Positions 1 to 64,000 of a stretch of DNA of 64,000 nucleotides are shown here, piece after piece. Under the pieces are notes generated by a model. It was not told where the DNA came from. It made no database searches and worked only from the letters and a program-made list of their open reading frames with translations. Within the stretch, counting starts at the first letter, position 1. Each line of letters begins with the position of its first letter. This stretch comes from Chlorokybus atmophyticus (Eukaryota; Plantae; Mesostigma and Chlorokybus algae): the NCBI GenBank assembly GCA_009103225.1, contig RHPI01001507.1, positions 686,151 to 750,150 of the forward strand. The letters are read 5' to 3'. Both the position numbers and the translations under genes were made by a program.

Positions 1-1756
1 GGACATACTCTACTGTGCACCATGCACTTACAGTTTACTCTGGCGGGCGTAGCGACAAGCGTACGTGTGCCACCAGTGGATGAGTCTCCTGACGCCATGT
101 TGCCTTCATCGGCCAGATCAACGCTGAGTTTTGCAATGCACGATTGTTCTTTGAATCGGAGCTGTGTTTAGAAACTGCATGCAAGTTGTATTCAGAGTTG
201 CCCCTTACAGACTGCAGGTGCACAGTTAGCCGCCAGCAGTAAGGCGTGTAAATATGAGCCGTTTGCGTGCAACCACCAAGAAATTGAACCCGAAAGCAAG
301 ACCGTCTCGTGACGCGCATTCAACTTGCTCTTGAAGACTGCAAGCGCAGAATGCCTGTGCAAGGAGACACCATTGATCAAGTATGTCTTGACTGTGGACA
401 CTGCTTAGAAAGTGTTGGCTGCAACCAAATAAGCCACTAATTATTTATCTGGATGCAGTTGAACCCATATGCATGCACCTTGAACTGTGCATCAGAGAAG
501 GTCCAGCCCTTCTCTATTGAACAATTGCTTGATGTCAACCCACTGCACACACAGTTGAGAACAGCATGACCAGAGGGCTGAGCACGAAAGCTTTGTTAGC
601 AAAGACAACCGCACGTGTTGATCCTGTGCAAGTCACATGAAGTGCTGCGGCGGTGTGCTCGCTTGCATAATCGGGAGGTCAAGTTGCATTCCGCGTAAGC
701 ATACTGGCAGCATCTCCAACGTGACAACTGCCATCATAGCAACGTGTTAGCAGTCTCTCGGTCATCTGGCGTACGTGTGACGGCTTGCAAACAAGAATAC
801 AACTCGCCCACAGAAGAGATGAGTGAAACAAACATGGCATCAAGCAAAGGGTAGCAGAAACACTGGTGCTGAACAGCTGACGGCACATGTGCAGCATCTT
901 GCCTAAGCGTCGAAAGTCGGGAGCAGCACAGAAACATAGCCAGATATTACCCACTCAATGCTTGCAAGCACGGCCTGGAGAGCAGTGTGTGTTACTCGGT
1001 CAACATGACATGTCTTACTTTGCAGCTGCCGGTAACGCTTGTGCTGTGGTTAGGAGCAAAGCACAGAGCACGCACCTACACCGTTTTGCCAACTTGACCA
1101 ACGCAGAGCCATCGGCAATTGACACTGTTCCTAACTACGACATCACAAATCAGCAGCGTGAGCATACTGACGTATGGTGTTCTAGTTGTACATCTAGGAA
1201 TGCGCACCAGGCTGCTTGCTAGAGTCCAACCCGTTTCCTGTATGGAACTGCACCAATGGGTAAAGTAACATCCTCCCCTGCGCAATGCAGGTGTTGGGGC
1301 AGCTATGTAAGCAATGCTGACGACAGGTAGCTAGTGGTGAACCATAGTGTCAGGGTGGATAAGCTGTACACGAAACTGAACGATGAAACTTTTCATCCCA
1401 GCGGCGAACTGAAGGCAATTCTCAATACTTGAAATTCCACTCCTGGTGCAACCAGCTGCAGCGACGTGAAGGATACTGTTGCGCATTGTTTGTGCATGCA
1501 TGTCAAGGTTTGCTACAAGAGGAAAGAACTACTCAAACTCCGCCTATGTTTGCTGAGTGATCGCACGTCCCATTGTCAGCGACTGCATGCAGCTGCATGT
1601 CAAGTAGTTGCTGCAACATTGAAGCATTGACTTTGCTAGTTTCACGCACGCAGACGTAGTTGCAACCGGTACAGTAGCGTATCCTGATGTGCACAACGCT
1701 GCAGCATGTGCTGAACATGCCTACTGCAAGAGAGGTCGGAAGGGCCTTCTGCAAGA

Positions 1757-2266
<510 letters not shown>

Positions 2267-3632
2267 GCTCTCGCTCTCGAGCGCGCGCGTATCTCTCTTG
2301 CGTGTTCAACCAGTTCGTACCGGACCAGCACACATACGCAAACATGCACACACACGTACGTGCGAACGCACTCGCACTTGCAAATGCGCCTGCGTGCGCA
2401 CTCCCTTGCATGACGCACACGCAGGCGGCGGCAGTTAATGATATGGCGACCTTGTAGCACCCTTGAGCACCACGCGGGTACATATACACATCATCGTTAT
2501 CAGCATGGTGGTTGCTGTTGTGACAATCACCCTTGTCACAACAGCAACCACCATTGTTGTTGTTGGTGCTGCTGCTGCTGATGATGATGATGCTTGTGCG
2601 TACAGTTTTCACAGAGCCAGCTATTCTCAGCACTCCCTGGTCCTGCTTCAACTTGCTGGCTGGCAAAAACGTGAGCACGAGGATGTGGGCAAGGTGGAGG
2701 GGTATCGCAAGGCTCTGCGGAAGGCTGCCATGGATTGTCGTGGCCTATGGGGTGCAAAGCTTGCAGCCGCCCGCCAAAACGATACAACTATTACCTTGAG
2801 TTGGCGTGGGCGTGAATTGACTGGTATTTGCATGCGAATTTTCGTGCTGACCAGCCCACGTAGCTGGCGCTCCCCCTGCCAGTATGCACACATGCTTGCA
2901 CAGGCACACGTAGACCGTATGCAAAGCGCTGCAGGGAATGCAAGACTGTGTCACACGGTGGTGCCTCCCCCAACATGCGCACATGCACCGTGCATGGTTG
3001 TGGCGTGTGACACACACTAATCAGGAAAAGCAGCAACTGCCAGCAGTGCTACCAGCAGCTGCTATGACAGCAGTGCTGTTATCCATACATGCACGTACAT
3101 CATGCGTCCATGCATGTGTGCGTCCGTATTCTTGCCAGCAGCTGCCGCTGGCAAGGACACTCATATGCACGCAGCGCCTGCCGAGCGCCTATCATAGGTA
3201 CAGGAGTCCTGTACCTCACGAATGCGCATGAACCACTTGCTAGGCGCACACATATGCAAGTATGTGTGCGCATATGCACTCACCATCTCACTCACTCTGA
3301 CATCTCCTGCTACCTGCTAACGCAACCTGCTCATGCAAGAATGCACGCGGACCACCACCATCTTCTGCTGCACATCACATGCGCACACATGCAGATACTC
3401 AGTTGCAAGCGCGCATGCACGCATTCCCTTTATGCAGATAGGCACGCACGCATGCTCGCACACCAATCCAAACAGGCTATATGTCTGCGTTCGCCAAGTT
3501 CATGTGTAATGAAGGACAACTGGTACTTGCATTGGCGTCAGAGTAGCAGCCGCTAGACTTGCGTCTCTGTTTATGGCCACTACATGACGGTCTCTAGGAC
3601 ATGTGTCCTGAAGAACAACTCCTGGTTCCTGC

Positions 3633-3830
3633 CTTGGCTGTAGTAGAGGCCACTGGACTTGTTTTGCGACCTCAAGCAAAGTGGGAGCAGAGCTGTGTGC
3701 CCAGTCATTTGCAATGCAGACAACAGCCTCACCTGCAGTACGGTAAAGTGGAGTTCGCAAGCGAGTGTTCTCAGAGACAACTTGTTGAACAACCACACAT
3801 ACACGCGCATGTACACACTTACCAATTCGG
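3633..3830 (-). pseudogene. Inverted decayed copy of GBSS exon 6 plus preceding intron
   Basis: Minus strand 3732->3633 reads gtgaggctgttgtctgcattgcaaatgactgggcacacagctctgctcccact...ccaag|gcagg. It aligns to GBSS exon 6 (8979-9079: gtgaggatgttgtcttcattgcgaatgactggcacacagctctgctgccact...gcaaag|gcaag) with a 1-bp insertion. The AG acceptor and GC donor are retained, and the upstream intron is also similar. Confidence 0.8.
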
Positions 3831-4065
3831 CGGCAGCCTTTGCCAGCAACCAACAGCTTTCCTCCCGCAGTGTCTTGCTTCAAAGCTATAGCTACCGGCA
3901 GCGCTTACCCCTTCCCAATCACTAACACAACATAACGCTCAACGTAGATTATCTCAAGTTGACATAACACTGTTGGCTGATCGCGCCTCACGTGCCTCTG
4001 TCAGCTCAAGTTGCCAGCGAATATAATCTGGAAACCGTTTGTGCCAGGAGGCTGCAGGGCACGCC

Positions 4066-4225
4066 TGAGGGCTGTTGAGGCTGCCATGCCAACTGCATGC
4101 TGACGACAGAACAACACACGGTCCAGCACGTAGTCTCTGCATGTAAACGCCCTGCCCCATGCTGCCACCGGCCACGTGCTTTCGCTCCACTTCTGTAAAT
4201 CTAGTTGCTAGCTGCTTGGAGCGTG
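4066..4225 (-). repeat. Inverted partial copy of 5690-5850 (mTERF-like remnant 3' part)
   Basis: The reverse complement of 4066-4225 aligns to 5690-5850 (TRSKQLATRFTEVERK vs TRSKRLAAEFTEVERS; catggcagcctcaacagccc shared). Confidence 0.8.
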
Positions 4226-4659
4226 TTGCACACAAGTGGTAAGCTCCGTGCATGCACTCCAAGCAGTCGCGTCAAGCAGGTTGAAAACGTGGCTGGGAGT
4301 CGCACATCGGTCAGTTACAGTTTGCAGATGGCTTGTCACCCAGCAACGAGCAGCAGTTGCATGTGGCAACTCAGGCTCAAGCACGCCTGCCGCTAACCAA
4401 CAATGGCAGGCTATGGTTGGCCAATGTTATGGTTAGTACTGGATAGCATTACGACGGCAACTGTACGTGCATGTGTGCATAAGCGCATGGCCATGTTACA
4501 GTAATGCATCACATTTTTCTGCCATGACACAATGCACACCATTCGCGGGCAAATGGACGCAGTGTGCTTCACTAGCACAGTGCTGATTGCAAGGCTCGGT
4601 CAGCTGCTGTTGAACTGTCAACTGCCCACTATCACTTCTGAAGTACTATAAACGTGCGA

Positions 4660-5886
4660 ACCCGACTTGGTAACTTGTGACTTTTCTGCAGTGCAGCAGT
4701 AATGTTGTCCCTAACGCGCGACACAAGAGCTGCCACAGTCAGCGTCGTTGCACCTGGCTTGCACAACTCCTTTTTACAGGTAAGGCAGCAGCTTGGCTGG
4801 TCGCAATCGACTTCATTCCAGCTGATGCTCTTCGCAACGCCTACCTGCAGGCAAGTGCAGTGCACCAGTTTGGCACAACTGTGGTCTGTGTGCAGCACAA
4901 CCACTCTTGATGATGCTGTTGACAAAAGCAACAAGGTGAGCTTCTGCTCCTCCCCTAATTCCATGCTGACGCTTGCTCTTTAGTTGGCGCTGCCCACTCA
5001 ACATTGTCTGTTTGGCCAGCCGCCGGTCAAACGGGTGGGCAGGGCTGGATTGCCCCCATGGTCAGAAACGCGAGCAGGAAGCTGTGCGCCGATTCTGGGA
5101 GGGGTTATCTCTTCCTCCGCAACAAGTGGCGTTGTTGACAGCCAAAGGCAAGTCCTTCTCACTTTACCGCAACACTATAGAGCTGGAGCGACGAGTCCAT
5201 GAGGTTTGTTGTGTCAACTATCTCAATGTCTGTTCAAGAGTGCTTGTGACAAACAGGTCGTGGAATTGCAGTTGTGAAAGCTGATTCCTGGTGCGAGCAC
5301 GAGACAAATGGCCCTTCCCGATCTTATACAGCGCGTTACAGAGAGTCTTGCAACCTGTCAAGGCTTAAAGCGCTTCTAAGCATTAGTGATCAGGACCTTT
5401 GCGTTATCCTGCGCGGTGCTCCTCATATATTCAGCTAGAAACCCGAGGTTGTGGCTGGAAAGTTTGCTGCCTGGCGGACGTTTCTGGCAGTCGATCACGC
5501 AGACATGGTCGCGGTTCTGAAAAGATGCCCGATATTAGTCTGCAGCAATGATGCTGCTGTGCGCAGCAAGCTTCAGACGTTTCTAGACGCCTTGGAGTCT
5601 CGCAGGCTGGGTGACAGGCGCCTTGCCATGCAGATTTTCATGTGCCATGCAGGAATTGTTGTCCGGTTGTCATGTGAGCAAATCAATCAAAACACGCTCC
5701 AAGCGACTAGCTGCTGAATTTACGGAGGTGGAGCGAAGCATGTGGCCAGTGTCTGCATGGCAACAAGCATTTACATGCAGTGACTACGTGCTTGACCGCT
5801 TGTTGTTTACCGACAACACGCTCTTCCCATGGCAGCCTCAACAGCCCCGTCCTGCTCTTCAACCTCCTGGCAACACAGGTTTCTAA
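4660..5886 (+). pseudogene. Degenerate spliced gene remnant, mTERF-like
   Basis: Exon-like blocks REQEAVRRFWEGLSLPPQQVALL and KPEVVAGKFAAWRTFL..ADMVAVLKRCPILVCSNDAAVRSKLQTFL resemble mTERF helical repeats. A frameshift lies near 5690. The family call is by eye only. Confidence 0.4.
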
Positions 5887-7751
5887 AGTTTGTTTGCTGG
5901 CAACATGAGGTTAAACAGGCACGTCAGGCACGATTATTCAGTAGTGATATATAGCCAACATCAAAAGTTGTATGAGGAGCTGGTACGCTACAGCATGGCA
6001 GCTCCACCCTGCTTGTTGACTGTGTACATGGGTAGAAGATTGACAAAAGGTTGATTTAAGCTGTCTCGAGGTTTTTGCACTTGGTGTTGGATGCTTTGCA
6101 GATAATTTCGCGCATGCTGCTTCTTCATGCACGCATTAGTGCGTGTCCGCATTGTGAGTCAATGCTTGGATTGGCGCATCAAACGAATGCCTTACAACAG
6201 CATTGTTGAGACTGGTTTACAATGTGCCTTTTTACTATTGTCATTGCTGCGCGAACCGCGCGCTATCCCAGGTCGACATCACAGACACCATGCACACACA
6301 TAGTGGAATCTCACATGCATAGATCACTTGCATATTCTGAACACTTTGAGAGTATGCATCCCAGCGAGCGTCATGCCTGCCTTGGTGCTCGGAAGGTCAG
6401 TATGCTACCGGTGAAAATTTCAACCAATGTAATAAAGAGCTACAAGTATCATAACACATGCAAGATTTATGTCAGCGCATAGATCACATAAAGAGCTGCA
6501 CTAGGCACGCTCGAGAAATGTGTATATTAGATGCAAGCGCACAAGGTCAAGCAAACTCACATAGCACATCACGAAGCAAACAACATACGCCAATCTTTTT
6601 TTAACAGAGCAATATAATAAAGCACATCATCATGCACAATATATGTGACATTTGTATGTGAATCATTGCTCTTGGTCACACATTAGCATATCAGCGAGTA
6701 TATCAACAATGTTGACACTCTTTGGATCTTAAATTGTCACCTTTGTATGTCGTCATCGTCAACGCCAGTACATCATGTTATCGTACCTTTTATATAATCT
6801 TTGCGAATGTATTATATAACAACAATTATGATATAAGTGACGCAATTATAATAATCGAATAAGTAATGCAAGGTACGAGACAAGTGGCATCAAGTTGGAG
6901 TACATAATGCTGCTGGCCATGTATACCGTGTATAGTGAGAGAAATTGGAGTGCATCATCAGCAACAACACTGATCAGTCACCTATCCTGCCAAGAGTGTG
7001 ACTGCTGATCACTCATCATTAATCAGCAATGCGAGCGTCGAGCACTTCAACGGTCATTATTGATCACCGATCGTTCTGATCCACTGACGACACCAGACTA
7101 CTGATGACCAAAGGCCAGCCTGTGCGGCTGCCACCTGGCGCGCGCTACCTTACAACAGGCCTACTTGGCAGACTGGCAACACCGATCCACACAAGCTTAA
7201 TTTTACCTTTTTCAATAGAACTTAGAGCTTTCTGCCATACTGGAACATACCGTGCGCGGTCAAAGCTCGACAGATGAAGCGGCCTTATTTCACAAATCGA
7301 CCGGCAGGCGCGCTCCCGCGCTCGATGCTCTTCTTTTGCTGCAGCTGGCAAGGAGACCAGCGATGCCCAGCCGCGGCTCTGGCAGGCGAGTCGCAATGCG
7401 CGGCGCGGCTGATTCCCGGCTGGCACCACAGCCCTAAGCAAGTGCTCAGATCTTTTAGAGGCGTCGCGCACTGTGGTTCTTCTATTCTCCCTAGGCTTAG
7501 CCTGCGCCCGGGCATCCGCCACCGACCTGGTCGCAAGCCAGCCTCAAACTAACGGAATGCCCGTGCGCGGGAATCCAGCGTTAAACCGCACCGCGCATTA
7601 CAAGCCTGTCGATAGATAGAGCTCAATTGCCGATATCTAAAATAATACCGATTATGGCACTGATATACTTCTGCCACATAGCTATGCCGCGGCTTAGTTG
7701 GCGATGTGGCTGGCGGCATAGGTAGCGGCATAGGCTACGGCGGTGGCAGAG

Positions 7752-10700
7752 ATGGCGGCGTCTGTGGCATCAGCGGGAGTGTGGTTTGGAGTTGCTGTAG
7801 GTAGCAATGCAGCGGTGGCGAGCTCGTCTAAGCCCTCTACTCGTCGCCCGCAGCAGCAGCAGCAACCTGCTGCATTCAATGGGCTGCGCTCCGGGCGGCG
7901 GGCATTGCCTACTTCCTCCTCCTCCTCTTCCTCCTCCGTGGCGGCGGTCACGCTTGAGGAGAAGATCAGCCAGCATGCCCGTAGCCGCACCACCACCTCC
8001 TCACCCTCCTCAAAGCAGCCCACCCGCTGCGGCATGAACATTGTCTTCGTCTCCGCTGAGGTCGCCCCATGGAGCAAGACAGGCGGCCTAGGCGACGTCC
8101 TGGGAGGCCTCCCCGCCGCCCTCGCTGTAAGCATGCATGTGATGCAGATTTAGCTGCACTCACAAGTAAATATTAGCTGAACACACCGACATTGTTGTAC
8201 CAGGCGCGAGGCCACCGTGTGATGACCATCTCACCACGCTATGATCAGTATAAGGACGCTTGGGACACTGACACTACAGCTGAGGTGAGTAGCTTGTTCA
8301 GTACCTGTTCAGATTGATTGAATGTGCTTTGTATTGTTAGCATTTGTGTAACGTGTGCTTGTGTGTGCAGGTTGATGTGGGCGGGAAAAAGGAAACAGTG
8401 CGCTTTTTCCACACATACAAGCGAGGTGTTGATCGCGTGTTTGTGGACCATGAGTGGTTCCTCTCGCGCGTAAGCAACATTCATGCATGTTGTGCTGGAA
8501 ACCAATGCATGCATGTGTGCTTGTGCGAGTGGGTGTGTGCTTACATACGTTGTTGTCACAACCAGGTGTGGGGTAAGACTGGGGGAAAGATTTACGGCGA
8601 GCGCACGGGTGTGGATTACACTGATAACCAGCTGCGCTTCAGCCTGTTTGCTCAGGTTAACATACACAAATACACATTGCACACATACATACACATGAAC
8701 GCTAGCACGCTGCATCAGCATTGCATGTGCACATAAATGCGGTTCCAAAAGTGTGTGGCTCACTCCTGCTGAACACAACTGTCTTTTAGGCTGCATTGAA
8801 GGCGCCTCTTGTTCTCAACCTAGACACCAGCAAGGATTACTCTGGCCCCTATGGTGAGTGTGTATGTGTACGCATGCGTGCCTGCGTGCGTGGTTGGGGG
8901 TGGCACACCTCGGGTGGGTGGGTTAGTGCGTGTGCTCTTGTCACAGGGAATATTCACCTGTATAACTTCTCATTGTAGGTGAGGATGTTGTCTTCATTGC
9001 GAATGACTGGCACACAGCTCTGCTGCCACTCTACATGAAGTCGCAGTACAAGCCCATCGGCCGCTACTCTGACGCAAAGGCAAGCAACACTTTTGTGGAG
9101 CAGTGGTGTAGTACACTCTCCACATACACGCATGCAACCACACAAACATAAACATGATGCAAGCATGCGTGCACACGTTGGTGGGTCACATGTGTGCAAA
9201 TCGCACACACACAGGCAGGCACGGCCTGCACACGCAGACGTACACACATCTGCGCGGATATGCGAGCATGTCTGTTTGCTCTGTTGTTACAGATGCACGG
9301 ACATGCGTATGCCGATGCACACATGCATGCACACGCATACACGCACACACTAACACACGAACACGCACGCGCTCACCCTCTCCCTCCCCTCCAGGTGATC
9401 TTCTGCGTCCACAACGTGGCCTACCAGGGCCGTTTCGCCCTCTCCGACTTCTCTTTGCTCGGCCTCCCCTCCTCCTTCCGCCCTTCCTTCCACTTTGTCG
9501 ACGGCTACGAGAAGCCCGTGAAGGGTCCCAAGATCAACTGGATGAAGGCCGGGTTCCTGGAAGCCGACAAGGTCATGACGGTGTCGCCGAACTACGCCGA
9601 GGAGATGCTGAGCGGGCCTGAGAGGGGAGTGGAACTGGATGACGTGCTGAAGACAGTGGATGTGAAGGGGATTATTAATGGGATGGACATACAGGTGGGT
9701 GGGTGGGTGAGTGTGTGTGGGTGTGTATGCGGGTGTGAGTGTGTTGCTCTGCATGTGCGTTGCACGCTTGTGCATGTGCGTGCATGTGGCATGTGGTACT
9801 AATGTGTGTGTATTCGTGTGGGTGTATACGCCTGTTTTATGTGGGGTCATTACAATATGTGTGCACATGTATCTCTCTTGTTGTTTTAGTTTCAGTGGTT
9901 GTGTCTCACACAGCTTGTCTATGTGGCTTTCTGTTCAGGAGTGGGATCCGGCCACAGACAAGTACCTGGACCAGAATTTTGACATCACCACCATTCAAGT
10001 GAAGGGTACACTCAAAGAGGCTCTTCAGGCAGAGGTATGCTGCATCAACACATTGTGTGTGACACACAGCTTGACCACGCAACAATGTGTCCTTCTCATC
10101 AACAGGTTGGCCTACCCGTTGATGCGAGCATCCCGCTGATGGGCTTCATCGGGCGGTTGGAAGAGCAGAAAGGGTCGGATATCTTGATGGAAGCTGTGCC
10201 GGAGCTCATGAAGGAGAAGTGCCAGGTGAGAGAGTGTGTGTGTGTGTGTATGTTGTGTCGGGATGTTGGATCAGTCTGGGTCATTACTAGCCAAGTGTGT
10301 CTGTCAGTGGACTTGGGGTTGATTGTTGCACTTTGCAGCTTGTTGTGCTGGGTACTGGTAAGGCCAAGTTTGAGAAGCAGCTGGAGGAGCTTGAAGAGAA
10401 GTACCCTGACCAGGTACGTGCGTGTGTGGGTGGGTGGGTGGGTGGATGTGATCAAGGTTGTGTCAACACCACATGAAACTGTGCTGTCTTGCAGGCACGG
10501 GGAGTGGTGAAGTTCTCCGTGCCCCTCGCACACATGATCACCGGGGGTAAGGGCTGCATCACTACCATGCGCACGTGCGCATACATGCTCATGCACACTT
10601 ATGCACCCGCATGCACCCTCACACGTGCCGCCATCTGCGCGCGCACGCACAGGTGTCTGTACACGTATATGAGCACACACACGCCCACCCGCAAACCCAC

Positions 10701-11588
10701 CCGCACACGCACGCACACTCCTGTATGCTTATCACTGACCCCTCCCGCGCAGGTGCCGACTACATGCTCGTCCCCTCCCGTTTCGAGCCCTGCGGTCTGA
10801 TCCAGCTCCACGCCATGCGTTACGGCACGATCCCCGTCGTCGCCACAACAGGTGGACTTGCCGACACGGTGCGCGAGGGCGTGACAGGTTTCCAGATGGG
10901 TTGCTTCGATGTCGATTGCGAGACGGTGAATCCGGAAGACGTGGAGGCGATCGTGGAAGCGACCAAGAGAGCGCTGTCGGTGTTTGGGACGAAGCAGTTT
11001 GAAAGGATGAGATACGCGTGCATGAATCAGGACCTGTCGTGGAAGGTGCGTGTATAAGTGTGCGGTTTGCGAGCGTATACGTGTGCGTGTGCATGTATAT
11101 GCATGCCCACGTGGCATGCCCACGTGGGCATGCATATACAAGCATGCACACGCATGCTTGCAAACTGCACTTGTGCAAGCGCGCATGCGTGTGTGCTCGT
11201 GTGCGATGCACGTGCCTGTTCGCATGTGTGTGCACATGCGCGTATGCGTGTGCGTGTGCATGCGCATTTGCTTTTGTGCTTGCCCNGCCCCCCCCCCCCT
11301 TCCCTCTCCCTCATGTGCATGTGTGTGTGCGTGCGTGTATGTGAACATTCAATCACTAACGCGCACACATGATGTGCGCATGTATGTACCTGTGCACGTG
11401 CGCGCGTGTCTGTTCTCTTCCTTTTTGGGAGCAGCGCTGAGTTGTGTTCTGTTGTTCAGGGACCTGCCAAGGATTGGGAGCAGACTCTGCTGGACATGCT
11501 GCACCCGCCACAGAAGCGTGCTGCACAGGTGGGGCTGGATAAGGACGAGGTGGGCCCGCGCGCAAAGGAGAACATTGCCACACCTTGA
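7752..11588 (+). CDS. GBSS: Granule-bound starch synthase (GT5), 13 exons, with transit peptide
   Basis: Exons 7752-8126, 8204-8284, 8371-8469, 8566-8655, 8790-8853, 8979-9079, 9395-9694, 9939-10034, 10106-10225, 10339-10413, 10495-10546, 10753-11045, 11460-11588. Motifs include [67 protein letters not shown] and the C-terminal AKENIATP. Confidence 0.97.
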
Positions 11589-13540
11589 ACACGACACACA
11601 CTTAAACACGCACAGTCACGAGTGTGTGATGCACTCAATCGAGTGGGCTTCTAGTTCAGTCTACCACATTTTACCACATTTTAGTATGATGCAGAGAGTG
11701 CATCTGTATGTAGCCTTAGTGTAAAGCACACACCCACATTGTTTTGAGAGTGGGTGAGAGGGTTGTGAAGGTTTGACTTTGTTTGTACGCACAGTTGGGG
11801 TTTTGCCCCTGTGCATACAAACGTTTCGCCACAAGTAAATTGTTGACAATGTGAGTTATATCCAATTCAGGTAGTCGATGTGTTAGCATCATCCCAATTG
11901 TGTGGGATGATGTGTTTTGAGAGATGATTTGCTGGCTTGTAGAACCGGCATTGGGGACGGAGTGCTATGCGCAACATCTGCTCTACTTGATAGTCTTGAA
12001 AAACCTGCTTCCATTAGAGATATGTTCAGTTGCTATACATTTCAGACCGCGGCAATCTGTATGATGGAGATCGTGAGGAACAAGCAAGCTTCTATGGAAC
12101 ACTTGGTTGTCGAGTATCACAGTGTGGAGACGGTTGTAACCTTTCCAATGGATATGCGGTAGACACTGTTGGTGCTTGCGTGTGTGGCAGCGTGCGTCAA
12201 TCACTGCAATCAACAACGGCATTGCTGACAACAACTACAACAGTATCGACACAACAACAACAACAACCACAAATGCAAGAGTGGTCCAGCCGTCCTGCGT
12301 GGTGTGTTGTGATGCCATCGCCATCACAACGCTGCTCGCGCCCAACGCCAACATCATGCTGAGTTTCGGGCGAGAGCGCATCGCGTAGGCGCTGTCTGTA
12401 CAAGCCACTTGGCAAACCAGTCAAGTAATCTTTACAGTATGTTGACATTTAATCCTTATTGACTTTTACCGCATGGAAACTGTTTGCCAAATTCCAGTTG
12501 GGAACCAGCTGTTCATGTCATCATATGGCCCGCACATCACGTGTACTCCAAGTTGGAGTACACGTCACCCATCAATAGGCTGTGCCACGCATGCGCAAAC
12601 ATGCGGATGTAAACACTCCAGCCAGGCCAGCAAAGAAACATCATTATCAAGCTACGTACACTTGAGGGCTAACTAGGTAGGGACCTTCTGCAAGCTAAGT
12701 GCAAGCAGCGGCAGCAGGGGCGTTTGACCGGCTGACGATACAGCAGCACACGCAGGTTGACGCTGACGTTAATGTGGCGCAGTACGTGCAGTGCTGCCGC
12801 CGTGTTGGCTCTATCAATAAAAGTATGATAACAATAACAACGACGACGATGTGAATGTAAACTTGACCGCTGTCGCCACCATTGCACGTGCACTAATCAG
12901 TTCTGAGAGCTTGCAGGCCACTTAAGTATTGCCGCATGAGAGTTAGAGAGCATGTTGTGACACAACTCTGTCGACGTTCTGTTGTACACACAGCAACAAC
13001 AACAACAACAACAACAATGTCACTCGGTTGCGGCTACGGCGTGTTATCCAACCACACGTCGCAAGTTGTGTCGGCGGCACATACCCACGCATGCTTGATG
13101 AAGCGAACCTGGCTCAGAATGTCAACAAACTAGTATCGATGTTGGCTTCGACGCAATAACTCCTTCCCAGACGCAATCGCCAAGTGGTTGGTATGGAAGA
13201 CATATGTGCTCTGCTAGTCCAAGAGTTGGCACCCGCCATAGCCGTGTGGCGTATCAGAAGATGCTGACATGCAAAGCGCCATCGCCAGATACAATAGTGG
13301 TGCACAGGCTGCATACCGCACAGCTGGCAAGTAGCATCTCAAACCAGCACATGGTCAATATACCCAATATGCCTACACAACCCTATATGAGCATCTTATC
13401 TGTGCACACACCAATACAATCCCTAACCCCTGACCCCTAGCTAGCCCCCGTATATACCATACACTGCACTACAGAGCGCAACTCGATTGCATCATGGAGC
13501 CTTATCACCCCCATGTAACCCACACATACCCACATCTACC

Positions 13541-14965
13541 CTATCCCCTTCCCTGTCCCTGTGTGTTTCTACTACTCCCCCTCCCACTCCCCATCCCAAT
13601 GGGTATCTCCCTCTGCTCCCACCTCAGACACATCCACTCTCCGAGCAGGGCCATGACGGCGATGGAGGCGGCGTTGACGGCCCACCAGAGCGCGCTGGCG
13701 GGGAGGGAAGAGGAGTAGGCGGAGGTGAGGACGAGGTGGAGGAGGTGGGAGGTGAAGGAGAAGTCGAGACACTTCTTGGCGCGGAGGACGATGAAGAGGA
13801 GGGAGAAGGAACTGTGTGTGGGGGGAGGGGGGAGGGGGGTTAGTGGGTGGGTGTGGGTATGGGTGGGGGGGGGGGTGGGGGTGGGGGTGTGCGTGGGGGT
13901 GTGTGCGTGGGTGTGCGTGGGTGTGTGCGTGACGGTGTTTCTCCAACACCCACGTACGCACGCACCAAACGCATTGCAGAATTAATGTACCGACAGACCA
14001 AAGCATATCCCGGGTTCAACTCATGGGTAACCCGCCCGCGCACACTCCCTCTCACTCCAACAACAACAACAACCCACACTCACCCCAGTGCCGCATTGAT
14101 CACAAACGCGAGCGTGGTGATCCATCCCTGTAAGCTTCGCGTGTCGAGCGCGCGCCAGTCGAGCAGCAGCGCCAGCGGGATGAGCGTGATGTTGGTCGAT
14201 GCGTCGCGGGCGTGGATGGGTGCGAGGAAGAGGAGGAGGAGGAGGCCCAGGGAGAGGTACTGGATGGCCTGAGAGAGAGAGGGGAGGGGGTGGGTATGCG
14301 TGCACACGCTGGGCGCGTGGTAGTGTGCACACGCGTAAACGCATTTGCGTGTGCACGTGCTTGTGCGTGTGCAAGTGCTTGTGTGTGCATGCGCATGCAT
14401 GCGCGTATAGATGCATGTGCGTGCGCATGCGCGCATCTCTGAGTACGTGTGCACGTGCACAAACACATGCATGTCTGTGCGCATGTGTGCATCAGTTTGT
14501 GCGCGTGTATGCGTGTGTGCGCGTCTGTGTTGGTCGCGCATGTGCGTGCGAGATCATGTGTGCGTGCTTGGGCAGGCACGCATTTGTGCGTGCCCGTGTT
14601 GCACAGTTGTTTTACGAAGGGCCAATGCAGTGCGCCATGTGGCAGCTGATGATATGCATGTCGCGCATGTGACCCATCAGTGTCTTGCTAGGTCACTATC
14701 ACACTATGGCGGCCGTTGGCAAATGCAATTACGAAGCACTATACCTTTGACTCGATTGCACTTCATGCATCATGCGCTGACCACACATGTGTGTTTGGAC
14801 ACGTCAAGTAGCTGAAGCAAGCATGCAGCGCAAAGCCACAAAGTGTTTCATTAATTCGACTCATTGAGTGCAGTACTATACAATATGACAGTGCAATAAC
14901 ACCTGAAGAAGGGCGATTTGGGCCACGATGAGGACAGGATCCCAGACTTGCGTCCCGTAAAACAT
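13541..14965 (-). CDS. SYS1: SYS1-family Golgi membrane protein, 3 exons
   Basis: Exons 14965-14903 (MFYGTQVWDPVLIVAQIALLQ), 14268-14084 and 13811-13541 (IVLRAKKCLDFSFT..WWAVN..MALLGEWMCLRWEQREIP). Splice phases are consistent with GT-AG introns. Confidence 0.93.
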
Positions 14966-15141
14966 GGCTGGATGACGCTGACTGTCTGCTGGGGTTGCTC
15001 AACCCTCAATGCCCCTGTATGTCCGCCCGTTCCCCCGCCTCCAGATACCAGACATGCCTACAACGACACCGCCCACCTCCTCCGCAACATCGCCGCCGCC
15101 CCTGCCAGCAGTACAAGTCTAACTCAGTTAGGCTTGAGAGT

Positions 15142-15149
15142 TAGGGTTT
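15142..15149. promoter_or_regulatory. Telo-box (TAGGGTTT) in the 301-bp head-to-head SYS1/SWT1 intergenic region
   Basis: Exact AAACCCTA complement between two divergent ATGs (14965 and 15267). The telo-box is a known plant promoter element; function here is inferred. Confidence 0.4.
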
Positions 15150-15266
15150 GGTTTCCTGTGGCGTTTTGATTAGGCTTTTGACTGGGTTCGATAGCTGTGG
15201 CTTCAGTCAATGTAGCCGTAGTTAGGCCATGCAGCGGCGGCAAAGGCGGCGAATGTGGCGAAGGTG

Positions 15267-18204
15267 ATGGAGGACGACATGGAGATCGACACCGAGGAGG
15301 TGCTGAGAACGGTGGAGACGCTAAGGCGGAAAGGAGATGGACGCAGCGGAGGCTTCTGGGGAGGCGCTGCTGGAGGGGCGACTGAGCCCAGTAACCAGGC
15401 CAGGGACAACGCAGGAGATCAGGCCAGGGACAATGCCGTCCAGATAGTCCTGGACACGAACGTCCTGTTGACGGACCTGCCGCTCCTGGACGAAGCGAGG
15501 TCCTGGACCCATCCCATTACGCTGGTCGTCCCCTGGATTGTGGTCCGGGAACTGGACGGCCTTAAACAGGACACGAGCAGGACCGCCAATGGGAATGGGA
15601 ATGGGAATGGGAATCAGGGTGGGATGAGTGTGGCAACGCTTGCACGAAAGGCCACGCAGTTTCTGCAAGAAGGGTTTCTTAGGAGAGACGGCTTCATCCG
15701 GGTATGTGTTTTTTTCTTGTTGTGTTGCGGCGGTGTTGCAGCGGACTTCATTACGCATTACACGTACCTCACAGGAATTCGTGTTCTGTGTTTGGAGTCT
15801 TGAACCTCACTGCCAATACATGCACGCGCACGCGCGCACCCACGCACATGCATTCACGCGCACCTCCACGCACATAAGCACATATACGCACATGCACACA
15901 CGCGCACGCATATAGGAAAAGATGCACACATGCACAAACGCACAGACATGCACACAGGCACATGTGCACATAGGCATCAATGCGCATACGCATACACACA
16001 CGTATGTGTGTGTGCATGCGCACACGCGCACACATACAGGCAAATACGTACACAGGCGCCGATGTGCATGTGTGCACACACAAACGCACGCACATGTGCG
16101 CGTGTGTGGGCGCGCGGGTAAACACCCTCACAGGCAACAACAGCATACCACACATAAACATCACCAACAACAACACCTGCCTAACAGGGTGAGAGTTGGG
16201 CCGAAGCGCGCGAGGCCGAGCTGTCCAACCCCGCGCCCGGCCTCGACACCCACAACGACGACCGCATACTCCAATGCTGCTTGCACCTGCGCGCACAACT
16301 CACGACCACAACCACAACAAATTCACACATCCTCTTACTATCCAACGACAAGAACTTGTGCGTGAAAGCCATGTCCAACGGCATCCCCGCCGCCGACTGC
16401 GCCCGATTCAAGGAGGAGCTGAATAACATTGCCACATACACCACACGTGCTGAGAGTGTGAAGCTCTCAACAAGTGTTGTGTTTGCTTCCAATAATACCT
16501 CCCCACTACCAAGTCCCAACATGTCCAGTGAGAAAGCCAACATGCAAAGTGTAAAGTTGGTTGATAGTGAGCGTGCGATGGTGGAGGAGGCTTTGCGCAT
16601 AACAGCTGCAATTTTTCCGGACATTGTGACTGTAAGTGCTTTGGTTGTTATATTGGGGTTTGTGACATTGTTGTTGTGGAGTGTGTGTTTGGCTGATGTG
16701 TTGTTGTGTGTATGTCTCTGCAGCATGAGATGGAAAGGGTGTTTGGCAATGACTGGCAAGACATCATATGCGAGCACCCGCCGTGGAGTAATGCGCAACA
16801 GCTCATGCGTGTCCTCAAGAAGCACTGGAATGCGGTGACAGACAAATTGGCATGACACACTTTGCTGTGCGCGTGTGTGTGTTTTTATGCTCGCGTGTTC
16901 GCGTGTGTGAGTGCGTGATTATGATCATGCTGTGTTCAAGGCGTGTATGTGTGTGCAAGCATCTGTGTGAGACCTGTTTGGTTAGTAACAACCTGCGATT
17001 GTGCAGGTGTTTTCGGACTCGTTTTCGCGTGTAGCGTATGACCACATAACAGCACTCGGGTCCGCAGCACATGAGATCAAACAGCGTCATAAGAAGTTTG
17101 AGCCTTACGCTGTGCGAGGTGCTGTTGAAGCCGTTGTGCAACTATTGAGCTGCAAAAAGGTGGGGTGAGGTGTAGGTGCATGAGCTTGTTCCTGAAGTAG
17201 TCATGTGTATGTGTTGATGTGCGTGTATATGGTGCAGTTAAAAGTGACTCCAGCGCTGGCTGAGGCTCAACATCAAGCAGCTGTGCTCAAGGAGCGCTGT
17301 TTACAGGTGAACACAACTACCATCCAACAGATATCCTGCCTGTTATTCGTGATACGCCTTTCTGTGCGCACATGGCTTACACATGCACACCTGCGTGGGC
17401 ATGCGCATGTGCGTGAATGCGCGCACGTTGCATATGTGTGCGCACGCAATTGCACACGTGTGTGCGTGAGCGCGCGTGTGGGTGTGCGCAAGTGCCTGTG
17501 CGTGTGTGGTCTGCCCGACTGTGTTGTGCAACGTAATGTTATTGTGCAAAGGTCTAACAGTCAGCTTGTTGTGGCAGTATTACATGGCGCAGTTGGAGGC
17601 AAAGCGACAGCAGCGTTTAGCTGCAAGCGCTGAAGCTGCTGCTGTTGCTACCAACACTACTTCTGTGTCAACACGCACACATTGTCAGGATGAAACAGAG
17701 CTTACACTCAGGCCGGAAGAGTCAGCGAGGGCGTGTGATCTATCATCAACAACCACCCCTCAAAGTCATGGCAATGGTGATTCATGGCTACCCGTTGTAG
17801 ATATACCAGATTCTCTCAACCTCATCAAAGAGATGGTGGACCAACACGCCGCCACCACCACGAGCCAAGATGAGGCGTTGTTGTTGTCCCAACAATTGCG
17901 TTGGTTTGGTGAGAAAATGGTCGCGGTGGATAGCGGCAACGTTGCTGCATGTCGTGATGTGTACTACAGTTTGGTGCAATTCACCCAATATCATTGTGGC
18001 GACAGCGGGCACGAAAGAAGTGGCAATTTGATAAGCATCATGGAAGCCACGCGACGGGTGAGAGAATTTGTTCGTGGAGAGAATAGTAGAAATGTTGCAT
18101 TGCAGTTTGTGAGGTATTGTCATGAGGCGGCTGAGTATTTTGCAACGGTTGCGCGAGAGGGGTTTCACCCCCTTCGTGTAGAGCAGCATGAGATGGAGTT
18201 ATGA
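15267..18204 (+). CDS. SWT1-like PIN-domain RNA endonuclease
   Basis: Exon 1 has IVLDTNVLL..VVPWIVVRELDGLK..ARKA. Exon 2 (from 16188) has NDDRILQCCLHL..LLSNDKNLCVKAMSNGI. The exon at 16724-16834 has PPW..LKKHWNA. The last exon ends at 18204. The exon 4 acceptor is ambiguous (17007 or 17035). Confidence 0.82.
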
Positions 18205-19801
18205 CTTGGCCGGCATGTGGAAGGTTGTGTACAGGACGGTAATACTACTACTGCAATAATGTGCCTAATAGCTCACCTATGCTTTTAACAAAAGGGGCTT
18301 GTTGAAGGAGTTACACAAGCAGATATGTTGTCGAACACTGCATGTCGGTCACAGTACTGCATGGTGCATTGCTGTGAGTATACAGGTAGCCATTCGCAAC
18401 ACCATGAGCATGATGTAGCGCAAGCAGGTTTACATGCGCACTGCCACACTGATGTATATGTAGACCCACAAACACGCGTGTGATGGTGTTCACTGCTGGC
18501 CGCATGACATCGTGATGATGGCTGTGACAGGTGTCATGCATGGGCAGTTCTGCTTCGCATTGTTTGTGCACTGGCCAACTATACGCCGAAGCAAGCTCGG
18601 AACAATTCAATCAAGTGGTCTATGCACTGGTTGTGCCTTCGAGTAGCTGTTGTTGTGTTGTGCCGATCAGTTTTTGCTGTACACAACCAACTTACTAGGT
18701 ATGCACCTCACAAACACAGCATATGAAAACAACACATCCTCATCAATGACACAATCCCTTTGCGTACCTGGGATCTGTTGTCATCACGCGCGTGCAATCA
18801 TGACATCACTAAGCTTCTATGAGCAGACTCATGTGCTGATGATGAAAAAAGCACACGAAAGAGTCAAACCACATGTGCTTTGTGTGTAGACAGGATAGGT
18901 GCAGACCATGTTATCTGCTGCTACTGTTTACCTAAGCAACTTGCAGTGCAGCTTTGAAGTTAGTTGCTGTATTGCAGTTGTGGTACCAATTTGACGTCAT
19001 ACGCCTGATTTTGATGGAAAAAGGGGCAACAGTCAGCATGACTACAGACAGTGTTGGATGCAGATGCGTACAGACACCGGCGTGTACATACACGCGCACA
19101 CACTTGCACCCATATACGCTGCTGCATGTGTGCGCATCCATGCAGATGCGCACATCAGTGCACACACAAACGAACATGCAAGTACGTGCATAAGCGACAA
19201 GACATCAACAGTGTCAACTAAGTTGTACATCAACTTGAGCACAGCTCCAGTTGCTCACTACTGGCAGTCAGTTAATATTCATTGTAGTCAACAGTCAATA
19301 TCAACAGTGTGTATAGCCCGGTGGTTGTGTTACAGTATGCTTGCATGCGGTTTAGCATGCTGTGAGTGATGTCATGTATGTCTACAACGACTGTCAGCAT
19401 ATCCTGTACACTTGCACACCACGTTTGTAGCCTACAACAGTACACGTGCACGAGCATTCACATGTCTGAGTCACACGACAAACCAAAGCACACGGCGAGT
19501 ACAGACATGTGCGGAGTCAGAAGCCAGAATAACAGTAGGTGAAGAAGGCTTATTGGCTTATTGAATAGCCGAGGCAATGTATCACGAAGTGTGATACCCA
19601 AAACTGCAGACCCAACCTAAATCAAGGCTGGCTACCGGTCCAACTATTGGTGCAGGGAGACACCAACTTCATCCAAAAACCCACGCGAGCAGGTAGAAGA
19701 CTACCCCTGTAGTACTGTAACTAGATAGGGGCATAGAAGGGCTTAACTATACACAGACCAACTTATTGATACACACACCACTCTCTCTCTCTCTCTCTCA
19801 C

Positions 19802-21379
19802 TCAACTGGCAGCCACCCGGTTCGCCCTCGGATTAGACTTGGAAAACTCGTACACCGTCTCTCCTCTCACATTGATGTACTTCACACGCATAACGTCTTC
19901 TTCCACATCCACCACACTGAACCCACCCTCTTCAGCGTAAAACATCTTGAGCGCTCCTTCCGGCACATCTCCCTCATGCGTGCGTGCGGGAGACACATCG
20001 TGTCCAGCGCCTTGAAGCACGTAGTCCACACTCCCACCTTCTTCCCTCAGGTGCTGCATGTTGTGGTCGTGTCCCGACACGTACGCCGCCACGCCAAACT
20101 CCTCTAACATGGGCTTCAGCTCTCTGACCAACGTGCTCGTCGGCCCGTGCTCAGCCACACTATATATCGGGTAGTGCCCGACAACAACGATCCAATCCGC
20201 CTCAGACTTGCTCAACTTCTCCCTCAACCACCTTATTTGATCGTGACACGCCTCTGAGCTCACGCTACTCCCGGGGCCATACTTGTGATGATGGTGATGC
20301 TTGTTGTCCACACCCTCCAACATGACATCAGAGCAGCTCACGCCAGCTTCGCTGTCCACACTGGCCCACAGTATGGTGTCTATCATGAAGAAATCGATGG
20401 TTGCGTTGGATTGTGGGATGTTGTAGCGAAGTTTGTAGTAAGGGTGAGGGTAGTTCCAGCGCTTGGAGTGGGAGGAGTAAGCGACCTGGGCGGACACGTT
20501 GCCGTGGTAGTCGTGGTTGCCGGCGACGACCCACCAGGGGATGGAAGTGAGGTGCTCGGAATCGTACACCTAAGAGAGGGGAAGAAGAGGGTCAGGAGCG
20601 CGATCTCAAAGATGAACATATGTGTGCAAGGGACCAACTGGGTAGTCACACACCACCACACACTCGCATGTATCACTACACGTGCCTGAGCATCTGTGTG
20701 CGTGTGCATGTAGTCGTATGGGTGGGTTCACAAGCACACATGCGCCCGCTACATGCACGCGCGCATCAACACATCCACACCACTCACGTGCATTCAAGTG
20801 TGCTACATAAGTGTGCGTGTATGCGCATGCGTGCAAGGAAGCAGACAATGCCTACACGCCGTGCATCAATCACACCCCTCACACACACACGACATATAAA
20901 CCACCAGCAACCATTCCTTCCTCCACCGCACAAGCAGCAAGAAAACACGTTCCATCCCATCCCATCCCTTCCCATCCCAACAGCGACTCGACTCATTCTC
21001 ATCTCACCTCTTCAAACGTCGCTTCGAACCGTCTCCTTCCCCCCTCTCCCTCCGCGCTCCCCTCAATCCCCGTCTCATAGAAGTTATCCCCCAGCGCCAT
21101 CACGAACCGCCACTCCCCTCCTTCGGCCTCGGACTTGGACGCGAACGCCGACGCCGCCATCGCGGCCGAGACGGAGAGCTGGGTGGGAGTCGTGAAGGGA
21201 GGGGAGGACTGGCCGCCCCAGTCGCCCAGGAGGGCGAAGCGGAGGGAGGAGGGGGAGGAGGGGGTGGGGGACGGGGACTTGGGGGTCAGGGTGGAGGTGG
21301 GCAGGGGGAGGAGGGGGCGGGCGGCAGCTGATGTGGTGAGGAGGAGAAGGAGGAGGGTGAAGAGGTGGTACAGCGCCAT
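19802..21379 (-). CDS. Secreted purple acid phosphatase, ACP5/PAP17-type, 2 exons
   Basis: Exons 21379-21008 and 20569-19802. It has a signal peptide and the metallophosphoesterase motifs GDWG, GDNFY, GNHDY, GHYPIYS..HG and GHDH. Confidence 0.95.
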
Positions 21380-23492
21380 CGCTGTTTATTCGTTATCGGT
21401 GTCGCCGCTGTTGCTGGCAGGATCACAAGGTTTCAATGCGTCATGCGCAAGGCGTTACAGCCACGCGGACACTCTCCGCTCCACGCTCACACCAGCGCCC
21501 AAGATTACTACCACGGCAGCCTCTCCACCTACTTCAGCACCAACGTCCTTGACAACTCTCCAGCGCTTCAGCTTCGCCTGGTCTGGCCTGGCCTGGCTTC
21601 AACCACAGCCCTCAACCGCCGCCTCTCTCCGCCGCCAGGCCACGGCGGTACATCCCTAAGATGCCACTCATGTGGGTATGTGGGCATGTTGTGTCCACCG
21701 CTAACTGCGTACGGCACAACGAGGATATCGCTATACCCCTGATATCTGACCTACTTGTGCCGCGTGCGGATTGCTCTATCGGCGTTTCTGGCGGTTATAA
21801 CCCGCCGCATGCGCTGCCCCGTTACTTGCCAACTAGCTCTGACTGGAATGTGGCTCACCTGGTTAACCAAGGATCTTTTTCCGTTACAGATTCCAAATGC
21901 CACCCGAAGGCATCTTAGCCGTCGATGTAACACGCGTCGATTCCCTTCCGACGGTTGGGAGTCGCATGCTTCTGAGGCGCACAATAATGCGATGTATAAT
22001 ATTGAATGGCGAAAAGATATGAGCGCGAGAAAGTAACCCCACAGCCAAGCCGGATTGTGTCTGGACCTTGCAAACTTGGCAAAATGACTGGTGACGCTCG
22101 CAAGAAGGTCCGGTGCAGTGAGCTCAAGTCGTGCCGAAGCCTGCAAGGAGATGACCGGTGTGACCGATGGCAAGTATTACGTGGCTGCGCTGAAGTGCGA
22201 ACACATGCGCGCTCGCAGTAATTGATTGCAGGTGATACATCTCCACTGAAGGCTGCGGTCTAGGATTGCTGCTCGATGAAGTTACTGAACAAATGCGCGG
22301 TATCGGCGCACTAGTGCGCTCCGCATATGCGTCATGGAACATGACTCATGACTCATGCATGGTGCGCACATGTGCGTGGTGCAACATGATGGTTTCGCCG
22401 GACACACCTGTGCCTGGTGCTTGGTGCTTGGCGAGACACGTTTCCAGCCAGACTGCCAGTGGGGACGGACACCTGTTGCTTCAATCATAACCAATTGCAC
22501 TTGTTATGCAAGCCGATGCGCAACGTTTGTAGTGATGCACATGCATTGCAGTCTGCAGTGCATATGGTAGAGTAATGGGGCCAGCAAAGTAGCATAGCAA
22601 CATGCCAAGCAGGACACTTTAATAATGGCAGCAAGCAAGGCTAGACAAAAATAGCAAATACAATAAGAACACTAGACATGACAAGGTTACGTGGGGCTAG
22701 GTCATATGTGCGTGAGATGCAACAACAACGGAATGACAGCAAAGGGCAGTAGCAGCAGCTATCTACCGAGCACGGCAGCGGGGCGGGGTGCATCTGTGGT
22801 TTGCAAATGGCTTACTTTATTGTTCATATTAAGTAGTGGTATGAGGTATATATTAGCATAAGTCCGTTATGCATGCCACACAGGGTGTGATGTGTGTACA
22901 AAAGATGCAAGAGGGTATGCATAACATGCAAACCTACGTGCACATGCAATTCAACCAACACCACCAACACTCACCACATCGACCACCGGGGCAAGGCGCC
23001 TACATGCTGCCTGCTAACTACCTCCAAGTCTACCACTACTGTGCCCGCGCGCATCTCAGTCAATGCCTCCGTGTCTTGCCTTGCACATAGCAACTAGCCT
23101 CCATAGTTTGATGGGGTAGTAAAAATGGTCGAATTCTTTGGTGTGTGGTTGCTTATCTGTATCCATGGTGTGATATCTATGTTTTTAGCTCTTTGATATA
23201 CAATAGTTATGTGCGCGTACAATTACCCATCACATGATATACAACAATATCATGCCCAAGAAATGCATGCATAAGTCATACACACGAGTCAACCACACTA
23301 CCAACATCAACATTGATACATGATAAATGTTGCAGCATTTAGCACGAATACGCACACGATATATGTTTTGCTAAATGTTACGCGAAACGTTTTGCTAAGT
23401 GTTTCTTATAGTCGATGAGCCGTATCGTACAACACGTGCATATCTTGCAACAGCGCATGAACAGATTCATAGTCTACAAAAAATGAGCTGCA

Positions 23493-26400
23493 TCACATTT
23501 GCGGCCGCGTTTGCACCAAGTACACATCCTCTCCAACAACGCAGCCCTGTTTGCAGCCCCGCAAAAGATGTATCAGTGTCAGCCGCCTCCATCACATAAC
23601 TCATTCAACATGTATCCTCGACCCTGCATGTTAATGTAACTGGCATGTTGTGTTGGGTGCTCTTATCAGCATAACAATACACGACAACAATGTGTGTGCT
23701 GACCGAATGAGAGTCATGCAGCAGCTTGTCAACGACGGTTTCATACAAGCATTGAACACACTGTTACTTCAGTAACATGTACAAATTTCACTACATTGTC
23801 AATCAAACACATGCGCTTCATTTTCTGCATACCATGTTCACACCATGATGAAGTCTTGCATGCGTTGGTCGTTGGTCAGATGTTGATTATAAATGCAACG
23901 GTAACACTGTGATGACACATGATATACCACTCAACAACATGACGTGCAGCAACCTCACCTCGATATCTTGCGGGGTGCCGAAAGCTTGCTCGACGGCCAC
24001 TCCGGCGGCGGCAATACGCGCGAGCACGCGACCGCGATATCCGCTGTCGGTGGACATCCTCTCCGCCGCGTAGTCGACCGGTTCCTCCCTCGACTCGTGC
24101 ATCGGGATACTATTGCCAATGCAGTGGTGAGTGTTTTAAGCATGTGCATGTGCATGTGCGTGTGCGTGTGCACTCATGCGCGCATGCGTGCGTGTCTCAT
24201 GTGCACACGCGCACAGGCACACGCGCGCGCATGCACACATGTACGCACATGTACAGACGCGCACACATGCCATAGAGCCCAGTGTGTCAAGCACATGCAT
24301 GTGCACACCTATACAAGTACACGCACACACACGCACCTGTCATATAGCCCAGCCCCAGCGTATCCCTCCAAGTCCTCTCCATTCGAGTCGCTCCTAAAAA
24401 TCAGCGTCGGCCCCGTGACGAGTTTCACGCCTTTGCTAGCATATCCAACCACTCTCGCGCTCTTGTCCACGTCGTCTTTGTTGGCCACAAAGCTGAGCGC
24501 GCGGCCGGGATATAAACCGGATACGAGAGTCTCGCCTAAGCCGGCGACGACCTCGGCGTAGAGCTCGGAGGTGACGTTGGTTTGAGGGTTGGTGGTGTGG
24601 ACGACAAAGGCGTACTCAGCGGGGACTATCTCCTGCGAGTGTGTTGGACTTTGGGTACGCACGCACACGCACACGCACATCATAACAGCCCCACGCATGC
24701 CCTGCGAGCCCTGATATGCACGCGTGCACGCACACGTGTACATGTGTTAACGCTGTGTTAAGAAACATGAAAAATCTTCCTTACCTGCACGAGGACAGCC
24801 ATCGTGAGGTCATCATGACTTATCCCCGCCTTGGCGCAGCTCATGACAGCGCGATCGTTCCATTTGGAGGCCCAAACCCCCTTTATGGCATTCATCGCAA
24901 GCGTGAGAGCATCAGAACTATTCTTGTCTCCATCCCCACCGTCGTTCTTGTTCGGAAACGGCAGAGAGGCTGATTTGCAGGCTGAAGAAAGCGCCGATAT
25001 CAAGCTTGAGGGAAGCTGAAGATCCATCACGGCTGCGCGGATATCCGCCAAAGTTGTTGAGGGTATGTTGTTGCTGTTGTTGGAGGATTTTGATGATGTG
25101 GAGAGCTGGGATACTCGCTGCTTGACGGCCTTGTTGACCGGGTCGTTTAACACCTGATCAGAGAGACATATGTCGCAGTATGTTTTGTGGAGAACATCAC
25201 AGTCATAAGAGTGTGTACGAGGTGTGTGCACATGTGCAGGAGTGTGTGCGCACACACATACGTGTATGCATATGGGTGTGCGCGTGTGTGTGCGTGCGTG
25301 TTGTATCGTGATACACAAAAACTGTAACATGCAACTGTGTGCCAGCGGTTCACACCCACATACACAGTGTAGTTGTACCTCTTCGAATGCACCGAACGGT
25401 ATGGCCACGCTGCGCGGCACCTTCACCCAATCCGGCACGCGCTCCCGCAACAATGCAATGTTGCGGCTCTTCGCCCCAACAAACTCCGGCCCAAACTCCG
25501 ACGAATCCACCGCCCACTTACCTGACAACAACAGAAACACACGTGATGAAAAAGAAGCAATGCTTCCGACATACACGCACGCACGCAGGCACAACCTCAC
25601 CTTTGAAGGTCTTCTTATCGATGCGTATACTAGCTCTCTTCTTCTCTTCGTCCTCAGTGTTCTTGTTGGCATCCTCCCCAACACTCTCCACCTCTTCATA
25701 TGACAACTCTGTGCCGCCCGCCGCGGGCTTCACTGCCAGCAGACGGCCCTCGAGAGACTTGAGGTGGGAGAGGACGGACTCGTCGAAACAGGTCGCGAAA
25801 CAGACCTGTGTGGGTGGGTGGGTGAGAGTGTGGGTGTGGCTGGGCGTGTGGGTGTGGGAGTGTGTTGGGTGTGTGCGTGTGCGTGCGTGCTCGTGTATAT
25901 GAGTGTGTACGATTGTGTTTGTATGCATGCATGCGTGCATGTGAGACCGCGCGCGCATGTGCGTGCTTGAGTGTGCGCTTGCATGTGCAGACGTGTACAC
26001 ACGCGCATGCACGCATCAATCACTGACACAACCACCCACCCACACACACACACTCCCGACCCGACCCAACCCAACGCAGCTCAACCCCCACCTTGCCATT
26101 TCTTGCTCGCACCGACACGTGCGACAACACGTCCGGCGCGTCGGCGGTGAGTACGGCCACGACGCCCGCGGGGACCTCCTCCTCGCCCGAGACGCGCTCG
26201 GACACGAGGACGGTCGGCTCATCATAGGTTTGGTGCTGACAGAGAGAAGGGGTTAGGTTGTTGTTGGTGTTGGGTGGGGAGGGGTGGAAGTGTGTGGGTG
26301 TTACCTGCACGGTGTGGAGGTTTTGTACGACGACTACGCGGCCCCTCGCTTCCACGGGGCTGATGACCTGATAACGGGGGGTGTTGGTTAATACAAAGTG

Positions 26401-29400
26401 TGTATGTATGTGCGTGTGTGCCACACTGCGAATTCCTAGCTACACGCTCAAGTGGAGTGGCAGCAGCCAGCAGACACATGCGTTCTGCAGGCATACGCAT
26501 GCGCGTACAACATACTCAGATACACACGCATGCACTCACGCAAACACCGAACGCACGCAGATATACACAGTGAGTGTACGTACGTGTGTATACACACACA
26601 CACACACACACACCTGCCAGCTCCCCAAGTTGGCCGCCTCCCTGATCTTCCCTTCCACGGCTCTGAGGGCTCCCGACAGCGGAGCGGCCGCCCCCGCCCT
26701 CACGACCTCCTCGGTGAAGATGGAGATGGCCCAGGCGTCGCAGGAGAGACGCGAGCCGAGGTACTCGGCGCTGGGCTGGAGGAGGGAGTGGTAGCGCTGT
26801 GGGGCGGTAACATGTGGGCTTAAGTTGCCAGTTGTCGAGTGGACATGTGCATGTATGCGCGCGCGTGTGCGTGTACATGTACGTGTGCGTACACACATGA
26901 AAGTGCGTGCGGACTCACTCGCTCTAGATGAGAGTGTGTGTGAGCATGGTACACACTGCACATGCAAACGTACGTATACTGCGCGCACACACACACGCGC
27001 ATGTATACTGCGCGCAACCACATGCATGCACACACACAAACGCACAGATGCATTCACATGCACACGTAGTCGTACAGCACGCACATATGTACACTACCTC
27101 TGCTGACTCCTGGAGCTGGTACTTGATCCGATCCGCCACTGCTTTGGCGCGCAGAGCCCAGTCGGCGTCTCCGCTTTCCAGCGCGTGCATCGCCGCTCTC
27201 CAGTCCTGTCACACAACAGATATCAACCACTACACCGACATCAACACACGCACACACGAAAATACACAGATATACGCACGTACGCACCCGCACACACACA
27301 GATCTACACACGCGTACACAGTCGCACACGCACGCACGCGCACAGCGATACACAGATGTGCACATGCGTGCGAGCGCGCATGCATGCAAGTGCACATACA
27401 TAGATACATCCACCCCCACCCACCCACCCATCCACCCACACCCTCACCTTGAGCGCATACACCAGTTGCGTATTCCCATCCACCCCGAGACACAGGTTCT
27501 CCAGCGCGAGTCCCACGCACTCCATCGCATCACCGGTAGAGTAACCACCTATCTTACTCATCGACGCTTCGAGCGTGGCGCGCAGCTGGGACTCGAGAGC
27601 CAAGTCTAAGTAGAGGAAGTCGCGCGTGCGGGGGTTGGGAGTGTTGGCTAAAAGAATGGCGCGGAGCTCGTGACGGGACTCAACGATGGCCTGGATAGGA
27701 GAACGTTGTATGATGTATATGTGTCTTGGGAACACACGTATGTGTGTGCGTGCGCGTGTGTTGCATGCGTGTGCGCGCGTGCATGTGCGTGTGCGTGTGT
27801 GATTTATGCGTACGTACACGCGCACATACACATGCATGTTCCTGCATGTGTATATGCATCTGCATGTGCCTCTATGGATGTGCATGTGCATTTGTGTATG
27901 CACGCATGCGTATGCGTGTGCGTCTGTCTCTCTCCTCCCCACCTGCATGAGTGGCACAGGCCAGTCCTGGGCGCGGTGCTTCGTGACAAAGGAGAGGAGG
28001 CTCTCCAGGCGGGAAGAGATGCCGGGCGCCCGCTCCACGTGCACGCTGGAACCCTGACCACCCTGGTTATAGAACCATGAGAAGGAGGAGAGACAATAGA
28101 ACAACATACACTTCACACAAGCTATGCTACAAGAATCAATTTGCTTTGACGAGCACACACCCACAAGTGCACGCACGGTATTAGTACACGCACACGCATA
28201 CCCACACGGATGTATACACTCGCTCACCCACCCACACCCTCACCCACCCTCTCACACACACCCTCACATGCACACGCACCTTGACTTCATGCATTGTGTA
28301 TCCCAAGCACGCGGCCGCTGCGGACTCGAAGTCCGCGCCCGAGTGCACCGCCTTGAGCGTCGCCAGGTAGTTGGTCAAGTCCCGCCTCAAGCCGTCGACC
28401 TGACATTGCAAGCAGGGTGTTGGTTACGCAAATTGGAACTCATGCATGCGCGAACAAGTGCATTTGTATGTGCGCGCGTTGCTTGTGCGCGTACACGCGC
28501 ACAATTCGTGTATGCCCGCCTGCTTGAGTATTTGTCGCACGGAGGCAAGCACCCAGGCGGACACGCACGCACGCGCACATTTGTTCGCGTGCGCGCGGGT
28601 GTACATGCATATGCATATGTGTGATTGTTGTTTTTGCCTGCGTGCCTGCATGGGTGTGTGTGTACATAGACATGCACACGCGCTTAAGCGCACATGAGCA
28701 TGGTTTCGACCCCCCCCACACACACACACACCTGCTCCCTCCCAAACTTTGGTTCCGAGTGGATCGCCCGATCGTAGCTCAGCAGCCTCTCCCTCGTGAC
28801 CCCGCCCTCGCTCAACACGGCCCAGTAGCGCGCCACATCGAGACCGCCGTCCAGATACGCCAGGAGAGCCTGCCGTGAAGGAAGAGGTTGGAGTTTGTGT
28901 CGCAATAGCAATGACGGTGAGTGTCTTACTTACTTGGCATATGATGACGTCGTCCGGGGTGGTGTTGTTGTGGAGCTTCTGGTGCCACTCTTCCATCATG
29001 CCGCCCATCGCGTTGTTGTTGCGCTGTTGTGGAGCGCGTGCAACAAGTACAAAGATATCAGCCACATAAACATCAAACCAACAAGCATCAATCACACATG
29101 CTCACGCACAACTTTACCTGTATGACGAGTATCTCATCACGAATGCGCTGGCCGGCGTTGCCCTGGCCGCCCCGCCCAACGCACGCAAGCATCAACCGCG
29201 CCAACTCACGCCTCTCCACAACATCCCTACACAAAAAGTATGTGTTCACGCGCATGCATGTGTTCATGTACATGCCTTGTTGTCATGATTGCATGTATAT
29301 GTCGGCTAATTCACTCATCTCTTACCTGTAGAAGCTGGTGAGACCAGCCGTGAGTCTATCCTGCGCAGCGCTCAACTCCCTGCCAACAACAAACATAACA

Positions 29401-32400
29401 TGTCAACATGTTGTCCATTGTTGTGTCACTACCTTCATCCAAACACACGCAGCGCGCGTGCCTGGGTTTGACGTTGTAGTTACGGTTCCACACGAGCTGG
29501 CGCGTGGCGGCCAACCGCAGCCACACGAACAGTCCCGCCGCCGCGAGCTCGTCGCCCGAACCGCGCGCGCGCTCCAACAGATCCGCCGCCATGTTGAACC
29601 TAGCAACACAAAGAGGAGTGATACACACAGCGTGTGAGTGCCTTCACGCAGATGCAACCTCTCATGCAAACACACTCGCACATATGGCACACGCGTACAT
29701 GTGTGCCTGTGTGCGTGAACACGCACACACACACATGTGCACGCGTGTGTGCCTGTAAGTGCGTGCATCTCTGCAGGCACGTGCACGCGCCCCGCACACA
29801 CACACATATCCACCGTCAAACCCACCCACCTGTGCATGAACGACTTCTGCGCTTCATTCTCTCCCTCCACAATCGCATCCACCATCCACTTCGCCGTGCC
29901 ACTCCCATCACTTTTCGGTATCACCACCTCCTTCTTCCCTCCTTCCGACACAACATCCCCACTCGCACTCAACACCAACTTCACCTCAAAGTCCCCCCCT
30001 TTCCCAGCCTTAAGCCACTTCCCATTCTCTTTATCTCTCAACACGAAAGGCAGGGACCCGAATCCAGACCCTATGTTAACAATCTCAACGCCTTGAAGGG
30101 ACCCAAAGTTCTCGTCGATAGGGCCCAAAGGAGTCTCTAAAGCAGCGCCTTGGGTTGGGGTTGAATCTTTGGGGTGGGTCCCTGACGGGGGAGTGACCCA
30201 GGACCAAGATGGGTTGTTTTGGGCCTCTTTTAGGGCCCAATGGAGGGTTAAGGGTGTGCTTGAGTCGCACAGTATGTGGACATTTGTGGTGTTGTTGTTG
30301 TTGCGTGTGGAGATGGTTACAACCTGGCCGGATATCCCGCTGATAGTCCAGACTCGCTTCGATATCAGTGTATCGCCCAACTTCTCCAACAAAGCCTAAG
30401 CACACAACACACGGACTAAGTATAAGAAACCGACCCAACATGACTGCACCCATACACTACTTCCTCACCTCAGTGGCTTTCTCAAGTGGTGTGGGTTCTT
30501 GTTGTGTTGTGGTTGTCTTCTCGCTATCACCGCTGCTGGCGTCCCAGCGTTGTTTGTGACTGTCGATGTGGTTGATGAAGGAGTTGTAGTCCCAATCTCG
30601 CCTCTCGATCTTATGATACCCTGCCAACATGATAAACCAGTCAGCATGGTACGCACACTTATTACATACAAACATGCATGCATGAAGGCACATGCACAAA
30701 CACCAAAGCATGCATGCGTGTGTGGGCGTGCATGTGTCGCTTGTGAAAAAAAGGAGAGCAGAAAGGTATGCAAGTACACATGTGCATAAACACGTATCTG
30801 CACTTGCATGTAAGAGAGTACGTTTGTATATGAAATTAAGCACGAGTGTGCATGCGCGTAAGTGCATACGTGTGTGTGCATGTGTATATGTGTACGTATA
30901 TGTATACATGCACACACATCTCCATACCGGGTGCGTTGACCGGTTCCGACTTTTGTCTCTTCTCCGGCGGTCCCAGCAGCTTCCTCGCCATCTGCTCCAC
31001 GCTCACTCCGGTCTCCAGAATCTCCGTCTGCAGATCGAGCCGCGCCGCCTCGTACTCGGCCTGGAGACACAGAGAGAGATGATGTTGTGGTTGGCGTTGG
31101 TGTTGGTGTTGGTGTGTGGTGGTGTTGTGATAGGTTTGGTTGGTGTTGTGCTTGCCAGGCGGGTGGGTTCGTCGTAGTCTTGTCGGCCTGTCTTCTCCCA
31201 GCGCAAGTACGCGGCGACTTGGACCAACTCCTCAGGGACCTGGTTGATGAGAGCAAAGTTGTTTCATCATCACCACTTCCTCAGATCATTGATTTAGTCA
31301 GCAGACAAACCGCACGCACACACATGCACATGTGATCACTTTCTCCTCCTCAGATCATGGCAAGAATGAGATAAATTTACGGATAATGATTTACCTTTGG
31401 CAGGTTCTTTTTGGGCTGCTGCTTCGTGGGTGCAGCTGTTGTGCCGTTGCTGACCGCACTGCTGCCAACATCATTGCTGCTGCTGCTGCTTTTGTTGTTG
31501 TTGTTGTTGAGAACGAGAGATAAGCTCCAGTTGATGTCACCCGCCTTGTACCTGTTCCCAGCAAAGGTCATACAGGGGCAGTGCTTATCGTTGTTGTTAT
31601 TGTTGCTGATGAAGTACATCCTCTCACCATGTGCCGTCCGCTTCGTCTTTGAGCGCAAACTCCACCATGTCACCCTCTTGCACGCGCAGCTTCGCCTTCA
31701 CGGTGGCCACACCATCCACCTGATGACCCGCATAACGTGTGTGCACGCGTGTTTTGCGCGGGTGCGCATATGTGTGTATATGTGTCACCTTTTGGAAGGG
31801 TGTTTGCATGGCGCGGTCTTTGTAGTTTTTGGTGCCTTCAGGCCATTCGTCCTCCCGCATCAGCTTCCACCCACTGTGAGATGTGTACATATGTGTACGG
31901 GTGCGCGTGCACGCGCATTTGTGTATATGTGTGTGTACAATGGGGGATGTCTTGAGTGTACATAAATGTGCACATGCACGTGCGTGTGCGCGTGTGCGCG
32001 TGTGTGCACACGTGTACATGTGTGTATGTGTGCTCTTCCAAAAATTATCTCTGTTACTTGCGGTTTGCTGAGCCGATCCCCCAGTGGAGAAGCATGCGTG
32101 AGGTTGCGAGCGTGCCGGACAGCATGAGCACAACATCAACTTCTCCTTCATGTTGTTGGCGGGAAATTGTCACCTGACATGAGAGTGGGCTTTGTTGGTT
32201 GGTCGGTTTGAAGTGACATTGTTGTTGTTTTGTGAAGTTGGTATTACTTACTTCCAGGGAGCTGTCCTTAGGCAGGGGATACCTCTCTTTAAGAATAACC
32301 GTCATGTCTTCCTTCTGAGGGGAAACAATATGTGTTTTATGAACATACTATGAGACACGCCAGAGAGGACACAAAGCAAGTTTGTATGAGAGTTGTGTGT

Positions 32401-33364
32401 GCAACTTGTGTCACATGTTGGTACCTGCGTGGGCGTGTCTGTGGCTGTTGCTGCGGCGCAGCAATGCGTGCCCACTCGCAACCTGATTGACCACAGCACG
32501 TGTGTATGTGTATGCGTGAGTGCACGCGCATGGGTTGCGTCAGCGTGTGCCCTTGTGTGCAGCTGTATGCATGTGCACAGGCATGTGTGCGTGTGCGTGG
32601 TGTGTAGTTGCGCATATGCATGCATGTGCATGCACCCCAATTGCCATATACACGAAAACACACGCGTGCATGCGCATGTTTTCGTGTGTATGGACAACAA
32701 TAACCCCCACTAGCCCTCCTTGAATTGTCCATGGCACACAACACAAATCGTCACTAATAGTAATATCAGAAAAGTCTGCACAGTCTGCCATGCAATACAG
32801 TCGTTCAGTGTTCTTATTGCTGTACCTCTGCTTTGATGGGTTTTGCAACAATTTGCCATGCGCTCCGCAACTAAGCCTCCGTGTTGATAAAGCTGCTCCT
32901 CCCAGCCTCTACACAACAATACAGTTGCCAGAATGTGAGTATGCATGAGACATGTGACGCACAATGCTATCTACAGTGCATAACGCAAGTGTCAAAGTTA
33001 CCACATGAAGCGATCATGTGCACGATCAGTAACCCAGCATGCATGCGTGTCTATGTTTGATATATTTTCTACCATAAGTAATGCGAATAGCTGAAGTTCA
33101 GCCGCACTCATTGACTCTACAACGACTGTGTGACTGCAACTGGAAATTGGTATCATTATGTGAACTTGCATAGTAGATGTACATGGTGACACACAACGGA
33201 CCCCACAACAGAGCTTTTACATGGAAAGTTATGAGCCTGGTGCTGGAATGTGCGCAGGCGGCGGATGCCGCTACGTGGCGGCACGGCGGCGCTGGGCGAG
33301 CTTGTGACAACGAGGAGAACAACGATGAGGACTGCAACACCGCCAACGACGTCGCCGCCGCCAT
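23493..33364 (-). CDS. GWD1: Alpha-glucan water dikinase 1 (R1/SEX1-like), multi-exon
   Basis: Motifs in order include VQVAAYLRWE, GQRIRDEILVIQ, MEEWHQKLHNNTTPDDV, LKAVHSGAD, IFTEEVVRAG, the phosphohistidine motif PDVLSHVSVRARN, VGAKSRN, VWASKWNDRA and FRSDSNGEDLEGYAGAGLYD. The last exon GCVVGEDVYLVQTRPQM* is at 23546-23493. The 5' end is taken as the transit-peptide-like exon starting at ATG 33364, which is less certain. Confidence 0.93.
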
Positions 33365-34403
33365 CGCCACGTGATAAAGCGGGTCAAGTGAAGTTCAGCC
33401 CCAAAAGCTGCAAAAGGCTGGCAAAAGCGCATTTGGTTATGATTGTGCAATCTCAGGTTGTCAATCTGACCGCACTGCTGTTACGTTGCACGTAATCCGG
33501 TTAAGAACGTGATGGCGTTGCCCAGCTGTTCGCGGTTAAGTTGAGCCCAAGCTAGCCAACGAGTGGCTTAGTAGTTAAGGAGCCGACGAGATTTTGGGGC
33601 CATTGACTAAGTGCGTACCGTAATGGACCCCCTTGAAAAGGCCCCCCCTCCAGAAATTTGTCACAGTCTAACCTCACTAAGTGTATGTCATAGGAAATGG
33701 GCGTTGTATCGAATCTATGCACACTCGTTATGTGCATATTTTACAAGTGCATAGACCCACTAGACTGTTGGGTACTTAATAGACTTCAGAAAAACACTTG
33801 CCATAAATTGCACTTATCAATGCACATTTGCATAACACATATGTATTAGTTCAGAAGTCGTCAGAGACGGCGATTCACGCATTAATAATGGATATGCAGC
33901 TATTAAGGCTAAACCAAAAAGCATCACACATTGGACTCAACAGGGTCGCACCCAATACGTTACGCGTAGGACTGTCGGTATCGGCAGCTTTTGTTGAAGT
34001 TTGATGATTATGAGTGTTTTACAATAAACGGCCCATTTTAATCCAGCTTTATAAATGAAAATAGATTATTTAAATATGTATTTCATATTCATTTGCAATC
34101 TTACAAATACAATGTATCGCGTGTGAAAGCATACTTAGCATGTATAATCGAATCTTAAAGTGTTTCGTGCAGGCTGATCCATTATCGAAACGAATGTGAC
34201 GATTGTGTAGCATTTTATGTTACAAATATGCATTGTTATGTTGTGTGTGTGTGTGCTGAAATATGTGCGTGCGTAAATGCTTACGATGTTGTAAACACTG
34301 TATGCATTTAAGCTTTATGTAAAATTGAGGGTTTTTTCAACAACAATCATGTATATACTTTTTTCAATGATAAGGCGGATTACGTGTGTACCGAAAATAA
34401 TCT

Positions 34404-34550
34404 CCCCCCCCCCCCCCCCCCCCCNNNNNNNNNNNNNNNNNNNNNNNNNNNNNNNNNNNNNNNNNNNNNNNNNNNNNNNNNNNNNNNNNNNNNNNNNNNN
34501 NNNNNNNNNNNNNNNNNNNNNNNNNNNNNCCCCCCCCCCCCCCCCCCCCC
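34404..34550. other. Assembly gap (105 N, 34425-34529) flanked by poly-C
   Basis: Direct observation. Confidence 0.99.
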
Positions 34551-34659
34551 TGCGCTGACGATGATAGGCTTAGCTGCATAGGTTTGGCTCCAAGATGTTG
34601 CGGGGTAATGTCAAGGTTACAAAACGGGAATGCAAACCTTTTTATTTCTCAAATATTAA

Positions 34660-35507
34660 TGACGTTGAAGCTTTGTATGTGAGAATGGCATTTAAGAACA
34701 TGAGCTTCGGGGTGGATGGGAACATAATAACCGATCAGTGTATGCGCTGAAGGTGCGGAATTAATGTGTATTCACAAAGACAGATGCACACGTCTCTATC
34801 TCTTTGTATGCGTGTGTGCATGCACGCTTGTATGTATGCTTGAGTTTACGTACATAACAGTGTAGGTGGGTGTGGGTAGCATGTGTGCATGCATGCGCGC
34901 TTGCGTGCCTTAACATTCATGGTGTGATTAACAGCTTTTCTTATATGGAGCAATCGTAATCAATTGGAACGCGGCGATGCGCTCGATAATGGTGATGGCA
35001 ATTGGGCTTTGCATGTGAAGGCAGTAGATAATACAGTCAAGTATCAACTCCAATATTCGGCTGAATTTTTGCACGTGTGTGCACGGTATATGACTATGTG
35101 TACATACGTGTGTGCGTTCGCGTGTGTGCGTTCGCATGCCTGTGAGCGTTGCATCATGTACACGCGCGCGTGTATGTGTGTGTGTGTGTCAACACACACA
35201 CACACACACACGTGGGTGGGGTGTGTTGCACATGCATACGCACACTGTGGCACGTCCACCCTCCCCACCTCACCAAGTCACCCACACATTCTCTCCACAC
35301 AACGCTACCGCGCCTTCCTTTAGCCTAACGCAAACTATTGAAGCTCTCATCTCAGCTTCAACGGCTATGCTATATTTATGTTCACCAAGTCGTCCGCGCG
35401 GTGCTGGCCGCGGCACTGTCGGAAGTCATAAGAGCAACGGAAGGAAACTTCCCATCATAAAGATTAGGGAGGGCGTATATGCACCCTAGCGGTCGGGGAA
35501 TTATCAG
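34660..35507 (+). pseudogene. Inverted GWD paralog pseudogene fragment (3 exon remnants)
   Basis: Remnant 1 ends ...FGVDG..VYALK|gt at 34752. Remnant 2 (34962-35065) reads NWNAAM-ALDNGDGNWALHVKAVDNTVKYQLQYSAE vs GWD DWRAAMHALESGDADWALRAKAVADRIKYQLQESAE. Remnant 3 (35303-35507) reads RYRAFL*PNANY*SSHLS..VVRA..LS..IRATEG..KIRE..GNYQ|gt vs RYHSLLQPSAEYLGSRLS..VVRAG..LS..LRAVEGKIRE..GSWQ. It contains stops and frameshifts. Confidence 0.88.
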
Positions 35508-36696
35508 GTGAGGGAATATGTGTGGATGCACGCATGTGGGCACCATTGCTTATGTATGCGTGCGTGTGTGTGAGTGTGTTGTGCGGGCATGTATTACATG
35601 TAGTACATGTATGTGTGCGGTCCTGCGTGTTTGGGAGTGCGAGCACACACGCGTATGTGGGGGTCTGTACGCTCGCATGCATGTATATGCATGCGTGCAT
35701 GTGTCTGCTAGTTTGTATATCACTTAAATGCATAGTGCGTATGTTGAACAAACCGACCACAGCTACGCAGCAACGCATGATCACGCTGCAACGCAAACCG
35801 ACTGAATACAACAGTTGCTATCTCATCGTGAGACTCATCCGCTATCATGCTTGTTGTTAAATAGATATATACCATACATGTTACAAATGATGTACATGTC
35901 TCACTTGTATGCTTATTTACGTTAATGATGTAGACTGCGTCTCGTGATTCACAAGTTTCCATGCAACGCAATGCATTCTGTTACCTACGCATGTATTTTT
36001 GCTCATTGTATCTACCAAGTTTTTGGACAGTCAGCTTCAATACAGGTGCATTATTGCTATGTGTCAATACTGATTATCGTGTTCTGTCGATAAGAAAATT
36101 GTACATAAGATAAGTTATGTACTTCCTATTACATGACTACTAGGCCTACTCACATGCGTCACTCACCGGCACAACCTCAGGCTGAAGACCTCCGCGTGCC
36201 TGTGGTTAGGTACCCATCACGATGAGAGCGCCCTGTCAGTTCACCGTTTTGGCGCGTTCGAGGAAACCTTGGACTTGCTGGCGACGTGCCTGCCCAAGAA
36301 GGCACGGCTGCTTGGCGTATCGACGGTGTCGATTCGATACAACTGCACACAACGCTGACAGAGCAACAGATCGAGCGCATACGAACGTTAACTGCTGACA
36401 GTCAAACGTTGCTGCACGGTATCACTTAGGCAGGACGACTAACAGCACCGTTATGACAAGGGCTTCGAGGAGCCGCCAAGACCCGGTCACGACTTGACGG
36501 AAACACCATGATTTTATAGACATACTGACTTGATTGTCCATGCTTGTGCTCTTTGGTCCGGTTTGCGACCGGTTGATAGCGAACGCTGCTTACCGTTAAG
36601 CATTGGGCCTGCTTTTCGTCAATCTGTCGTTCAGCTGAGCAGAACAGTTTAATTGACAGCGGTACGATTCGTATCAGGGTAGTACGGAGGCGCGGA

Positions 36697-36765
36697 TAGG
36701 GTTTTAGGGTTTGCCAGGCCTGGCTTTGGCCTGGTTTAGCCTGGCCTGGCCTGGCCTGGGCTGGT
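36697..36765. promoter_or_regulatory. Two tandem telo-boxes followed by a (CCTGG)-like pentamer repeat upstream of HD-ZIP III
   Basis: tagggttt occurs twice (36697-36712), followed by gcctggctttggcctggtttagcctggcctggcctggcctggg. A regulatory role is inferred. Confidence 0.4.
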
Positions 36766-36859
36766 CTGGTGGTTGGTGTGGTCGGCGTTGGTGTGGGCCA
36801 GGCTGAGAGAAGTGCTCAATGCGGTTCTCGGAGGCGGCGACGGTGGGAGGAACTTCCTG

Positions 36860-39800
36860 ATGGCCTACTCAGACAGCTCCGGCGCGGGATTCGGGTGTGC
36901 GGCGGACAGCAGCGGAGGTGGAGGAGGCGGAGGCGGTGACCCAGACGCCGGCGGAGGAGGAACTGAACTAGGAGGAGGAGGTGGTGGAGCCGGCGGAGGA
37001 GCTGCCGGGAAGACTTCCAAGTACATCCGTTACACGCCGCAGCAGGTTTGTGGTTTGTGGACAGGCAGCTGCAACCAGCAGGCCAGCTGTCAAAATTGGG
37101 CACTCAGGTGTCAAGAGTAGGCGCTTAGTTTGTTTATTTTGTTGTGAAGCTGCAACAGTACTACAGCACAGCTCACTGCAATCTGAGCAATGATGTTCAA
37201 GCAGCCCCAACGCAAGCTTTCCTTCTTTGTTTTACTCCTTCTGATCAATCCTGCAGTTCTATTCGACCACTAGCAAGAGTCCTTTTTGAATCCATTGTTG
37301 CGTTTTCACTTAGCATGCCAGTAAGTGATTAAGCATGATGTATGCTTGTGCTCATGTTGATACCCAGCTGGAAGTTGCGTTGTTGTTGTGCTGATTTGTT
37401 GATAATAACGTGTTGGGATTGCGTTTCAGATCGAAACACTGGAAGCTGCTTATCAGCGATGTCCACGCCCGACATCGCTGCAAAGAGCTCAGCTCATACG
37501 CAGCCACCCGGATTTGAGCAATATTGACCCAAAGCAGGTGAGCATATTGCTGCTGCTGCTGTCGATGTTATATTGTCCTGTTTTGCTGTCGCTGTCCTTG
37601 TTGTTTTGTTGCTGTTGCTTTGGTTGCATGTGATCGCATGCATGTGTGCATGCAACACAGCAAAGGTTGTTAATGCCTTTCTGTTGTTGTTTGTTTCAGG
37701 TGAAGGTTTGGTTTCAGAACCGGCGATGTCGGGACAAAGCGCGGGGGGAAGTTACAGGCTTGCGCGATCAGAACATCAAGTTGCAAAACAACAACAAGAA
37801 TCTGCAAGCCCAGAACGCGGAGCTGGCGTCGAGGATCCGAGCCACCGAAGAGGCATTGCAGACGCTAAGGGCCAATGCGACGCAGGCTCCCATGGTACAT
37901 TCAATAGTTGACGATGTTGGCACACACATGACACCAGCGTGCGTTTGTGCATGCGTATGTTTGTCACATGGTTGTATGCACACAAAATGCAAGTATGCAT
38001 ACATGCATGCATGCACGTGCGCACACACACATGTACACACAGACACTTACATGGATGACGTGTACAGACATTCACACGTTACTCTGTGCATGTGTTATTC
38101 GTACCCACGTACGCATGGTTGTCATCGTTGTATGTGTGTTCGGCGTTGGCTGATGTGATATGTTGTGTACTCGCCAGGCGGACAAACCGCAGACGTCCGC
38201 TACAACATCCATTTCAACATTGGGCTCCGTGCGAAGCTTAGCGGGAGACAACGCATCAGAACACAGCTATGATGATGCGGTGCGTTAGCACATACATTGC
38301 AAGCAAGCACGCACGCGCGCACACACGTGCGCGTATGCACATGCTTAACACGTTTGGGTGTATGTTGGCATAGGGTGCGTCATGTTTGACGCTGCTTTCC
38401 ACATCAGTTCGAGAGGCTCTCCCCGCCGATGACAAAGATGATTCTGAAGCCATCAGCAGTTCAGTCTTGCGCCAATTTTTCGCCGCTCCGGACTTGAATG
38501 CGGGCAACACGGCGAGAACAGCTGGTGAGTTGCCGACCCAACATGTTGCACACGTACACACGCACACAGTTGGCTTCCTTGTCTACAACGCGTGTCAGCC
38601 TCGATCGTAGGAGGGGAAGTTGCGAGGATGGCTGAAGAGACAATGTCCACATTTTTGGGCGTCGCAACTGGCGGGTTGGGAAGCGATCATTGGCGGGATG
38701 CGGGACAAGTTCACGTAAGTGCACATGAAAACTATAGCATGCAACCATATGTTGGGTGTAACATCTTAAGTCATTGCTAACACGCTGCTCTGTTGTCTTG
38801 CGTTGACTTGGGAATTGGGTGCACAGATATTGGATGCAGAACAGGTGATTGCGTTGCTCGAGGACCGCATGGCGTGGGACCGTTCGTGCCGGCGTTGCTT
38901 GCGAATTGGTCGCATCTTGCGCACGCCTCAGGGTGGACGTGCGGAGCTCAGGATGCTCACGCTGTGCGCCCCGTCACCCCTCGTGAGGCCGCGACGACTG
39001 CTCACCATGCGCGTGGTCACGCCGCTGCCCAACGGCGTGTGGGCGGCAGCAGAGCGTTCCGTCTCCGCGGATGGTACGTTGTGTGGGTATGTGTATGCTT
39101 TGTCGGGTTATGCATCTGTTTTTGGCGTAGCAGGCTCGTGCATGTCGACATAAAGATTGAACTTGGGGACCTGTTGTGTTGGCAGGTAATGTGTCTTCGC
39201 GGTCGCAGATGCACGTGAGCGGTGTGCTTGCGCGACCGCAGCCTGAAGACAACACGTGTTATGTTGTGTGCGTGGACCACGTCAACTTGCGCCCGCCGCC
39301 AGGCTTGCCGCTGCAGCCACTTTCCATGAGCATAGCAAACCAGGTAGAGCGCACTCGCACACACGCACGTCCACACTGATACATGCGCGGACATACGCGC
39401 GCTCTCAGTCTGCTTAATCCATCAAACCAAACACTACAAAGACGATGTTGACTTGCCTGCCTGATGATGTGTTCAGGCCTTGCGGCACGTGCGCAAAAAA
39501 CAAGTGCAGCAGCCGCGGCATCAGCACGAGATAGCGCGCTGCCTGGTCGCAGGGTTCGCGTCTGCGGCCGAAGCGAGTCCCGACGATGGCTGGAGGACGG
39601 TGGCCTTTCCCCCTGACCAGGCACAGGTGTGTACTAGGTGAAGTGCGTGGTACGATCATGAATGTATGCTTGTGCATGTGCGTGTGCACAGGCATGTTGG
39701 TGCATGTGCGGGCACACATGCACGCCCCATACCCACGTGCACGCGCATGCGCGTGCAACATTTGCTGGCCACATTGTTGCATTGCCGGCACATTGTCTAT

Positions 39801-41520
39801 GTCATGAGACTGTTGTTATTTGCTGTGGCAGGAAGGTCTGCGGTGTGCATACAAGGCCGTGCCGGCGGACCCCAAGCTACGACGGCCGAGCGACCCGACC
39901 TGTCCGGTGCTGTCGGTGTCCGCCTCGCTGCTCATGCAGAACGTGTCCCCCTCTGCGTTTATAAAATACCTTAAAGATCATCGCGAGCAGTGGGCCAACT
40001 GCGACGTCAAGCCCTTCGATCCCGAGCACGCCAACGCCAACAACGAGGAGTCCATCACCGACACAGCGTGTCCACAACAAGGCGAGCCGGCGAACCCAAC
40101 ATGTACCAAATCGTCATCGCAGTTCGTGCCCGTCACGACCGACGAGGGCGAGGTGCTCGAGCTGCTGAAGATGCCGGAATGTGGACACGCCGTGGGTAGC
40201 GTCGGCCCGCACACGGGGGAGAAGTTCTTGCTGCGGTTGTGGTCCGATCCCGGTCTGGAAGAGAACCAGTCTTCTGATGATGCGATGTCCTCGGCTGCGC
40301 TCTATCTTGCCCCCGTTGATGCGGCGCGCTCCGCCGACGCCGTCCCACTCCTTGCTTCAGGGTTCAGCGCGCAGCCATTGCCCCAACCGCTCCCGCCCCT
40401 TTTGTCTCAGGTGAGTTGAGGAGAGAAACTTGGTGTGCTGTGCGCTGTGCTTTGTTGGATTGTGTTCGTGCGTGTGCGTTGAGTTTGCTGGCGTACCTGT
40501 GCATGCGTGTGCATGTGCATGTGCATGTGCACCTGAGTGTGCCGGTGTGCGCCTGCATGTGCGCCTGGTTATGCGTGTGCAGTTGTCCCCATGTCTTTGT
40601 GTCTGTGTTTGTGTGTGCATGCGTGGCCTACCAAGTGAGCTACCTTATCACTAACTGCTGGTTGTACCCACAGCGTTCAAGTCTGGTGACAGTGTGCTTC
40701 CAGTTCCCGCTGCTGAGCGGCGACGCGACCACTCGACATGCAGCTTCTGTGGCGGCGCGCAACTATGTGAAGAGCGTGTGTACCACTCTGCGCAAGGCGG
40801 CGGCGTTTCTCAATGCGAAGGCGCCGGTGGAGCCGTGGCTTCAGCCGGCGTTCATCGCATTGGCAAAACACATCGTGGAGAGCTACAAACGCCACATTGG
40901 CGTGGACTTGTTGCCTACGCCGTACACGTCTGACTACGAGTGCGCCATGCAGGTGTGGTAGAGTTGGTTGTAGTGCAACTGGATGTGATATTGTCTTTGG
41001 GTCTGTCATTGATGGTGGCATGTTGGCTGTTTACACAGTTGTACCACATCGACTCGCCGCTGGTGCTGCTTGCTGTTGGCAACTGGGACGGCACGGCCCA
41101 ACCCAACTTCAGCTATGGCAACCGCGCGGGGTTGTTGTTCTACGACACGACATTTGATATGTTCCCGTCCATTGCGTTCGGGCAGATTGTCAACGAGCGC
41201 GGGCGGGCCGACCGTGAGCAGCTTCTCACCCTCATCGCGCAGTTTGGATTCGCAGAGCTACCACCAGGCATACGATACAGCGCCAAAGGCCACACCGTCA
41301 AGTTTGACAAGGCCCTCATGTGGACGGTGAGTGATGCATGCAAGCACACACGCGCGCACATGCTTACATGCACACACAAGCGCCCGGGTGCTGTGTATGG
41401 CTGTTGCTAACGCTCTTGTCTGTGCTGTGTCCGCTGCAGGTTTTTGATGACAATGACGAGATTCTTGGAATTTGCGGGATGTATGGGCAATGGCAGGTTC
41501 AGCCTGCGGACGCTTCATAG
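36860..41520 (+). CDS. C3HDZ: Class III HD-ZIP transcription factor (homeodomain, zipper, START, SAD, MEKHLA)
   Basis: Homeodomain KYIRYTPQQ|IETLEAAYQRCPRP..SNIDPKQ|VKVWFQNRRCRDK; AEETMSTFLGVATG; START LLEDRMAWDRSCR and VCVDHVNL; SAD SASLLMQNVSPSAFIKYLKDHREQWA and APVD..VPLLASGF; MEKHLA IVESYKRHIGVDLL and FSYGNRAGL..GFAELPPGIRYS..ALMW. Stop at 41520. Confidence 0.95.
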
Positions 41521-42147
41521 CACACTACTTTAGTAGTTAGGTGGTCTGTTGTTATACATAGAGTCTAGTATTGCCTGTTTGTCCTACAGTGGACAATCCT
41601 CGGCAGCAGCACTTCACGGCGTGCGACGGGACACATTGTGCATAAATAGTTGATCCCGTGACACGGTTTTGTCGGATTGAAGTTGCTGCAAGTAGGTATG
41701 TACCAATCAATAAATGTGTTGATGGCATATATAGAACAGCCTCCCATGCAAATGAAGTGCAGTGCTTGAAGCACTGTGCTTCCGAAGGGTCGGTATGGTC
41801 ATTGCGTGCTGTTGCTTGGGATGCTCATCATAACTCGAGGTAGATTGACTCGCAGACATCGCTGCTATGTATGACTCTGCTTTAATGCACATTTGTCAGT
41901 GGCATTTCCAATGTTTGATAGTATTGGGCTTTAGTGACCACCACGTGTGCCAGCTACCGGAATTGTATATCTTTCTTATTCTACGTCAAACTACTCACAC
42001 TGTCTTAAGTAAGTCATTAGTCAAGTGTATTGAGTTATAAACTTACTATTATAACCGGCCGTTCGTAATTCAACGTTATAACCGTTAAGCACACATGTCC
42101 GTTTAACGGATAGCGGCAGTCGTGGCGGCGGCGTCGTTGTTGTCCAC

Positions 42148-42672
42148 ATGAGCGGCAGCTCGCCGTCAGGCTCCAAGCCACTCGGCACGCCAGGAGGAGG
42201 AGGACCAGGCTCAGGAGCAGGAGGAGGAGGAGGACAAGGCTTCTCACCGGGCCATTCTCCTTCGTCTAGGCCGCCGCCGGAAGCTTCCGGCGGCAGCGGC
42301 GACGGCTTAGTTGGCGATGGTGTGGGCGTGGGCGTCGTCGGGGATCGCCAGCGCGTCCTTCTTGAGCTAGGTGGGACGCTCCTCCTCACCACCTGTCAGC
42401 TGGACAGCACTGTAGGGGAGCTCAGGCATGCCGCCTCCCAGAAGGCGGTGAGGAGGGGCTTGCCGCCCGCCGCCCACCTGGCTCTCCGCCTGGGCCAGGG
42501 CGGTGGCGGCGGCGACTCTGGCCTGGCCATACTGGATGACGGCGACACCCTCCGCAGCCTGGCCCTCCCCCGCGACGCCCGCGTTGCTCTCATCTACCAC
42601 GACGTCTTTGAGGCCGCCCGCATGCTCCACACAGGCACAGCCATGGCAATCACACCGCCAGACACAGGATGA
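42148..42672 (+). CDS. Gly/Pro/Ser-rich protein with a ubiquitin-like domain (possibly only exon 1)
   Basis: GC-rich 174-aa ORF. The segment STVGELRHAASQK..GLP..LALRLG..ILDDGDTLRSLALPRDARVALI matches the Ubl pattern (TV.eLk...G..L.D..TL..l). Confidence 0.5.
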   Translation: MSGSSPSGSKPLGTPGGGGPGSGAGGGGGQGFSPGHSPSSRPPPEASGGSGDGLVGDGVGVGVVGDRQRVLLELGGTLLLTTCQLDSTVGELRHAASQKAVRRGLPPAAHLALRLGQGGGGGDSGLAILDDGDTLRSLALPRDARVALIYHDVFEAARMLHTGTAMAITPPDTG

Positions 42673-44612
42673 ATGAGGAGAGAGACCATCTTCACACCAT
42701 TTTCAACGTAAGGCACCATGCACCAACACAGCAGAGCGCTTATGCAACTGCCGTTGTCAAGGTACATTGTGTGTGTGAAGTCTGCATCTAGTTGCTGATT
42801 TTGTGGTGTGCCACAGGTTCTGTTACAGCTGTTGACAAGACGCTGCATGCGAGACACAACACGCATGTAATTCGTGCAGCCAGCCTTACTGCCCCATTGT
42901 GCTACAGGTATTGTTGTGTTAGATGTGCATGTGCGCGTGCATGCATGCATGCATGTTTGTATTTTTGGAAGCGTTTGCGGCTGTGTTATTGCACAACTGC
43001 AGACACACCTGTGTGTCTATGTATGCGTGCGTGTGTGCATGGGTGCCTGTTGTGTATATGTGTATGTAGGGGCGGGCGGGCAGGAGGGAGTGTGTGCACA
43101 TGCATTCGTGCGTGCCTGCATGTACGGCCACAGTGTTGTGCCCCAACTGCGATTGTGTCACTAAGGCATGCAACGCGTTTTTCGTAATGCGCATGTCTGT
43201 TCTGCAGGTGGACACGAGAGCTGAGCTGTTTGTGCAACGTAGCGTTGCACTCGTGCACCAGGTTGGCCAACCAAGTCCCTAATAGTACGTATAGCTGAAG
43301 GACATAAATACCTAAGACCTGCGGCAGTGTGTAAGGCTTATTGATTGTACGTGTATTGTGTATGTATTAGACCCATGTATTCAACCAAGCCCAATTGCGA
43401 AGCATGTGCGATGGCGCCCTCACATGTGCATACAATGACATGCACGCAAACACATGCATGCCGCACAGCAGCATACCCCATTTGTACACATACATGAACA
43501 CAAACCAATCTGCCAGGGTGCAAGCTGTGTGCAATTATGATAAGCGGAGGCTCTCGTGCACACGCGCATGTGCAAGTGCATAGATATGCAAGCAGACGTC
43601 GCTCTAAGCACTGTGTATACACTTGCATGTCAATTGTGTGCGCAAGTGTCCACATGTGTGCGCATGCGCACGAGCTAAGACAGCAATGCTGTGATATGCA
43701 TACGTGTCATGTGCTGCAAATTTCGACACAAGGGTGTGCGTGTGTGCGCGTGTGTGCGTGCATGTGTGCGTGTGCGTGGGTGGGTGAATGACACAGCAAC
43801 ACAGAGACACACCACCTGTGTTGATGATCGCACGCAAACGCATGCGTCCACACACATGTGTGGACACGTGTGCGCGTGTCCACACATGTGCATATGCCAC
43901 AAGCACAGTGTATAGGAGATAGTATGCTGCATTTGTGCTTATACAGAGTCCATACCACACTTGTGTACATGTGTGTGCGTGCATGTGTGTGGGTAAGTGG
44001 CACAACAACACAGAGGCATACCACTGCGCAACCTAATACTCACACGTAAATGCATGCGTCAGCACGCATGTGTGGACACGTATGCATGTGTCTAGATTAT
44101 ATGCAATGTTGTGATTGTGACCAACACAACATGCATGGCACATGCAGCAGCAAAACACACAACACATGCAACAATTGCACTTGTTAACCACCAGGCTATG
44201 TATACAAGCTAGCTAGGTACTTACCCTCACTACAACCCATACCTCGTTGAATGTGCATGTTTGATTACCTGCCACATTGCTGGTGGCATCAAATTGACCA
44301 GGACGATGGTGATAACATGTGCACCATAAGCACATTGTGCTTGTATGACAGAGCCTACCACAATTGTGTACTGTTGTGAGACGTGTACCCTTGTGGTGCT
44401 GTCTCTCATATACAATGACTTTCGTATGCTATGGGCACGCATGCATTACGACTGTGTGCACATATTACATGTCAGGCAGCCAGGAACAAGGTTAGCTTTA
44501 TGCCAAGCTACCAGTGTTTGAGATAGGCGGTCAACGCCAGTGACCAATCATATTCACATATACATCCGTAGAAACACCCCTCAACCCCAAATAAGCGCAA
44601 TCCCGCCCACGA

Positions 44613-46378
44613 CTATCCGCTGCGCGGCTCCCCCGCCTCTCCCGTCCTTCCCTCATCATCAACATCATCATCATCAACAACAACAACAACATCATCATCA
44701 TCATCAACATCATCATGAAAAATGGGGTCCGGTCGTAGCTGGCGGATGACAAACTTCGCAGCGCCTAGCGTCCTCCTGGTTGTTGCTTCCACGCGTGACA
44801 TCAACAGCACAATGCCCAATAGCTGGAGGTTGGGTCCGCCGCAAGCTTCCAAAATGTACTTAACTGCGTGCAGACTGATGCGCAGCTGCAGCGTGGCGGC
44901 ATCCTCATCTGTGAAAGACAGTTATAAGCAATGGCACAACTCAACAATCTAAACAAAGATTATACATACCTGTAGGATTCGACTTCGCCTCTCCCATGAC
45001 TAACCAACGCTGGTCAGCCTTAAGCAACACACCTCCTGCCGCATTAATCTCTAGTTGGCCCGAAACGTTCGGCGCCACTCTCTGTTGCCGCGCCACCTCC
45101 CACATTACAGCACTTAGTGCAGCACCATTACTGTCTGCAACCTCTGTACACAAGCAAGACAAGAGCGTAAGAACGGATGATAAACACCACGATAGGCCGA
45201 GTGTATCAACAAGAAGTAAACTCACGTTCTTGACCATAATTGCATGTGTAAACGAAGCGCTGGAACGTTCTGCGAACATCAGAGTTCAGGTGTTCCCCGA
45301 TCATGTCTTGCAAGTCTCCTGCAAGACCAGCAGCCTCCTTCATGCTGTGTAGCTCGAGCACACGCTGAAGTTGATGATACGTCTCTGTAACATCCGTGAG
45401 ATCCGGCACAGCGCGCCCCTTATTGGCTTTGATATGGGCAACGATCTGGTTTGTCGCAGCCTTAAGCGCCACTGGAAGGAAAGCAATGAAACCCTGCCGA
45501 ATTGCATCCTAAACAAGTTGTCACAGTCAGTAACAATCCAATGGCTGATCATTTAAGCAAAGAATTGAGTTCACACAACTTGAGCAAGCAACAATAAAGC
45601 TGTACTTGCCATGGCACTTACCACAGCAATCAATTTTGCAACCAAAGCAGCCTTGTTTGTTGGCAGGCCCCACTTGCCGCCATAAAACTCGAGAATCTTG
45701 TCAATATCAGAGAAGAGGCGGCCGTCACGGTACTTCTTCAACCGGCATTGTATGTTGGTGTAATTCTCCACCTCGCGACGAAAATACGCCATGACTTGAG
45801 ATTCGGCCATAATTCCGGAAGCTGCGACCAGTGCGGATGTGGCCTTCTGCTGGCTAAGAGATAACTGCTCCAGCTTCTCTATCCTGTCAAATGCCTTGGC
45901 AGCTTCCTGCCTGAACTTTTTGAACTGCCAGAAGCAACCGGACATGCTGAGAATCGGGCTTGACCAAGATTTGGTCAGACGGCCTAGCCTCACTTGAGGC
46001 TAGCCAACAAGAGAAGCATGTGCGTGTGATAGTGACGCACTTTTGATGCGTCACCATCACACGCAGGCATGCGTGTTAGCTAACTGTAACGCTACGAACA
46101 AGATTGCATGGTGGGCTTCCACTATTTGTAACCAATCACAGCAGCATGTAAACTGACTGAGTCATTGCCTGACGTACCCACTCTGGCGCGCCATCATCCT
46201 CTTCATTGGCGTCTCCCTCATTGGAGAAACTGAAACTAAGGGTATGATTCTGTCGGACCAACAAGGCCGGTGGCGCGGAACTTCTCAACGCAGGTCTTCT
46301 GCTGCTCCCAAGAGTGGTGCAACGGACCATCGCCGTGGCACTCTGCATCACACTTTGCATGCTGGCAGCTGACCGCAT
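44613..46378 (-). CDS. Putative organelle-targeted PD-(D/E)XK nuclease-fold protein, copy A (5 exons, 418 aa)
   Basis: Exons 46378-46178, 45924-45622, 45508-45226, 45143-44970 and 44908-44613. All introns are GT-AG with phases 0,0,1,1, giving an open frame of 1257 nt. Motifs include GIMAE, LEINAAGG..LVMGEAKS, DAATLQLRI and LLGIVLL. The gene model is well supported; the function call is weaker. Confidence 0.8.
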
Positions 46379-46525
46379 GAGTTAGAAAGGGTCAGTCAGT
46401 TGCTAGGTGGTTGCTGCACTGGAAGCAAGTGTGTCCAGGTCATAGTGCATAGCAGTCCATGCAGCTCACAACCAATCACCCACTAAACGGGTGCGTATTA
46501 CTGATGCAGAGGTGGTTGCAGCCAA

Positions 46526-46762
<237 letters not shown>

Positions 46763-47630
46763 ATCTCAGTAGTTGGCCTGCATCATGGTGACAACAATGC
46801 ATGGGGAAACGTATGAGACACCTGTTTAAGGTTTGAAGCAGAAAACAGCCAGCTGCAGTGGTATAGTAGCTGGAACAAGTGGGCAGATGGCTGTGGTGCT
46901 GTCGCTGGTGACAGATGTCTCGCCTACCTACAAAAGGAGCAGAGGTAAACTCCGGAGTGTCTCATCATCAGACTGAAAGACACACCCTGTTGTTAACACC
47001 ACAATGTAGCTGGTGTGATATGCTTACCAAGCAACTGCGAATGCCAGATCACTGAGCTGCGGTCTCAGAAAGAATATTGTGCAGGGAAGTGTTGCAGAAA
47101 GGACGGCGAAGGCGATACCCCAAGCGTTAACTGAAACACAAGTTGGTTTGCATGTGCGAGGCATCGTCACAACTGTGCGACTAACGCATGGGCCAGGATG
47201 GTAACATGTCACATCAAGTTCTGAACCACGCAGTTGATGCGGGCGTGCACATCTTCCGTGACAACTACACAAGCTGGTACACATCAAGATGCAACGCCAG
47301 ACACTGACGTCATGCACCCGAACCCCAACAAATGTCAAGGATTGCACAAGGAAGCACCGCATCGTGACTTACTTGTTGCAGAAAGCTTCCAAGCGTATTG
47401 AAAGGATGAATGGCAGTGGTCATACTGCTTAACAGACATGCAAAGCGATAAAACACAACACAACTTGTGTGAAAACAATGCCGCAGTCGCTGACTGCTAA
47501 GCATGGCCACCGCCCCATAGCAACTCTCTGGTAAGCCATCAGACAGAACGCGTAAGAAACGGTGTGAGACGGGGGACACTCACCTACACAGTCCTGCTGC
47601 CCCTTCGCCCGCCGCTGAAGCCGTTGTTGC

Positions 47631-47664
<34 letters not shown>

Positions 47665-48769
47665 TAGACAGTAAGGGAAGGGCTTTTGCTGGAGACAGAC
47701 TGACGTGACAACGCTCCCTCAGACGCGTTAAACAACATACCTCCGAAGCCCTGAGCATTTATGCCTTATGCAGGCCAGCTATTTGTACGTAGGCTTTGCA
47801 AATTCGTATACATGTACAAAGCTGTACATGAACTACACAGCGCTGTCTTTTTTGTTAATACTAGACTTTCAGCATTTGAGTCATTGCTGAATTACTAAAG
47901 CTGTTTTTACTACATTTTGCAGTCTAAAGGTATCTCAAGTTTTGGCTATTATCATAACATGACGCTGCATATGGATTTAACATGTTACATTCTGAATGCT
48001 ATACATCGCAATTTATATGTAACGCGGTAGCTATATCTAGCATAGCTGTTTTTGTTCATGTGTAGATGCAAAATATCAATGCTGCTGCAATGTCAATCGA
48101 CATAAAAGCATCGAAGAGAACTTATGGCACCCATCGATACTTAGCAACTTACCCACACGCGCAGGCATGCGCCTCAGCACATGCACACAAACTTCCTCCC
48201 TCTTATGCCACTCCAATGTTATTATATGCATAAAAGCATACCAAAGACAGTGAATAGCTTCACACGTTGCCGCAAATGCAATCGCTTTGCAAGCAACCTC
48301 GTTTGGCAATAATGCTACAAAGCTGTCAAGTCAAAGTAAGTTGTTTGCATAAATATACAAACGACGTGTGTGGTTCACAGCGTGATGCTATACTCGACCG
48401 TACGAGTTAATCATAACTGCAAGCGCACCAGTGAAATCAATACGCAATTTGTCATTGTAAGCAATGGCAACAAAGAAATGAAGCCAATAAAAGTAGTCTA
48501 CATGACCATCATGCTTACAAGCACATTGCCATACAAATCCATTTGAGTGTCGTTTTTGCATGCACACTAGGCTACATGTCCTATTGACAAAGTGTGGTGA
48601 ATGAATGAACGAAACAACACTGCCGGTATACCGGTATATATCTACCTGAGGTAGACTACCTCAGTGCCAGCCTCGTTACGAGGCTGATAAGCATGAGAGG
48701 GCCCCTTCGTGCCTATCAGATCTCTGATAGGACTCCCTTGAGCTGAAAGCTTTCAGCTGAGCTGAGCTG

Positions 48770-50420
48770 AGCTGAGCTGAGCGCTGCTGGCCTGGTGGCG
48801 GTGGCGGTGGCGTTGATGGTGTTGGTGTGGTGGGGCGTGATGATGGGCTCCAGCTTAGCGTCTTCAAAGGAGGCGGAGCTGCTGCTGCCGGTGGCTGGGT
48901 ACTGGTGTGGATACCGCCCATACGGTGGTGGCCCGGTCAGAGCCTATTGCCAGGTGTGGCGCATGCTGATTCCATGACTGCCGTTGTCAACGAGGGTTTT
49001 GCTAGACGTTTCTCCCGCGTGCAGTCATCGCAACGTTTATACTCGCATGTGTAGCCGCAGGTCGGGGAGTCCACACACCGTGCCTACCAGAGCTAGCTGG
49101 CGCCGCTCAACAGGCGACATGGTGATGGCAACTGCTGCAACACTATGCAGTGAGTGCCAGCGGCATTGTCCGAGACTTGTGTGCATGATCGCGTGTGCGT
49201 GAGCTCGTGCTTGGGTGCATGGGGTGCAGGTGTTAGTGTACATGAGTGTGTACGTTGGTGTACGCCTGTGGCAGCCGCACAAGCGCTTGGCTTCAATTAA
49301 GTTTGAGTTGTGTCATGGGCAGAAGTCCACCTGCCGGCGTGCACTACCAACATGCTTGCCAGACAGTCAAGGTGTTCTGCCATCAGAACAAGCGGTACGT
49401 GTCTCCTCATGTCAGCGCTAGCTTGTCACTTACAAAATCAAAGCACTACTCTTCAAGGCTAAATGTTGGACTATATACACACACAGACACGCGCACATTC
49501 ACTTATATAAATAGCCTCTGCGGTGCAGGCATTGTGCAAAAGTCCGCACAAAGAGCTATGCAAGTAAGCCGCTTGCGCACAGCTTGCAAACAACTCAAAG
49601 AGCGGGCGCCAAAGCCGCTCCGCGCAGAAGGTATGCAACCATTGCATGTTGCTTCGTTCAATGTTTGCACGGGAACACTCAACATCTTCTGCAGCAGGCG
49701 CTTTCTATGACAGCTCTTCAGTGCCCAACGACTACGCACTTGAGCAGCCTGCACACGAGCAGGCAAGTGTGCGGTGGTGATTGAGTCTTTGCTACTACTT
49801 GTGTGCTTATTGTTGTCGTTCATGGAATGCAGCTAGCTTCCATGAACGACATGCATGTGTGCGCGTGTGTTGACACACTCGTAGGCGTAAGCGTACAAGC
49901 ATGCACGCACACACACACACAAACACACACACACATGCGCACACGCACACAGGTGAGCGAGCAGTTCTGGCTGCTACCAGGAGTTATGCACCGCAATGCT
50001 GGTTGCGTGCAAGCTCGGCCCGCCTATCTCCATCGAGCTGATGGAAGTTACCCGCAATTGTGCACCAGAGGCAAACGACAGCAGTGCAGCCAGCGCAATC
50101 GGCTACGCGAAGCGAGCACTAGAGATGATCAAACACGAAGAGAAGTCCTGAAACTACCGGTCCAAGCATGCAGCACGGGCATTGTTGTTCGGGTTCAATG
50201 GTAAGGCGAAGGTCACTTTGTCAATCGAAGACGTCGCATTAGCGGCGGGGGTAGCGCGGCTGTTCCATGTTCACATGCACGTGTATTGGCTGATAAAGTT
50301 CGGCGATGCTGCAAGTGTTGTGTTTGCGGGAGACTCTGCTCGCACGCATGCGGCTGCGTACGTGTATGGAGCCATCTACGTCGCAGAGTACAACGCACGG
50401 CGAAGGTGGTGTACTGAGGT
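48770..50420 (+). pseudogene. Degenerate spliced gene, divergent from the nuclease-like gene
   Basis: Plus-strand splice-like sites and protein-like blocks (VVRMLLDHDCPLSTR.LDVSP in copy D; SAASAIGYAKRALEMIKHEEKS*NYRSKHAARALLFGFNG...). It is disrupted in all copies and the product is unrecognised. Confidence 0.3.
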
Positions 50421-50513
50421 GAGCATGGGAAAGAGTGCACACATCTCACAATACATGTCACAATGCCGCATGCTGCAATGCGGCATGCACACACATTCGT
50501 GTGTCTTTGACCT

Positions 50514-50577
50514 TAAATCGCACAGGCTGATGAATGCACGCACTCATGTGCGTGCATTCATCAGCCTGTGCGATTTA
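50514..50577. repeat. Perfect palindrome, 30-bp arms with a 4-nt loop, inside a ~107-bp tandem duplication
   Basis: taaatcgcacaggctgatgaatgcacgcac-tcat-gtgcgtgcattcatcagcctgtgcgattta. Confidence 0.97.
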
Positions 50578-53199
50578 TTCATCAGCCTGTGTGCAGATGC
50601 GCGTTCAACAGGGAGTGGAATAGCACAACAAGTAACATGAATGCATGCACTCATGTGCGTGCATTCATCAGCCTGTGTGCAGATGCGTGTATAACAGGGA
50701 GTAGAATAGCACAACAAGTAACAAGTTTCTCCATGTGCGTATGCTCTGCGTTGAGCAGGAAGGCAGCAAAAGCGTGGTGGGTGTGGGTGGCGCCAACTTG
50801 TACTTTACTGTAGCCGAATGCACCAAGCACTGGACGGTCACCTTGCTGAAGGGCATCGGCGCACCCAACTCCCTCCTGCGTCAGCATCGACAGACAGAGC
50901 ATTTCAAGATACTTTGACGCCGTTCAACAACCTGAACAGTCCATGACTTGGAAGACGTCTGCAAATCTCCACCCAGACTCATGTGGTTGATGAACAAAAT
51001 TACCATCAAGGCCTTGGTCGCCGGTGCATGCGTCGTGTTGTTTAAAGTAATCATGTTCTTCATCAATGACATCCGTAGGTTGTGTTCTTAGAGCCATTTA
51101 GACTGACATCACTTAGAGTAACAATGGCAGCTTGTCAAAATTGCGCAAATGTTGCCCCTATTGCAGTGTGTTATGCATGCCGTATGGCGTTGAACTTGAC
51201 TCAGCAGTGCAGCATGTGCTCAGCAACAACCCAGGCAGCATCGACCTTTCATCATTTTGAGAGAAGTTGTATGGCTTAGTGATTGTCTGTGGGGCAAAGC
51301 ATAGCAGCGCCAGCAGTGCAGCCTAGTCATCAACACGAGAGTAGGGTCAGATGCAGCGTGTACGTGTGTGGATGTGCTGTGGTCGTTGGTGTGCCGGATG
51401 TGACTGATGTGTGCGCGAGTTTGGTGTGCTGTATGAGAGGGAGATTGCACAGTGGGTGTGCATGTGGTCGTATAGATGTTGAACGTGCAGTGGCTCTGCT
51501 AGCAGTGCTTCTTAGAGGCAGAGCAACAAGACATACCGAGGCACCAAGCCTGGGGCGGGGATGACACTCGTGCGTGGTATGTGGGTGTGTGGGTGTGGTC
51601 CGGTTTGTTGGTGTTGTGTGCGTCATTAGATACATTACTTATTACTTTGGGCAGTGCATAGTTGAGGCTGTGGTATCAGTGTGCACAGTAGTAGGGGTAA
51701 AGTAGTGTGTTAGGCAGTGGATGAACCCGATGGTTAACTTCACAATAGTGTGATTGGTATGCGTTGTGTCTCTGCATGCTGCTGACTGTGCATATCACCA
51801 TGCATGTGCATTGCCGTTTCGCATTGTTTGTACACAGACACAACTCATATGGGTATGGCAAGATGGGTAAGACTGTATGCTCTGTGAACTCTGCTGTGAT
51901 CCACGTTACCTGTGCAAATGAAGCTTTGGAGGTGTGCTGCGAGTCGTGTGTGCAGTTGAACTTAGCACTAGCACCTGCTTGTGAAACACACAGCTGTGTC
52001 TGGTCAAGGCCGCTTTCAAGCAACAACTTGAGAACGAGAAACAGGCTGCATTGCTGCTCCGCTGACTTAGCAAGTTGGAGCAACAGTTTTGCAGCGCAAT
52101 GGCACTGCGCTTCGCAAGCGAGGTTGCATTCATCTTGTTGCATGAAGTCAACCACCCGCTTGCATATGTGCGATGCAACTTGCTCGTAATCAATCATCAC
52201 TTCATGCACACAATACTAGAATGGCACAAGTGGGGATGCGTGTGCGTGCATGTGTGCGTGTGTTGGTGTGCGTTTGTACGCAAGTGGGTGGCTAGGTGGC
52301 TGCCATAAGCTCTTCTCATCGCTTCAACTTGAAGCGATGAGAAAGTAGCTCAACTTGCAGTCAAACCCGTCCACACTTTCGCACGATCTCATATCTGTAT
52401 CTAGTGTAGCATGTTGAACCATCATAAGCATTGCAGCCGCATGATGTTGTGGAAAGAGCTGAGGCTGACTGAGGCTATGTCATTGAATTGCAGGTCAAGA
52501 CGGTTTTTACATTGGCAAACAATGTCTCGATATTGTCAAAGACCCAGTGCACATTGAAAGGCTCTTTCTTTACTATTTTCTTCAAAGGCTTCTCAATTTG
52601 CAATACAGGTGAGTAGCAGCTGTTACATGTGCTGTTGCCAACACATGGTGGGTACCTTAGTCTGAATCGCTGGCAGGCCCCATCACTGGCCTTGGCGGGG
52701 TTGTGCCGGTTGTGAAATAGAAGAAACGGGCTTCTTCAATTGTTCCGCAACTGCAGGAGCCGTGGTGTGCTGTCAAGCAAGTGGTTTCATGTTCCATGCC
52801 TTCTCTGCTCTGCTCTGCCTATCCCTGGCACAAGAGTCGGCACCGCATTCTGTTTGGTGAGTTGTGCCCTTGGGAGAAAACTCTGCAAGCGTTTCAGCAA
52901 GGGTGAGCCTTGAATAGTGGCTGTTGTCAACGGCAGCTTGCCGTGCATAAGCTGGGGCTGAGAGACTCGCCATTGGTCAACCTCAAGCTTGCTGGCATTG
53001 GTATGTCGTTATCATACAGTTGGCCACCTTCGCTCATGTGCGGCTCGCTTCTTCTCAATCAATCAAGATTGACCACTTGGCAGATGTGATATTCTTGACA
53101 CCGCCTGGCAAAGTTGCGACCAGTGTGCTTTGGTGTTTGGTGCGCGTACATGTGGCCATGTTGTCACGAGTCGTTGCAATGTCGCCATAAACTAGTGCT

Positions 53200-53910
53200 T
53201 GTTATTAACGATGCGGAGGCAGCGTCTTTGGTCAGCGTACTGCTAGTTGCTAAGCACTGACAGCTGCTGTTTACTACCATCTGCTTGTATATTGCAGAAC
53301 GCTTGATTCTTCCACGCTCACGCTTATTCTCTGCACTTGTGACTTGCTAACTTGTGACTGTTTTGCAGCGCAGTCCTTGTTGTCCCTCACTCGTGTCGCA
53401 AGAGCCGTAACAGCCAGCATTATTACACACTGCTTTGCACAACTCTGTACAGGTAAGGAAGCAGCTGGGTCGGTTGCAGTAGACTTCAACGCAGTCAGTA
53501 CACGTCACAACGCGGTGGTTGCAGGCAACTGCACTGCACACTTACGGCACGAGTACGGTGTGCATGTGGTACAGACACGCTTGTTGGTACTGTTGACGAC
53601 AGCAACAAGGTGAGTTGCTGCTTCTCCCCAAGCCATGCTTGCTCACAATCTGGAGCTGCTGCTGGTGCTGCCACCTCAACAATGCCTGTTTGCCAGCAGC
53701 CACTAGGCGGGTGGGCAGGGCTGGGTTGCCCCCATGGTCATGATTAGAGAGCGAGCAGCAAGCGGTGCGCCGGTTCTGGGAGGGGTTATCTCGCTTCCTC
53801 CGCAACAAGTGCCGTTGTTGATAGACAAAGGCAAGTCCGATTCAATTCAGTCCTCCGCAAGTCTGAAGAGCTGGAGTGACGAATGCATCATGAGGTATGT
53901 TGTGTTAAAT
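53200..53910 (+). pseudogene. Second dispersed copy of the mTERF-like remnant (homolog of ~4570-5230)
   Basis: Colinear similarity including introns, e.g. gggtgggcagggctgg.ttgcccccatggtca, gttctgggaggggttatctc and ttcctccgcaacaagtg are shared with 5035-5150. Confidence 0.75.
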
Positions 53911-54317
53911 GTCTCAGTCTCAGTGCATGGTGCTTGTGGTGAACCTGCACTGCACAGCAGATGTGGAAGTTGATTGACCTGACCAGTGCGACTACCAAAG
54001 CAGTGACGGACCCGACTTCTGAGGCGCGTTGTTTTAGAACGAGTCTTCCAGACAATTTGTCAAAGCTCAAAGCGCTGTTTTATAGCATAGAACACGCGGT
54101 ACCTATACAACGGGTTCCTTATGCCATGAGCACATATCATCACTACCATGTCTGTGTGAGCACATGGTGCATGCGACATCTTGCTGAGCTAACTGTGTTT
54201 GAGACAGGTCGCGTAAAGCAACAAACCAAGCATACACGCATACATCCCTACAAAAGCCTCCCTCTCCGCCGCCGCCTCCCCACCCCACCCCACCCCCCCC
54301 TCTGCGCGTGCACCCAT

Positions 54318-56074
54318 CTACCAACTATGCGGCTGCCTCGCCTCTCCCTCCCTTCCCCCATCATCATCATCACCATCATCGTCGCTGTCATGGAACATGG
54401 GGTCTGGTCGCAGCTGGCGGATGGCGAACTTCATGTCGCCTACTGTCTCTTTGCTGGTTGCCTCCACACGCGACAACAACAAGATGATGCCAAGCGGGTG
54501 AAGGCAAGGTCCGCCACACGCCTCCAAGACGTACTTGACAGCGTGCGCGCTTATGCGCAGCTGCAATATGGCTGCGTCCTTATCTGAATAAAAGCAACCA
54601 TAAACATTATTGCAAGCAAGAAAGCAATTAGCAGCACGTATGACAGAGCAGCAGAGTACATATGACACAGCAATTACCAGTTGTACATACCTGTAGAGCT
54701 GGACTTCGACTCCCCCATAACCAACCAGCGGTCTTCAGCCTCAAAGAGCACGCCTCCTGCTGCGTTGATCTCCAATTGGCCCGAGACGTTCGGCGCCACT
54801 TTTTGATGCCGTGCCACCTCCCACATGACAGCACTTAAAGCAGCACCGTTGGTGTCTGCCACCTCTGTTCATAGACAACATGAGAGGGCACCAATAGATC
54901 ATAACTGACACGAGATGCCAAGTGTACATACCTACAAGAAGTCATCTCACCTGCTTGACCATTGATGCATGTGTAGACAAAACGTTGAAAAGTTCTGCGA
55001 ACATCGTGATTCAGATATTTCCCGATCATATCTTGGAAATGTCTTGCCAGACCGGCAGCCTCCTCCATGCCTCGACGCTTCAACATGCTCCGAAGTTGAT
55101 GGTATGTCTCTGCAACATCCACTAGATCTGGCACAACGCGCCCTTGATTCTCGTTGATATGGGCGAGGATCCGCTTTGTTGCAGCCTTGAGCGCAACAGG
55201 AAGAAAAGCGCTGAAACTCTGCCGAATTGCATCCTAAAGAACACCTACTAGTATCAATAAACAACCAGTGGCTGATCAGTCGAGCAAAATTGCCTGTGTC
55301 CGTGCAACTTGAGCAAGCGATGTCAAGCTGTAAGTCAACAACTATGAAATCTTACTTGCCATGACACTTACCACAGCGATCAACTTCATGACCAAAGCGC
55401 CTTTGTTTGTTGGCGTGCCCCATCGGCCGCCATAAAACTCGAGAATCTGATCGATTGTAGTGAAAAGTTGACCGTTAGTGTACTTCTTCGGCTGCCGGCA
55501 CTTCATGCCGGTGTAGTTCTCCACCTCATGAACGAAATGCGCCATGAGCTGGGCTTCAGCCATAATTCCAACAGTTCCGACCAGTGCAGATAAGGCCTTC
55601 TGCTGATTGGCAGCGGCCTTTTGTAGATTGGCAGCGGCCGTGCGTGCCTCCTCCCAATACCTTGTGAACTGCAATGGCAGCGAAGCAATCAGAACGATGG
55701 GAACTGGGACGGGAACCAGACCATGCAGCTACTTGCACGAGGCTGGCTACCAAGAGCAGTGTATGCGTGTGATAGTGAGGCACTGTTGGTGCGTCACTAT
55801 CACATAGGCATGCGCGTTGGTTACCTGCAATACTACGGACACCATTGCATTGGGTTGCTTCTACTCTTCAGTACTTCACACCGGCAACGTGCGCAGCATG
55901 AAATGTGATTGCACCTACCCACTGTGGCTCGCTGTCATCCTCCTCACTGCCATCTCCAGCACTGGAGAAACTGCAGCTTGGAGTAAGGTTATGGTTGTTC
56001 TTTCCAACCAACAAAGATGGCGCCGGACCTTGCAATGCAGGTCTCCTCCCGAGAGTGGTCAGTGACCTGACCAT
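54318..56074 (-). CDS. Putative organelle-targeted PD-(D/E)XK nuclease-fold protein, copy C (5 exons, 391 aa)
   Basis: Exons 56074-55919, 55668-55372, 55233-54951, 54864-54691 and 54583-54318. Intron positions and phases match copy A and the frame is open. Motifs include GIMAE, LEINAAGG..LVMGESKS and DAAILQLRI..PLGIILL. Confidence 0.8.
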
Positions 56075-56329
56075 TGCACTCTGCGTGCTGGCAGCCTGAC
56101 CGCAAGAGTGAGGAGAAAGCGTCAGTCACTTGCTGGGTGGCTGCTGCACTGGAAGCAGGTGTGTCCAACTTACAGTTCACAGCAGCATGCTCCAACAGCA
56201 TTCTATATAGCTCACAGCTGCTTACCCACTCTGGACGGGTGAGTTGACGGGAGCATCGGTGGTTGCAATCAAAATCGCCTTGTAATACTTGGCTACTCTC
56301 TGCAAGCCGCACAACAGACCTTAAGCAAC

Positions 56330-56332
<3 letters not shown>

Positions 56333-56407
<75 letters not shown>

Positions 56408-56435
56408 NAGAGAGAGAGAGAGAGAGAGAGAGAGA
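56333..56435. repeat. (AG)n microsatellite upstream of copy C
   Basis: Direct observation. Confidence 0.98.
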
Positions 56436-59400
56436 ACACAATAGCTTGTCTGTATCGTGGTGACAACATTGCATGCAGGAACGTGTACCACAACCAGCAG
56501 AGTTGATTGAGAAACAGTCACCTGTCGGATAACTCTAAACAGGTGGGCAAACGCTGGTGACAGCTGGTTCGCCTAACTGCAGAAAGAGCAGTGATAAGCA
56601 GGCATGTGTGTTAGACTGCAATTAACACCAGGAGGTTACCATAACAATGTAGCTGGCGTGACATTACCAAGCCGCAACTGCCTAAGAAACATCGAGCCAC
56701 AGTCTTGAAGGGCAAATCTACAGCGAGGTGCTGAAGAAAGGATAGGGCGATCCCCAAAGCGTCAACTGTAAAACGCAAGTTAGTTTGCATTTGAGAGGCA
56801 TCGTCACAACTGTTTGCGACCAATGCATGGGCCAGCCAAGATGTAGCAGGTCACATGAGATTGCACCATGCATGACTTTCATGCAAAATGACTAACTATA
56901 ATCACAGGTTGTACCGATGAGCACAGGGCAGACAAAACATACACGTGCTGCTATCAAATAGCAACGCCGTCATGTACCCAATCCAAGACTGATAACCCTA
57001 ACATGTCATGCATTCATGAATGCACAATAAAGCCCTCAAGAACCATGACTTATGGTAGAAGCTGCTTCTAGAAGTTGTATACATAAGCTGGATGGACAGT
57101 AGTAAACAAATTGCTTGAACTGGCAAAGCAATACAATAGAAATACAACACCAGTCGCTGCCTACCGCAAAGCATGCCCACCCGCGCCTTGGCCGCTGTCT
57201 GGCAAGCCGCTGGACAGGGCGTGTGAGCGAGCGAGCGGTGAGAGGGTAAGAGGGAGTGAGAGACTCCTGAGTATTTCTGCTGCCCCTTCGCCCGCCGCCG
57301 CCGCCGCCCGCGCCCAGACAGTAATTTGACACGACAAATGACAAATGACGTGACATCTCTCTCTCTCCAGGCCCTTGAAGGCCTCGCCTGATCAGCCAGG
57401 TCCCACCCAAAAAAACTTTCTCTTCCTCCCTCAACACGCTGTGCAAGGCGGCCTACCGGTGAACAGTACGCACAGAGGGCAAGCGTTGCACATGTAGCAT
57501 GCTACAGTGTAGCGACCTAAAACTGCAAAGCTATGTCTACAGGGCTGTACATGGACTACACATAGGCTATATACAAATAAGACAAGACACCGCTATGTCA
57601 CATAGCGGTGTCTTGTCTTAATTGTACATATTTTAGCAGCTGCTGAATCCATCAACCAATCCACTATCAAGCTAAACTTAACACCGGCTTTTACACACAA
57701 TCTTGCACTTGTAAGAGGTAGCTTAACCTTTTGCTGCACAGCACAAAATGATGCCGCACGCACATGAATGCACCATGCTGCGCTCGCTATGATATATGGT
57801 TGGTTTCTATGTATATGTAGCTACTGGTATGTAGCTACAGCGTTTCGTATGGTTATTTTTTCTCAAGTGCGGATATTACATATGATATGATGTTAATATT
57901 GCTACAAAGTCACTACCATGTTGATACTTGATGCTAGCTATCGATAGCTACCATTGATCAATGATAGCTTGTGCGTCCACCGATACTAGCACTTACCCAC
58001 ACCCGCACGCATGCATGCGCACGAACCCCCTTATGTGCTCCGCTCTGACGTTATTATTACTATATATATGATGGAATAAATTAAGACAGTTATCGGCATA
58101 ACACATTGTAGTGGATGCAAGCGTAAAAGAAAGCATCCTCATTGGCTTGTACTGCCGCACTTTGAAAGCTGTTCCCTCTATATAACATGAACGCCTTAAA
58201 CATCATGACTAATAATTGTGAGTTTAACAAGCATGATGCTATGTCAATTGTATAGAGAAATCATAGTAGAAAGCGCATCTTTATACATGTACGAATATGT
58301 AAGGTTGAAATGCAATCTGAAGAGCAGTAATGAAATGAAGCATACAGTCAACACGACCATCACGCCTACAAGCACGTTGCATTTATGTCATATATATGCA
58401 TATGAGTGTTGTAATTGCATGCACACCAGACCAAGTGTCCTGTTGATAACCTTCAATGAACGCATGGATGAATGAAGGAGTGAATGAATGAATGAATCAA
58501 CGAACGAGTGACTGAATGATTGAAAGAAGTACTTGCGTTGTTTCATTATCAGCCTCGTAACGAGCCGGGCAATGGCGTAGATACATGTGTACCTGGTATC
58601 TACTCCAGTGCCAGCCAGTCTGGCCCAGCCTCGTTGCGAGGCTGATAAGCACGAGAGGGCCTCTTCGTACCTATTCATCTCTCTGACAAGCCCTTTCAGC
58701 TCAGCTGAGCTGATTGCTGCTGGCCTGGTGGCGGTATTGCTGGTGGTGTTTGCGTGGGGCGTGGGGTGAGGCCCTACGGCCAAGTGTGGCATATATGGAG
58801 GAGGCGGATCTGCTGCCGCCAGTGGCTGGGTACCGGTGTAGACCCCCCTACGGTGGCAGCCCCGGAGCCCGTTGCTAGGCGTGGGTGCGCATGCTGCTGC
58901 TGATGACTGCCCATGTCAACGAGGGTTTTGGCTGGACGCTTCTCTCTCTCACGCAATTGGGTGGACATTTCAACATGTCCACTCGCATGTGTAGCCGCAG
59001 GTCGAAATCAACACACCGTGTCTACCAGAGCTACTGCTTGAATGCAGCTGACATGGCGATGGCAACACCTGCGACACTACACAGTGAGTGTCCACTTTCC
59101 CAGCGTTCGTGTGCATGCCGGCTTCGGTGCAAATGCACGCGTCAGCACGCATGTGTGGACACGTATGCATGTGTGTAGAATATATGCAATGCTATTGTGA
59201 CCAACACAACATGCGTGGCACATGCATCAGCAAAACGCACAACACGCAACGATTGCACTTGATAACCATCGGGCTATGTATACAAGCTAGCTACCAAGGT
59301 AGCTACCTTTATTGCAACCCGTACCCCGTTGGATGTGCATGCAGGCATGATTGATTACTAGCCACATTGTCGGTGGAATTATTACTAAACAATACGACGA

Positions 59401-59744
59401 CGATATTATGTGTGACCATAAGCACAACGGCTTCTATACCAGAGCCGTAAGCAAATTGTGTTTATGCCATTTGTCACGGTGACAGAGCCTACCACAATTG
59501 TGCACTTCTGTGCAAACGTGTACGCTTGTGGTGCTGTCTCTCGTATGCAATGACTTTTGTATGCTCTGGGCAAGCATGCATTACAAATGTGTGCACATAA
59601 TGCATGCAATGCAAGCAGGAACAAGGTTAGCTTTATGCCAAGCTGCCAGTGTTTGGATGTGGCGGTTGACAAAAGTAACCAACTATATTCACATATACAT
59701 CTATAAAAACCACCCATCAACCCCGAATCAGCGCACTCTCGCCT

Positions 59745-61530
59745 ACGATTACCCACCGCGTGGCGCGCCCCCCTCCCCTTTCCTTCCCTCATCATCATGA
59801 TCAGTCTTTATTTAAACATAAGCATGCTCTTGTAAAAGGTTAGATTGGTTGACAGATCGACTACGAAAGATCATCATCATCATCATCATCAACATCATGA
59901 AAATGGGGTTCGGTTGTAGCTGGCGAATGACCAACTTTGCATCTCCTAGCGTTCTCTTGTTTGTTGCGTCCATGCATGACATTAACAACACGATGCTCAA
60001 TAGTTGGAGGCTAGGTCCGCCGCAAGCCCCGAAAATATAAAATCACCAGCAGACTTGTGCAGCAGCGTGGCGGCATCCTCATCTGATAAAGATAGTTATG
60101 AGCAATTGTACAACTTAGCAATCCAACTGATGATTATACATGCTTGTGAGATGCGACTCGTGACTTCGCCTGTCATGTCCAAGCGACTGCCGGACCTCAT
60201 GGATGTTATGGAGACGTACTACCAACTTTAGCGCGTGTTGGAGCTGCAAGGCATGAAGGAGGTTGCTAGCCTTGCAGGAGACTTGCAAGACATGATCGGG
60301 GAACACCTGAACTTCAATGCGCGCAGAACATTCCAGCGCTTCGTTTACACGTGCACTTATGGGCAAGAACGTGAGTTTACTTCTTGTTCATACACTCGGC
60401 CTACAAGAAGTAAACTCACGTTCTTGCCCATAAGTGCACGTGTAAACGAAGCGCTGGAATGTTCTGCGCGCATTGAAGTTCAGGTGTTCCCCGATCATGT
60501 CTTGCAAGTCTCCTGCAAGGCTAGCAGCCTCCTCCACTTGTAGCTCCAGCACGCGCTGAAGTTAGTGGTACGTCTCTGTAACATCCGTGACATCCGGCAC
60601 AGAGCGCCCCTTGTTGGCTTTGATATGGGCAACGATCTGGTTTGTCGTAGCCTTGAGCGCCACAGGAAGGAAGGCAATGGAACCCTGCCGAATTGCATCC
60701 TAAAGAAGTGATCACAGTCAGTAACCGTCCAATGGATGATCATTCAAGCAAAGAGTTGAGTTCACACAACTTGAGCAAGCAACAATAAAGCTGTACTTGC
60801 CATGGCACTTACCACAGCAATCAACTTTGCAACCAAAGCAGCCTTGTTTGTTGGCAGGCCCCACTTGCCGCCATAAAATTCGGGAATCTTGTCAACATCA
60901 GAGAAAAGGCGGCCGTTACTGTACTTCGTCAACCGGCAATGTATGTTGGTGTAGTTCTCCATCTCGCGAGGAAAATACGCCATGAGTTGAGATTCGGCCA
61001 TGAGTCCGGAAGCTGCGACCGGTGCGGATGTGGCCTTCTGCTGGCTAACAGATAACTGCTCCAGCTTCTCTATCCTGTCAAATGCCTTGGCAGCTTCCTG
61101 CCTGAACTTGTTGAACTGCCAGAAGCAACCGGCCATGCTAAGAATTGCGCTCGACAAAGCCTTGGTCAGACGGCTTAGCCTCAGTTGAGGCTAGCCAACA
61201 AGAGAAGCGTATGCGTGTTAGCTAACTGTAACGCTACGAACAAGATTGCATGGTGGGCTTCCACTATCTGTGACCAATCGCAGCAGCATGTAAACTGACT
61301 GAGTCATTGCCTTAACGTACCCACTGTGGCGCGCCATCATCCTCTTCATTAGAGTCTCCCCCATCGGAGAAACTGCAGCGTGGTACAAAGGTATGCTTGT
61401 TCTGTCGAACCAACAAGGCCGGTGGCGTGGAACTTTTCAACGCAGGTCTTCTGCTGCTCCTAAGAGTGGTGCAACGGACCATCGCCGTGGCACTCTGCGT
61501 CGCACTTTGCATGCTGGCAGCTGACCGCAT
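59745..61530 (-). pseudogene. Pseudogene copy D of the nuclease-fold family
   Basis: Exons 1-2 are open. Exon 3 has TAC CAC TAA plus a small deletion. Exon 4 is replaced by an inverted duplicate of exon 3. Exon 5 is frameshifted and carries a ~65-bp insertion. Confidence 0.9.
60188..60599. repeat. Long inverted repeat: ~200-bp arms, inner 124 bp perfect, 15-nt loop
   Basis: 60264-60387 is the exact reverse complement of 60403-60526 (checked base by base). The outer arms are diverged. Confidence 0.97.
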
Positions 61531-61671
61531 GAGTTAGAAAGGGTCAGTCGCTATATGGTTGCTGCACTGGAAGCAAGTGTGTCCAGTTCATAGTGCATAG
61601 CAGTCCATGCAGCAGACAACTAATCACCCACTGGACGGGTGCGTATTACCGATGCAGAGGTGGTTGCAGCC

Positions 61672-61711
<40 letters not shown>

Positions 61712-61712
61712 N

Positions 61713-61777
<65 letters not shown>
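61672..61777. repeat. (AG)n microsatellite upstream of copy D
   Basis: Direct observation. Confidence 0.98.
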
Positions 61778-61780
<3 letters not shown>

Positions 61781-64000
61781 TCTCAGTAGTTGGTCTGCAT
61801 CATGGTGACAACAAAGCATGGGGAAACGTATGAGACACCTGTTTGAGGTTTGAAGCACAAAACAGCCAGCTGCAGTGGTATAGTAGCTGGAACAAGTGGG
61901 CAGATGGCTGTGGTGCTGTCGCTGGTGACAGATGTTTCGCCTGCCTACAAAAGGAGCAGAGATAAACTCCGGAGTGTATCAGACTGAAAGACACACCATG
62001 TTGTTAACACCACAATGTAGCTGGTGTGATATGCTTACCAAGCAACTGCGAATGCCATCACTGAGCTGTGGTCTCAGAAAGAATGTTGTGCAGGGAAGTG
62101 TTGCAGAAAGGACGGCGAAGGCGATACCCCAAGCGTTAACTCAAGTTGGAAACACAAGTTGGTTTGCATGTGCGAGGCATCGTCACAACTGTGCGACTAC
62201 CGCATGGGCCAGGATGGTAACATGTCACATCAAGTTCTGAACCATGCAGTTGATGCGGGCGTGCACATATTCCGTTACGTTTACACAAGTTGTCACGCAA
62301 GCTGGTACACATCAAGATGCAACGCCAGACACTGACGTCATGCACCCGAACCCCAACGTGTCAAAGGATTGCACAAGGAAGCATTGCATCGTGACTTACT
62401 TGTTGTAGAAGCTTCCAGAAGTATCGAAAGGGTGAATGGCAGTGAACATACTGCTTTACAGACATGCAAAGCAATAAAACACAACACAACTTGTGTGAAA
62501 ACAATGCCGCAGTCGCTGACTGCTAAGCATGGCCACCGCCCCATTGCGACTCTCTGGTAAGCCATCAGAAAGAGCGCGTAAAAAACGGTGTGAGAGGGGG
62601 GACACTCACATACACAGTCCTGCTGCCCCTTCTCCCGCCGCTGAAGCCGTTTCCGCCGCCGCCTCCGCCGTTGCCGCCGCCGTCGCCACTGCCGCCTGGA
62701 CAGTAAGGGAAGGTCCTATTCTGGAGACAGATTGACGTGACGTGCTTATCAGCCTCGTTACGAGGCTGATAAGCATGAGAGGGAACTCCCTTTCAGCTGA
62801 GCTGAGCTGAGCTGAGCGCTGCTGGCCTGGTGGCGGTGGGGGTGGCGGTGTGGTGGGGCGTGGTGGTGGGCTCCAGCTAAGCTTGGCGTCTTCCTGAAGA
62901 GGAGGCGGAGCTGCTGCTGCCGGTGGCTGGGCACTGGTGTGGACGCCCCTACGGTGGTCGCCCTGTCAGAGCCCGTTGAGCCAGGTGTGGTGCGCATGCT
63001 GCTTGACCATGACTGCCCCTTGTCAACAAGGGCTGTGCTGGACGTCTCTCCCACGTGCATTCATGGCAACGTTTCCACTCGCATGTGTAGCCGCAGGTTG
63101 ACATCCACACCGTGTCTACCAGAGCTAGCTGGCGCCGCTCAACAGTCGACATGGGGATGGCAACTTCTGCAACACTATGCAGTAAGTGCCAGCAGCATTG
63201 TCCAAGACTTGTGTGCATGTGCGGGCTCCAGTGCAGGCTGTGTGCATTATCGCGTGAGCGCGTGCTTGGGTGCATGGGTTGCAGGCGTTAGTGTACATGT
63301 GAGTGTGTACATTGGTGTACGCCTGTGTGCGCAGCCGCACAAGCGCTTAGCTTTAACTAAGTTTGAGTCGTGTCATGGGCAGAAGTTCACCTACCGGCGT
63401 GCACTACCAATATGCTTGCCAGACAGTCAAGGTGGTCTCGCGCCCATCAGAACAACGGGTACGTGCCTCCTCATGTCAGCGCTAGCTTGTCACTTACAAA
63501 ATTGAAGCACTACTCTCAAAGGCTAAATGGTAGACTATATGCACATGCACAGACACGCGCACGTTGACATACAAAAGTAGCCTTTGCGGTGCAGGCATTG
63601 TGCGAAAATCCGCACAGAGAGCTATGCAAGTGAGCCGCTTGCGCATCTTGCAAACAACTCAAAGAGCGGGCGCCGAAGCCGCTCCGCGCAAGCGCAGAAG
63701 GTATGCAACCGCTGCATGTTGCTGCGTTCAATGATTGCACTGGAACACTCAACAACTTGTGCAGCAGGCGCTTTCTATGACAGCTGTGCAGTTTCCAACG
63801 ACTATGCACTTGAGCAGCCTGCACACGAACAGGCAAGTGTGCAGTGGTGCGTGAGTCTTTGCTACTTGTGTGTTCATTGTTGTTTCAGAAAAATACAACA
63901 CATGCGCACACATGCATGTGCACTCATAGGTTTTAACGGACACGCACGCGCACGCGTATGCACGCACACAGGTGAGCGAGCAGTTCTGGCTGCTACCAGG

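What the first reader, a model, noticed from the sequence alone, without database searches (positions are those of the whole stretch)
60188..60599. Pseudogene copy has swapped its catalytic exon for a 124-bp perfect hairpin of the family's own coding sequence
Seen: in copy D the exon carrying EIN..GEAK is gone, and an inverted duplicate of exon 3 sits in its place. The inner 124 bp of the two arms are identical and share D-specific substitutions absent from copy A (cccataagtgcacg, gcgcattgaa). The outer ~75 bp differ, and only the native arm has the stop and deletion. So the duplication looks old but the stem has been homogenised. Established: inverted duplication of a gene fragment is the recognised origin of plant hairpin-siRNA and proto-miRNA loci (Allen model). 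Inference: D may be a disarmed copy that produces small RNAs silencing intact copies A and C, forming a nuclease plus RNA-antidote module. Neutral intrastrand gene conversion would also explain the perfect stem.
Basis: partly seen in the sequence, partly recalled or inferred. Interest (0 to 1): 0.8.

Follow-up and report, generated by a model that had tools for sequence, protein, structure and literature searches.

The report
Fold-back hairpin in a dead gene copy
A decaying extra copy of an alga-specific gene in Chlorokybus lost most of one exon to a backwards copy of the neighbouring exon, and ordinary DNA-copying errors best explain this real 200-base hairpin, with no evidence that it is a silencing device.

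Summary
Copy D lies on the minus strand of a Chlorokybus atmophyticus scaffold. It carries a perfect 124-nt inverted repeat (60264-60387 / 60403-60526) around a 15-nt spacer. Outer arms (60188-60250 / 60537-60599) are 84% alike. The inverted arm replaces intron 3 and about three quarters of exon 4.

Two corrections:
- The last 32-45 nt of exon 4 survive, with decayed codons of the GEAK motif.
- The inverted arm has its own stop (TAG).

D is a decaying pseudogene: two stops, frameshifts in exon 5 and a lost splice donor. A and C are under purifying selection.

New findings:
- The spacer is intron 3 in the orientation of the inverted arm.
- A-D identity falls from about 93% upstream of the hairpin to 81% downstream.

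Best reading: an old fold-back duplication, then A-D gene conversion that stops where homology breaks, then a recent arm-to-arm template switch that homogenised the inner stem and inverted the spacer. These are known neutral processes.

The small-RNA antidote idea is untested. Stem 21-mers match A perfectly 29 times and C never. The published Chlorokybus assembly is short-read only (k=85), so "perfect" needs read-level confirmation. The nuclease label rests on weak leads. The scan holds notes on similar fold-backs elsewhere in this same genome.

The parts
60403..60599 (-). Native arm of the hairpin: the last 180 nt of D exon 3 (60420-60599) plus the first 17 nt of intron 3 (60403-60419, including the GTGAGT donor). 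It carries a TAA stop at 60562-60564 and a 3-nt deletion at 60536/60537.
   Evidence: Collinear with A 45209-45408 and with C. Stop and deletion seen.
60388..60402 (+). 15-nt spacer (loop). It is homologous to intron 3 nt 18-32 of copy A, read in the orientation of the inverted (plus-strand) arm, so it is inverted relative to the native arm.
   Evidence: In the alignment, the inverted arm continues into the A-like intron sequence and the native arm does not.
60188..60387 (+). Inverted arm: a copy of exon 3 (60188-60370) plus intron 3 nt 1-17 (60371-60387) on the opposite strand. It has its own TAG stop at 60229-60231. The outer 76 nt are only 80% identical to A.
   Evidence: (I1: 88% to A 45193-45408).
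60264..60526 (.). Perfect palindrome core: 124 + 15 + 124 nt.
   Evidence: Base-by-base check. As sense RNA, 60150-60640 folds at -382 kcal/mol, z = -38.7.
60143..60187 (-). Remnant of exon 4: the last 32-45 nt, with decayed GEAK codons and a 7-nt insertion. The intron 4 donor GT is lost.
   Evidence: Local alignment to A 44930-45030 and three-way alignment.
59893..60085 (-). D exon 5, decayed: 5-nt and 2-nt deletions shift the frame. About 79% identical to A.
60813..61530 (-). D exons 1 (61321-61530) and 2 (60813-61130), still open. Against A, dN/dS is 0.70, with several D-specific Leu-to-Pro changes.
45226..45508 (-). Exon 3 of intact copy A, the only plausible trans target of stem-derived siRNAs. 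The longest exact match to the stem is 43 nt.
54951..55233 (-). Exon 3 of intact copy C (public model P0001, Chrsp86S08031). It is too diverged to be targeted: 73% identical to the stem, longest exact match 9 nt.

Best explanation
Copy D is a dead tandem paralogue of a Chlorokybus-specific gene family. The family may encode a PD-(D/E)XK-type nuclease with an N-terminal targeting peptide.

Inferred order of events:
1. A and D duplicated. The divergence that remains 3' of the hairpin is about 19%.
2. A fold-back or template-switch error during replication or repair replaced about 190 nt with an inverted copy of the 200-215 nt just upstream. The lost part was the rest of intron 3 plus the first ~132 nt of exon 4. 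The copied part was the end of exon 3 plus the start of intron 3. This killed the putative catalytic core.
3. Ectopic gene conversion between A and D refreshed D's 5' part. It had to stop where collinear homology ends, which is at the palindrome.
4. Recently, a template switch or gene conversion between the two arms overwrote the loop-proximal 124 nt of the inverted arm with the native arm's sequence and inverted the 15-nt spacer.

No selection is needed for any step. If D is still transcribed from its A-like promoter, the pre-mRNA would fold into a dsRNA stem of about 200 bp that buries the exon 3 splice donor. Dicer-like enzymes could then cut it into siRNAs matching copy A as a by-product.

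Shown here: the anatomy, the decay of D, the divergence strata and the spacer orientation. Inferred: the order of events and the mechanism.
For: - Anatomy.
- D is a pseudogene. It has a TAA in exon 3 and a TAG in the inverted arm, exon 5 frameshifts, a lost intron 4 donor, and A-D exon 2 dN/dS of 0.70. A-C dN/dS is 0.10-0.24.
- Arm differences change abruptly from 0/124 to 12/73 (p = 4e-6).
- The spacer is homologous to A's intron 3 in the orientation of the inverted arm. Intermolecular template switching between repeat arms is documented to homogenise arms and invert spacers (PMC8604942). Template switching is also documented to create and maintain hairpins (PMC8794818, PMC10710096; titles and abstracts).
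- Strata of A-D identity: 92-94% (locally up to 99%) 5' of the hairpin and 81% 3' of it. The inverted arm's outer part is 80% identical to A and the inner stem 91%.
- Junction microhomology is at most 3 nt, by my reading of the alignment.
- Other short-spacer palindromes lie in the same window at 50514-50577, 57568-57630 and 11083-11151. The scan has many fold-back notes on this genome. Fold-back events therefore look like a common background process here.
Against: - No orthologous locus or population data polarise the events. Paralogues A and C serve as outgroups.
- Documented arm homogenisation with spacer inversion involves arms of 16 bp or less. A 124-nt tract could instead be ordinary recombinational conversion, or a second fold-back event.
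- The inverted arm's excess of changes (10 against 3, 6 of them C>T) could reflect faster mutation of that arm and not an older stratum.
- A perfect stem in an otherwise decaying gene is also what selection for dsRNA would give.
- A short-read assembly may overstate how perfect the stem is.
Confidence: 0.75

Rival explanations
1. Functional hairpin-RNA (proto-MIR or hpRNA) locus. D is transcribed, its stem is diced into siRNAs, and these hold down the intact paralogue A. That would be an RNA antidote to a potentially harmful nuclease. The perfect stem would be kept by selection, or by conversion that selection favours.
For: - The predicted stem is about 200 bp long and very stable.
- D keeps an A-like 5' region, 96-99% identical at 61.7-62.2 kb, and open exons 1-2.
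- 29 of 177 stem 21-mers match A exactly and 36 more have one mismatch.
- Chlorokybus encodes algal-type DCL, two AGO proteins and an RDR-like gene (PMC7994812).
- There is precedent in the inverted-duplication model of plant MIR genes (PMC3237417, PMC2582634) and in Drosophila hpRNAs that silence their parent genes (PMC10292708, PMC10317233).
Against: - No expression or small-RNA data exist. PMC7994812 calls small-RNA knowledge for streptophyte algae almost non-existent.
- C cannot be targeted: no 21-mer has fewer than 2 mismatches.
- The stem is more diverged from A (91%) than the neighbouring 5' sequence (92-99%).
- Outer-stem mismatches are not compensated in the sense transcript: only 3 of 12 are G:U-compatible.
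- Neutral template switching explains the perfect stem and the inverted spacer together.
Confidence: 0.08
2. Assembly artefact, whole or partial. Either the two arms are not adjacent in the genome, or the true arms differ at a few inner positions that the assembler merged.
For: - The published C. atmophyticus assembly is Illumina-only: SOAPdenovo with k=85, GapCloser and Pilon (PMC7027972).
- The window has single-N gaps and a 105-N gap typical of such scaffolds.
- The perfect tract (124 nt) exceeds k, so both arms share k-mers. Sparse differences would form bubbles that can be merged.
- Another follow-up in this genome also raised assembly error for a similar structure (s1-189381).
Against: - The outer inverted arm is a distinct sequence, 80-84% identical to every other copy, so an inverted exon 3 copy must exist in the genome.
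- Collinear homology to A continues in the right orientation on both sides.
- There are no Ns within 1.1 kb.
- 85-mers spanning the spacer must have been present in the reads.
- Bubble merging cannot create the jump from 16% to 0% difference.
Confidence: 0.1
3. D still makes a truncated protein, exons 1-2 plus 45 codons of exon 3 (about 220 aa), that acts as a regulatory or inhibitory N-terminal fragment. The hairpin would be incidental.
For: Exons 1 and 2 of D are open and their splice sites are intact.
Against: - A-D exon 2 dN/dS is 0.70.
- By my comparison of the A, C and D exon 2 translations printed, most polarisable replacements are on D's lineage, including three Leu-to-Pro changes.
- No protein other than P0001-P0004 turned up, but the search windows would miss a 220-aa product.
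Confidence: 0.05

Closest known systems
Template-switch mutations in inverted repeats: quasipalindrome correction with spacer inversion (Ripley model; PMC8604942, PMC8794818, PMC10710096)
   Same: Short spacer (15 nt). Arms perfect next to the loop, with an abrupt end of the perfect tract. Spacer inverted relative to the ancestral orientation. A hairpin created from local sequence in one step.
   Different: The documented cases have arms of about 4-16 bp. Here the homogenised tract is 124 nt and the whole arm about 200 nt, so recombinational gene conversion is an equally good label. The ancestral state is inferred from paralogues, not from orthologues.
Fold-back (inverted duplication) rearrangements by fold-back priming at breaks, or microhomology-mediated template switching (PMC10622511)
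   Same: An inverted copy of the adjacent sequence with a short spacer, little junction microhomology (3 nt or less) and an accompanying deletion.
   Different: Here the event is only about 200 nt long and returns to the original template, replacing a stretch of similar length. It does not produce a large or dicentric rearrangement.
Inverted-duplication model of young plant MIR and hairpin-siRNA loci (Allen model; PMC3237417, PMC2582634)
   Same: A hairpin built from an inverted duplicate of a protein-coding paralogue, with extended complementarity to the parent family beyond a single miRNA site. The organism has DCL and AGO genes.
   Different: No small RNAs, no transcript and no target cleavage are known. 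The arms lie inside a pseudogene, one arm exonic and the other in intron position. Only one of the two intact neighbours is similar enough to be targeted.
Drosophila hpRNA suppressors derived from their target genes (Nmy/Tmy against Dox-family drivers; PMC10292708, PMC10317233)
   Same: The concept matches: an inverted-repeat copy of a potentially harmful gene sits in the genome and could silence the intact paralogue by endo-siRNAs.
   Different: The Drosophila loci have genetic and small-RNA proof and evolve in step with their targets. Here there are no functional data, and harm from the parent gene is speculation.

Membership tests
Hairpin-RNA / proto-MIR locus (inverted-duplication origin) | Inverted duplicate of target-gene sequence forming a long foldback | tested here: met
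Hairpin-RNA / proto-MIR locus (inverted-duplication origin) | Transcript spanning both arms | not testable with these tools
   No RNA-seq access. Exact-product look-ups of D ORFs in public assemblies found nothing.
Hairpin-RNA / proto-MIR locus (inverted-duplication origin) | 21-24-nt small RNAs mapping to the stem | not testable with these tools
   No small-RNA data. PMC7994812 states that such knowledge is almost non-existent for streptophyte algae.
Hairpin-RNA / proto-MIR locus (inverted-duplication origin) | Near-perfect complementarity to a functional target | tested here: inconclusive
   Met for A: 29 perfect 21-mers and a 43-nt exact run. Not met for C: minimum 2 mismatches and a 9-nt exact run.
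Hairpin-RNA / proto-MIR locus (inverted-duplication origin) | Host has Dicer-like and Argonaute genes | not tested
   Literature only: Chlorokybus has algal-type DCL, two AGO and an RDR-like gene (PMC7994812).
Template-switch homogenised inverted repeat | Short spacer, and a perfect tract adjoining the spacer that ends abruptly | tested here: met
   15-nt spacer. Arm differences are 0/124 inside against 12/73 outside.
Template-switch homogenised inverted repeat | Spacer inverted relative to the ancestral sequence | tested here: met
   The spacer matches A's intron 3 nt 18-32 in the orientation of the inverted arm, not of the native arm. The ancestral state is inferred from a paralogue.
Template-switch homogenised inverted repeat | Imperfect ancestral state seen in an orthologue or sister lineage | not testable with these tools
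   No other Chlorokybus genome was reachable. The protein family was found only in this species.
PD-(D/E)XK nuclease superfamily (parent gene family) | Acidic residue ... (D/E)xK motif on adjacent strands | tested here: inconclusive
   EIN ... GE(A/S)K is present in A, C and P0002. It is changed to KVD ... GEAT in P0003 and P0004.
PD-(D/E)XK nuclease superfamily (parent gene family) | Alpha-beta-beta-beta-alpha-beta core fold | tested here: inconclusive
   The AlphaFold2 model from 4 sequences has the right order of elements, but mean pLDDT is 41, so no fold search was run.
PD-(D/E)XK nuclease superfamily (parent gene family) | Significant profile match to a member family | tested here: not met
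   No Pfam, NCBIfam or PDB match and only marginal PHROG hits. Language-model features point to clan members (UL24, PDDEXK_1/3/18, XisH, NucS_C) at 0.79-0.87, below the 0.9 lead threshold.

The most novel reading that the evidence does not exclude
The D hairpin is a working hairpin-RNA gene in one of the earliest-branching streptophyte algae. A dead paralogue is kept transcribed, and its stem is kept perfect by repeated arm-to-arm and A-to-D conversion. Its siRNAs tune or silence the intact putative nuclease gene A. This would be a plant-lineage counterpart of the Drosophila hpRNA suppressors, and a snapshot of the first step of the inverted-duplication route to MIR genes.
Probability: 0.08. 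Interest if true: 0.65.

Novelty: new member of a known kind. Interest (0 to 1): 0.3.

Why it matters
As it stands, this is a clean, datable example of known processes: fold-back duplication, paralogue conversion, and arm homogenisation with spacer inversion. Together they built a 200-bp hairpin from coding sequence in a streptophyte alga. Such loci are the raw material proposed for new hairpin-siRNA and miRNA genes, so it is a convenient test case once small-RNA data exist for Chlorokybus. It also shows that a palindrome can set the boundary of gene conversion between tandem paralogues. If the stem does yield siRNAs against copy A, it would extend the inverted-duplication model to the base of the streptophytes. 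That is currently unsupported.

Tried and rejected
- **Family scans.** Pfam on each A exon separately, and on P0001 and P0002, found nothing. One Pfam call failed on a wrong frame for C. NCBIfam and PHROGs gave nothing usable. PDB sequence and profile searches gave only chance-level hits.
- **Structure.** The AlphaFold2 model of the C-terminal domain, built from a 4-row alignment, had pLDDT 41. It was too poor for a fold search, so none was run.
- **Relatives.** An exhaustive HMMER search with A exon 2 found only two Chlorokybus proteins. The word-based search with the C-terminal domain found four, all from Chlorokybus.
- **Independent assemblies.** Exact-product look-ups for P0001, P0002 and two D ORFs found nothing on record, so no independent assembly of the locus could be compared.
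- **RNA families.** Rfam over the whole window gave no match.
- **Fourth copy.** tblastn and blastn within the window found only A, C and D.
- **Methylation-driven deamination of the inverted arm.** 4 of 6 C>T changes are in CWG context, but p = 0.08, and the old-stratum reading explains the excess. This was not pursued.
- **Selection on RNA pairing.** Outer-stem mismatches are mostly non-wobble in the sense transcript, so the idea was rejected.
- **Joined exons.** Exons were handled separately by reference, and the public model P0001 was used for whole-protein work.

Full report
**What is there**

The window comes from Chlorokybus atmophyticus. An exhaustive protein search with exon 2 of copy A returned a 456-aa protein, P0001, whose sequence is the spliced product of copy C. 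Its source name is jgi Chlat1 Chrsp86S08031. This confirms a lead from earlier scan notes.

The family lies on the minus strand and has five exons. Within the window there are three copies:
- A, about 44.6-46.4 kb
- C, about 54.3-56.1 kb
- D, about 59.7-61.5 kb

Exons were searched one by one by reference, and the public model P0001 served for whole-protein work.

**The observation**

An inverted repeat of 134 nt at 99% complementarity, with a 15-nt spacer, sits at 60254-60387 / 60403-60536. A further 63 nt per arm are 84% complementary. Base by base, the perfect part is exactly 124 nt, 60264-60387 / 60403-60526.

The three-way alignment of A, C and D shows the following:
- D follows A through exon 3 and 17 nt of intron 3.
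- It then runs into the spacer and the inverted copy.
- It regains homology only near the end of exon 4.

The remnant of exon 4 is 32-45 nt long (about 60143-60187). It holds decayed GEAK codons and a 7-nt insertion, and the following splice donor is lost. So "the exon is gone" is about three quarters true.

The native arm has a TAA stop (60562-60564) and a 3-nt deletion. The inverted arm has its own TAG stop at 60229-60231.

As sense RNA the region folds into a stem of about 200 bp at -382 kcal/mol, z = -38.7.

**D is a pseudogene; A and C are not**

A against C gives dN/dS of 0.10-0.24 over exons 3-5. A against D gives 0.70 in exon 2. By my comparison of the A, C and D exon 2 translations, most replacements that can be polarised fall on D's lineage, including three Leu-to-Pro changes. 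D's exon 5 has 5-nt and 2-nt deletions.

**History read from the sequence**

1. *Spacer orientation.* The spacer plus the inverted arm is collinear with exon 3 and intron 3 nt 1-32 of copy A. The native arm carries only intron nt 1-17. The spacer is therefore inverted relative to the arm that continues into the rest of the gene.

2. *Arm differences.* They jump from 0/124 to 12/73 (Fisher p = 4e-6).

3. *A-D identity changes at the hairpin.*

| Segment | Identity to A |
|---|---|
| 5' of the hairpin | 92-94%, locally up to 99% |
| 3' of the hairpin | 81% |
| Outer inverted arm | 80% |
| Outer native arm | 88% |
| Inner stem | 91% |

3' of the hairpin, both A-specific and D-specific changes are raised.

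The simplest order of events is:
- an old A/D duplication;
- an early fold-back in D;
- later A-D conversion of the 5' part, which cannot pass the point where collinear homology ends;
- a recent arm-to-arm event that copied the native inner arm onto the inverted one and flipped the spacer.

Template switching between repeat arms is documented to do exactly this pair of things, homogenise the arms and invert the spacer, when the first switch is intermolecular (PMC8604942). It is also documented to create and maintain RNA hairpins and new miRNA genes (PMC8794818, PMC10710096). The documented arms are much shorter, so ordinary gene conversion between arms is an equally valid label.

The replaced stretch (about 190 nt) and the inserted stretch (200-215 nt) are similar in length. 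The left junction has at most 3 nt of microhomology, by my reading of the alignment.

The same window holds three more short-spacer palindromes. The scan has many fold-back notes for this genome. Such events therefore look like a common background process.

**The silencing idea**

Chlorokybus has DCL, AGO and RDR-like genes (PMC7994812). D keeps an A-like upstream region. Dicing of a D transcript is therefore conceivable.

Several points count against a selected function:
- Stem-derived 21-mers match A perfectly in 29 of 177 cases. None matches C with fewer than 2 mismatches, and the longest exact runs are 43 nt against A and 9 nt against C.
- The stem is not better conserved against A than its surroundings.
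- Outer-stem mismatches are mostly non-wobble in the sense transcript.
- Everything else in D decays.

No expression or small-RNA data could be reached. I rate a selected antidote function at about 8%. By-product siRNAs are more likely but untested.

**The nuclease label**

No profile library or PDB search recognises the protein. Only four family members were found, all in Chlorokybus. Two of them have the motif altered, EIN to KVD and GEAK to GEAT.

The AlphaFold2 model is poor (pLDDT 41), though its element order fits the PD-(D/E)XK core. Language-model neighbours are almost all from that clan, but they score below the lead threshold. "Putative PD-(D/E)XK-like" is as far as the evidence goes.

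**Assembly caveat**

The published C. atmophyticus assembly is Illumina-only: SOAPdenovo with k=85, GapCloser and Pilon (PMC7027972). The window shows the matching gap pattern, and the nearest N is 1.1 kb away.

The diverged outer inverted arm and the collinear flanks show that the inverted copy is real. A perfect tract longer than k could still hide a few merged differences, so perfection needs read-level confirmation.

**Verdict**

The structure is real and well defined, and known neutral mechanisms explain it. It is a new member of a known kind. Interest is modest unless small RNAs are found.

Noticed in passing
window 59516-62740 compared with 44380-47700: A-D identity steps from about 93% (up to 99% at 61.8-62.2 kb) upstream of the hairpin to about 81% downstream. 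Gene conversion between the tandem copies seems to stop at the palindrome.
   Followed up: partly
window 50514-50577 (and 50637-50677), 57568-57630, 11083-11151: There are three more short-spacer palindromes. One has 30-nt perfect arms with a 4-nt spacer and a third arm copy about 90 nt away. One has 31-nt arms with a 1-nt spacer. One has 32-nt arms with a 5-nt spacer. Fold-back events look frequent in this genome.
   Followed up: no
P0003, P0004 (Chrsp466S06084, ChrspC229825S00907), elsewhere in the genome: Two paralogues carry KVD ... GEAT where A, C and P0002 have EIN ... GE(A/S)K. They may be catalytically dead family members.
   Followed up: no
window 44600-46400 (copy A): Copy A looks intact and constrained, yet no product of it appeared among the public proteins found with the C-terminal domain, while copy C's product did. 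A may be unannotated or mis-modelled.
   Followed up: no
window 60188-60263: Of the 10 changes private to the outer inverted arm, 6 are C>T on the plus strand and 4 of those are in CWG context (p = 0.08). This is a weak hint of methyl-cytosine deamination, or simply an older sequence stratum.
   Followed up: partly
window 46472-46758, 56275-56473, 61640-61790: Each family copy has a (GA)n microsatellite at the same place upstream, each interrupted by a single N (46605, 56408, 61712). These are probably gap-closing scars.
   Followed up: no
window 46178-46378, 61321-61530: Exon 1 encodes an Arg/Ser/Ala-rich, acid-poor N-terminus followed by an acidic stretch. It looks like an organelle transit peptide. 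This was judged by eye only.
   Followed up: no
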